From positions 10,850,001-10,914,000 of the forward strand of contig JBHGNT010000011.1 in assembly GCA_043228905.1 (NCBI GenBank): DNA of 64,000 nt, given 5' to 3'. A model generated the notes under the pieces. The model was not told the origin of the DNA and searched no databases. It saw nothing but the letters and a program-made list of their open reading frames with translations. This DNA comes from Azolla caroliniana (lineage: Eukaryota; Plantae; Polypodiophyta). Made by a program: the position numbers and the translations under genes. Positions 1 through 64,000 of this stretch are shown piece by piece. Positions within the stretch are counted from its first letter, which is position 1. Each line of letters opens with the position of its first letter.

Positions 1-3000
1 GGGTGATGGTCAAGTATATGAGGCTTCCGACAATTTGTCGGAACCTCGTCGGGTCGCATACCTTTCCCGTATCGGGACGAAGCTTGACGGTTCTGTCCAG
101 AGGAGTCGAGACGGACTTACAGTCGGGCATCCCGAATTTGAAGAGCATACTCAGCACGTAATGGCGTTGGCTGATCAATATGCCTTCGGGGGTACGGATC
201 ACTTCGATCCCGAGGAAGTAATGAAGGTCCCCGAGATCCTTCATGTCGAACGATGCCGCAAGTTGTAGCTTCACGCGGTCGATTTCACCTAGGTCGACGC
301 CGGTGATGACCAAGTCATCAACATATAGTAAAATACTAACCGGTCCGAGTCAACCTTTCCGGATGAACAGGGAAGAGTCCGATTTTGTCGTGACGAAGCC
401 CATCCGACGCAGTTGTTGCGTGATCTTCGCGTTCTAGGCACGCGGGGCTTGCTTCAGTCCGTAAAGGGACTTCTTCAGTCGGCATATTGCCGAGGAGTTC
501 GTTCTGGAGTGAAATCCGGGGGGCTGTACCATGTACACTTGTTCCTCAAGGTCACCTTGTAGGAACTCATTCTTTACATCCATCTGATGTAACTGCCACC
601 CCTTCGCCGCAGCTACTGCGAGCAAAACACGGACGGTTGTCATTTTCGCGACCGGTGCAAACGTCTCATCGTAGTCGATGCCGTGTTTCTGCGCGTAGCC
701 CTTTGCCACTAGCCGAGCCTTGCACCGGTTGACGGAGCCATCGGTGTTGTACTTGATCTTGTACACCCACCTACACCCGATCAGTTTTACCCCTGTTGGT
801 GCGTCAACCAGGTCCCAGGTCTCGTTCTCCGCCAATGCGTGCATCTCTTCCTCCATCGTGGCACGCCAATTCGCGTCTTTAGCCGCTTCTGCATAGCTCT
901 CCGGCTCACGCACTTCCGCTACACGGGTCATGTACGCATAATGATGCGCCATGTACTCGTTGTATCCAAACCGCAAAACAGGATTCTTCTGGCGGGTAGA
1001 TCGGCGTAATCTCACATTAGCCGAAATCGAGGCCTTCTCGGTCGACGCGAACTTCACCTTTAAAGACCCGTCACCGGTTCCTTCGGAGTCGGACTCGCGT
1101 CGGTCTAACTCGTTCCTATCCGGGCCTGAATCCGACACCTTCTTCTTCCCTTTCTCTTTGCGCGTAAGCCGTCTCCTCGGCTTCCTGCGCGGGGAATGCA
1201 CGGTCGAGTCTCCACTACTGGCCGGCTCTTCATCGGACTGGTCGTACCGACTCAGTCATCCAATCGGTCCACTTAAACGGAGTGAAATCGGACTCTCTTC
1301 GCGGGTCTCGATTTCGGGCTCATCCGGAGGCATCTCGGCCTCGCTGACCTCATCATGAGCGCTCAGATTGGAGTCGGGGGCTGGTACCAGGACGCGGACT
1401 CGTCAAACACAACGTCGCGGCTAACACGCGCTTGTTTGGTGCGAGGGTTATAGCACTTATAACCCTTCTGCTCGTCCGAGTAACCAACCAAGATGCATTT
1501 CTCGGCCTTTGCATCTAGCTTCCTCCTTTTCTCCTTTGGTACATGCACATACGCAATGCTACCGAACACCCTCAAGTGTCGCAATTTTGGCTTCGTTCCG
1601 AAATACAGCTCATGCGCCGACACTTTGTCTCCGATCCGGTTCTGGATGTATATTGCGGTCCTTACCGCCTCGGCCCAGTAGAACTTGGGCAAGCTCTTCT
1701 CCTCCAGCATTGCCCGTGCCGCTTCCACAACTGACCGATTCTTCCTCTCAGCCACGCCGTTCTGCTCCGGCGTGTATCTACAACTGAATTCGCACCGAAT
1801 TCCCATTTGTTGTAGATAACCGTTGAATTGACCGGAAAAGTACTCTTTCCCGCCATCCGACCGCAGGCACTTGATCTTTCGTCCTGTTTCTGTTTCCACG
1901 AACCCTTTGAGGTCTCGGAAACAGTCGAAGACTTCGCTCTTCCTCTCAATGAGGTAGATCCATGTGTGCCGCGTGTGGTCGTCGATGAAGGAGACGAAAT
2001 ATTGGCTCCCGCCAAGACTAACGTTTTATGCCGGCCCCCATACATCGGAGTGTATAAGGTCGAGCTTGTTCCGGCTCTGGTTTCGCTCGTTGGGGAAAGG
2101 AAGTCGGTGTTGCTTCCCGAGCTGGCAGGCTTCGCAAATTTGTGCCTTTCGGCCACTAAATTTGGGCAATCCGAACACTACCTGTTTCGATTGCAGATCT
2201 TGAAGCCGTTGGTAGTTGACGTGGCCTATCCGCTTGTGCCACAAGTCGATGTCCGACTCGGATTTTTGTCCCTTCGCGAACATTGCGGTGCCGCCGTCAG
2301 TGGAATCGAGGATGAACATCCTCCTGTCTCTGCGCCCTTGCACAATCACACGGCCTTCTTCCTCAATGAAGCACCTGAGGTGTGTAAACCGAACCTCCAT
2401 CCCTTGGTCGACGATCTGTCCGACCGAGACCAAGTCCTTCGTGATTGTCGGAACATGCAGCACGTTCATGAGTTTCCCTTTCTGCCCGACATGGCTAAGG
2501 GGAACTTCTCCGACATTCGCGATCGGATGCGGAGTGTCGTCTCCAGTTGCGACTGCTCCAGGTTGTATCGGTTTTTCAAGGTACGAGAACCACTCCTTAT
2601 GGCTCGTCATGTGGTTTGACGCGCCGGAGTCTACATACCACACCTCGTCCGATCTCGGGGTGATCCGTTTCATTGAGTTTGCTTCGTGTCTCGTCACGAA
2701 GGCAGACCCTTCTCCGGTTCTCCCCGAGTCTTCGGCGTAGTGCGATCGTTGCCGATTTCCCTTGTCGGTATGTCCGGAGCCGTTTCCGGAACCGGTTCTC
2801 TCCGAATCGGCGCGCTTCTTCCAGCACTCACTTTCCCTGTAGCCTTTCTTCCCACAGTACCAGCACTCCGCGATGGCCTTCCCTTGCCGGTTCTCATCGC
2901 TTCAACTCCCCCTGTTTCCGGAGGGTCCAAAGTTGTTGTCGGCATCACTTTGGTGCCTTCTTTCTTGATCTCGTCGGCCGCCTCCATTGCGCGCCGACTC

Positions 3001-3651
3001 GCCTCGTCCTCCACGTCCACGGGGCCTATCTCCCTCCGTGTACAACATTCTGCTGTCGGTGTGCGTGCTTGTAGACGCACCCGCGTGGTTCTCCTCTACC
3101 AGGAGCATTGATTGTAAGTCGAAAAAGGACGACGTATTCTCCCGGGTACACACAGAAGTTCGGAACGCTCCAAACTTCGACGCCAAACCTCCAAGACAGA
3201 TCTAGACCATCTCGCTTTCCTCGATGTTCACCTCTATGGAGGCGAGGGAGTCGTAGATATCCTTGATCTTCGAGGTATAGTCCGCCACCGACAAGCCGCG
3301 TTGTCGTAGGTTGCTCAACTCCTGTCGGAGCTAAAGCTTCCTGGCTGTGGTGCTCGCGGCGAAAATCTTCTTCAGATTTTCCCACGCACCCTTCAGTGTC
3401 TTTGCATCCCGAACATAGCTCAATAGTTGTTCGCCCACACACGACGTGAAGTAGTATAATACCCTGCTCGCCGATTGCTCCCACGATGGGAAGTCTCTAT
3501 GTGTCGATTCGGGTGCCGCGTCATTAGCTCCTTCGACATAACTCCAGTAGTCGTGCCCGAGCAGGTACTGGTGCATCTTGTAGGACCAGGACGCGTAGTT
3601 GGTTCTGTCGAGCTTCTTTGTTGGAAGCGAGCTCGCCATGCCTCTATCCAT
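1..3651 (-). pseudogene. Copia A gag-pol polyprotein with premature stops and frameshifts
   Basis: Collinear ORF fragments 3331-3651, 2902-3186, 2026-2697, 1363-1899 and 434-1201 carry Copia domain motifs. Confidence 0.9.
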
Positions 3652-3711
3652 CGTTCTTCTTGTTCTTCTTCGTCAAGCTGTGTCGGCTGCAGAGAGGTTC
3701 TCAACCCTCGC

Positions 3712-3723
3712 GCTCTGATACCA
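3712..3723 (-). promoter_or_regulatory. Primer-binding site (tRNA-iMet) of Copia A
   Basis: gctctgatacca = TGGTATCAGAGC on the minus strand, abutting the LTR end. Confidence 0.9.
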
Positions 3724-4122
3724 TGTAAAAAGTAACGTGCGGAAGCAAGTATGAAGACCGAACAGAAGGAAGAAAACTCAGGTTTAATGGAGAGCTTGAG
3801 CTTACGTAGTATACGCGAGAGAGACAAAGAGAGTGAGAGAAAACACAAGAACTATATTCAACAAAAAATCTCGATTCACTACTCTATACATATGTGTGTT
3901 CCATGAACACTTTTATACAAGTCCTCGAAGGACTGACCGAAGTACTGACTGTACTTCAATGCTCTTTAAGAGCTCCTACACTAACTCCCAAATATATTCC
4001 TCACGGAATATCTTTCCTAACGGCCTCCCGGTTTACGAACTCGGCCTAACTGATTGGTTCCAACCGATCCGGTCCTCGGCTTCTTCAGCCGATCCGGCCG
4101 ATGTTGAGCTTGTCTCTCAACA
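3724..4122 (-). repeat. 5' LTR of Copia A
   Basis: TG...CA termini next to the PBS; starts TGTTGAGAGACAAGCTCAAC like other Copia LTRs in the window. Confidence 0.8.
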
Positions 4123-4595
4123 CATGGTTTCTGAATGAATTGGCTAAGTAGGCCGACAGAATACCTAAGGTCAGGTCATGTGATGGTTAGGTAGAGGAGG
4201 TTGCTGATCAGTTGGCAATACTGAGTTGGCTCGCACTCGGTTTTGCCGGAATCGACATCGAGCTTGAGGTTTCGTTCAAGAGGAGTAGACACAGGTTTGC
4301 ACTCGGTCATTCCAAACTTGTAGAGTAAGTTGAGAACGTAGTGCCGTTGAGAGATAAGGATCCCGACCAGTGTCTGAATTACTTCGATGCCAAGGAAGTA
4401 ATGGAGCTCCTGCATATCTTTCATTTCAAATCTGCAGGATAGGAGTGATTTCACCGTATGACCAAATCATCCACGTATAGGATGATGATAATCGGGTTGT
4501 TCGACTCGTTTCAGATGTACAGGGAGTTGTCCGATTTTGACATTTGAAATCCGATTTGGTGAAGATATTGTGTGAGCTTCGAATGCCAAGCACGT
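4123..4595 (-). pseudogene. Copia RT fragment (element B), host of the Copia A insertion
   Basis: Translates to RAWHSKLTQYLHQIGF..., YVDD and FEMKDMQELHYFLGIEV...LLYLTIT (Copia RT C-terminal half). Confidence 0.85.
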
Positions 4596-5435
4596 TGTCG
4601 TGAAGAATATGCTTCACGATATAAAAATGAACTTAAATATTGTATTTAGTAGTATTTGAGAGACTTGAACCCACACCCTTATATACGAAGTACAATATAC
4701 ATATCACTAGGCTAGGCTATTTATTTTTAGAAATATTGTAAAGAATATTCTTCATGATCTAAGAATGAAGCTAAATATTGTATTGAAGATAAATATTGTA
4801 TTGAGTAAACTTGAACCCTCAACCTTGGATACCAAGCACCAGGTATACACCACTAAGCTAGATTATTTATTTTAAAAGATATATTTCCATCATTGTACTT
4901 ATCCTATATCTATTTTTATACATAAGAGCTCAAATGAGCATGATGGCTATCATGCATCACATGTAATGCATGTGTGCCAAATGGCGATCATGCATTGCAT
5001 GCATGCCATCGTCCCACACATTACCATATGCATGACAATACTTATATAAAGAGGGGCAAGGAAAACAAGAAAGGAATCAAGAGAAAGTGAGAGAAATAAT
5101 ATGATCAAACAAACAAATTAGCTCATTTGGGAAGAGGCTCATGGTTTGAAGTTGGAGTCAAGGGTTCAAATCTACAATTCAACGAAAGAAAAGTCGCATC
5201 TTGTGATCGACATTGTAACTTTGGTAAAATATTGATACATTTTCACTTCTTAAATCATACATTGTCTCTTATCTCTTATCTATGCTCATCTGTCTCTCAC
5301 ACATTACTTCTAACTCTTGTTCTTCCTATCCTTAATCTTTCTAACATTGTTGTACAAGCCTTATAAAATATATAGCCAACTCCTTTTAACCTTAGTCCCT
5401 ACGACTTCGCCGCACGAACCACAACTACCCCGACA
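4596..5435 (+). repeat. Solo LTR of a Trp-primed Gypsy-type family
   Basis: TGTCGTG...CGACA termini like the Gypsy LTRs at 27794/34159/52339; CATGCA cluster and TATA at ~5043; no internal domain follows; flanks (acgt/ccgc) do not form a TSD. Confidence 0.65.
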
Positions 5436-8400
5436 CCGCTGACCACCCCTACAACATAGGCTAGGACGGTCAGCCGGTACATGAGGTCCGTGTCGAGCCT
5501 AGCATGGCTCATTATCATGATTGGTTTGGTCGACTCTTACCTTCTACCACTCTTTCGGCTTTCTTTTGCTTGGTCGCTTGTCGTAGTCCATCTCTGTCCT
5601 TAGTGCTCCGAAGCATTGATCTGGGAGTGGTTTCGTCAGGCAATCAACGATGTTCACCTCGGTGTCAATCTTCCGGACTTCGAGCCTCTTCTCTGTTATG
5701 AGCTCCCGAATGTGATGATACCGCATCTTAATGTGCTTTGTCTTTGCATGATAGAAAATATTGTTGATGAGGTGTATTGCACTCTACGAGTCGCAATAGA
5801 TGGTTGGCGATGGTCAGTTGATTCAGATAGCTAAAAAGTCAACAGACAGTCGGTGCAGTCAGATAGCTTCCTTCGTTGCCTTCGATGTTGCTATGTACTC
5901 GGCCTTTGTGGTCGATTGAGCCGTGTACTCTTGAAGTTTCGACCTCCATGATATCACACCACCACCATAGGTGATTGATGTCGATTTCCGATTATCCATG
6001 TTTTTGGCGTAGTCGGAATCGGTGTAGTCTTCGACTTCAGCTGAGGTTGTCAAACCGAAAGTCAGTTGTGTATCTTCGGTCCCTCTCAGGTACTTGAAGA
6101 TGTGCTTGACGGCCTCCCAATGCTTCCGTCCTGGGTTTGACGGACTTGGAGAGTCGAAGAGTCTCGGTCATCCGATTTCCCTCAATCCTCATGCCCAGTA
6201 TGTGACAGGCTTGTCTGAGTTCTTTCATTGAAAACTTGTCATGAAAGCTCCACTTCAGCTTTCCGATCTTTGCTTATTGCTTCATGCAATCCGCATGTCA
6301 TTGACATATAGGATCAGGTAAATCCTGGACTCATCAACTAGTAGCCGAATGTACATACATGGGTCGGAGTCTGAACGACGGTATCCAAGCTGCCTGAAGT
6401 AGGAGTCAAATTTCTAGTACCACATCCTCGACACTTGTTTCAAGCCATAGAGGCTTTTCTTAAGTTGACATACGAGGTGACATTCCTCCCCCATCGCCGT
6501 GAAGCCTGCCGGTTGAGACATGTAAATGTCTTCTTCCAAATCTCCGTGTAGGAATGTCGTCTTTACGTCCATTTGCTCGAGTTCCAGGTCTTCTGTCGCT
6601 ACAACTCCTAGTAGGAGTCAGAAGGTGGCCATCTTGATTACTGGTGAGAATATCTCGTCAAAGTCGACCCCGTATTCTTGCTTGAATCCTTTTGCGACGA
6701 GCCGAGCTTTGTACTTGTCAGAGTCAGATACATACTTGTATCAGAAGACCCACTTGCAAGGTAATGACTTTCTTCCATGTGGTAGTTCAACAAGCTCCCA
6801 TGTCTAATTCTTGTAAATCAAGTCCATTTAGGATTTCATGGCTTGTAGCCATGAATCGGCGTCCATTGCGGCCATAGCTTCTTCATAAGTGCTTGGTTTG
6901 CATGCATCGGTGTAGTTGACGTAGTCGAGGCCCGGTTTATAAAACTATGTTGGCCTTTGAGCTCGTCCAGATCTCTCTTGGGTGCCAAAATAAGTGGTTC
7001 GGATCCTTGGATCGTCTCTGCTGGTTGATCGGCATTTGTTGAGCCACTTGTTTCAGGATTCTTGTTGGTTGATCCGCCCCCATTTTGGGATTTTGGCGGT
7101 GTCATGGCGTTCTCCCCTGTGAACTTTGTCAACTTGGTTCTGTTTCCAACTCGCATCTTGTTAGCTTTGCCTTGTTCGAATCTTGTTGAATCAGCTTTGT
7201 CTTTGATGGCTTTGTCTTCGAGTTCGACGAGTGGACCTCCTACCGATTTGGAGTCGATAGGTATGTTGTCGGCATGGTCTAGTTCAACTAGTTGTCGAAT
7301 GTCCGATTTAGCTTGGTGGGACGGTCCTTCTACGACATCTTTGTCGGCTTCGAAGGACACCTTTTTACCAACTTTTTTTTGCTAGTTCCATTGAGAGAAG
7401 ATAGAAACTTCATTGAAGACTACGTCACTGCTCCAAATCAGTTTCCAGTTCTCAAGGTCCCATAGCCTATAGCCGAAGTTGCCATCGGTTCCATAATCGA
7501 GAAATATGCACTTCGTTGCATGGGGTGCTAACTTGGTCCTTTCCCCCCTGGGGATAAACACGTAGGCTTCACATCTGAATATACGAAGTCTATCATAGGT
7601 AGGTTTTTTTCCTAACCATAGTTCCTGTCGCACCTTGAGCCTTCTTTCTCTCGACGGTGATAGATTTACCAAGTATACCGCCGACTGCAATGCCTCAGCC
7701 TAGAATTCCAGCTTTAGTCCGGCTTATTGGAGCATTGTCGTCACCCTCTCTTGGGTCGTTTGGTTGATCCGTTCTACTACTCCATTCTGTATGGGTGTGT
7801 AAGGAATGGTCCTTTGACGCCGGATCCCTTTGTTGGGCAGGTACTGTTTGAAGGCTCTAGAGGTGTACTCACCCCCGTTGTCAGATCAGAGTGTCTTCAC
7901 TACGTGTCCCGGGCAGTTCTCTACTTCAGATGACCACCGAGTGAAGACCTCGAGCGCTTCTTCTTTGGACCTAATCGAGTAGGCCCAAACCTTCCGTGTA
8001 CAGTCCTCTACGAATGTGATGAAGTATCGAGAGCCTCCTAGTGATAGTTCTGGCATGGGACCACACGTATTTGTTTCAGTGTGGACTTTGGATCTGTTTC
8101 CCATATTGAGAATGCTCATAGAAGTTCGTCTTTTCTTGGAGTTTAGGGATGTAACCAACCACCATCAACTGATCGAGTTCGGCTGATGACATATGGCCAA
8201 GTTTGTCATGCCATATGTTTGGGTCGGTCTTTTCGGCTACGTTCACGACCCCTTCTGGATTGATCGCCATTAATGGGTACAAGTTATTATACTTGTGCCT
8301 GCCTCCTATCTTCAAGTTTCTTCGGCTGATCATCCATGTCGACTCCCTTAGAGTCGTTCGGTACCCATCTTCGGCTAACATGCCGATGGAGACCAAACTC

Positions 8401-9877
8401 CTTTTCAGATCGGGTATGTGCCGGACTTGCTGCAGGATGATCATATTTCCATTGGGCAATCGGATGGGAACCTCTCCAGTTCCTGCGATTCTGCACTCCT
8501 GCCCGTTGCCTAGTCGGATTGTGCTGCTGGCATCGGCTGAATAGTTCGAAAATCATTCAATGTTGGGGGTCACGTGGAATGTGGCACCGGAATCCAATAA
8601 CCATGTGTGCGCATCTTGTGCACTGTAGAGGACTTCTCCGATCACTGAATCCTCTAAGGAGAGAATTTCTCCTAATCGGGTGTTGGCAACATTGATTTGG
8701 TTGCCGACTCGAGAATCGTCCGAGTTGGGTCGTCCTCTATTCCGCTCGGATCTACTACCACTCTCTTTCCTCTTGATCGACCAGTAGTCGGAAATATTGT
8801 GGCCAACTTTTCTACAATGTCTACAGAATTCGATTCACCAGCCCATTCTCAACTTCTACCGTTGTCGGTTTCCCCTCGTTTTCGATCGACTATGGTGTCA
8901 ACCAGCTATGTCGGCTTGTTCTTTAGATCGACTCAATTGGTCGACCGCCTTGGCCGAGTGGTGGGCTTCTGCCAACTCATTGAGGGTGAATCCCATTGAT
9001 TTTCACCGAATGTCCTCGGTGAGGACTTGGCCGATCGTCTCATCCAAGTTTAGGATCAGTCGGCTATTGGCGTATGTCGTGCAGAATACCTCCCAGCTCA
9101 CCGGCAAGCTCGATAGGAGGGCAAGGGCTTTCACTTATTCTTCGAAGTTGATCCCTTGTGAGGAGAGTTCTGACAACACTGGGCTAAAGGTGTTGATGTG
9201 GGAGTTAGCCGGATTGGTCTCTCTCATCTTCATGTTGAACAATCGTTTGATCAGATCGGTCTCTCTATCTTCATGTTGAACAACTTTGAAGATGACCACT
9301 TTTTTTCGTACGTGGCTTGTAGCTTCTCCCACAATGAGAATGTTGTCGTCTCTTTTGCCATGCTAAAGTAGACATTTTCGGCCAGATGCATTCGGATAGT
9401 CGAGCGTGCGATTTCATCTCCTTCCATAGGGCAAAGTTTTGGCCATCGAATTTTCTGATTTCAACTCCTATTCTGCATGTTGAAGCCATGTTCTTCTTTG
9501 AAAGTGAGATTTTACTGACTCGGTCTTTTTTCTTTCAGCTTTTTCTGTTCTTTGTTGCCGCCGAGCCGCAGATCGCTCTGATATCAATTGATGGTTCAAT
9601 GTGCGTGCGGAAGCATATGTGAGGACCTATCATATGTGTTTGGCAAACAACATAGAAGGAAGACAAGAGAATAGACAGAAGATATACGCGGTTTAAGATT
9701 TAATGGAAGCTTTGTTATTACATTCTCTCTCTCTCTCTCTCTCAAAGACTCTGTACAAGAATGATGAAGGGTTTTTTTTTTTCAACGTTAGGTTATCGCT
9801 TATATACTAAGCCCTAACTATATAGACCAGTTCACACTAGGATACAAAGTAGAAGGAGTCGGTCTTTTATGCCAACA
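5436..9877 (-). mobile_element. Degenerate Ty1/Copia element C (5' LTR ~9589-9877, PBS 9575-9586, 3' LTR missing)
   Basis: PBS TGATATCAGAGC; gag (KFDGQNFALWK), protease (WLLDSGATFHVT), integrase (SLGGSRYFITFVED), RT ([16 protein letters not shown]) and RNase H (YTDSD, RYHHIRE, DCLTKPL), all with many stops. Confidence 0.85.
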
Positions 9878-10389
9878 TCGGCCGCACTCCACCATTGCTT
9901 GTAGTCGAACTCCGGACAAAGTCTCTCAAAATTGACACAGATGGCATCAACATCAACATCCGGCTTGTCAAAGATGAGTCTGAGGAAGTTCGACAGATCG
10001 AACTTCAACTTCTAGAAGGAGCAGATGCAGGACTATCTAATAATGAAGGGTCAGATCAATCCATTCGAGAAGGACACAAGCCGATTGAGTGGCAGGAACT
10101 GGACAAAATCATTCATGCCACAATTCGGATGCACCTGTCGGAGTTCGTGTATTTCACGGTGCAATCATGTTCGACTGCCTTCCAACTATAGAAGACACTC
10201 TCAGACACCTACGAGAAAGAGATAGCCGCCACAAAGATATATCTGATTCGGCGCCTTTACAACCTTCGGATGAAAGAATTTGACTCAGTCTAGGCACACC
10301 TAAACAAGTACGAAAGCTTGACCTCCCAAATCGTGGCTCAGTGGACGACAACCGAAGATGAACTAAGAGCAATGTTGGTCATGAGCAGT
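9878..10389 (+). pseudogene. Copia gag fragment (element D), interrupted by the chromovirus LTR
   Basis: KIIHATIRMHLSE...KTLSDTYEKE...IYLIRRLYNLRMKE (UBN2-type Copia gag). Confidence 0.7.
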
Positions 10390-10820
10390 TGTCACAACCA
10401 AGAGAGAAGATAGAGTGACAGAAGAAAGGTGTAAAGAGATCACAAGAAGAGAAGAATGAATGTATTAAAGTAGAATGAGTATGGATACAAGATAGGCGAT
10501 GAGAGCTTAAGACTGGTGTTGATTTGAATTGATTTGAGAGTTCATGTATGCCCTTATTTATAGGTTCCCATTGAAAAGCATAGAGATTTCTATAATGTTC
10601 TAGAATTTTCTTCACCTAGAATATTCCAAGATGTTCTTGGATATTCTAGAATGTTCTAAAATGTTCCAGAGTATTTACAATAATCAGTGTATTACAAGAA
10701 ATAGCTTGTATCATCTCATATGATCATGGGCTATCTTAATGGTGGGGTTGCTGTAATTATGTATTACAAGGACTTGGGTTCAAGCCCAGGTGAAGCCATG
10801 ATTCTTATGTATTCATGACA
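10390..10820 (-). repeat. 3' LTR of the chromovirus
   Basis: TGTCATGAAT...GTTGTGACA on the minus strand, immediately after the polypurine tract (10821-10833). Confidence 0.8.
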
Positions 10821-12007
10821 TTATCTCCCCTTCGAGAACGATGAGTGGAAGTCGGCGTTAACAATGTAGGGGCCGGTTTGTTTGGATAGCGGCGATGGAA
10901 GTCGTCGACAAGAGCTTGAGCATTAGAAACATTATTGACAGGTTCCCTAGTGCAATCACTCGGAGGATAGCCAATCCAATCAACCAAATAATAGAGCTTA
11001 TTACGCACAATCTTAGAATCAAGAATAGTAGCTACCTCATATTCAGGGTCGTTAGCAAGTTCGACAGAGGGTGAGGGTGGCATGACTCGATTAGGAATGG
11101 AAGAGGTGCGATAAGGTTCCAAAAGAGAGCTATGAAAGACTGGGTGAAGCCGCATGTGTGTTGGAAGGTTAAGACGAAAGGTTGCTCAGCACTAGGGTTT
11201 CGTGCGACCTCGGGAAGATCTACGATACACCATCGAGGATGGTTGCCAGTGTAGGCAAAGAAATGTGTAACCTTGGTAGAAGAGTGTACCGTGTTATTGT
11301 ATGCAAACTCAGCAAAATGTAAAATATTACTCCAATCATCTTGTTGATAACTGATGAAGCAACGAAGATATTGCTCGAGCATTTGATTTGTGCGCTCTGT
11401 TTGTCCATCGGTTTGTGGATGATAAGCGGAGGAGAGTTTGTAGGAGATTTTGACACATGCCCATAGGTTCTTCCAAAAGTGAGATAAATTGAGGAACACG
11501 ATCGCTAATTATATTGTCTGGAAGACCATGATGACAAAACACTTCATGCATAATGAGATCTGCGGTTTCTTGACTACTGATGCTCTTCACACATGGTAAA
11601 AAATGTGTCATCTTGGTAAATTGATCGACTACTGTTAAAATAGTATCAAATCCTTTTGAAGATGGAAAATCCGTAATGAAATCCATAGAAATAGACTGCC
11701 ACGGCTTAGTTGGAGACGGTAATAGTTGTAACAAGCCATAAGGATGATGCCTGGGTATTTTGGCTCGACAACAAGTGTCACATGTACGAACATAATCTTT
11801 GACAAAGTTTTGCAAATGAGGCCACCAAAACAAGCGCTTCACCAACTCCATGGTCTTCGCAATACCAAAATGTCCAGCCATAGGGGCATCATGACAATGT
11901 TCCAATACTTGAAGGCAGGGTGATCCATTAGGGACATACAAGAGATTCTTGTAAAAGAGTAAGCCATCTTGCCATTTGAATTCTTGATAGTGTTGAGATG
12001 ACCCTTG
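10805..12007 (-). pseudogene. Chromovirus integrase plus C-terminal chromodomain (frameshifted)
   Basis: HD..AGHFG...CDTC zinc finger, SMDFITDFP, SDRVPQF, YHPQTDGQTER, HPVFHSSLL, and chromodomain EYEVATILDSKIVRNKLYYLVDWIGY..EP. Confidence 0.9.
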
Positions 12008-12430
12008 TGTTGAGCGGCAAGCTCAACCGGACCCGGATTGGCTGAATAAGCCTGAGCCAGTAAGTGAGATGAATCGGTATGCCGTTGAGCAACCGAGTCG
12101 ATAAGCAATAAGGACCGGTGAGTTGGGGAGCCGGTATGCCGGATCTAATCTGTAACCGGAAGCCTAGTATAGGTTAGACTACTAGGCAGTTATAGTCTCG
12201 TAGTTAGTGTCAGATGCTCGTGTGAGCATTGAAGTACACCGTACTTCTAACAGTCCCGTGTGGACTTGTATAAATAGCGCTGATGAGCGCGTTGTAGATA
12301 CAGAGCATAGAGTATTCATATAATCTCGAAAAAATAGTGTGTTTTGCTCTCTCACTCTCTGTCTCTCCCGCGTACTCTCTCTCTCTCTTTGTATTGTTCT
12401 TTCTAACGCATCTGCAAGCTATCTTTCACA
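12008..12430 (+). repeat. 5' LTR of Copia E
   Basis: TG...CA termini; matches 25177-25597. Confidence 0.95.
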
Positions 12431-12525
12431 TGGTATCAAAGCGCGTGGGTTGAGAACCTCTGTTGCAGACATCTACGCTTGTGAAGGAAACCCTAACAGA
12501 TCGGAAAACAGACACAAAAGGAGAA

Positions 12526-15500
12526 ATGGACAGAGGTATGGCTACGTCGTTCCCGGTGGAGAAGCTCAACAGAACCAACTACGCATCTTGGTCATACAAA
12601 ATGCACTAGTACCTGCTTGGGCATGGCTACTGGAGTTATGTCGACGGAGTGAACGACTCAGCACCGGAGACGACACACAAGGACTTCCCAGTGTGGGAAC
12701 AGGCGGCAAGCAGGGTGATGTACTGCTTCGCGTCCAGTGTCGGTGACCAGCTGCTCAGCCATATCCGTGACGCCAAGACACCGAAGGATGCTTGGGGAAA
12801 CTTGAAAAAGGTCTTCGCCGCAAGCACCACTGCCCAGAAGCTGCAACTAAGACAAGAGTTGAGCAATGTTCGACAGAAGAACATGTCGGTGGCAGATTAC
12901 ACAGACCGGATCAAAGGGATCTGTAACTCGCTTGCCTCTATTAACGTCACCGTAGAGGAAGACGAGATGGTGCAGGTTTGTCTTGGAGACCTGGCGTCCA
13001 AGTTCGGAGCTTTCCGGACTGCAGTTTGTACAAGGGAGAATATGCCCTCATTTTTCGACTTACAGTCGATGCTCCTTGTAGAGGAGAACCACGCCGGTGC
13101 ATCTACTAGTGCATCCCCAGACAACCGGATGTTGTACACGGGAGTGGATCGGTCCTGCGGGTGTGGTGGACAAGGGAGGTCGGCACGCAATGGAGGCGGC
13201 CGGCAAGAGCAGGAACGAAGGCACAGTGAGCGTGCCGACAGCAGTTCCAGGACTTCCATAAGTAGGGGGAGTCAAGGTGGTGCCGGAGGCCGGCAAGACA
13301 AACCCGCTACGGAATGCTGGTACTGTGGCAAAAAGGGCCACAGGGAAAGCGAGTGCTGGAGAAAGCGTGCCGATTCGGACAAATCCGGATCCGGCAAGAC
13401 CGGTAAGGAAGGCCGGCAAAGCTCGCACTACACATACGGATCGGGAGGATCCAAGAACGGTAAGGGGCCAACCTTGGTGATGAAGCACAAGGCAAACTCA
13501 ATGAAGAAGACCACTTCCAAATTGGAGGAAGTGTGGTACGTTGACTCCGATGCATCGAACCACATGACGAGTCACGGGGAGTGGTTCTCCTTTTGGAGAA
13601 GCCGGATCAACCGGGAGTTGTCGAAACCGGAGACGACACTCCCCACCCGATCGTGCACGTCGGAGAAGTCCCTTTGAGCCACGTCGGACAGAGGGGGAAG
13701 TTGATGAATGTATTACATGTTCCGACGATCACGAAGAACCTAGTGTCAGTCGGACAGATCGTCAACCAGGGGATGTAGGTGCAGTTTACGCACCTCGGGT
13801 GCTTCATTGAGGATGAGGGCGAAGTTATTGCGCAAGGGCACAGAGATGGGAGGATGTTTATTCTCAACACCAATGATGTCGGCACCGCACTGTTCGCCAA
13901 AGGGCATAAGGTCGAGTCGGATATCGACCTGTGGCACAAGCGGATCGGCCACGTCAACTACCGGAGGCTTCAAGACCTGCAAACGGAACAAGTCGTTTTC
14001 GGTTTGCCGAAGTTTAGCGGCCGGAGAGCCCAGATTTGTGAAGCCTGCCAACTCGGGAAGCAACACCGGCTTCCATTCCTCACCGAAAGAAATCGAAGCC
14101 GTAACAAGCTCGATCTTATCCATTCGGATGTGTGGGGACCGGCACAAAATGTCAGCATTGGCGGGAGTCGATATTTCATCTCCTTCATCGACGACTACAC
14201 GCGACATACGTGGATCTACCTCATTGAGCGGAAGAGCGAAGTCTTTGAGTGTTTCCGGAGCCTCTAGAAGATGGTGGAACGGGAATCAGAGAGGAAGATC
14301 AAATGCCTACGGTCGGATAGCGGAAAAGAGTAATTTTCCAGCCAATTCAACAGCTATCTGCAACAAAAAGGAATTCGACGAGAATTCAGCTGCAGATACA
14401 ACCACAACAGAACGGTGTGGCCGAAAGGAAGAATCGGTCGCTGATTGACGCGGCTAGGGCAATGCTGGAGGAAAAGAGCATGCCCAAGTTCTACTAGGCA
14501 GAGGCGGTCCAAACGGCCGTTTACATCCAAAACCAGATCGGGGACAAGGTGTCAGCTCACGAGCTGTATTTCGGGCGCAAGCCGAATTTGAGACACCTCC
14601 GGATATTCGGTAGCATAGCCTATGTACATGTGCCGGATGAGAAGCGGAGAAAGCTGGATGCCAAATCAGAAAAATGCATCCTAGTCGGCTATGCTCAAGA
14701 GCGAAAGGGGTATAAGTGTTATAACCCCCGGACGAAGCAGGTCCGAGTCAACCGAGATGTCGAGTTTGATGAATCGGCATCGTGGTATTCCTTACCGACT
14801 CCGACTTCCGATCCCAACCCGATGTCGGAGGATGGGGCTAGTGAGCCTGAACCGGCCCAGGTAGAGAAAGATGAAGTCGGGACTCAAAATGAGAGTCCGG
14901 AATCATTCCGGTTAAGCGGACTGAATGAGAGACTGGATCAGTCCAACCAGTCGGATGATGAGACGGCGAGTAGTGGAGACTCTGTCGTGCTCTCCCCGCG
15001 CAAGGAACCGAGGAGACGGTTCACATGCAAAGAGAAAGGGAAGCAGAAGATGTCGGAATTTGACACCGGCAATGATGAGTCAGATCGGTGCGTATCTGAC
15101 TTCGGCAAGGACATAGCCAGATCTTCAAGAACGAAGACCGAACCGGCCAAGAAGGGTCTCATACCGGGTAACGGTGAGTTACGTCGGTCCACCCGCCAGA
15201 AGGATCCCGTTAAACGGTACGGGTATAACGAGTACATGGCGCATCATTATACGTACATGACCAAAGTCGCGGAAGTGCGTGAGCCGGAGAGCTACGCAGA
15301 AGTGGCAAAGGACGCAAATTGGCGTGCCGCTATGGAGGATGAAATGAGGGCACTGGATGCCAACGGAACTTGGGACCTGGTTGAACCTCCCCGTCACTAT
15401 AAACCAATCGGATGCAAGTGGGTGTACAAGGTAAAGTACAATGTCGACGGTACAGTTAACCAGTACAAGGCCCGGTTAGTGGCGAAGGGATATGCGCAGA

Positions 15501-15775
15501 CCCACAGAATCGACTACAACGGGACCTTCGCTCCTATAACAAAGATGACGACGGTTCGTGTGGTACTGGCGGTTGCTGCGGCAAGGGGGTGGCATCTTCA
15601 TTAGATGGATGTGAAGAATGCCTTCCTTCAAGGAGATCTTGAAGAAGAAGTCTTTATGACTCAGCCCCCCGGATTTCAGTCGGAGATGAACAAGTCGGCG
15701 GTATGCCGGCTGAGGAAGTCGTTGTACGGCTTGAAGCAAGCCCCCCGTGCTTGGAATGTTAAGATCACGCACCGG
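12526..15775 (+). pseudogene. Copia E gag-pol, N-terminal part (gag, PR, IN, RT start)
   Basis: ORFs 12649-13677, 13779-14267, 14549-15604 and 15605-15829 carry Copia motifs, with several TAG stops; cut at ...KITHR by G1. Confidence 0.9.
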
Positions 15776-15840
15776 TGTCGCGTTGTTACGCGCGTACGTG
15801 TAGAAGGGGCGGGACCACGGGGGTCTTGAACCGAGCAGCG

Positions 15841-15880
<40 letters not shown>

Positions 15881-16503
15881 GTAGATACGCGAAGCGAGAA
15901 GGAGAGATATAGAACGTGCCACTCGATTTCAATAACAAGAGTTTACAACGACAAGAGAATACAATAACAAGAGAATACAAGGGAATATGACTCTGATGGT
16001 TACAACCGGCAAGGCGGCGATGGACCCGACACGGGGATCCTACTCACACACACAAACATCACTCGCTCGACTCCCAAAAACAAAACAAAAAAAAAGGGGG
16101 GAGAGCCTCTGCTGGAAGCACACGAGTTGTCCACGAAGCAGAGGCAACGAGCTTCCAACCCAACAAGACCGATGGTTGGAGGAGAAGAGAGAGCTTGGCA
16201 CCCAGATTTGCAGCAGCACTTCGTCCTCCGTAACGCGCTATCCTGTTCCTTCCTACTCTCTCTCCTTAAATAGTTCCCCAAAAGGGGGTGCCCCCTTTTC
16301 CTTAGCCAAACTGCTTTATTCCATGTCGTTGTCGACAGAGATACGTACAAAATCCCCTAATAAATGTGCATTACCTAGTATTTACACCAGTCGCCTTAAT
16401 TACGAATTATGTACAATATTTCAATCCTCGCGTCCACCCGTGTAAGAGCCGGTTCATGCACCTTTTTCTTCGATTCCGCCTATGGCCGGTTTTCTTCACA
16501 ACA
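15776..16503 (-). repeat. 3' LTR of G1 (contains an (AG)n microsatellite at ~15841-15877)
   Basis: Direct repeat of 22790-23516. Confidence 0.95.
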
Positions 16504-19500
16504 TCCACCCCCACTAAACCGCGCATCCACCGGCATGCGATAGAGACAGGTAGACACCGAAGAAAACCGGCTTCACTCATCGTTCTCCGATTCTCTGTCG
16601 GACCCGAACTGATCGTCATCGTTACTCTTGCTCGCCGACTCCGACTTGTCTTCGAACCACTTCTTGAACTCTTTGATCTGCTTCCCGGCCACCGGCACCG
16701 CTAACCATGTACCGTCGAGTTCCGCAAGGTGGTACGTGCCGTTGTCATTCGCGCTCATCACTGTGTAGGGCCCGAACCATCTCCTAGCAAACTTTCGCAC
16801 CGCCTTGTGCTGATTGTCGAGGTTGTTGTCGTATACCAAGACCCAATCGCCTTCGTCGATCTTCTTTGGTCGCAACCGGTGCGTCCGGTTGAACCGAGTC
16901 TTGTTCCGCTCCAGCCTCCGCTCGAGTTGCCGAATCCGCGCCGCCAGCAACTCCTCCCGGCTCATTTCGTCCTTCCAATCTACCGCCGCCCATTAAGAAA
17001 CCGTCTGTTCCACCGGCATGATCGGCTTCTGTCCATACATCAGCTCTGCCGGCATAAACCCTGTCACCGAACTGTGCGTACTTCGGTCTGCCCACAGTGC
17101 GTAAGGAAGGATTCGCAACCAATTCCCGACCTGCCCTCCGCATGCACGCACCAACGTCTTTATGATCGGCCCGTGCCCACGTTCCACCTTTCCGTTCGCC
17201 TCCGGATTGTACGCCGTAGTGAGGGAGAGTTTGACGCCTAGCCGGTCGAACAGCTCCTCAGCCTCCCGTGCATCCAGCTCTCCCCGGTCCGCCACGATCT
17301 TCCCGACGCACCCGTACCGACACACCACCTCTTCGATCAGGAACCGGCATACCGCCGCGGTTGTCTTGTTCTGCAGTGCACGGCCTTCCACCTAGTTCGT
17401 TAAGTCTTCCCGTGCAAGCACCAGGTATCGCATCTGCCCTACTCCCATCGGCATCGTCACCAAGTCCACCATCCACTTGAAATGGACCGTAGGCGGGTAG
17501 GTCAGGTGTAACTCGTCCCGGTGTCAGACTATGGAGTGCATCTGACAACTTTCGCAAGTCGTTACGAATCGATGCACGTCCTGGTACAGCCATGGACACC
17601 GATACTTCTCCTTCAGCTTCTCGAACGTGGCCCACGTTCCGCAGTGCCCGGCCTAGGGGCTCTCGTGAAATGCCGCCAGTAGTTCCTCCTGTTCTTCTTT
17701 CTTTGTCACCACCCGGAGCGGGATGCCGTTTCTCTTCTTTGGGTGCCTCCATCTGCACTTGTCCCGCAGGAAGAATCAGTACGCCTTCTTCCGTACCCGG
17801 CTCACCTCTTCTCTCATCCATGCTGCATCCGGCGTCATCATCCGTAGGAACCTCCCGATTTGGAGCCACTCCCTGTCGTACCTACTTTCGTCAAATTCGT
17901 TAAGGGCCGGAGTGTCCCTTTCCCTCGTCGCTACGTTAGTCGTCCCGAAGAAGTCCTCGCCGACTTCTTCGTCATCCGAAACCATGCCGTCTTCGTCGTT
18001 GAACCTTGCTCTCGAAAGCATGTCGGCCATGGCGTTATCTTTTCCAGAGATGTGTCGTATCTCCAGGTTCAGGGACTTAATGTACGCTATCCACCGGAGC
18101 ATTGCTAGGTCCGCCGTTGCGCATCCGGAAACCATGCCGAGTATCGGCAAGCAATCCGTCTCGATGATCACCTCCGTTCCGATCAGATAGTCCTTCTCGG
18201 CCTTGACTGCCGAAATGACACCCCAAAGCTCGCGCTTAACTTGGGCGTATCTCGTTGTCGCTCGCTCAATACCTTCGCCTCGAACCGGATTGGGAATCGT
18301 ACGCCGTCCTTGTCCTCCTGACTGATTACCCACCCGATCCCGGTCGGGCTAGTGTCTACGGTTACGTAAATCGGAGTGTCTCTGTCGTAGACAGCTTTTC
18401 GGAGCGCCGGTGCCATGGCAAGTGCTTCCTTCATCTTTCAGACTGACTCCGTATGCTCGTCTCCCCATTCGAATTTACGCCCTTTCTTCAACAACCCATA
18501 TAGCAGCTCCGCGACGTGGGCGTAATGCGGGATCTGGATATGGTAGAACGCGCATGCTCCCAGGAATCTCCGAATCTCCGTAACCGAATTGCAGTCATGC
18601 TTCATCGCGGAGATGGCTTCCACTTTGGCTGGAGACGGTTTCCTACCGTATGGCCCGCATAGGTGTCCGACGACCATGATCTTTGATTGCCCGAAGGCCG
18701 ATTTTTTCCCGGACAAGGTGAGCCTCGCGCCTTCTAGTCTCTGTAGCACCTTCTCGCAATCATCGATGTGAGTCGCCACGAAATTCCGGCATCCGTCCGG
18801 TTCGATTGTCTCGTTCCTTTCCTCCACTGGGCATCCCTTGATCGGGATGTTGTCTAAGAATGGCATGGTGATGTTCGGGATACAATCCCTTAGCAATTTG
18901 TTCATCACGTTCACCATGTGAGCCACCGAGTTCGTCCCTCCTTGCGGTAGGGTACACATCCGCACTAGGCCGAGAGGAGTCCGCATCGTCGTAATGTCCC
19001 TGCTCTCCACGGCTAGTTGAAACTGATCGTACCCCAAGTACAGATCACCGACAGAGTAAATCGACCTTCTGGCGAAGGCCTCCGCGAACTCATCTATGGT
19101 CGGTCTGATTCCTGCATTCCGAATGATCACCTTGTTGACCGGCTATAGGTCTTGAATAAAGTGCAGTGTGCCGTTCTTCTTTGGCACCGTAAACCACTGA
19201 TTCGAATACGGGGCACTCGACGGTTCGAGGATGCCCATCTCCACCTTTTGCTTCAGGAGCTCCATCAACTTCGGGATGTGAGCTCTCGGCACCGGAATCG
19301 GCTTGAGATTCCACGGTACATGCGGTACCGTGAAGATCACCATCGGTTCGACAACTGACAAGTCTACACACCCGATCTCCCCTGGTGAGAATGCGAAAGC
19401 CTTCCCGTGCCTCCCGAGCATTCTCCGAAACTGGTCCTCCTCCGTCGGCAGTAGAAATCCGCCCCCACCGACCTTGAGCTCCCGTAGCGTTATGTTGGTG

Positions 19501-19957
19501 AACCGGTGCCCTATGTCAGCCGGATTCCGTAAACTGGGTCCGATGCGACCCCCTTTATCCGCTCCTCGCTGCCCTCCGGCAAGGGTGCCGCGACTGGCCT
19601 CACCTTCCGGTCCACAGTCTTGTACTTTGTATCCACGCGGGCCATCCGATCCAACTCGATCCTTTCCCCGAAGTCCGCAATGACTTCAAACATTCCCATT
19701 GACCCTACTGGAACGGTCCGGTCTTCTCTAAGGTCTTCACCGATCACCTTTCGCAGTTCGCCCAAGGTGTCGTCAAAAGAGACCGCCTCCACGGCGCCAC
19801 TGATGTCTTCGTCGGGGAAGAGGAATCTGCATCCCCTGAGCCGCTCCTCCGCTCGCTTCCTCTCCCGGCCGCTGACGCCAGTTATAGTACAACCTCCGTT
19901 GTCGGAGAACCAAAATTTCCTACCTATGGTACAAGTCTTCTTCCGTACTGTACATTT

Positions 19958-20023
19958 GTGGGGTTCTTCCCGGGTGTCCGGACTATCGCGGCCCCACGCC
20001 TTGATAGCCCTCTCTAAAAATCC
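19958..20023 (-). promoter_or_regulatory. Putative -1 ribosomal frameshift signal (GGAUUUU + pseudoknot) of G1
   Basis: GGATTTT-TAG-AGA-GGGCTATC-AAGGC-GTGGGG-CCGC-GATAGTCC-N16-CCCCAC; the pol ORF is in the -1 frame. Confidence 0.75.
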
Positions 20024-21319
20024 CCTCGGGTTTCACCGCCGAGGGTCTCGCAGTTACGCTCGTGGTTTGGTCGCACCGTTAGGAACTGGACCGAGTGACG
20101 CTCGTCCTGGCTCTTGACTCTTGCATAGGCTGAATCGTTATCCAGCACCTTGGTCTCCATCCATGCCGTCGTGATATATGGCTCTCCTAGTATAACCGGA
20201 TGCGAGGACGTCTCCAGCATGAAGAAGTGTTGGTCGATCTCGACATCGCTGATTTTCACCTGTACGTTCGGACAGGCCCCATGTAGTTCTTCCGTGGCGC
20301 GCGTCGCTGCCCGTATCTTCCAGCCGTGCTTGGTGTTGATCGGCCATTTACCCTTCTTGTAGAAATCCATGGACATCAGGTTGATTTCGGATCCATGGTC
20401 TACCAACGCCACCACCAGTTCCAGAACGTTGCCGATCCATACAGGGGTTTCCGTAGTTGCCCTGGCCCAATGCGGCTTCGTGTAGTGGCTTCCCACTAGC
20501 TCTTCTTCCAAGGCTTCGTCTTCAAGGTGCGTGGTCCGCACCTCCACCGGCTTCTCCGGTTCCGGCTCCATCGAGAGCCTCTTCCACTTCACCAAGTCTA
20601 TGATACAGTCGTGGAACTCCCTCTTGGCGATTCCCAGCACCTCCCGCAATGACAGCTCCACTTTGCTGTCGAGGATACGTTCCTCCAGGACCTTTCGCAG
20701 GTCTGTGGTCCTTTCGATCTCGGTGCTCAACCGAAACCCCGCCTGCTTCTTTCCGTCCGGCGCGCCCGGGTTGCCGGCACCGGTCGATTTCGGTCCGAAC
20801 CGGGTCTCATACCTCTGCGGGGGCCCGACCCCTCTGGCCTTTCCTGCCCGTTTGTCCTCCACCAGAACCTCGTAGTTCTGCCAAGCGGCTTCTACGAAGC
20901 CCATTTGCTCTTCGATCGGATCGTCCCAACCGGTGACCTCCTGGACCCGATGTTCCGCGCGGTCCACCTCTTCCTTCTTCAGCCGAACTCCAGAGAGGCC
21001 TTCTAGCACTAGCGGCCAGAATCCGAAGTCCTTCGCCTTCCGGGTCTCATCACCCCCTACCCGAATTCCCACCAACACCAAGTAGTTGACGACTTCGACG
21101 TGCTGTGCCGCGGCCTCTTCCATCAACCTCTTCATTCCGTCGCGCCCCGTATTCAGTTCTAGGGCTCTCCGGGTCTCGCTCACGTGCACCCGCCCGTTCC
21201 AGAGGTACACCACGTTGTTCCCGAGCGCGTCGGCGAAATCCGCGCAATCCTTCCGAATCTGACCGATCGTGTCACACCACATGCACCGCTGCCCAGCCGG
21301 CGGCCTCCAGTCGCGAGGT

Positions 21320-21982
21320 TGTTCACCGGCTACGGAGAGTCGGATGGTGCAGACCAGGTATGAACCGGATGAGGAGTACCCGGCTACGGAGAGCCGGATG
21401 GTGCAGACCCGGTATGAACCGGATGAGGAGTACCCGACTACGGAGAGCCGGATGGTGCAGACCCGGTACGAACTGGATGAGGAGTCCCGGCTACGGAGAG
21501 CCGGATGGTGCAGACCCGGTATGAACCAGAGGAAGAGACATATTCGTAAATATGTTTCTGAGAGCCCATCATGGCTATATTTGTAAATAGCCGAAAAGTC
21601 ATATTAGTATAAATATGACTTAGGGCAAACTAACTGTTGTTGTTTTTTTTGTTGGTGCAAGAAGAAGAGAGAGCACGTAACGTTGTACAGAGAGAGAGAG
21701 AGAGAAAGAGGTCGTTGCCTCTGTTGTAACCGCCGCCTGTGGCGAAGATCGTGAGTCCGAGGTCGTTGCCTCCGTGAACTCACTGTTTTGTACATTCATA
21801 CATAGTGACAGTTTGCAGCCTGTGGGCTACCGTGGTTTTTACCCTAGTTTGGGGTTTTCCACGTTAACCTCCTGTGTATCTTCCTCTCCTTTGTGTCGTG
21901 TTTTCGTTTCCTGTTTTCTGTGTATGAAAAGAATCTCGGTTGTGGCCGAGCTTTGTGCATAAGGAGCGTTGAGTTCCCGTCA
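21320..21982 (+). repeat. Solo LTR of the minisatellite-bearing Copia family (relative of 59351-60357), inside G1 gag
   Basis: TGTT...CGTCA termini; ~4 copies of a 51-bp unit (ccggctacggagagccggatggtgcagacccggtatgaaccggatgaggagta); downstream part closely similar to ~59910-60357. Confidence 0.85.
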
Positions 21983-22789
21983 AGCCGCCCTTCCGGATGG
22001 GCCTCTGACCACGTCGTTCAATGCCGACCCCGACTCTGGCTAGATTCGGGTCTCTTCCTTCCTACCGGCCGGCACCAATACCGACTCCTCGAGCCTCCTC
22101 CCCGGGACCGGCCCCGGCCCCGACGAGCTTCCGTCGCTCCAATCGCGCCGTTTGTCGAAACGGCTGCAGACCCGTTTTACCACGACACAGTCTGTCGTGA
22201 GCCCTTCGTCCGTTTCCAATAGGGGACCCACCTTTTCCTTGTAGAGCGCATCCACCGACTTGACAAACAGTAGTACTCGACTAGTTTCGAGCACCGTCCG
22301 GTCCAGCGTTGACAGCCACGCGAACCGTTTTTCGAACTCCTGGAGGAGCACCGACGTGTTCCTCCCCTTTTCGGGGCTTTCCACCCACGCCATGAAGTCC
22401 CGCCTCGACAGCCGAAGCGAGTCATCAAACCCGTACTTCTCGAGGAGCTACAACTCGAACTCCTCCCAAGTCTGGCATCCGGCCTGCACCTCGAGCACCT
22501 CCGCGTGGATGCCCGGCGTCACCACCCGAGGGAATCCGAACAGCCGCCTGTCCACCGATATATCCCTCATGATCATTTCGGCCCGGTAAGCCTCCAAATA
22601 ACTTGTGGCATCTTTCCCTCTGAAACGGCCTATAGAGCTGACAATCGATTCAATGGCTCTGTCGAGGGTACCCGTCCCCTCACGAGCGCTCACCAGCCGG
22701 TCGACGGCCACCACCATTTCCTTTGCTAGCTCCGATCCCCTCATCTTTCGACTCTTTTGCCGCCCCGTTCACGTCGGGTTCACCAAATA

Positions 22790-22850
22790 TGTCGCGTTGT
22801 TATGCGCGTGTGTGTAGAAGGGGCGGGACCACGGAGGTCTTGAACCGAGG

Positions 22851-22892
<42 letters not shown>

Positions 22893-23516
22893 GTAGATAC
22901 GCGAAGCGAGAAGGAGAGATATAGAACGTGCCACTCGATTTCAATAACAAGATTTTACAACGACAAGACAATACAATAACAAGAGAATACAAGGGAATAC
23001 GACTTTGACGGTTACAACCGGCAAGGCGGCGATGGACCCGACACGGGGATCCTACTCACACACACAGACAACACTCGCTCGACTCCCAGAAACAAAACAA
23101 AAAAAAGGGGGGAGAGCCTCTGCTGGAAGCACACGGGGGCTGTCCACGAAGCAGAGGCAGCGAGCTTCCGACCCACAAAGACCAACGGCCGGAGGAGAAG
23201 AGAGAGCTTGGCACCCAGATCTGCAGCAGCACTTCGTCCTCCGTAGCGCGCTATCTTGTTCCTTCCTCCTCTCTCTCCTTAAATAGTTCCCCAAAAGGGG
23301 GTGCCCCCTTTTTCTTAGCCAAACTGCTTTATTCCATGTCCCTGTTGACAGAGATACGCACAAAATCCCCTAATAAATGTGCATTACCTAGTATTTACAC
23401 CAGTTGCCTTAATTACGAATTATGTACAATATTTCAATCATCGCGTCCACCCGTCTAAGAGCCGGTTCATGCGCCTTTTTCTTCGATTCCACCTATGGCC
23501 GATTTTCTTCACGACA
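22790..23516 (-). repeat. 5' LTR of G1
   Basis: Adjacent to the Trp PBS; matches 15776-16503. Confidence 0.95.
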
Positions 23517-24948
23517 CCGGTTGCGAAAGATGGGGTTTGTTGCCTCTAAGTCAGACTCTTCCATGTTCATCCGTCAAGGCTCAAACGGTCCGGTGTGTAT
23601 CTTACTCTATGTTGATGACTTAGTCATCACCGGCCCAGGTCTTCCGAAAATCAACCGCGTCAAGTCCCAGTTGTCAGACGCATTCGATATGAAGGACTTG
23701 GGGGACCTTCATTATTTTTTGGGGATCAAGGTGATCCGCACCCCCGACGGCATATTGCTTTCTCAACACCATTATGTGTTGAATATGTTGTATAAGTTCG
23801 GCATGACAGAATGATGACCTATCTCCACACCCCTAGACCGGAATCAGAAGATCCGCCCCAACTCCGGACCAACCTGCGATGAGAAACGGTTCCGACAAAT
23901 AGTTGGAAGCCTGATCTACTTGACCATCACCCGACCCGACATTAGCTATCCGGTCGGAGTGGTAAGCCAATTCATGCAGAAGCCGACCGTGGAGCACCTT
24001 CAGTGCGCGCAACGAATATTGAGGCATGTAAGGGGCACTAAGGACCGGGGGCTCTTATACCGGCAAGGTATAACCGAAGAGCTTGTCGGCTACACAGATG
24101 CCGATTGGGTTCGCGACGCAACGGATCATCGCTCAACTTCCGGCTTTATGTTTTCTCTTGGGAGTGCGGCTGTTGCGTGGAGCAACAAAAAGCAGCCAAC
24201 AGTGGCTCTATCCAGCATTGAGGCTGAATACCGGGGCGCAACCATTGCCACCTACGAAGCCATTTGGCTTCGGCGGCTACTACAAGACCTGCGGATCGAG
24301 GTACCGACCCCGATCCTGATCTACTGCGATAACCTCAGCAGCATGCAACTCGCCAAGAACCATGTGTTCCATGCTCGCACAAAGCACATAGAAGTGCATT
24401 ATCACTTCGTGCGTGAGCTGGTTTTGAGCGGTGAAGTTGAACTACGGTATGTTCACACGGATCGGCAAGTTGCCGACATCTTCACCAAGCCGCTCGGGTC
24501 GGACAAGTTGCAGCACTTTGCCGAAATGCTTGGTGTTCAGCATCTCGACGTGTCGCACTTGAGGGGGAGACACAAGGGCAAAGACACTACCAAAACGGGC
24601 AAAGGCAAAAAAACTGTTGAACCCATAGGTAAGAAAAGATCCAGTAGAGCTGGAGACAAGAAGAAAAATGAAGCCAAGTCGACGAAGGAAGTCGGTACAT
24701 CCGAACAAGTCGGTGAACCGGCTGAAGAAGCCAAGGGAAGCACGAAGAAAGCCAAGACCCGGACGTGGTCCAATGTGGTGAGAGGCCTGAAGCCGAAAAT
24801 CGAATCGGAGGATACCGATTCGGACAAGAGCTGGAACGAGTCGGAGACAGCCGATTCGGATCAACAAACGGATCCGGATGAGTCGGATCAACGAGAGGCC
24901 AAGGAGACACGGACGCAGCGGAAGTCGATGCCATCGCAGTGGAACTGA
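23517..24948 (+). pseudogene. Copia E RT C-terminus and RNase H with a long charged tail
   Basis: LYVDDL, MKDLGDLHYFLG, TRPDI, YTDAD, KHIEVHYHFVRE, ADIFTKPL, then ~130 aa K/E/S/D-rich extension. Confidence 0.9.
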
Positions 24949-25176
24949 CGGATCGGCAAGCGCCGGAGTCATAGCAACGAAGGAGCTGAGATGGGCCTAT
25001 TGAGCAAACATGCCGAAGGTCGAGACGCACAGAACCAAAGGGGTCGCGGCAAACGGGACCAGATCGGACAAGGAGCGCGAGCAAGGCGAAGCGACGCCGG
25101 GAGAAGTCGGTTGGAAGAACCGGCTGTCACAAAGGTTGACACTACGACCCTACCTCAGGTTGAGCTTGAGGGGGAG

Positions 25177-25597
25177 TGTTGAACGGCAAGCTCAACCGGA
25201 CCCGGATCGGCTGAATAAGCCTGAGCCGGTAAGCGAGATGAATCGGTATGCCGTTGAGCAACCGAGCCGGTAAGTAGTAAGGACCGGTGAGCTGGGGAGC
25301 CGGTATGCCGGATCTAATCCGTAACTGGAAGCCTAGTATAGGTTAGACTACTAGGCAGTTATAGTCTCGTAGTTAGTGTCAGACGCTCGTGTTAGCATTG
25401 AAGTACACCGTACTTCTAACAGTCCCGTGTGGACTTGTATAAATAGCGTTGATGAGCGCGTTGTAGATACAAAGCATAGAGTATTCATATAATCTCGAAA
25501 AAATAGTGTGTTTTGCTCTCTCACTCTCTGTCTCTCCCGCGTACTCTCTCTCTCTCTGTATTGTTCTTTCTAACGCTTCTGCAAGCTATCTTTCACA
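25177..25597 (+). repeat. 3' LTR of Copia E
   Basis: Follows the PPT; followed by TSD CCTTG. Confidence 0.95.
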
Positions 25598-25602
25598 CCT
25601 TG

Positions 25603-27766
25603 CAATGTGGAGCAAGATGCATGGCTTGGACTAATGTGGATTAAGACATCCTTAATGAAATCATCACAGTGAAGTCGTTGCCAAATAGTATCCACAAGGC
25701 TTGATTCAAGTGGCGTGACATAAACTATTGTTGCTTGTAGGTTTGATGGTCCTAGGAGAATTTGCTTTTGATTGTCGAAGGCCGGGTCTCGAGGACGAAG
25801 TGCGAGATTTGATCGTCGAGACAGAGCATCTACTTTCCCTTATTGTTTCCCGGGGCGGAAAATGATCTTGAAATCAAAACGAGTTAGAAATTGTGCACAT
25901 TGAGCCTGTCTCCTATTTAACACTCGAGCCGTTTGAAAATACATAAGATTTTTATGATCACTATAAATGATGATTTGATGAGGCGATCCTGCCAAGAAAT
26001 GTCACCATTGCTCGAAAGAGTCGACCACAGCTAATAACTCCTTGTCGTGCACCTCGTAGTTTATCTCCACAGTAGTAAATTTTTGCGAGTGAAACACGAC
26101 TGGATGGGACTGCCCGTCCTTGCCTATCCTTGCCTGGTTGTGATAGGATACTCCCCAATGCAAAATCTGACACATCCGACTCAATAGTAAATGGCTTTTC
26201 GGGATCAATATGTGCTAAGATAGGAGCTGATGTGAATGCCTTTTTGAGCTGAATAACGGCCTTGTCCACTTCATTAGTCCAAACAAATGCTTGATCTTTC
26301 TTGGTGAGCTAGGTGAGAGGCTACACAATCTTTGAATAATTCCATATGAATTTGCGATAGAAGTTAGCAAATCCAAGGAAACATTGGACATCTCGAACAG
26401 AACGTGGGGGTTGCCATTTCAATATTGTTTTGACTTTTGCTGGATCCATTAAGATACCCTTGGATGAAATAGTATAACCCAAATTCGACTTGTTCGCTGT
26501 CAAAACTGCACTTCTCAAGTTTGACATACAGACCATACTTTCTTAAGCATTCAAGTACTTTCCGAACATGTATATCATGCTCCTCTTGTGTTTTCGAGTA
26601 AATCAGCAGATCATCTAAATAGATGATGAGAAAGATATCCAGAAAATCTCGAAAAATGTCGTTTGCCATATATTGGAAAACTGCAGGTGCATTTGTGAGC
26701 CCAAAAGGCATGACTGTATACTCAAAATGACCATACCAAATGCAAAATGCAGTTTTCCACTCATCTCCCGGTCGAATTCGAACTAGATTATATGCACCCC
26801 TTAAATCGATTTTTGTAAAATACTTTGCCCCACAAATGCGCTCTAAAAGACTGGAGATTAAAGGTAGAGCATACATATTTCTTATGGTGACTTTATTTAA
26901 TCCCCGATAGTCCACGACCAAACGAAGCGAACTGTCCTTTTTCTTCACAAAAAATATGGGAGCACCGACTGGAGACTTCGAATGTCAAATGAACCCATGT
27001 GCAAGATTTTCCTCGATGTATTCTCGAAGAACCTCAAGCTCAGTTGGTGATAGGTTGTAGATCGGACCCCACGGTGGTTGTTTTCCTGGTTGAAGATCAA
27101 TGGGACAGTCGTACGACCGATGCTTTGGAAGTACACTAGCTTTGCTTTATCAAAGACATCAGCATATTCTTGATATTTTCTGGTAATTTGGATGTTTGAA
27201 TTCCCTTGAGTGGCACTAGAAGGTGTCACTGATACTGCAAATAAGAAAAGTTCCTCCTTTCCTCCCACTAAGGACAATTGTTGCAATGTAATGGTTGAGA
27301 TCTGATGAAAAGGAGATGGTGCAGTGGTAGAACTATGTTCTTTAAGGGAAGAATCTTGGGTTTGATCCTTAGCAATGATGTTGTCTGATGAAGGGCACCA
27401 AATTCCTCGCCTCCTCTAATCGATTCTTGGGTTATGTAGCTCAAACCAAGGATAATTGGATGCTCAGGCCTACGTATTATGTTAAAGGAAACTACACATC
27501 TTAAATCACCTAAGAGTATGTGGATTGGCTCAGACTCTTCGAATATCTTCCCGGAAGCTATGGGACATCCATCAATCACTACTACAGAAACCGGACAAGG
27601 AAGGGTATGCAAGGATATTTGATGTATTTGGGCAAAATCTCTATCCATGAAACAAGAATTGGCACCGGTATCTAAGAGGACTTGGACCTAAAGTTGACAA
27701 CTTGGTGTCCTAACTTGTACTTGGGCTGAGAAGACTCTACTAAAATGCTTGGAAGAAATGCTTGGT
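25603..27766 (-). pseudogene. Chromovirus protease-RT-RNase H segment
   Basis: LLDTGANSCFM; [34 protein letters not shown]; [23 protein letters not shown]. Confidence 0.9.
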
Positions 27767-27793
27767 TCGATATAACGCAACGACGAGGACCGT

Positions 27794-28512
27794 TGTCGTG
27801 CCTTTCGGCTCCGGATCGTTGCATGAGTCGGGTGGGAACCGCCGAGGTTTTGGACTAGGAGGAAGAAAAATACAAATAAGGCTAGTAAAGAATAGGTATA
27901 AAGAGTTATAAGATAAGAATCTCGTGAATCCCACGAGTTTAGTATATTTAGTCAATATTTAGGTAGTAAGAGAGAATTATTTTAGCAAATTCGTGAATCC
28001 CACGAATATTTTAGATTGATTGATCATTATAGAAAAATAATCAACAAAACTACAATGTGCTCCCCATCCTTATTTAGTGATGGGAGAGACTAAGCATAGC
28101 TACATGCTTTTTTCTAATATGTTCATGCACACTAAATGTGCATGTGATGCTTTTCTAATCCTTGCTTTTATTTGCTAAATATAGTGCTCATGCATGCTAG
28201 ATGTGCATGAGTCACTTTTTAGTTGCTTGCGTTTTTCTATAAAATATTCACGCACTCTAAAAATGCATGATTTACCTTTTAATAAAGGTAGGCGCAAATA
28301 AAGCACTTATAGTTATTAAATCTATTTATAGAACACTAAAGATAAGGTAGCATATGGTAAAGTTGAGGTTTGGCTAAGTGGAGGTATAGGGTTTGAATCC
28401 TGCCTTATGCACGTGATAAATATTTTGATATATTATTTATTTATTTATATGTATCTAAAATCGGATATATTATTTTATGGTTTTCACGTAGTGTGTGGAA
28501 TACACTACGACA
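27794..28512 (-). repeat. 3' LTR of G2
   Basis: Direct repeat of 34159-34878. Confidence 0.96.
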
Positions 28513-31500
28513 CTCGCCCCCTCCGAACCCGCACATCCTCCGGTATGTGCCGAAGTTCTCGATTCCTCATATCCGTCTTCACCCAAAGCTTCCTCCGATT
28601 CTCCCCTAATGTCGACTATGAGTTGTAATTCACTTTCTTCGCTTCCCGCATCACCGTGGTCTTCATCCGATTGCTCCTCGTTGTCGGCCTTGGCTTGGAT
28701 CACATAGGGTTTGTCGTCGGTCCGCTTCTTGAAAATCTTCACCCGCTTCCCGGCTATAGGCACTCATAGTATTGTTCCATCCAACTCGGATAGTCGGTAC
28801 GTTCCGTTGTCGAAGACTTTCCGAACCTCGTATGGCCCGAACCACCTTTTCACGAATTTCCGCATCGTTGTATGTTGATGGTCCAAACTACTGTCATAAA
28901 CGATCACCCAATCTCCTTCTTCAATCCTCCTCGGTCGTAGTCGGTGCTTTGTGTCGAACCGGCTTTTGTTCCGAAACCGTGCTTCTTGTTGTCGGCGTAT
29001 TGCTTCCGCTATGTCTGCCGGTCTTCCCTCTAGTTGTCGTATCCGGACCGCTAGTAGTTCTTCCCGGCTCATCTCTTCCTTCCACGGTAGCACTGTCCAT
29101 GTTGCGATCGCGGTTTCCGTCGGCATTACCGGTGCTTGTCCGGTCATGAGTTCTGTCGGCATGTAACCGGTTACAGAGCTATGCGTCGTCCGATCCGCCC
29201 ATAGTGCATACGGAAGCATTTGCGGCCAGTCCTTCACCTTTCCATCGCATGCCTTCGCAAGTGCTTTCACGATCGGACTGTGTCCTCATTCGATTTTCCC
29301 GTTGGCCTCTGGATTGTATGCCGTTGTCAGAGATGACCGAACTCCATGTTTGGCGAAGAATCCCCTAGCTTTGTCCGAGTCAAGTTCTCCCCGGTCCGCA
29401 ATCACTTGCCCTACGCACCCGTACCTGCAAAATACTTCCTCCAAATGAAATTGGCATACCGCGGAACACGTTTTCCTCTGAAGCGCTCGACCTTCTACTT
29501 GATTCGTGAGATCTTCCCGAGCTAATACCAAGTATTTCTTTTGTCCGATCCTAGTCGGCATGGCCACTATGTCGACCATCCACTTGAAGTTGATTGTCGG
29601 TGAGAATGTCGGATGTAACTCATCTCGATGTCGAACCCCGGAGTAGACTTGACATTTCTCGCAGCTTTCCGTGAACTCCGCGACATCTTTGTACATTTTC
29701 TTCCACCAATATTTTTGCTTGATCTTCACAAATGTTGCCCATGTTCCTCGGTGTCCAGCCCAATCGGATTCGTGAAACTCGGACATTATCCGGTTTCGTT
29801 GCTCTTTTGTCCCGACTACTCGAAGTGGTATACAATCCGGTCTTTTCGGCGCCCTCCATATTAATCCGTTTTCCAAGAAGAACTTTTGGACTTGCCTCTT
29901 CTTCCTTCGGATCTCGGCTCTTCTTCCTTTATCGTTTGTTGAGTCCTCGGCCTCTTGTAACATCTTTCCGATCATCAAGCTTTCTCCCTCGTATTCTTCT
30001 TCCCGGAATTCTCGGATTACGTTCACTCGGCATATGTGCTCCGACGCGAAGTAGTCTTCGGAAACTTCTTCATTATCTGATTCGGTTATGTCATCTCCGA
30101 ACCGAGCCCTTGATAACATATCCGCTACCGCGTTGTCCTTCCCCGAGATGTGTCGAACCTCCGGATTAAGCGACTTGACATATGCAACCCACCTTAGCAT
30201 AGCTACATCCGGTATCGTACAACACCGCATCATCCCGAGTATCGGAAGACAATCCGTCTCGATCACCACTTCGGCTCCGATCAAATAATCCCGATCCGAT
30301 TTTACTTTTGACTTGTGCATAGCCACGTTGCCTTTCGTTGAGAACCTTTGCTCCAAATCGGATCGGATACCGCAAACCATCCGAGTCGGCTTGATTGATG
30401 ACCCACCCGATACCGGTTGGACTTGTATCAACCGTTACTATGATCGGTCGGTCGTAGCTCGGCTTCTTAAGTGCTTCCGCCCTCCGAAGTGTCTTCTTCA
30501 ATTTCTTCATGGCTTTGGTGTGTTCCGGTTTCCATTCGAATTTCTTACCTTTCCGCAACAAGTGGTAGAGCAGGTCCACTATATGGGCATAGTGCGGAAT
30601 CCATATGTGATAGAATGCACATACACCGAGAAACCTTCGGACTTTGGATGTTGACTCGCATATTTCCTCCATAGCTTGAATCGCATCGATCTTTGTTGGT
30701 GACGGTCTTCGGCCGTAGGGCCCACATAGATGTCCGACCACCAATATTTCTTCTTGCCCGAATGCCGATTTCTCCCCGGAAAGTGTTAGGTGCACATCTT
30801 CTAGCTTTCGCAACACTTTCTCGCAATCATGAATATGGTCTACCACGAACTTTCGGCATCCCCGATCATCCATAGTCTCATCTTTTTCTTCTACCGCGCA
30901 TCCTTTCATCGGAATGTCATTGAGGAACGGCATCGTTATCTCCGGAATGCAGTCTCGAAGCACCTTGTTCATCGCGTTCATCATATGAGTAACCGAGTTT
31001 GTCGCTCCTTGTGGTAGTGTGCACATTCGGACTAATCCTATCGGTGTTCGCATGGTTGTGATGTCTCGGCTCTCCACGGCTAGTTGGAATTGGTCATACC
31101 CCGAGTATAGGTCTCCGATGGAGTATATCGCACGACCGGCAAAAGCTTCCGCAAATTCGTCCACTATCGGACCGACTCCCGAGTTCCGGATCGTGACCTT
31201 ATTCACCGGTTGCAAGTCTTGGATAAATCGGAGTGACCCATTCTTCTTCGGAACCGTAAACCATCGATTTGAGTACGGAGCAGTTGATGGCTCTAGAATC
31301 CCCATCGCCACCTTCTCCTTGAGCAAGTCAATGACTTTCGGAATATGCGCTCGTGGCACCAGAATTGGCTTCAGGTTCCACGGTACATGGTCAATCGTGA
31401 AAAACACCATCGGCTCCACTATTCTTGGATCGACGCACCCTATCTCCCTTGATGTAAATGCAAACGCTTTGCCGTGTTGTTCCAACATCTCGCGAAACCG

Positions 31501-32083
31501 TTCTTCTTCTTTTTGTAATAGGAACCCACCTCCACCGATCCGAAGTTTCTTCCGGGTCTCATCAGTGAAGGCATATCCGATATCCACAGACTTCCGAAGT
31601 GTCGGATCTCCCGAGACTTCTTTCCTCTTTTGTTCGCTATCGGCGGGTAGTGGTCCCGCGGCCGGTTTCACCTTCTTCTCCACGGCCTTGTATTTCGTAC
31701 TTACCATTGCTTCTTCTTTGCGGAGCGTATCCGGCTCCATTTTCGCAATGATCTCGTACATCTCGACTGATTCCACTGGGACTACCCGGTTCCCTTGGCT
31801 TTTATCTTTCACAAGCTCTTCAAGTCGTTGTAGCGTGCTCCCATAGAACACTTCTTCGACTATCCCCACGATTTCTTCATCTTCTTTTATTATTGATGCC
31901 GACCACAACTTATCCTCCACTTGTCGGTATCCTTCCTTCAATCCTCCGGTTACGGTCGCGTACGTAGATGCCCCATCCGGACCGATTCGTACATGTTTTG
32001 CTCCGAGAGTTTTCTTCTTGTGTGGGGTATCAGGGCTTCTCGGACTATCACTTCCCCACTCCGCAACAGTCCGCTTTAAAAAT
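28470..32083 (-). pseudogene. G2 pol (RT-RNase H-integrase) in the -1 frame, few lesions
   Basis: ORFs 30166-31941, 29286-30431, 28764-29270 and 28470-28763; the frame is open from the slippery site into 30166-31941. Confidence 0.9.
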
Positions 32084-32085
32084 CC
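32022..32085 (-). promoter_or_regulatory. Putative -1 frameshift signal (GGAUUUU + H-type pseudoknot) of G2
   Basis: GGATTTT-TAA-AG-CGGACTGT..GTGGGG..ATAGTCCG-N13-CCCCAC. Confidence 0.8.
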
Positions 32086-34118
32086 ATTCTCACTTGGGAC
32101 AAGAGTTCCCTCTTGTTCCTTTTGTGATTTGCCGGCACCGTTAGGAATTGGACGGATTTCCCACCGTTTTGACTCCGAATTCGCGCAAAAGCCGCACCGC
32201 TATCGAGCACCTTCGTCTCCATCCGTGATGCCATGATAAAGGGTTGGCCGAGGATGACGGAATGTGAAACCTCATCTTGCACGAAGAAATTTTGGTCGAT
32301 CTCGACATCCCCGATCTTCACCGTCACATCCGGACAAGCCGCAAATAGATCTTTCGTTGCTTTGGTGGCCGCCCGAATCTTCCATCCATGGTTGGTGTTA
32401 ATAGGCCACTTCCCCTTCCGGTAGAACTCCTTGGACATCAAGTTGATCTCTGATCCGTGATCAATCAATGCTAGCACGGGTTCTTTGATGTTGCCGATTC
32501 GGACCGGAGTCTTCGTAGTCGCGCGTGCCCAATGTGGCCTTGTATAGTGGGAGTTCGGAATTTCGTCCTCCACTTCGGTATCGTTCATTAAAACGGTGTT
32601 CGCATTCACCCTTGGAGCATTTTCCTCCGTACTTTGTCTTTTTCGCTTCACGAGATCCACGAGAAGATCGTGGAACTCCTTCTTTGCTATTCCGAGTAGC
32701 TCCCGAAGCGAGAAATCTACCTGGCTATCCAAGATCCTTTCCTTGAACACTCTTTTCAAGTCGGTTTGTTGTTCTATGTCCGAGGCGAGCTTGAATGCCG
32801 GAGTCGCCTTTTCTTTTCCCTTACCTCCGGAGTTCCAACTTTCCGGTATCTTCAATGGCCCGCCCGCATCCTCCGTGCGTTGTCGTTTCTCGTCCACATA
32901 CACCTTATGCAATTGACACAGGGCGTATACGCTATTCTTGTCGACAGGGCACTCCCATCCTGTAGCTTCTCGGACGCCTTCCGTGGTGCTTCGGATCTCG
33001 TTGGAGTCGGTTTTCTCGGTGTTTTCTAGAACTTCCGGCCAAAAAGATGTCTTTGCTCTCGATGACTCCCCGACACATATTCCCGCGGTTGTCGCACGGT
33101 TGCTTCTTGCCGCCAATTCCTCCTCAAGCACCTTCTTCATGCCGCCTTTCCGGAAGTTCGGTCAGAGTGGCTTCCGAGAGTCCATCGAATGAATCCGGTT
33201 TCCCTCGTAGTAGATGAGATCCCGCCGTAGCGCCTCCTTATGCTCGTCGCAATCCCTCCGATCGTGTTCGGCGCTATCGCACCATATGCACCGTCGGTCC
33301 GTATACTTGGAGCTTGTGGGGCGATCATCCGACTTCTTCACCATCGCGATCTTCAGATTCTCCATCTCCTTCAATAGTTGCTCCACCGTAGATGCATCAA
33401 TGCCCTTCTCGGTTGTAGTCTCCCGAGCCCTCGGTTGATGGTCTTCCAATCCGGTTCTCGGTTTCGGAATCGGTTCCGAAACCCTCTTTTCCTCGTTGGC
33501 AAGCCATTGCCCCCTCTTCGTGTATCGCGCGACGATATCCCGCACGCTTTCCCATGTTTCGGTGAGGCCACTCTCCGTGGTCGTGTCCTCCAAGAGCACT
33601 CCGAGATCTTTCCGGTCCCGGACGTCCACGGCTCGCAAGAACATGATCACCTTGTCCGGTACGAGGATAGCTTGATCTCTCGCGGACAACCTCCCGAACC
33701 GGCTTTCGAATGCCGAAAACACATCAACGACCTTCAATCCCTTGTCCGGCGTCTCCACCCAATCTTCGAATCCCCTTCGCGTCGCCTTGGAGGAATCCTC
33801 GATGGCGAACGTCCTCTTTAGCTCTTCTTCAAATGCCTCCCATGTCGGATTTTGTTGTCGTAGCCCATGGATGCTTGCTTGAAGCCCGTCGGTCGCCACC
33901 CAGTTGAAGGATGTCACTTGCAGTCCTTCCGATATTCCGCAACGTAGCATCTCCGCCTTGTAGTCCCGAAGATACCGCGACACGTCTTTCCCGTTGAATT
34001 GCCCGTTTCGTTGCACGAGCCGCTCCACTATTGCCGCTATCTCCGACGTCGCGCGTTGTTCTTGTAGCATGTGCTCGAACATCATCATCATGTTGCTAGC
34101 CTCCGGTTGATTTTCCAT
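32076..34118 (-). pseudogene. G2 gag-protease ORF1 (single in-frame TGA at 33162)
   Basis: ORFs 33162-34118 and 32076-33140 share one frame; CCHC knuckle CIWCDSAEHDRRDC; protease ALIDHGSEINLM...VILGQPF. Confidence 0.9.
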
Positions 34119-34158
34119 CTCCTTGCCACCCAGTGTTTCACGTCGGGTTCACCAACTA

Positions 34159-34878
34159 TGTCGTGCCTTTCGGCTCCGGATCGTTGCGTGAGTCGGGTGG
34201 GAACCGCCGAGGTTTTGGACTAGGAGGAAGAAAAATACAAATAAGGCTAGTAAAGAATAGGTATAAAGAGTTATAAGATAAGAATCTCGTGAATCCCACG
34301 AGTTTAGTATATTTAGTTAATATTTAGGTAGTAAGAGAGAATTATTTTAGCAAATTCGTGAATCCCACGAATATTTTAGATTGATTGATCATTATAGAAA
34401 AATAATCAACAAAACTACAATGTGCTCCCCATCCTTATTTAGTGATGGGAGAGACTAAGCATAGCTACATGCTTTTTTCTAATATGTTCATGCACACTAA
34501 ATGTGCATGTGATGCTTTTCTAATCCTTGCTTTTATTTGCTAAATATAGTGCTCATGCACGCTAGATGTGCATGAGTCACTTTTTAGTTGCTTGCGTTTT
34601 TCTATAAAATATTCACGCACTCTAAAAATGCATGATTTACCTTTTAATAAAGGTAGGCGCAAATAAAGCACTTATAGCTATTAAATCTATTTGTAGAACA
34701 CTAGAGATAAGGTAGCATAATGGTAAAGTTGAGGTTTGGTTACGTGGAGGTATAGGGTTTGAATCTTGCCTTATGCACGTGATAAATATTTTGATATATT
34801 ATTTATTTATTTATATGTATCTAAATTCGGATATATTATTTTATGGTTTTCACGTAGTGTGTGGAATACACTACGACA
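34159..34878 (-). repeat. 5' LTR of G2
   Basis: Adjacent to the Trp PBS; followed by TSD ccgt. Confidence 0.96.
34707..34774 (+). other. tRNA-like A-box/B-box module within the G2 LTR (second copy at 28342-28408)
   Basis: ATAAGG-TAGCATAATGG-N32-GGTTTGAATC(C/T)-TG-CCTTAT: A box, B box, tRNA spacing and a closing stem. Confidence 0.55.
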
Positions 34879-34882
34879 CCGT

Positions 34883-35416
34883 TGTCGGATGAAGAGAAAC
34901 AACAATGTCGAGCAAACCGTCTGTGCTTATATTACGGAGGTCCAGGACATATAGCAATTCATTGCTCCCAAAGGCCAAGGCGTTAGGTAAATCAAATTCA
35001 CTATGACAATAAAACTGAGTCCAACATTTTGGAAACACTTAGTGATCCTAATATTATGAATAATCCACCCTTGTCCAATAAGTTTGAAGTCCTAAGCCAA
35101 TTAGAAGAGGAGTCAAACGAATAAGTCTGGCCAAAATAGGAGCCATTTGGACCGTTTGACTCCTCTTCTAATTGGCTTAGGACTTCAAACTTATTGGACA
35201 AGGGTGGATTATTCATAATATTAGGATCACTAAGTGTTTCCAAAATGTTAGACTCAGTTTTATTGTCATAGTGAATTTGATTTACCTAACGCCTTGGCCT
35301 TCGAGAGCAATGAATTGCTATATGTCATGGACCTGTGCAATATAAGCATAGACGGTTTTCTCGACATTGTTGTTTCTCTTCATCCAACAACGATCATCGT
35401 CGTTGCGTCATATCGA
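34883..35416. repeat. Long inverted repeat (arms 34883-35119 plus 27767-27793, and 35153-35416; 33-bp loop)
   Basis: Arms are reverse complements with ~10 mismatches in ~240 bp; the inner ~140 bp has one mismatch. Confidence 0.95.
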
Positions 35417-35915
35417 TCTCCATAGGTGTAGGCCTATCCATTGGGGTTGGACTACGTGGTTGCCTTAGAGTTGGAGCAGGGCTATATGTTGGCCTTGGAG
35501 ATGATTGCGTCGTTATGCATAAGTTGGTGTGAATCTTGACCTTGTTATTTGTTTTTGTTCACATCGACGCAAAAAAAAACGATTATCGCATCGTATTGCT
35601 CGACTAATAGCTTCTGTAAGAGATTTTGGATCCTCAGGGAATGTAAGAAGTCTTTTACATCGCTACGAAGATCAGAATGAAACTACTCCATTAGGGCTTG
35701 TCCATCCCAAGGTATATCGCTTGCGATGAGACGAAAATTGGTTGCATATGTCGATGTTGGTTGATCACCTTGACGTAGTGTACGAATCTTGTTGATCGCA
35801 GTTCTTGCCCCATCTATATCTCCAAAGCAAGCTTTAAATTCTTTGACAAATTCCTCGAAATTATGGAGTAGAGGAGAATTCGTCTCTAATAATGGAGCAA
35901 ACCACAACAACGTTA

Positions 35916-36288
35916 TGCCGGATTCCATCCAACTCAGCCTAGTCGATCGGTCTTCATCTGATCCAGCTCTCGGTTTCTTCAACCGATCCGGGCCTAGCCG
36001 ATCAGTCTCCATCCGATCCGGCCCATGTTGAGCTTGCTTCTCAACACTCTTGAAAGAGTATCTGACATTAACTCGCCTATATTAGGCCTATTTACTAAAA
36101 TAGGCCTATGGATGAGTGACGTTCTGAATCGGCTCACTCAACCGTTACGTCATCCGGTCCACCATTCGAATTCGCCATCCAGCTTGTTCAACCGATCTGG
36201 GATCCAGTCTAGAACTTAGACTTATTAGCCTAAGTGAGCCTATTTGGTCAAATCATATCCGGCCCATGTTGAGCTTGTTCGCTCAACA
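35916..36288 (-). repeat. Two tandem truncated Copia LTR 5' ends
   Basis: Two copies of ccggcccatgttgagcttg...ctcaaca ending at 36046 and 36288, resembling the Copia A/E LTR start TGTTGAG..CAAGCTCAAC. Confidence 0.6.
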
Positions 36289-36629
36289 ACTCTGAATTTG
36301 ATTAGTTCATGGTCTATTGAATAGGTCATAAATTGTTCAAGTTTTGTAGGTTTGAACTTAGCAGCATTCTTCAATTTAGAAAACGAAATCAACTAACACT
36401 TGCGATTAAGAAAAGTTACACTTTGGAGTGGCAACCTAGTGCTTACATAGTCAATTCTCAATGCATGTTTCAAGTTGGTTACTCAAGGCAATAAAGTTAT
36501 GAAATCCATTACATATTATATATGTGGACCTTTAGGTTGAGGTTCATACATATTTCCTCCATTATCAAATTTGAGCAATACACTTGTACTTAGAACACTA
36601 GTACAAAGTTGTCAAGCTGAAAGTTATAT

Positions 36630-36815
36630 TGTGGAATGGAGTGATAACTACAAATGTACAACGATTCCGATGTCCAAAGTATTATTTCAGCCATCTCTCA
36701 TCGGCATGGAGGCTGCAAATATCCATGAATTGAAAATGTTTTTAGGTCCCTTTCTCCTCATGAATGGATGGATGAATTTATGGTTAGAATTAGCTTTGTT
36801 TTGGTGGGGTTGTTC
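36630..36815 (+). pseudogene. Actin gene fragment (frameshifted, degenerate)
   Basis: NG-VITTNVQRFRCP / [17 protein letters not shown] matches actin [33 protein letters not shown] with a 1-nt frameshift. Confidence 0.65.
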
Positions 36816-36920
36816 TTCTCACCGAAACAACCATCAACTTTTGTATTGCTTATGATTTTATAATACCAAAGTGTATCTTTTGTTCAAAAAAAAAAAACTT
36901 AGAACACTAGTACTTAATGT

Positions 36921-37303
36921 CAAGATATGCATCAACATCAACCTTTCTCATGATGCTCATAAATGCAAAGATGGGGAATGGATTATATTCATTCATTTCT
37001 CGGTGATAATTACGCAATCGATAAAGAAATATCATAGATTTCCGTTTTGTTGCGAAACAACATATTATACAGTTTTAGGGAAAATCCTACATGACCAAAT
37101 TTCCTAATGTGGGGTAGGGCTATGAATATAATTACATGAAGTACACTTGAGTCTTGACTTCCTTCACAAAATTTGATAGCAAGACATGCATCAGTGTCAA
37201 CATTTCTCATTATCTTCATAGATGCAAAGATGTGGAATGAATTATATTCATTCATTTCTTGGTGATAATTATGAACTCGATAAGGAAATATCATAGATTT
37301 CCT
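36921..37303. repeat. Degenerate direct duplication (~125-bp units at 36921-37045 and 37180-37303)
   Basis: Shared atgcaaagatg.ggaatg.attatattcattcatttct.ggtgataatta...gaaatatcatagatttcc. Confidence 0.75.
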
Positions 37304-37573
37304 TTTTCTAGACAACATATTCTACAATGAGCATTGATGAATTAATAACTAATTGATCCTATTTTTGTCCAATCTATATCAAACATGACTATTTGCTATA
37401 TTATCAATACAAAATCATAATAGAAATTTCATTTTCATTCTACAAAGTCATGAAAATTATGACATAATTTTGCTATGATGACAAAGGGGGGTCACAATGC
37501 TATATGTAGAACTATCCTTGTGCATGCAACCTAAGATGTTATATATTTGTTTGTCCATTATTGGTTTTTCAAT

Positions 37574-38450
37574 GTCATGAAATTGCTTTATTGATATATT
37601 TTGTTTTTTGCCCTCTGGGCATCAATGAATATTCAAGTTGCTCACAATATCTAAAATTCCTTACTCTACTAAGATGTTTTGTAGTATTTTGAAATTGGAC
37701 AAAGACATGATATGTAATGAGTATAGTCAAATTGTTAAGTGAAGCCAATCATTTCAACATTTGATTTTTATTGCATTAATGCAATTAATGGACAATAACC
37801 AAAAACCTCTTACAATCATAATGTTTACTAAACCAATTTTCAAGCTGCAATATATAATCCAACTATCTCTTTATTTAACGAAAAATGACATCTTCCATAA
37901 TTTGAAAATCTTCATTTGTTTATAGTATACAACATATTATGTTGTCTCTTTAATTATTACTAGTAGGCAGCTTTGCATATGATACAGGTAAGAACCTTTC
38001 TATATGTAATGCAAATTGTGCACTTATTCAATTTATAGCTACTTACTAAGAAATACGTTTTTATTGTAACATGATGTGTGTTGCAATTGCATCCCATAGA
38101 AGTAGGGACACATAAGATCCTTTCATATTTTTGTCCATCATAATATTGCCTCATCAATCAATTTTCTTTGGTTTTCTTTTTTTGTTCAACACATTGACGA
38201 ATGTTTAATTTGCCAATAAATGGTATGTTCTACTATTTATATCAAAGATATGGGGTGGGTGTTCCATAGGGTTTTAAACTCACCATTTATCATGTTAAGC
38301 TCTTTTCATCCTAAAACTAACCTTTATATTTCTGAAATTATAGTTGAGTTGTCACAAAGTTAATTAGACTACTACAAGCTACATGATTCAATAATGCTAT
38401 CAATTATATTAATTAGTATTTCCATTATTGTAAATTGTATTGGCACTAAT
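37574..38450. repeat. Old dispersed repeat, direct copy at ~50072-50950
   Basis: Collinear shared words gtcatgaaattgc.ttattgatatattt, acaaagacatgatatgtaa, cattta.catgttaag, cctttatattt, tattggcac.aat. Confidence 0.6.
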
Positions 38451-39559
38451 CATAATTCCTATTATTATAACTAAATTATTTATTACAATACTTTGCTAGA
38501 GTATGCTAAGCACCCTAGTGTTTGATTATTTTCTATGTAAACATATACCTGGGAGTAGAAACAAGAGAAGGTTCACATAATACAAGTTCTAATCCATAAA
38601 GCAACAAATCATCTTCCCAAACATTGGCCTCTTTTCCAAGTAACCATACTAACACATTTGCATATAAACAATTAAGTGTTAACACAATCTTAGACTTGCT
38701 TTCATCGAACATGCACAACTTTACTACAATCATATTGATTGGATGGTCTCATTATCTTCCATACTCCATGATCATTATGGGGCAATCCCCTTTGTAAACC
38801 TCAACCCTTTTTAAGGCAATCTCACATTTTCAAGGAGAAACAACTAGGTATTACCACAATATGAAATACGATATGTTTGTGGTTTACAAATGCTAGATTC
38901 GTAAGTGTCCTCTACTATTGTCAAGTTTTGATGCTCCCAAACATCACATTGTGCTCAAGAATCAAGTCTCAAATCTAGAAATTGGTTAATGTTGTATTGT
39001 CTTATTCATATTAATGCCAAATTAGCATCCAATTCATAAGCTATTGATAAACACTCATCGTTTTGCTTAAGTTTTTAATCTTCAATAATGATCATCCTAC
39101 TCATTTATCAACCCATATTAAAGATATAGGAGGCTTATCAACATAGACTCCTATTATAGTCCTTTTGTATTGATACTAAATTATTGAATACTTTCATAAG
39201 TGATTGATATTGACACTCATCATCATCGTTATGTATCAAGATTGCAACCTTGAATGACAATCATCCTATTCTTACGTGGTGAATGTCCTCATGATAAATT
39301 AACCTTTAATATTGGAAGGGCAAAGTGTACACACCAAATATGTAACATGTTACATAGATCTCGTAACAGATAGCTAGATATTTTTTAGTGCCCATAGGCA
39401 AATATTGACCCATAGGACCTAAGTACAAAAGTTGTTTTGATGTGTGTCTCCTTCCTAAGAAGGTATATTCATACTTTGAAACACCAAGTCTCATTGTGCG
39501 AATAAGACATACACATATGAGTTCTCTTTAGTATGATACTCAAGTCATTACACCCTCTT

Positions 39560-40150
39560 AATATATCATCATAGCTTTCGCAAATTGCACTATGTAGATG
39601 TAGAGCATGTAAAAAGCAAGTTATATTCATGATCCTCAACTAAACCTTTCTTGCATACCTTACATGTCTTTATATTTGGCTGATTTTCACTCCATAATGC
39701 AACTTCGATACGTAGGTTGTGTGATCGAGTGCGATGGAGTGTTAGGGTTCTACAAAAGTTAATGCTCATGTTAGTAATGACATAAGGTTGAATATAATCA
39801 ATAGGCCTTCTTGCCTTATATAGAACCCAACATTCAACATTGATGTTTGCAATTTAATATTCTAATTTTGTTCTTCCAACATCTTTCCACTTCTTCCTTA
39901 AGTGAGTCCATTAATCTTTCCTCAATAATACATACTTTATAGCATCACTTGAAAACTTTGGGAGATCTTCCCCCACCCATCTTTTGAACCATTTGTTGAT
40001 GTCAACTACCTAACCAAATGAGAGAATTTTACTCTTGTGACGCCTTTGTAGTTTACATCTAACATTCCAAGTAAGATGTGGTAATCTATGATTTGGCATT
40101 TTCTTGACTTTTTAAATGTATCTATGTACTCTTTGTAGCACCAATATTGT
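39560..40150 (-). mobile_element. Highly degenerate LINE (RTE/RTEX-like) 3' end
   Basis: Minus-strand translation RTRSHNLRIEVALW..KTCKVCKKGLVEDHEYNLLFTC resembles the LINE C-terminal R-x-SH-x-L-x-IE..C-x2-C..EDE-x-H..C zinc motif. Confidence 0.5.
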
Positions 40151-42373
40151 TATTAAACGTGGAGCAGAGAAATACAGTTCTTCTCCGAGACCTAAACGCA
40201 TGGACAACAAAATGAAGAGGAGAACTCTGAGAGCGCAGATCACTCACTTTAATGTGATATCATTATAATACTTGATCAAGTTGTGGAATTTATCCACTAC
40301 CACCAATGGCCATATTAGAAAAATAATACAAATTGCATTATTATTGTGTGTGTGTTGATGGGGGTTGGTGCCACTCATTAAATATATGGCTACAACATGT
40401 GTCAATTGAAATTGTTCATAAAGTTTGGGTTACATTGAAACAAATTACATTTACATGTAAAAAAATACCTTTGAAGGTGCATCAAGATATTTAATGAGAA
40501 GAGGGTACATTTTATTTTGAACTTATTCACAAATTTATTTTGAACTTACCACGATGCACATAGAGGGTTCACATATTGTCAATGCTAGTGTAAGTTTATA
40601 GTTTGTGTAAAAAATGCATTTGTTTGGAGAATACTTTACTTAGCATTTTGTTAATTTCTATCTTGTTTCATAAAATTATATCTCCCCTCTCAGAGTTTAT
40701 CATGTGAGAGAAGGCAGTTACAATAATTTACCACTCACAAATGTGCTTAACAATTTTAAGATCTATAAAAGTTATGATACTTGAGTGAAATCTCTAATAA
40801 GAAACCCAAATTAGAAGTATCTAATTGATTTTATCCTTCTTATGAATCAACTTGATACAATATATTGATTCAAGCATTTAATGTAGTGAATTGCTTGCAA
40901 CTTTTGTTGTGTAGGACATTATAATAATGATTGTTTCTATCCACAACATTGATTGTTTACCTTTTTCATTTGTCAAAGGATAATTTCCATTGGAGAGTGC
41001 AATCATTGATGCTTGAAGACATAGTCATGTATTAGCCAAACATAACATGAGCTAGAGATATAAGGCTAAATTCAGGTACATGATGATACTCTAAGAATGT
41101 GTGAACATGTCGAGGATGATGCTGAGAGGGTATGCTTTTGTTCAAATGGGAAGTTCATACAAGTATAAGTTCAATGTTTATATGGACTCACATATTGGGA
41201 TATGAGTCAATGACTATAATTATAGCCTTATATAACCCAAGTGTTGCATGCAATTCTTGATTAATCATTCATGTGCAAATATAATAGCATTATGAACCGA
41301 AGTTATTTACTTACTCTCTTTCAATATACATTACATGTGCATTTATGTATAAGTGCAATTACGCATGCATTAAACAACATAGACATATAAGCACCCAAAC
41401 ACTATGTAGCTGACGGGCCTTCTCTCTATTGATTTGGCCTCATCTTAAAGCAAACCTTTCATTTTAAGGCATAAATAACTAATCACCATCAATGAAATCC
41501 AAGATATGTTAAGGTCTCCATGCACAACCATATGAGATTAGTAGCCACGAATGTTTGATCCCATAGATTATTGATGCTTTTAAATATGACAATCAAAATT
41601 GTTATGCAAATGGAGAAAATGTCATGCCAATTTGATGGGGAGCATTTATGTTTATTCATCTACATAAAAAGTTATGTCTTTTAACTTTTTCCTTGACCAA
41701 GACATGTTGGGGCCCCTACCCATTAGGTGAGCTAAAGGGAACAAAAATAAAATTTCAAAGAAAGTTACTGAAACGAAATAAGGACTTTTCACCCATAAGT
41801 ATAATGTCATTTAAATTTTTCCTTGACCAAGGGAGATCATAGGCTTGGGCGTCATGTAGATGTGAAGAGGTGAAAGGAACAAAATTGATGTTTCAAATAA
41901 ATTTATCGAAGAGGAGCCACGGACTTTAGTCAAGAGTCTCTCTCTATACATGTATATATACATATATACTCATATATGTAAATATATGTAAATAAATAAA
42001 TAGATATATGTATAAAGGGAAGCACAACACAATTTTTATTATGACAATCTCTTCCACCTACAAACCTTGTAAGTTGTAAGTATAGACTCTCTCTCTCTCG
42101 TTTATCATGCATCATTAATTAGGCATATGTGATTAGTCATTGATTATGCCTTAATTTTTATACCTTGAAAGTGACCAATTGATTGATTAAAAAATGTGAT
42201 TTAGTTACTAATTTATTATGTTCGAAGTTATATCACATACCATGCGATTGGGATTGCATAGTGGCCTAATTAAAAGTACCATGTCCAATGTATATGATGA
42301 GTTTCTTATGAAAGTCTCACTATCTACTGTTGCTTCCATCATATGCCATGCCATTGTAATTGAATCTTGGCCT

Positions 42374-42379
42374 TATAAA
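42374..42379 (+). promoter_or_regulatory. Candidate TATA box of the P450 gene
   Basis: cctTATAAAc ~160 bp upstream of the ATG at 42540, in an AT-rich context. Confidence 0.25.
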
Positions 42380-42539
42380 CTACTCTAGCGGTGGGAAAAA
42401 TGGGAAGCTTCCTGTAGTTTAGATATTGTGTGGAAAAGATCTAAATTTTACTTCATATTATGAAACATGATGTATGGAAACAACTCATGAATTGACAAAC
42501 TCCCTTAAATTTGTCTGGATTTAATTGGTGGTAGGAAAC

Positions 42540-44156
42540 ATGGATCTTGCGACGAGTGATGATCATGCAATGATGAAGATAATAACGACGGGGATTCAAC
42601 ATGTGTTAATAGAGAGTACAATATTAGCTCCATGGCAATGGATGGAGGTAATATTGTGGATTATTGTGGCATTAATAGGGGTCTTTTGTATGCGGGCAAT
42701 GGCACAGAAGAAACGGCCAAAAAATCCTGTGGACTGGCCCTTGGTAGGGATGTTGCCAGGATTAATCGCCAACATGCACAATTTCTATGATTGGTTTTCA
42801 GAGGTATTGATAGACAATGGGGGGAGCTTCCAATTTTGGGGACCTTGGTTCACAAAATTTAATTATTTTACCACAATTGATCCAAGGAATGTGGAGCATG
42901 TTTTACGACTTAAATTTTCAAACTACCCGAAAGGCCCGGATTTCCATTCCATATTCCACGATCTACTCGGGAATGGAATCTTCAATGCCGATGACGAACT
43001 ATGGAGGATGCAAAGAAAAGCTTCGAGCTTACAACTCAAATCACAAGAGTGCAAGAACTTTACAAGTGCCGCGATCATAAAGTCCGTGAACAACAAATTA
43101 CTACCAATCCTAAACCATTTGTCTACGGCTCGAGAACCCGTGGATTTGCAAGATTTGATGTTGCGTTTCACATTCGATACAATGTGTATGGTGGGCTTTG
43201 GGGTGGATACGGGCTACCTTTCACCGGAGCTCCCTTTCATTCCCTTTGCTTCGGCCTTCGAGACGGCACTTGATTGCACGACCCTCCGATTTTTTATCCC
43301 CTCGTCTTGGTGGCGCGCCTTTAGGTTCCTTCGAGTCGGAAAGGAGTCTCACATGCCATCATCCCTCGTAGTTATCGATCGCTTCATCAACCATGTCATT
43401 ACTACTCGTCGCCTTGAACTCCAAGTGAACAACACCACCAACAACCCAAGTTCCAAAGCCGACTTATTGACTTGCTTCATGAAACTTGGAGTCGATTCAT
43501 GTGATGACAAATTCCTCAAAGACATATCGATCAACTTCTTGCTTGCCGGTCGTGACACCTCTGCCCTTGCTCTTTCTTGGTTCTTTTGGTTGGTCTCTAC
43601 CCATCCACATGTGGAAGAGAAACTTGTCAATGAAGTGAATCAAGTCATGGGTTCTTCGGATAAATTCTCACTTACTCCTGAAAAGCTCAACCAAATGACC
43701 TACCTCCATGCTGCATTATCGGAATCCCTTCGCCTTTACCCATCAGTGCCCATCGAAGTAAAACATATACTAGAGGACGATATCTTACCCGATGGGAACC
43801 ATCTCAAAAAGAATGATAGACTCATATTCAACACCTATGGCATGGGTCGAATGGAAAGCATTTGGGGTTCCGATTCAAGATCTTTTCGCCCCGAACGTTG
43901 GTTCTCCGATGATGGCACCTCATGCGTATCACATATTTCGCCGTTCCAATACCCCGCATTCAATGCAGGTCCTAGGATATGTCTAGGGAAAGACATGGCC
44001 TATTTCCTAATGAAGACAGTTGCATCGACGATGCTATACAATTTTAAAATCTCCGTGGTGCCTGGACACAAAGTTGTTCCTAAACTTTCCATCACTTTAT
44101 ATATGAAACATGGTCTGCTCGTCACTTTGGAACCGCGAAAACCCTTGGAGGCATAA
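42540..44156 (+). CDS. Intronless cytochrome P450, CYP86 clan (CYP86/94/704-like, probable fatty-acid hydroxylase)
   Basis: Uninterrupted ORF (first ATG 42540): N-terminal TM helix, WPLVGMLP hinge, NYPKG and LLGNGIFNADDELW (CYP86-clan typical), I-helix LAGRDTS, K-helix ESLRLYPSVP, FRPERW, heme motif FNAGPRICLG. Confidence 0.95.
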   Translation: MDLATSDDHAMMKIITTGIQHVLIESTILAPWQWMEVILWIIVALIGVFCMRAMAQKKRPKNPVDWPLVGMLPGLIANMHNFYDWFSEVLIDNGGSFQFWGPWFTKFNYFTTIDPRNVEHVLRLKFSNYPKGPDFHSIFHDLLGNGIFNADDELWRMQRKASSLQLKSQECKNFTSAAIIKSVNNKLLPILNHLSTAREPVDLQDLMLRFTFDTMCMVGFGVDTGYLSPELPFIPFASAFETALDCTTLRFFIPSSWWRAFRFLRVGKESHMPSSLVVIDRFINHVITTRRLELQVNNTTNNPSSKADLLTCFMKLGVDSCDDKFLKDISINFLLAGRDTSALALSWFFWLVSTHPHVEEKLVNEVNQVMGSSDKFSLTPEKLNQMTYLHAALSESLRLYPSVPIEVKHILEDDILPDGNHLKKNDRLIFNTYGMGRMESIWGSDSRSFRPERWFSDDGTSCVSHISPFQYPAFNAGPRICLGKDMAYFLMKTVASTMLYNFKISVVPGHKVVPKLSITLYMKHGLLVTLEPRKPLEA

Positions 44157-44704
44157 TCCTTCGATTTCTACCATATTGCATATTAAGTATAATCTACTTT
44201 TGAATTTAGCCAAGTGTTGTTTCGAATTGTGACAATAATATGCCAAATCTGTTCATTATCATTTAATTTAGATGCCACATATTGTAAATTTCTCTCCTCG
44301 TATATAATTCTAGATGAGGCTACAATCGTTCACCACCAACCTATAATGTAAAATACATCTTATCATGATGTAATTAATGCCTCAAATATCATGTAAATAT
44401 AGATAGCTTCTTAGTATTAGATCTTATTGTTAGGCCATTGTAACATATATTGGAAAAAGAAAACATGATAGGCCATTGTAACAAAAAATAAAAAAGTGGA
44501 CAATGGCAAACGGATTAAAAGAGAACTATAAAAAATAGTCTTGAAGGAAAATATATTCACTCAACTTTCACATGCAATAGCCACCTCATACTTCAAAATT
44601 GAAGACAACATTTAGACACTAAGATATATTGTAATTTGCATAGAACAAAAGTAGCTTTGAATTTCACTAGCAAATGTCTCATGAGTTACTATGGAATAAT
44701 GACC

Positions 44705-45093
44705 CCATTGGAGTTGTCTTACTAGAGATATTGCGTGGTGGATATATATACATCACAAATTATTGGTACTTACATCTTGAAATATTCATGGTAGGATATA
44801 GGCTCTACTTGTAAAGTATAGGAAAAAAAATATCCACATCCGATTCTTGACTCTTAGGAAAAGTAGGTTATGATGGGCCCTTTGCTCCACCTTCCATAAC
44901 CTCATTGGAGTTGTCTTACTAGAGATACTGCATGATGGATATGTACATCACAAATTCTTGATAGTTAGATCTTGAAATATTCATCATGGGATATAAGCTA
45001 CACTTGTAAAGTAAATAAAGATAGAAAAAAAAATATCCACATCCCATTCTTGACTCCTAGGAAAAGTTATGATGGGCCATTTGCTCCACCTTC
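44705..45093. repeat. Tandem duplication, ~195-bp unit x2
   Basis: cattggagttgtcttactagagata...ttatgatgggcc.tttgctccaccttc occurs at 44705-44894 and 44903-45093. Confidence 0.9.
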
Positions 45094-45540
45094 ATTTTGG
45101 AATTAAAAAAGATCAAAAGATACAACTCAAAATTATATAATAAAATTTTGTAAGAGGAACTTTGATCACTTTCCATATACCTTTGTGCGTGCATTGGTGT
45201 AAAATGTGTGATAATATGTTAGTAAATTGTAGAGAATAATCTAAGCAATTATGGAACCAGTGAAGTGCTACCATGTCAATGACCAAATTGTAGGGAATAA
45301 TCTCAACAATCATGAAACCAATGAACTGTTACCATGTCAATGAGCTATATAAACCATGTCCATTATGTAACACAATCAAATCCATAGTTTAACATGTCAA
45401 TGAAAAACATTCATTAACTTTAATCAATTTCCATTTTCATGTCAATCCAATAATGTCTTTACCCATAAAGAAGCATTTTGCTCAATGTGATGAAATTGAA
45501 AACATAGGAGGATTTGGAGTAGGTTGAGAATCATGCAATT

Positions 45541-45957
45541 AGAATCGAGACAAATACAATAAATGAAAAATAGCTAGGAACAAGCAAGTAAAAGAGAACT
45601 AGTATGATTGATTTTCAATGCCCAACATTGAGATCTACTCCCCTTTATTACATTTGGATGTACAACCCTTCACATGTGGCTTATGTAATGCATGTCTATG
45701 CACACCTCTACAAGCTTGGGATACATAATCCTTCATATGTAGAAGATCAGAATCAAGACAAATACAAGAAATGAAAAAGAGCTAGGAAAAAGCAAGTACA
45801 AAAGAACTACTAATGATTGGGATTCAATGCCCAACATTGACATCTACTCCCTTTTAATACATTTGGATGTACAATCCTTCATATGTGGGTTATCTAATGA
45901 ATGTCTATGCACACCTCTACAACTTGAGAATACATAATCCTTCATATGAGGAGATCT
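45541..45957. repeat. Tandem duplication, ~208-bp unit x2
   Basis: agaatc.agacaaatacaa...atacataatccttcatatg..gatc occurs at 45541-45748 and 45749-45957. Confidence 0.9.
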
Positions 45958-47499
45958 AATGCATGATATGCACACCAATTCTACAAACTCATAAGAATCT
46001 TTTTCATACAAGCTTATAATCTACGAATGTACAATCTTGCTCTCCTTGGTGTCCATATTTTTATCCCAATACCTCTTTATAAACAATAATATTCAACCTT
46101 CACCAATATTATGCCATACATGGATTTATATACCAATTGAATATCAATTGGAAACCTTGGATAAGTTGGTGTAAGTGGTTAATATAGAAGAATATATTTA
46201 CGATTATGTTAACATACAAGCAGTAAGCATGTATGTGAGCCACATGAGCTACATGTAAATGTGAGTTACTACAAGGCTAACCATATGCTAAACTATATCT
46301 TGATCTATTAGGTTTAATGTTATGTACATATAATCACTCAGGATGTGCATAATGAGATGTTATATGTATATCATGAATGTGGATAATTGTCAAAATCTGA
46401 ACTACCTTAGGATATGAGCATTGGGATGTGTGATACAATATATTTAATTTGTCTACATCGCGCTCATCTCATCTTGCAACATTGTAAACTAGAAGACCTC
46501 ATGTGGTTTCACTTTAACTTGTTTCACACTAGCCTTTTTGAAATTGTAAGGAAAAAGACCAAAATATCTCTAATCTTTCACAAAATTACAAAACTCCCTT
46601 CAAATTTTCAAATTCATGAGAATTTTCAAGATACCCCTCAATTTTGGAATTTTGGAATTTTCTCTTTGGTTTCTCTCTTTCTATATTGTAATCTCCCTTC
46701 TTAGGAAGAACTCACATATGAGATATAATGTTTATTTAGTCCCATTGGTCAACATTATCCATCTCTCTCTACATGAGAGGGTGATAATGCTTGCATGGAA
46801 GAACCTAAAGTACCAACTAAAATTATACACTCACAATATTTTGAAGAAACAAGTGAATGTATATTGTGCGGATACAGTAATGGAATTTTGGATAATTTTC
46901 ATTAACACAATTAGTGTTTAGCAAGTTTGCCCACTCTCACCAATTTGCTTTCGCTTGTTTATTGATCAATTGGAACAAATGGTTATGGAGTTTGCAAAAT
47001 AAGATGGCATTGAAGAAGTTACCATTGTGAATGCAATTATCATGTTTTTCTATATTCTTGTGATGTGGGTTTTTTTAACGAAGACTTTCGAACAAGTCCA
47101 AAAGAGTAAGTTGCGAGTAAGTTTATGCTAGTGAGGACTAACGATAAGAATAAAATATTTATTTGGAAAATAATGAGCCGCCCAAAATGGTAGAAAGCTT
47201 TCAGTACATTAGGCTTGAGGTTCACTCAAAACATGTGTAATGAATGTGCTACTTTTCACTTGGAAGTGAGAAAGAGAGCATACTATGCATTTGAGAACAT
47301 ATGCGCCAAAAGAGAAATCAAATGTTGGGTTTTCAAGAAATACCTCTTTGACACTTAGGTGACACAAATATTTTTCGACGAGGTTGACTCATGAGGTGAT
47401 AACAAGAAATACCTTATGAAGTTTATCCATGTCAAAGACATAAACACCACTCATACTTCTATCGCTATGTATTGAGGCTTCCCATTGATTAAGTTCACG

Positions 47500-49690
47500 A
47501 GCATGGAAATGGTTTTTGAATACATGTTTAAGGTATAAAAAACCCTCACATCGATTCCCAAGAATTGCATGAGAAGCAAGTAAACGAAAATTCAAAAGGC
47601 AGAGAAGCAAAATTTTGAGTTAGATGACATATGAAGATAGGATGCATTGCTTAATGAAGCATTGTTAGATTCCGCTATGAATGAGGCTTTGTTGCAATGT
47701 TGATGAATCACAATATGGAAAAGACATGTAGGCTCGCTTTTGATATATTGTATCAAATATGTTGCTTCAAACTACAAACTATTCATTTCTCCGAATGAGG
47801 AAACCAAACTCATTTATACATATTAATGCCCATACCTTTGTCCACCATTCCCACCATTGCTTCCATACGACTTGGCTCACATTCTCTTCATGTGATACAA
47901 GGCATTGAAGAAATGGTCTTTGAGTACATACTATAGGTATAAAAAAACTCTTACATCGACTCCCAAGAATGGCATGGAAACAAGTAAAAGAAAATTCAAA
48001 AGACAGAGAAGCAAAATTTTGAGTTCTTTTTTTTCCAAAAAAAACACTATGCATTAGTGAACAAACAAATTACATCATAGATCACCAAAAATTCCTCTCA
48101 TCAACCCTCACCCTGGCCTTCCCACCAAATTGGACATAGTCCCCACCTCATTTTCAACAAAAGTATCCAAATAACTCCTATAACCTAGTAATTTGTACCA
48201 TATCTATACATATTTACACCTAGTCACTGATGGAAACCATTGGGGGAAATAGCCACCGGGGTGCTTGGTAGTTCCATTGAGGCCCTAATGATGATTTGCC
48301 CACCATAGGAGAACTACCCCATTTCAGCAAGAACTTTGATTGAGTTCTTTCAGTTGAATCAGATTCCCCCTTAATCGAGTCGTATCGTCCCCCCCAGCCA
48401 AGATACCAACTCAAACCAGATATTTAATAACACCTCACCGCTAGGGATCTTTTGTTGTTGAAAAACAAACTTACAACGCCTGGTCCAAATGTGCTAGATC
48501 GATAAACAAGCCACCATCATCCATATCTCTTCAAAAAATTCTGAGTTAGTGCAAAGTCGAACTCCAACCTATTGAAACACCTTGCCACCTTGCACTATAA
48601 ATCCATGACGTGGGGGTTTAACTGTTCAGCCCAACCTTCCCTTATTAACTTCAGCCCCTGTACAGACCCCCATACAACTCTCCCATTCACGTCGCATGCT
48701 GCCACTATCCTGAGACTTCTACCCCAAATGTTAATAGCTTCTCTGCAATTCCAAAAACAATGAGGAATTGATTCCAAAGGGTGTCCACAAATCTTGCAAC
48801 CAGCCTCACCACCATGACACCTAAGCCACTCCCCCACCGGTACTACTTTGTGACTAAGAAGCCACAAACAAAGCTTTATTTTTTTCGGCATATCGAACGC
48901 CCATAGCCTCCTCCAAAATGACTTCAACAATTCATCAGAAATGCCTTTATCCTTCCAACTATTGCGAGTTAGAGCAACACCCATCGATTTGGAGCCAATG
49001 ATTTCCCTTCCTAGCTTAGTAGTGTACTCGAAAAACCGTTCCAGTTTGTCCGTTCCTGGTTTTTGCCACCACACCTCTAGTGGATCCCAATCCAAATCAC
49101 ATAAGGGCTTGTTGTCAACTATCCAAAGCTTACAATCAGATTCTAGCTTCCCTGGGTCCGGGTTTACTTGCCACTTCTTACCTTGCAACACTGCCACTCG
49201 CACTGCGAACCACTGGCCATTGTCTGCCACAACACTTAGGTTGCCCCACAAATGATACTCATTAGATGAGCACCTGACTCGGATAATTTGTACATCGCCC
49301 TCACCTACAAACCACCCAAACCCGACCCCCTCTTCTTCATTCAGCCTAGCTAGACCGTCAACAATCTTATCTATCAAACGAGGGCAAAAGTTTGAGTTCT
49401 AGATGACATATGAAGAAATGTTTGGAAGATGGGATGCATTGCTTAATGAAGCATCGATAGATTCCTATATGAGTGAAGCTTTGTTGCAATGTTGATGTAT
49501 GTCAATGTGGAAGAGACATGTAGGCTCACTGTTGATATATTGTATCAAATATGTCACTTCAAACTACAAACTATTTATTTCTCCAAATGAGGAAACTAAA
49601 CTCATTTATACATGTTAATGTCCACTATCCCCACCATTGCTTCCATATAACTTAGCTCACATTCTCTTCATGGATACAAGGCATTGAAAC
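47500..49690. repeat. ~400-bp tandem repeat interrupted by a LINE
   Basis: 47500-47620 recurs at ~47905-48026, and 47608-47905 recurs at 49384-49687. Confidence 0.75.
48027..49383 (-). mobile_element. 5'-truncated L1-type LINE with A-tail and ~16-bp TSD
   Basis: ORF 48595-49377 has a zf-RVT motif (FWRRLW..PKKIKLCLWLL..CKICGHPLESIPHCFWNC); T8 run at 48027-48034; TSD gcaaaattttgagttc (48011-48026) / gcaaaagtttgagttc (49384-49399). Confidence 0.85.
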
Positions 49691-50999
49691 ACAAGCATGG
49701 AAATGCATTAACCATGTACATTATGCCATGGCCAAGTTTGTAATTTTGAATACCACACTTAATATAATAATTCACCTTCGATGAAATTCAAGTTAGCTTT
49801 CATTCATAGTCGATCCAATCTAATGCAATTAGACTAAGAAAACTTTCCTTGTGGTCACAAAGAAGTGTTTGTCAATCAAGCTCTTGACCATTGAGAGTTT
49901 TGTTTTTGTAATGTGAATCTCTCCCCATCAAGTACTAGATGAGCTACCCTTGGCACAACTCTTGCGTAAGTGAGGCTTCTATATAGGCGTGCACACACAT
50001 ATGCACACATGAACACAATGCGAGTCCGATAAGGGTCTCACTTCAAGTGCTATAGTATATTGATTTTTAGAGTCATGAAATTGCATTATTGATATATTTG
50101 GTCCATATGACTATTTAAGTTATCAAATGCTACTTTTTTTAACCCATTATGATGTTTTATAGACTTTTGATATTGTACAAAGACATGATATGTAACGCGT
50201 GTGGGCAAAATATTTCAACATGTGACTTCCACAATATATCATCAACTATCGCAAGACTCCAACTATCATAATGTTTTTTACACTGATTTGATAACTACTA
50301 CATGTGATCAAATATGTATTCACCTTGTACAAAATACAATCGTCCATAACTTCACAATCTTTGTTTGTTTGGATTATATAACATGATTCGTTGTCTCATC
50401 AATTATCACTAGTAACTACTTGTGCCTACTTAAAGTATGAGAAACTATTTGTATGGCAATTGACTCTTCACCAACGAATGACAAATGATGCTTGAACAAC
50501 AAATTACCAAATTTACTGACATGGTGAGAAATATGTTTTTAATGCTATACGATGCGTGTTATAATTGAATTCCATAAACCTATACATTCATGATTCTTTT
50601 ATGTTTTTCGCCATCATGATAATGCTTTACTTTAAGTTTTCTTTGCTTTATTTTTCTCCTCAATGCACTAATGACTGTTTAACTTGCAAATAAATGTTAT
50701 ATGCTAAAATCTATTTAGGGTATTGGGTGTGGTGTCCTAAAGGGTTCTAGCACAACATTTACCATGTTAAGATCTTCTCATACTATCATTATCCACTCAT
50801 TGGGGCTAATATAGGCCCTACCCTTTATATTTTTAGAAATATAATTGAGTACTCACAATGTGGATTGGATTAGTTCAAATTACATGAATAACAATGGGAT
50901 TGGTGTCTTAATCGATATTTTTATTATTATCAATTATATTGGCACAAATTATACTGGCAATGATAGTAATGGCATGGCTAATTCCACAACTAAGTGTTA

Positions 51000-51959
51000 A
51001 TATTTAGATAATTAACTATAGGTTAATTAGTATCTAATTATGTGAGTGGTTAAATCACATATGTGATTAAGCCACGGATGACTATGAGATATGTGTGTGT
51101 GTGTGAGAGGAAGTTAAATAAGAGATAGATGGGAATTACACTAATGAACAATTAATGGGGAATGATTAAGTTACAAAAATACGCACAATGGGGTATATAT
51201 ACATCTCATGTGCAAGGGTGCACATGTGGGAAGAGGTGTAAGTCCGATCTTAAATGGCTTTGGTAGTGAGGAATCTAGAATGTATCCCACTTAATTAGGG
51301 GGTACAAAATCCAATTTAAGGGCATATAGTCAACATACTAAAGAGGGGAATCTAGAATGTATCCCACTTAATTATGATGTAAGAAATCCCATTTCAGGGT
51401 TTAGAGTCAATATACTAAATTGGTTATATTTATGTAACAACTAAGTTACATGATTGACAAAATGAGTAAAACTAGTTGAGCTTGATATCTCAAGATGCCC
51501 CTTAGAGCTTAAGTGTGGTGTTCGGCTTTCGATGCCCCTCCCCTCAAGCTTGAGATGTCGAGTGGTCGAAGGCCTAGTGCCTTTGAAAATTGTTGAAGCT
51601 TGTTCGCTCCAAGATCTTTAGTGAAGATATCGGGCGGTGCCGATGTGTTGGAGATCAATGTCTCTCCGCAATGATGAATTCCCGAACATAGTGATAGTGC
51701 ACCTCAATGTGGTTTGTCCAGGAATGGAAGATTGGATTTTGTGCTAGTTGTATACTACTTTGATTGTCGTAGTAGATATGTATAAGTTTGTTGGCTGATT
51801 AATTAAAGTTCTTTAGTAACCACTTTAGCCAAATTACTTCACATGTGGCTATGGCCTGCGTGCCCTTATACTCGGCTCTGATGCTTGATAGTGCAATTGT
51901 TAGTTGCTTCTTCCTATACCATAAGATCACTCTATGTTTGAGTGAGAAGACGAAGCTGG
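51000..51959 (-). mobile_element. Degenerate Copia 3' end (RNase H, PPT, LTR remnant; left boundary uncertain)
   Basis: FVFSL..RKKQLTIALSS..AEY, HIEVHYHYVRE, DIFTK; PPT AAGGGGCA and LTR start T(C)TTGAGATATCAAGCTCAAC at ~51495. Confidence 0.7.
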
Positions 51960-52338
51960 TGTCGTGTGGTTCTTCACACACGATATGAAAAATAATGAAA
52001 TAATTATTCTAGATTAGCTTAATGGTTTGGTATGAAAAGATGGACATGTTCAAGAGCTTCCAAACACATTTTACTACATATGAAACGGACAACTAAGTAT
52101 CAAGTTAGGTGAGTATGAAGTTTGAGAAGATGGGGGGAACAGAACTGCAAGATATCCCACATAGATAGGACAACGTCGGATCCAACAGTATATAAAAAGA
52201 CCTGGAACCCATTACTTCATATGTGTGTTTGGAGAATAGAATGGTAAGGGTGATTTAGGTTGAACTGTCCAAACATACGGATGTGGACGAATTGCCAAGA
52301 TGTTTGAGTGTGGATGAATTGCCGTTGGTCAATCACGG
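51960..52338 (+). repeat. Truncated Gypsy LTR (related family) into which G3 inserted
   Basis: Starts TGTCGTGTGG exactly where the Copia RNase H is cut; similar to the start of 4596-5435 and to parts of the G3 LTR. Confidence 0.55.
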
Positions 52339-53326
52339 TGTCATGAAGATTTTCAGTGATAGTGTGAAACTTATAAGGAACATACGAAATCGAGTGTGGT
52401 TCTTCTTGCGAAATATAAAACAATAATAGTAAAGATACTATTTTAAATAAGTTTAATATCTCGGTACAAAAAGATGGAGGTCTTGAAGAGGTTTTGAATG
52501 TACTTTACTATGTAGGAAATGGACATCTAAGTGTCAAGTAATGTGGGTATGAAGTTTGCAAAGAAGAAGAGGAAAATATGTGATATCCCGCATAGACAGG
52601 ACAAATAAAGATCCCACCATATATAAGGCAGAGCAAAAGCTATTATCTTTGTGTTTATGTGTGGAGTATAGAATGGTTAAGTTGTATGACTTAACAAATG
52701 GAAGTAGCCAAATGCATATAACTATGTGTTTTGGAGAAATCCGGCGACGACGACCGACGGAGCCGGCGAAACGATGACTGGACGGAGAAATGCCTTGTAA
52801 AAGTACATTAATAATAAACATATATAGGTCTATAGACTTACCACTAGGCTATGACATTTCCTTAAAAATATTTTTGTTATCATTATAGTTTTACATGTAA
52901 ATTCTTATATTAGAGCTTGATTGAGTGACATGTGATGCATGAGCGCCAAATGGCAAACATGCATCACATGCATTCCATGCATTGTATGCATGTCTTGTAC
53001 TCGCCTGCATCATATGCATGGGAGCATCTATAAAAGGATGGATGAAAAAGATCAAAAGTATGCTATGTATGATTCAAGAATTTAAGAAGAAGAAAATTCG
53101 TTCTCCAGTTGATGGTGTATCTTGTTTCTTAAATCGAAAGTCAAGGGTCCAATCTTAAGCTCTCTCTCAATCTAAAATTAAGTGTTTTATCTTATCTCAA
53201 TCTCTCTCTCTTCCAATCTCTCTTAATTCCTTTCTTGCTAAAGCTAGTGCAACTTCGAATCCTTCCGGTCCAGAACCCTGGCGGTTCCGCCTCGCAATCC
53301 GCACGTAGTGACGGATCTTCACGACA
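52339..53326 (+). repeat. 5' LTR of G3
   Basis: Matches 58951-59350 and 63795-64000; ends CACGACA before the PBS. Confidence 0.9.
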
Positions 53327-53391
53327 TAATTAAGTGGTGAACCCGACGTGAAAGAGGCGGTAGGAAGGAAGGATCAAGTCGAGACCAATAC

Positions 53392-56300
53392 TTGGAGATG
53401 GCGTCCTCAAGCAATCAAGCGGGAGACTTCGAAAGGATGATGTTGATCGTCGAACAAATGATGAGATCTCGATACAACGATGCGAGCGTGGAGAAGGCCT
53501 TCGACCGTGTCGTAGAGCTCGAGGGTCAATTCGACGGAAGGAACATTACGAAGTTCCTTGATGCATACAAAAGGGAGATGAATCAAAGGGACGTGTCTGA
53601 AGCACGGGAAATCACAAGTTTCAAGAGAGTGGTTGCCAACAACATCCAAAGACGTGTCATCGAACTTCAAGAAGGGAAGACAACGTGGTCGGAGTTCGAG
53701 AAAGCGATATTAGCGGAGTTCGTGACGGAAGATTTGTCGAGGATGACTCGACATGCCTTGATGAAGTGGATAGAAAAGAAGAATTAGAAGATGAGCGCTT
53801 TGAGGGTGTACGACGAATTCCACCAAATGTTTCGTCGTCTCCCCGCCATAGGCCAAGTGCTACTTGAGGAGGACAAAACTTTGTACTTCCTAAAGGCTAT
53901 GGATATAAAGGATAAACGAGAACTGGATACTCTCCCCGAAGATGATACCCAAGCGAACGGGCTTGTGGCGGACTGGGTCGCGGTGAAGCGAGCATGCAAT
54001 AGGCTCGACAAGCATCGTCAGTGGGTTGATGACACCGACTTGGAGGGATCGATTGTCGCGGAGAAAACTAGACAACCGAAAGTAGCTGAGCCGCCCAAAC
54101 AAAGCAACCCGGAAGAAAAGAAGATTGATGACGACATCATCAAAGAGCTAGCAAAGAAGTTCGAGATGGTCACGCTAGCCAACATGAATCGTCGGGGCCC
54201 CAAAGGCAAAGAACCCTTTAGATGCGTGTGGTGCGATAGCATGGACCACATGAGAAGGGATTGCGCGAGCCTTCGAGAGGTGATCTGACAAAATATCGTA
54301 TACATAGATGACAACATGATTTTCTTGACTGAAACTCGAAGACCCCTGCGGGCGAATTTCGGAAGAGGAGGAATGAAGAAATCTATGGAAGATGTTGAGG
54401 CGACTCATGTGGATGCGATGCACTATGCTGCAATAGTTGGAATAAGAGTCAGGAAAGACAAAAATGAAGCTGCGAAAGTGGGAGCAAAGTTTTGGTCTTT
54501 CGTTCTCGAGTATGAGAAGATGGGGAAGGTCACATCAAACGAGGTAGAGCTTGGGGATTGAAGCATGCAAAACATAACCGGGTGGTCGGATCCGGTGGAT
54601 GACAACACCATACTCACGGAAGTGATATGCGACAACCACGAGGTGTTCGTCGAAGAAAAGAGGAAAAGAATAGAAGAGCAAGGCCCATCAAAAAGACATG
54701 AAACAAGGAACGCAAAAAAGAAAGAAGATGCAGAGACGAGTCGACCCTTGCAAATGGAGGAAGGAGACGCAAGCTGAAAAGCGGAGTCAAGCAAACGAGT
54801 CGAAGAAACAATTCAGCCCGTGAAGATTGGTATCGAAGACCCCGCTCTAAAGACAAGGACTATGCCTACCTATAAGCTAAGGTCAGACATAGAGCAGACG
54901 ACAGACCTAAAGAAGATTCTCGAGGAACGCGTTCTTGATAGCCACGTGATTTTGTCCTTGTGGGAATTACTCGGCATTACGAAGGAGTTCCACGACACGA
55001 TTGTGGACCTTGTAAAACGAAAAAGGCAACAATCGGACGAAGAAGAAGAGAAGCCACTAAAAGCGAAAGCAAATGCCATAACGATGGCAAGAGACGAAGT
55101 CGATGAAGAAATGGTGGACAACCACTATACTCGACCTCATTGGGCACACGCGACAACAGAGACGCCAGTGAAGATCGGGGAGAAGAAAGAGACCGTGGTA
55201 GCCTTGATCGACCACGGCTCGGAGATCAACCTCATGTCAACCGACTTCTACAAAAAAGGAAGATGGCCAATCATACAAATCACGGATGGAAGATTCACGT
55301 GGCAACAAAGACTACGGAGGACTTGTACGGAGCTTGTCCCAATGTTAAAGTCGCGATCGGGGATGTGGAGATGGATCAACATTTCTTCGTGCAAGAATCG
55401 GCGTCGCATCCTATCATCCTAGGACAACTGTATATCACATCATCTCGTATGGAAACCAAAGTGTTCGACAATGGTGTGGCGTTTGCTCGAATGAAGAGTC
55501 TTGAAAACCAAAGATTTGTTCAATTCCTAACGGTGCGAGCTAATCATGAAAGAAATCGAGACAGTCTTGGAGGCGAATCCTTGGATTTTTAGAGCGGACT
55601 ATTGAAGCATGGGGCACAAATAGTCCGAGCGATCACAAGTCCCCACAAGAAAGAAGAACGCGTGGATTGCGAGGAGAAGCAACATGTGTCACATGTAGTG
55701 GCACATGTAAACTAGTACTACCCAACAAGAAGGACAAGCGTCGGATACAAGAATTTGAGAAGATGTTGAAAGAAGAAAACATAATAGAAGAAGAAGAGTT
55801 CATGACTCATATTATGGAAGAAGCCTCATTTAACGACACCATCGGCGAAATCGAGGACGTCGTGGACTTGAGCTATCTTCATGACCAACGCGTGATTTCG
55901 GTTAACTCCATCAACATGTACGCTATCATCGATTAATACTATCATGGCATCTTGATGGAGGAACCTGAAGTCAACATAAAATATAAAACGGTGGATAAGA
56001 AGATCAAGCCAGTTGCGGTTCCGCTACCGGAAGATAGCTGGCAAAAGATGAAGGAAGTCGCTAATGATCCAAGCTTAAGAGATCCGAAGACGATAGGTCA
56101 TATCTTCACTGAAGAAACAAAAGGAAAGTTACGAGTTGGAAGGGAGGATTTCCTCCTCCCTGAAGAAGAGCGAATGTTTCCCGACATGCTTGAGAGATAT
56201 GGGAAGGCTTTCACATTTTTCCCACAAGAAATTGGATGTGCTGATCCAAGGACGATAGAGCCGATGGTGATCTTCACGGTACCGCACGTACCTTGGAATT

Positions 56301-58852
56301 TGAAACCGATACCGGTTCCGAGAGCACACCTACCGAAGCTGATTGAGCTCTTAAAGGAGAAGGTGAATATGGGAATTCTGGAACCGTTGAATGCTCCTTA
56401 CTCTAATAGGTGGTTCACGGTGCCGAAGAAGAATGGATCATTGCAATTCATCCAAGATCTTCAACCCGTCAACAAGGTGACAATTCGGAATGCTGGAATC
56501 GGTCTGAGCGTGGACGAATTTGCCGAAGCGTTTGTAGGGCGGTCCATCTACTCCATTGGCGATCTCTACTCTGGATACGACCAATTCCAATTGGCGATCG
56601 ACTGTCGTGACATTACAACCATGAGGACTCCGATCAGGCTCGTGCAGATGTGTACCTTACCTCAAGGTGCAACGAACTCGATGGCACATATGGTGAATGC
56701 CATGAACAAGGTCTTGAAGGATTGCATCCCAGACATCATGATGTCGTTCTTGGATGATATTTCGATAAAAGGATGTTTGGATGAGGAGAAAGATGAATCG
56801 AAAGATAAGGAAGGGTGTAGAAAGTTTGTCGCGGATCATATGAAAGATTGTGAGAAGGTGCTCCAAAGGCTCGAAGATGCGAATTTGACATTTTCGGGAG
56901 GAAAATCCGCATTCGGGCAACCAGAGATCTTGGTGGTAGGTCACTTGTGCGGAGCATATGGCCGGAAGCCTTCGCCATCCAAGGTGAACACGATCTAGGA
57001 TATGAAAGAAGAATGCGCAAACCAAACAGAGGTTCGAAGGTTCCTTGGAGCATGCGCATTTTATCATATCTGGATTCCACACTACGCCCATGTCACCGAG
57101 CCTTTATATGGATTGCTAAAGAAAAGAATGATGTTTGAATGGCGAGACGAGCACACAAATGTGATGCAAAGATTGAAGAAACTACTTCTTGAAGCTCCAA
57201 CATTAAGAAAGGCTGACTAAACCCTAAACCGGATCGGAAGTAATAATTGAGACAGATTGTCTCCCAATCCTCAGGATGATCTCAGGATGTGCGACACTAG
57301 ATCTAGCTATGCTAAGGTGGATCGCCTATATTAAGTCTTTAAAGCCAGAGATCTGCCATATTACAGGGAAGAAAAACGCCATGGCTGACATGCTGTCGAG
57401 GGTAAGATTTGAGAATGAAGGTGACATGGTTTCGGAAGATGAAGACGTCACCCTCGACTTCTTCAAGATGGCTCCACTATCGGCGGAAGACAAGGGCACG
57501 CTAACCCTCCACGCCTTCAACGAGGAAGAGTACGAAGGGGAGTGGTTACAAATTGGTAGATTCCTAAGAACGATGACGATGGATGCTTCGTTGACAAAGG
57601 AGGAGGCCCTACGAATCCAGAAGAAAGCCTACCAATACTTCTTGAAGGGAGGATTCCTTTGGCGACACCCAAAAAGAAGGATAGGAATACCACGTCGAGT
57701 GGTGGTGAAGAAAGAAGAGCAAGTGACACTAATGATCGAATTCCACGAGAGTGCCTGGGCATGTCATAGAGGAACAAGGGCGACGTTCAAGAAGTTGAAG
57801 GAGAGGTACTGGTGGGCAAGCATGTACAAAGATGTACTCCATTTCGTGTCCACATGCGAAACATGCCAAGTACATTCGAATATACGTCATCGTGATGAGC
57901 TATGACCGACATACCCGCTCACCATACACTTCAAATGGATGGTGGATCTGGTCTCAATGCCAATGGGAGTGGGACAAATGAAGTACTTAGCTCTGGCAAG
58001 AGAAGAGTTGACAAATCAAGTCGAAGGACAGGCCTTGACAAATAAAACGACATCGGATGTTTGCAAATTTCTACTTGAAGAGGTTGTTTGTCGATACAGA
58101 TGTGTGGGAAAGATAGTTGCTAACCAAGGGTAGTTGGATGCACATGAAGCAACGGAGCTCTTCGAACGACTAGGCGTGAAGCTCTCCCTCACGATTGCCT
58201 ACAATCCAGAAGCGAATGGGAAGATCGAGCGAGGGCATGGACCTATTGTCAAAGCCATCGTACGAGCATGCAACGGTTGAGTTGGGAATTGACACGACTA
58301 TTGCCCTATGCCTTGTGGGCCGATAGAACAGCACACAGCTCGGTGACAGGGTATATGCCAACGGAGCTTATATATGGACAAAAGCCAGCGATGCCCATCG
58401 AAAGGACGATTGCCTCATGGGTAGCGATACCATGGGAGAACGAGATGAGCCGAGAAGAATTATTAGCGGCATGGATAAGGAAACTTGAAAGGAGACCTGA
58501 AGATCTAGAACATGCGCCAAAAATGGAGGCAGCCTGAGTGAAGAACAAAATTTGGTTCGATAAGACGCATCGACTGCGTCCCAAGAAGATCGAAGAAGGA
58601 GATTGGGTATTGGTCTACAACAATAGCCATGACAATCAACACAGTACAACAAGGAAGTTCGCAAGAAGATGGTTTGGACCGTATAAAGTGATAAGTGCCA
58701 ATGACAATGCAACATACCACCTTGCGGAGCTAGATGGATCAAGATTGGCCATACCCATTGCGGGGAAAAGAGTAAAGATTTTCAAGAAAAGACAAGACAA
58801 GGATCCTAACCTCGATCACCTCGACGATGAAGGTAAAATAGGGCGGATGTGA
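53392..58852 (+). pseudogene. G3 gag-PR and pol, multiple stops and frameshifts
   Basis: Collinear ORF fragments homologous to the G1/G2 proteins. Confidence 0.9.
55583..55646 (+). promoter_or_regulatory. Putative -1 frameshift signal (GGAUUUU + pseudoknot) of G3
   Basis: GGATTTT-TAG-AG-CGGACTAT-TGAAGCA-TGGGG-CACAA-ATAGTCCG-N13-CCCCA. Confidence 0.8.
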
Positions 58853-59409
58853 ATGAAGATGTGGAAGAATATGATTGATAACCATCGCTGAAATCTTGCA
58901 CTCTCTCTTCTTGGCACGTACCAGAGGACGTGCGGTTTGGTGGGGGTGGATGTTGTGAAGATTTTCGGCGATAGTGTGAAACTTGTAAGGAACATACAAA
59001 ATCGAGTGTGATTCTTCTCGCGAAATATAAAACAATAATAGTAAAGATACTATTTTAAATAAGTTTAATATCTTGGTACAAAAAGATGGAGGTCTTGAAG
59101 AGGTTCTAAATGTACTTTACTACGTAGGAAACAGACATCTAAGTGTCAAGTTATCTGAGTATGAAGTTTGCAAAGAAGAAGAGGAAAATATGTGATATCC
59201 CACATCGACAGGACAAATAAAGATCCCACCATATATAAGGCAGAGCAAAAGCTATTACCTTTGTGTTTATGTGTGGAGTATAGAATGGTTAAGTTGTATG
59301 ACTTAACAAATGGATGTAGGCAAATGCATATAACTATGTGTTTTGGATGATGTTGGGAGACAGGTCCCTCCGGATGGGAAGGGAGAAGTACAATGCCGAT
59401 GAACAAACT

Positions 59410-59895
59410 CGGATGAGGAGTACCCGGCTACGAAGAGCCGGATGATACAGACCCGATGAAGACCGGATGAGGAGCACCCGGCTACGGAGAGCCGGATGAT
59501 ACAGACCCGGTGAGGACCGGATGAGGAGCACCCGGCTACGGAGAGCCGGATGATACAGACCCGGTGAAGACCGGATGAGGAGCACCCGACTACGGAGAGC
59601 CGGATGGTACAGACCCGGTGAAGACCGGATGAGGAGCACCCGGCTACGGAGAGCCGGATGGTACAGACCCGGTGAAGACCGGATGAGGAGCACCCGGCTA
59701 CGGAGAGCCGAATGATACAGACCCGGTGAAGACCGGATGAGGAGCACCCGGCTACGAAGAGCCGGATGATACAGACCCGGTGAAGACTGGATGAGGAGCA
59801 CCCGGCTATGGAGAGCCGGATGGTACAGACCCGGTGAAGACCGGATGAGAAGCACCCGGCTACGGAGATCCGGATGATGCAGGTCCGGTGAGGAG
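59410..59895 (+). repeat. 54-bp minisatellite, 9 units, in the 5' LTR of Copia F
   Basis: cggatgaggagcacccggctacggagagccggatg(a/g)tacagacccggtgaagac recurs every 54 bp from 59410 to 59842. Confidence 0.95.
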
Positions 59896-62800
59896 TGCTC
59901 TCCGGATGAAGAGACATATTCGTAAATATGTTTCTGAAAGTCCATCGTGGCTATATTTGTAAATAGCCGAAAAGTCATATTAGTATAAATATGACTTAGG
60001 GCAAACTTTTGTGGTTGTTGTTGTCATTGTTGTCTGCGCGAGATCGGAGCGCGTAACTGTGTACAGAGAGAGTGAGAGAGAGGAAGAGGTCGTTGCCTCA
60101 GTTGTAACCGCCGCATGTGGCGAAGATCGTGAGCACGAGGTCGTTGCCTCCGTGAACTCACTGTTGTACATTCTAACATAGTGATAGTTTGCAGCCTGTG
60201 GGCTGCCGTGGTTTTTCCCTCAGTTTGGGTTTTCCACGTAAACATCTTGTGTACTCTTCTCCTCTTTGTGTCGTGCATTTATTTCCCGTTTTCTGCGTAT
60301 GATTCTAAGCTCGGTTGTGGCCGAGCGCTGCGCATAAGGAACAATTAGTTCACGTCAAGTGGTATCAGAGCAAAACGACACAGAAAATGGACGAATCGTT
60401 GGGCGGCATGTTCAAGCTCACCGGCTCCAACTATTCAGTGTGGAAGTCGAAGATGAGGGATATGCTCGTGGTTAAAGATCTTTGGTTACCGGTTCAGTTC
60501 GGGGACAAGAGACCGGACAAGATCGACGCCACAATATGGGAGGTGATGCACATGAAGACAACGGAGTACATACGGTGCTTCATCGACATGAGCCTATACA
60601 ACAACTTCAATGAAGAGAGCAAGGCTCATGAGCTCTGGGAGAAGATCGGCATAATGTTTCAAAACAAAAATGTTGTTAACCAGGTTTCGGTATTCCGGAA
60701 GCTAGTAAGACTCCGGTACCAAGATGGCTCCAGCATGGCAGAGCACATGAATGCCCTCCAGGGGCTGATCCACCAGGCAACTTCATTGGAAGTACCTCTC
60801 GCCGATGAGGTACTAGCACTACTCCTGCTCGGTTCCCTCCCGGATAGCTAGGAGACGTTGGTTGTCACTTTGGGCAATGCCGGGCCGGAAGGAAAGCGGT
60901 TATCCCTAGCAAGAGTAAAGTCGAGCTTGCTAGATGAGGAGGCGCGTCGGAAAGACAAAGATACGATCTCCGGCCCCAAAGCGCTCCTTACCGAATCGGA
61001 ACGCGGAAGACATAGAAACCGTAGTCCCCAGAACCGGGAGAAGTCGGGGACACGGTCAAAGTCAAGGGGAAGACCCACTTGCTTCTATTGCGGCAAGCCG
61101 GGACACTTCCAGAAGAACTGTCGGCATTTCCGAAAGGATAAGGAGACCAATGGTACTGATTCGAAGCGGACCCCGGACCGGAACTGTAAAGACCGGAGGG
61201 GGCCGTACCGGAAGGGAACGACGGCAATCGCGGCAAGTGAAGAGGAGTTGATGCTCATCACCGAGGAGAGTGAGATAAACCTTGCCGGCGACAAGATGAC
61301 CTGGGTGGTAGACTCCTGAGTGTCGTTCCACCTTACCCCGGACCGGAAATGCTTCTCATCCTACTAAGCCGGTTATCACGGTTGTGTCCGGATGGGGAAT
61401 GAAGGTACATGCTGAATTGTCGGCATAGGAGACGTGTGGCTGTCAACACCAACTGGATGCAAGTTGTTGCTGAAGGATGTTTGACACGTTCCGGAAGTTT
61501 GTCTGAACTTGATATCAGCCGGTCGGCTAGATGATGAAGGCTACACGGGTAGCATCCGAAACGGTGTCATGAAGTTCAGCAAGGGGAGCCTGATTGTGGC
61601 TCGGGCTCGGAAGGTCAACACTCTGTACCTGATGAATGCCCGGTTATGTCTGGAGGAAGTGAACGTGGCATCCGACACTGCCGGTGAGCTATGGCACAAG
61701 AGGTTGTGTCACATGAGCGAGAAGGGGATGAAGAGGCTTGCAGAAGACAACCTCATTCCAGTGAAGAACGTGCACTTGGAGAAGTGCACTTATTGTCTGG
61801 CCGGTAAGCAAAACCGGACCTCCTTCCGACCAAGGCCACCGATGAGACGCAATGCACCACTGATCAATGGTACCACAAGACGCAGGCCGATCACTGCGTG
61901 TTTGTGAAGAAGTTCGAAGGAGGCGACTTCCTGATACTCCTTCTGTACGTGGACGACCTGTTGATCGTCGGACGGGACCAAGTCAAAATACGGCTGCTGA
62001 AGAAGGCTCTCAACCGGACCTTCTCAATGAAAGACTTGGGTCCGGCAAGACAGATGCTGGGGATGCATATTATCCGGAACCGGTCAACGAAGCAATTATG
62101 GCTGTCACAGGAAAAGTACGTGACAAAGGCGCTTCACCGGTTCAACATGTCAGATGCGAAACCGGTCGGATCGACACTTCCGGAAAACTGCAGGTTATCC
62201 GATAAGCAAAGCCCGAAGACGAAAGTAGAGAAGGCGGATATGATGAAGATTCCATATGCCTCTGCCGTTGGGAGCTTGATGTACGCAATGGTGTGTACCC
62301 GACCGGATATAGGATACGCAATCGGAGTGGTGTCGGAGTGGTGAGCCGGTTTATGAGCAATCCCGGCAAGGAGCACTGGAACGCGGTCAAATGGATACTC
62401 TGATATTTGAAGGGCACTTCAAATATGTGTCTCCGATTCGGCTCCAGAAAACCTCAACTGGACGGTTTCACCGATTCGGACATGTCGGCTGATGTGGATA
62501 CCAGCCGGTCTACATCCGGGTATGTAATGACATATGTAGGGGGAGCTGTTTCGTGGCAGTCGAGTCTGCAGAAGACGGTTGCATTGTCAACCACGGAGGC
62601 GGAGTACATGGCGGTTGTGGAAGCCGGCAAGGAAATATTATGGATGAAGGACTTCATCGGAGAGCTCGGTATCCGGCAAGATGAATACCGGCTCTATTGC
62701 GATAGTCAAAGTGCCATCCACCTTGCTAAGAATGCGGCCTACCATTCCCGGACGAAGCATATCCAACGAAGGTATCATTGGATCCGGGAGAGAATAGATG

Positions 62801-63003
62801 ACCAGGAGTTCGCGCTGACGAAGATCCACACGACCGAGAACGGGTAAGATATGCTGACCAAAGTGTTGATACCCGACAAGCTGGATGCATGCCGGAAGAG
62901 GATCGGACTGGTAAGACACCCCATGCCGGAGTGAAGGGGGGGTTTGTTGGGAGACAGGTCCCTCCGGATGGGAAGGGAGAAGTACAGTGCCGATGAACAA
63001 ACT

Positions 63004-63327
63004 CGGATGAGGAGTACCCGGCTACGGAGAGCTAGATGGTACAGACCCGGTGAAGACCGGATGAGGAGCACCCGGCTACGGAGAGCCGGATGGTACAGAC
63101 CCGGTGAAGACCGGATGAGGAGCACCCTGCTACGGAGAGCCGGATGGTACAGACCCGGTGAAGACCGGATGAGGAGTACCTGGCTACGGAGAGCCGGATG
63201 ATACAGACCCGATGAAGACCGAATGAGGAGCACCCGGTTACGTAGAGCCGGATGGTACAGACCCGGTGAAGACCGGATGAGGAGTACCCGACTACGGAGA
63301 TTCGGATGATGCAGGCCCGGTGAGGAG
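63004..63327 (+). repeat. 54-bp minisatellite, 6 units, in the 3' LTR of Copia F
   Basis: Same unit every 54 bp from 63004 to 63274. Confidence 0.95.
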
Positions 63328-64000
63328 CGCTCTCCGGATGAAGAGACATATTCGTAAATATGTTTCTGAAAGTCCATCGTGGCTATATTTGTAAATAGCC
63401 GAAAAGTCATATTAGTATAAATATGACTTAGGGCAAACTTTTGTGGTTGTTGTTGTCATTGTTGTCTGCGCGAGATCGGAGCGCGTAACTGTGTACAGAG
63501 AGAGTGAGAGAGAGGAAGAGGTCGTTGCCTCAGTTGTAACCGCCGCCTGTAGCGAAGATCGTGAGCACGAGGTCGTTGCCTCCGTGAACTCACTGTTGTA
63601 CATTCTAACATAGTGATAGTTTGCAGCCTGTGGGCTGCCGTGGTTTTTCCCTCAGTTTGGGTTTTCCACGTAAACATCCTGTGTACTCTTCTCCTCTTTA
63701 TGTCGTGCATTTATTTCCCGTTTTCTGCGTATGATTCTAAGCTCGGTTGTGGCCGAGCGCTGCACATAAGGAACGATTAGTTCACGTCAGATGAATCCGA
63801 TGACCGAGATCCAACATCCGGCATCATCCGGTGACGGCGACCGACGGAGCCGGCGAAACGATGACCAGACGGAGAAACGCCTTGTAAAAATACATTAATA
63901 ATAAACATATATATATATATGTATGTATGTATGTATATTCAAAAGGAGTGCAAGTGAAAACTTGATCCTTGTACCTCCACGTTGAGAGTCTATAGATTTA

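Follow-up and report, generated by a model that had tools for sequence, protein, structure and literature searches.

An antisense tRNA-type A box/B box unit, probably constrained at the DNA level, in U3 of several Trp-primed Gypsy LTR families from Azolla caroliniana and related loci

Why do retrotransposons with a predicted Pol II promoter of their own carry, antisense in their LTRs, the A and B boxes of a tRNA-type Pol III promoter? The question is raised by a 64,000-nucleotide stretch of Azolla caroliniana DNA (here referred to as the window), a nest of LTR retrotransposons surrounding a single cytochrome P450 gene. The closest named relatives of this gene are fern proteins (50-59% identity; long Brassica records at 39% or less were set aside). 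Scans of viral contigs gave no match. The retrotransposon named G2 (Table 1) has the coding order gag (DUF4100)-RT-RH-INT with broken frames, and no chromodomain was found in the G2-type element. An identical 17-mer primer-binding site (PBS) adjoins the element G1 and weakly matches the Rfam RSV_PBS model, a type of site that we take to be primed by tRNA-Trp. RT identity to G2 is 68% for G1 and 58% for the third element, G3; the named RT relatives are Riccia proteins (55-67%) and Adiantum proteins, whose records bear no clade labels. The target site duplication (TSD) of G1 is CCGG, and the ends of a further family, X, are unlike (ACGT, CCGC). A Copia element with 54-nt tandem repeats in its LTR (59351-63789, TSD GATGA) is inserted in the G3 3' LTR, and a lone LTR with 54-nt tandem repeats lies at 21326-21984.

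Table 1. Coordinates of the features discussed (window numbering; strand + is the strand as shown)
Feature	Position	Strand	Remarks
G2 element	27794-34878	-	Trp-primed non-chromovirus Gypsy, Phygy-like, 7085 bp, TSD CCGT (4 bp)
G2 5' LTR	34159-34878	-	720 bp, from sequence
G2 3' LTR	27794-28512	-	from sequence
G2 PBS	34138-34154	-	tRNA-Trp type, from sequence
G2 unit (5' LTR), A box	34713-34723	+	9/9 non-N consensus positions
G2 unit, 32-nt spacer	34724-34755	+	AGG conserved (tRNA positions 44-46); polymorphism highest here within the unit
G2 unit, B box	34756-34766	+	T at tRNA position 56 in this copy
First TTTT run 3' of the B box	34789-34792	+	predicted Pol III terminator, putative transcript of about 85 nt
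CATG-rich block between G2 unit and TATA-like site	34454-34688	-	predicted Pol II promoter, putative function
G2 TATA-like site	34435-34442	-	putative, placed by eye against the related L009 LTR
G2 unit, 3' LTR copy	28342-28408	+	A box one base short, from sequence
G3 5' LTR (52339-53326, +), A box	52841-52851	-	B-box side deleted here
G3 3' LTR, spacer, degenerate B box (63968-63958) and T run	63941-64000	-	A box past the window end
Antisense unit X1	4807-4860	-	family X; solitary LTR of Phygy type (4596-5435, +) within a Copia remnant
Antisense unit X2	4661-4714	-	tandem duplicate of X1
Antisense unit of Tf2/Tcn1-like element	10732-10787	+	34-nt spacing, cloverleaf-like fold; likely in 3' LTR (10390-10820, -)
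Sense unit, LTR X	5119-5173	+	33-nt spacing, downstream of TATA-like site, from matrix scan
Sense unit, G3 5' LTR	53101-53156	+	decayed, spacing about 33 nt; E 0.79, weak by itself but backed by alignment of homologues
P450 frame	42525-44156	+	intronless, CYP86 clan type; sole host gene seen within the window

A first-pass annotation, made from the letters alone, had described a tRNA-like promoter module in both G2 LTRs and an equivalent one in G3. All four box strings given for G2 and G3 are exact, and the A reported as missing from the G2 3' LTR A box (position 34719 in the numbering of the 5' LTR) is indeed 1 of the 11 mismatches that the LTR pair shows over 720 places; four of these 11 fall inside the 68-nt unit. 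For G3, the boxes are present but split, with the A box in the 5' LTR and the B-box side in the 3' LTR, and an intact unit of G3 type was seen only in the relatives L023, L034, and L052. The ATAAGG and CCTTAT flanks that had been counted with the module did not stand: they are out of tRNA acceptor register (4/7 pairs) and absent from other families.

The window was scanned with a generic A/B-box matrix at a spacing of 30-35 nt, built from the consensus in the first-pass annotation with B-box position 9 set to Y. Four matches of at least 20 bits were obtained, whereas 60 local dinucleotide shuffles averaged 0.08 and never exceeded 1; all four lie antisense inside LTRs, namely, those of G2, family X (X1 and X2), and the Tf2/Tcn1-like element. 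The earlier list of units was right for G2 and had missed the other three. No A/B-box unit was found in the G1 LTRs. Rejected candidates were an A/B-like match inside a pol frame (27317-27369), a sense A box at 52015 without a B box, and a B-like 11-mer in the G1 U5, which is a common U5 motif without an A box. A tandem duplication of about 140 nt in family X, common to the window copy and its relatives L054 and L058, has led to two antisense units; the family has a sense unit besides. Both relatives have a Trp PBS. The Tf2/Tcn1-like unit, a single copy in an element of a different lineage, is possibly an independent capture. Near the start of that LTR, the stretch 10725-10806 (+) contains a perfect B box, and its predicted fold has four arms but does not reach significance (z -1.7).

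For variation within the G2 family, contigs of three DNA runs (three studies), one of which may come from the source of the window itself, were compared with 161 nt of the G2 LTR (34640-34800), which were covered by 622, 499, and 464 contigs. Two further runs, presumed to be RNA, yielded one contig (outside the unit) and none, respectively, numbers that carry no information about expression. In the DNA runs, the unit is covered as deeply as its flanks or more so, and neither an indel nor a joint is listed in any of the three; the unit therefore belongs to the G2 family as a regular part of its LTR and is not a copy-specific insertion. The full variant list of the stretch comprises 25 rows (at least 2%, three DNA runs; rows close to the stretch ends are lost). 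No variant of at least 2% was found in the A box in the three runs, and the A-box deletion, being absent at this level, is likely private to the G2 copy in the window. The spacer has nine polymorphic places in 32 nt (one private change left out), and the B box has two, both toward the consensus: C at the last position makes up 23-25% of the depth, and C at position 56 makes up 38, 29, and 37% in the three runs, with T at 62-71%. The B box is canonical in about a third of the G2 family and non-consensus in about two thirds. T at position 56 would weaken the box, so the larger G2 subfamily has likely spread with a weakened B box. The expectation that the boxes are better conserved than their neighbours falls short of significance within G2, where 2/22 box positions are polymorphic vs 9/32 in the spacer (p 0.08) and 18/75 outside the boxes (p 0.11; Fisher tests, not significant). 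A second host family, visible as loose ends at 34745 in 12, 8, and 6 contigs, has another 5' spacer half but an unchanged A box, and its spacing also adds up to 32.

Relatives were collected by a scan for an LTR end plus Trp PBS, which yielded at least 122 metagenome loci, 80 of them with wide flanks. Their LTRs are 67-86% alike to the window families, and most of the loci look like elements of a related species. Among the 64 loci with at least 500 nt upstream, nine hold antisense matches of at least 18 bits, i.e., eight LTR units, all with spacing 32, and one tRNA-Arg gene; sense matches occur in three. When spacings of 20-70 were allowed (103 of the at least 122 loci, with at least 250 nt upstream), 9 of 11 antisense matches, from seven loci, have spacing 32, against 0.04 at this spacing in shuffles. 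The shuffles give 4.3 antisense matches in all and a maximum of 10, which the observed total of 11 barely exceeds, and the signal is the pile-up at 32. The unit is thus commoner than in shuffled DNA, both in the window and, at this spacing, in its relatives. The 91 element interiors show no spacing-32 peak; their lone antisense match at that spacing is a 3' LTR unit of a further family, L062. This element is apparently non-coding and Trp-primed, with an interior of about 2.4 kb. Its antisense unit is near-perfect and has a spacer like that of the sense-type units in other families. The matches in L037 and L019 represent genuine tRNA genes or copies lying outside LTRs, and the unit set excludes them: L037 has a tRNA-Arg(CCG) gene (1151-1223) about 200 nt from the 5' LTR of an element, and L019 has, close to another element, tandem tRNA-Met-like copies (2244-2315 and 2614-2685) within a repeat of about 365 nt. 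Two of 64 loci beside tRNA genes seems high, in a set of contigs that is biased.

In the window and metagenome relatives together, 15 units of nine LTR groups were aligned. The main unit lies within U3, antisense, in 15/15, and its spacing is 32 nt in 15/15; the unit is real and multi-family. The A box is located 160-200 nt upstream of the TATA-like site in X, L001, L066, L072, L034, and L054, and about 260-275 nt upstream in L009 and G2 (by eye in G2), with a CATG-rich block in between. Such blocks are palindromic in the window (34454-34688, 52880-53020, 4886-5035) and are taken by us to resemble RY elements; promoter-block identity among families X, G3, and L066 is 70-77%. An antisense unit is present in 5 of the 22 loci with a recognisable LTR start, and it is lacking from the G+C-rich G1-type LTRs and from several A+T-rich ones, including the G2 relatives L002 and L060. 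Unit-bearing rows are scattered on the gag tree, where six such rows need six changes; with 57 rows of partly non-overlapping fragments, and five unit-bearing loci without usable gag, this tree is too weak for an order of gains and losses. The patchy distribution fits an old capture with losses, or an exchange of U3 pieces between families. In L067, a gag 76-79% identical to that of G2 is joined to an LTR of a different, unit-less type, which suggests LTR exchange between families.

An unguided alignment of the 15 units is gap-free between the boxes, its sole gap lying in the B-box tail of L072; flank indels of about 0.065 per mismatch lead to an expected 1-2 per deep pair, so that gap-free spacing alone is modest evidence. 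The near-invariant columns correspond to what we take to be tRNA positions U8, A14, G18, G19, A21, G53, T54, U55, and A58, together with AGG at 44-46. Between the nine groups, identity is 0.80 in the defined box columns, 0.48 in the spacer, and 0.38 and 0.33 in the flanks, with L021, whose boxes are broken, left out of the comparison; the conservation of the boxes above their neighbours thus holds between families, but the value is inflated because the units were first found by box score. Of 14 defined letters, 10-14 are kept in the 15 units (12 in the window G2 copy, with T at 56), and at least 12 are kept in 8/9 groups, for which equal-rate decay on a star tree predicts 7% each. A box-blind search with the promoter block returned eight non-query homologues, i.e., four with an intact unit, one with a 1-nt A-box deletion, and three with a box lost or broken. 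Between X1 and its L066-type counterpart, the promoter block is 72% alike, the spacers 44%, and the boxes 81%.

The rival explanation that survives best is a neutral relic, in which one or a few tRNA or SINE heads entered ancestral LTRs and have been decaying since, the likeness of the boxes coming from common tRNA sources and from the search key. It is possible, though we judge it rather unlikely. The nine groups collapse to about four deep spacer classes, 24-56% alike, and these could derive from different tRNA sources that share boxes anyway. The scatter on the weak gag tree, the losses in L021, L065, and the G3 5' LTR, the T56 majority in G2, and a leftover T-arm pairing of 2-5/5 all point to decay, and "not a few" Repbase LTRs contain tRNA-like pieces according to the available part of Kojima (2024, PMC10886601). 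Less easily reconciled with a relic are the constancy of side, orientation, and TATA distance in the six loci with the A box 160-200 nt upstream, the boxes of X1 and L066 that outlast the spacer at one homologous site, and the family X sense unit, whose boxes differ between members at 2-3/14 places vs 13-14/33 in the spacer. Moreover, no free-standing SINE-like copy was found among profile matches with E <0.01 in 268 kb, mostly element DNA. Simple-repeat tails follow some units (G3, L023). The anticodon register reads CTT in L023 and L034 and differs in the other units.

All 15 units have A and B boxes of the type-2 Pol III consensus at a distance within the 31-93 nt of such promoters. As RNA genes they look different. 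ARAGORN and Rfam called no tRNA gene in the window, and units in 16 and 33 relative loci gave no tRNA call (covariance model, ARAGORN), with the control tRNA-Arg of L037 at 59 bits; relaxed ARAGORN runs with introns gave noise. Acceptor pairing is 0-4/7, the consensus fold of the 15 units has three pairs (-0.15 kcal/mol), and the folding of single G2 units does not surpass that of shuffled sequence (z -1.2 and 0.4). A run of four T within 60 nt occurs in 10/15 units, and the terminator lies at +5 to +33 or is absent. With neither cloverleaf, tRNA call, nor fixed terminator, the constraint looks like that of a DNA promoter and not of an RNA product.

A second rival is that a short antisense Pol III RNA, which the first-pass annotation had raised alongside a TFIIIC insulator, is the functional product; it would base-pair with the U3 part of the element transcript or enter small-RNA pathways, so tuning the element's own silencing. 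Retention of the A box and of the spacing is what transcription needs, and foamy viruses express Pol III RNAs from U3 (PMC3993851, part available). CAA near the predicted start in 6/15 units and the T run in 10/15 come near the rates of plant tRNA genes (36-45% and 67-72%, respectively, in the accessible part of PMC11700998), and the upstream A+T content is 66-84%, in LTRs that are A+T-rich anyway. However, neither a conserved fold nor conserved sequence outside the boxes is seen, the terminator is variable, and an element would presumably suffer from RNA antisense to itself; this reading gains little from the data and is improbable. It is highly improbable that the unit is a landing signal for Pol III-targeting retroelements, or a site for another plant factor that merely resembles tRNA boxes. 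True tRNA genes or copies do lie within 1.5 kb of an LTR in 2/64 loci (L037, L019), but none of the 15 units shows an insertion immediately upstream, the Copia element in the G3 3' LTR lies about 170 nt beyond the 3' end of the unit there, and both boxes, AGG, and spacing fit tRNA geometry.

The reading preferred here, to which we give about an even chance, is that a tRNA gene or the head of a tRNA-derived SINE was captured and has been retained antisense in U3, where it would be a TFIIIC/TFIIIB site oriented away from the Pol II promoter; that the unit is constrained at the DNA level is probable. TFIIIC would bind the B box and the AGG upstream of it, and the A box would direct TFIIIB to the flank nearer the Pol II promoter, at a distance of about 120-240 bp from the TATA-like site. 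If Pol III transcribes the unit, the RNA (about 70-100 nt) would be made in the direction leading away from the Pol II promoter. Occupancy, and not RNA, would provide the benefit, either as a nucleosome-free edge or as a barrier to silencing or read-in from the flank. tRNA genes can act as chromatin barriers. Since many sister families replicate without the unit, it would be an optional aid to the element. In yeast, as described in the part of PMC11724288 available to us, TFIIIC contacts the B box as well as a G on its upstream side, no particular spacer sequence is required, the two boxes are most often 32 bp apart, and the A box serves for TFIIIB placement rather than TFIIIC binding; the letters kept in the LTR units appear to be those that TFIIIC reads on DNA. 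Counting against function are the absence from sister families, the 3/8 box-independent homologues with a box lost or broken, the majority T56 in G2, the four differences between the G2 LTRs inside the unit, the non-significant comparison within G2, and the fact that units were first picked out by their boxes. G1, too, has no unit, though its RT is nearer to that of G2 than the RT of G3 is.

Weaker sense-strand units with 33-nt spacing occur in families X, G3, and L066, about 70 nt 3' of the TATA-like site; no sense unit was found in the G2 LTR, and a strong score is reached only by the L058 copy (26 bits). From this arrangement a wider, and doubtful, model can be drawn up, in which the Pol II promoter is bracketed by outward tRNA-type promoters (one or two antisense in U3 and a weaker sense one past the TATA-like site), TFIIIC/TFIIIB occupancy would constitute a portable anti-silencing barrier, and thousands of Pol III-factor sites would have been spread genome-wide.

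Several known systems resemble the unit in part, and the first-pass description of a candidate undescribed system was too strong, since tRNA-type Pol III promoters in LTRs have been described in Helenus TRIMs and foamy viruses. In Helenus/TRIMp3, as far as the available text of Kojima (2024, PMC10886601) goes, tRNA-like sequence is present in both LTRs, boxes A and B are conserved without a working tRNA, and the proposed origin is a SINE insertion into an LTR; one plant family, in Selaginella, is given. Unlike G2, with its 7085 bp and its RT, RH, and INT, Helenus elements are non-autonomous (311-1263 bp), and in two LTRs of the supplement the unit is sense and forms the element's own promoter, whereas here it is antisense and accompanied by a separate predicted Pol II-type promoter. 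The autonomous Helenus partners are expected, in the same text, to use Pol II promoters without tRNA-like sequence. In Cassandra TRIMs of plants, ferns among them, the LTRs likewise hold an internal Pol III promoter, but this is a 5S-derived type-1 promoter (boxes A and C) of non-autonomous elements with a Met-type PBS and drives their own transcript (accessible part of PMC7215508). The Pol III miRNA cassettes of foamy-virus LTRs are A/B-box units in U3 of an autonomous retroelement and dispensable in some conditions; their product is a structured pri-miRNA with shown expression (PMC3993851, in part), whereas no hairpin is conserved among the present units. Extra-TFIIIC (ETC) sites have TFIIIC-type boxes that are proposed to act on chromatin and not via RNA, but TFIIIB and Pol III are absent from them and the B box is what they depend on (PMC11724288, portion available), while the LTR units have retained the A box and the spacing as well.

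G2 itself is likened by traits to the Phygy clade, for which Neumann (2019, PMC6317226) gives a 4-bp NCGN TSD, a tRNA-Trp PBS (81%), and an almost entirely coding interior; G2 shares the TSD type, the PBS, and the compact coding interior. That clade was described from Physcomitrella with elements of 7.7-10 kb, against 7.1 kb in G2, and the available part of the source mentions no LTR unit. What stands of the novelty claimed earlier is the antisense placement in an autonomous plant Gypsy LTR, of which the literature searched gave no account; Repbase entries or subscription papers may mention one, and, given the remark on Repbase by Kojima (PMC10886601, available part), such LTR cases may be known but undescribed.

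Even as a relic, the units would give rise to numerous false tRNA-like sites in fern genomes. Bound boxes, on the other hand, would mean that a coding retrotransposon uses the tRNA machinery for guarding its promoter and not for copying itself, an anti-silencing route that needs no protein. As families with, without, and with broken units are found in one genome, alongside C56 and T56 subfamilies of G2, the question of a plant TFIIIC barrier is testable here with natural controls.
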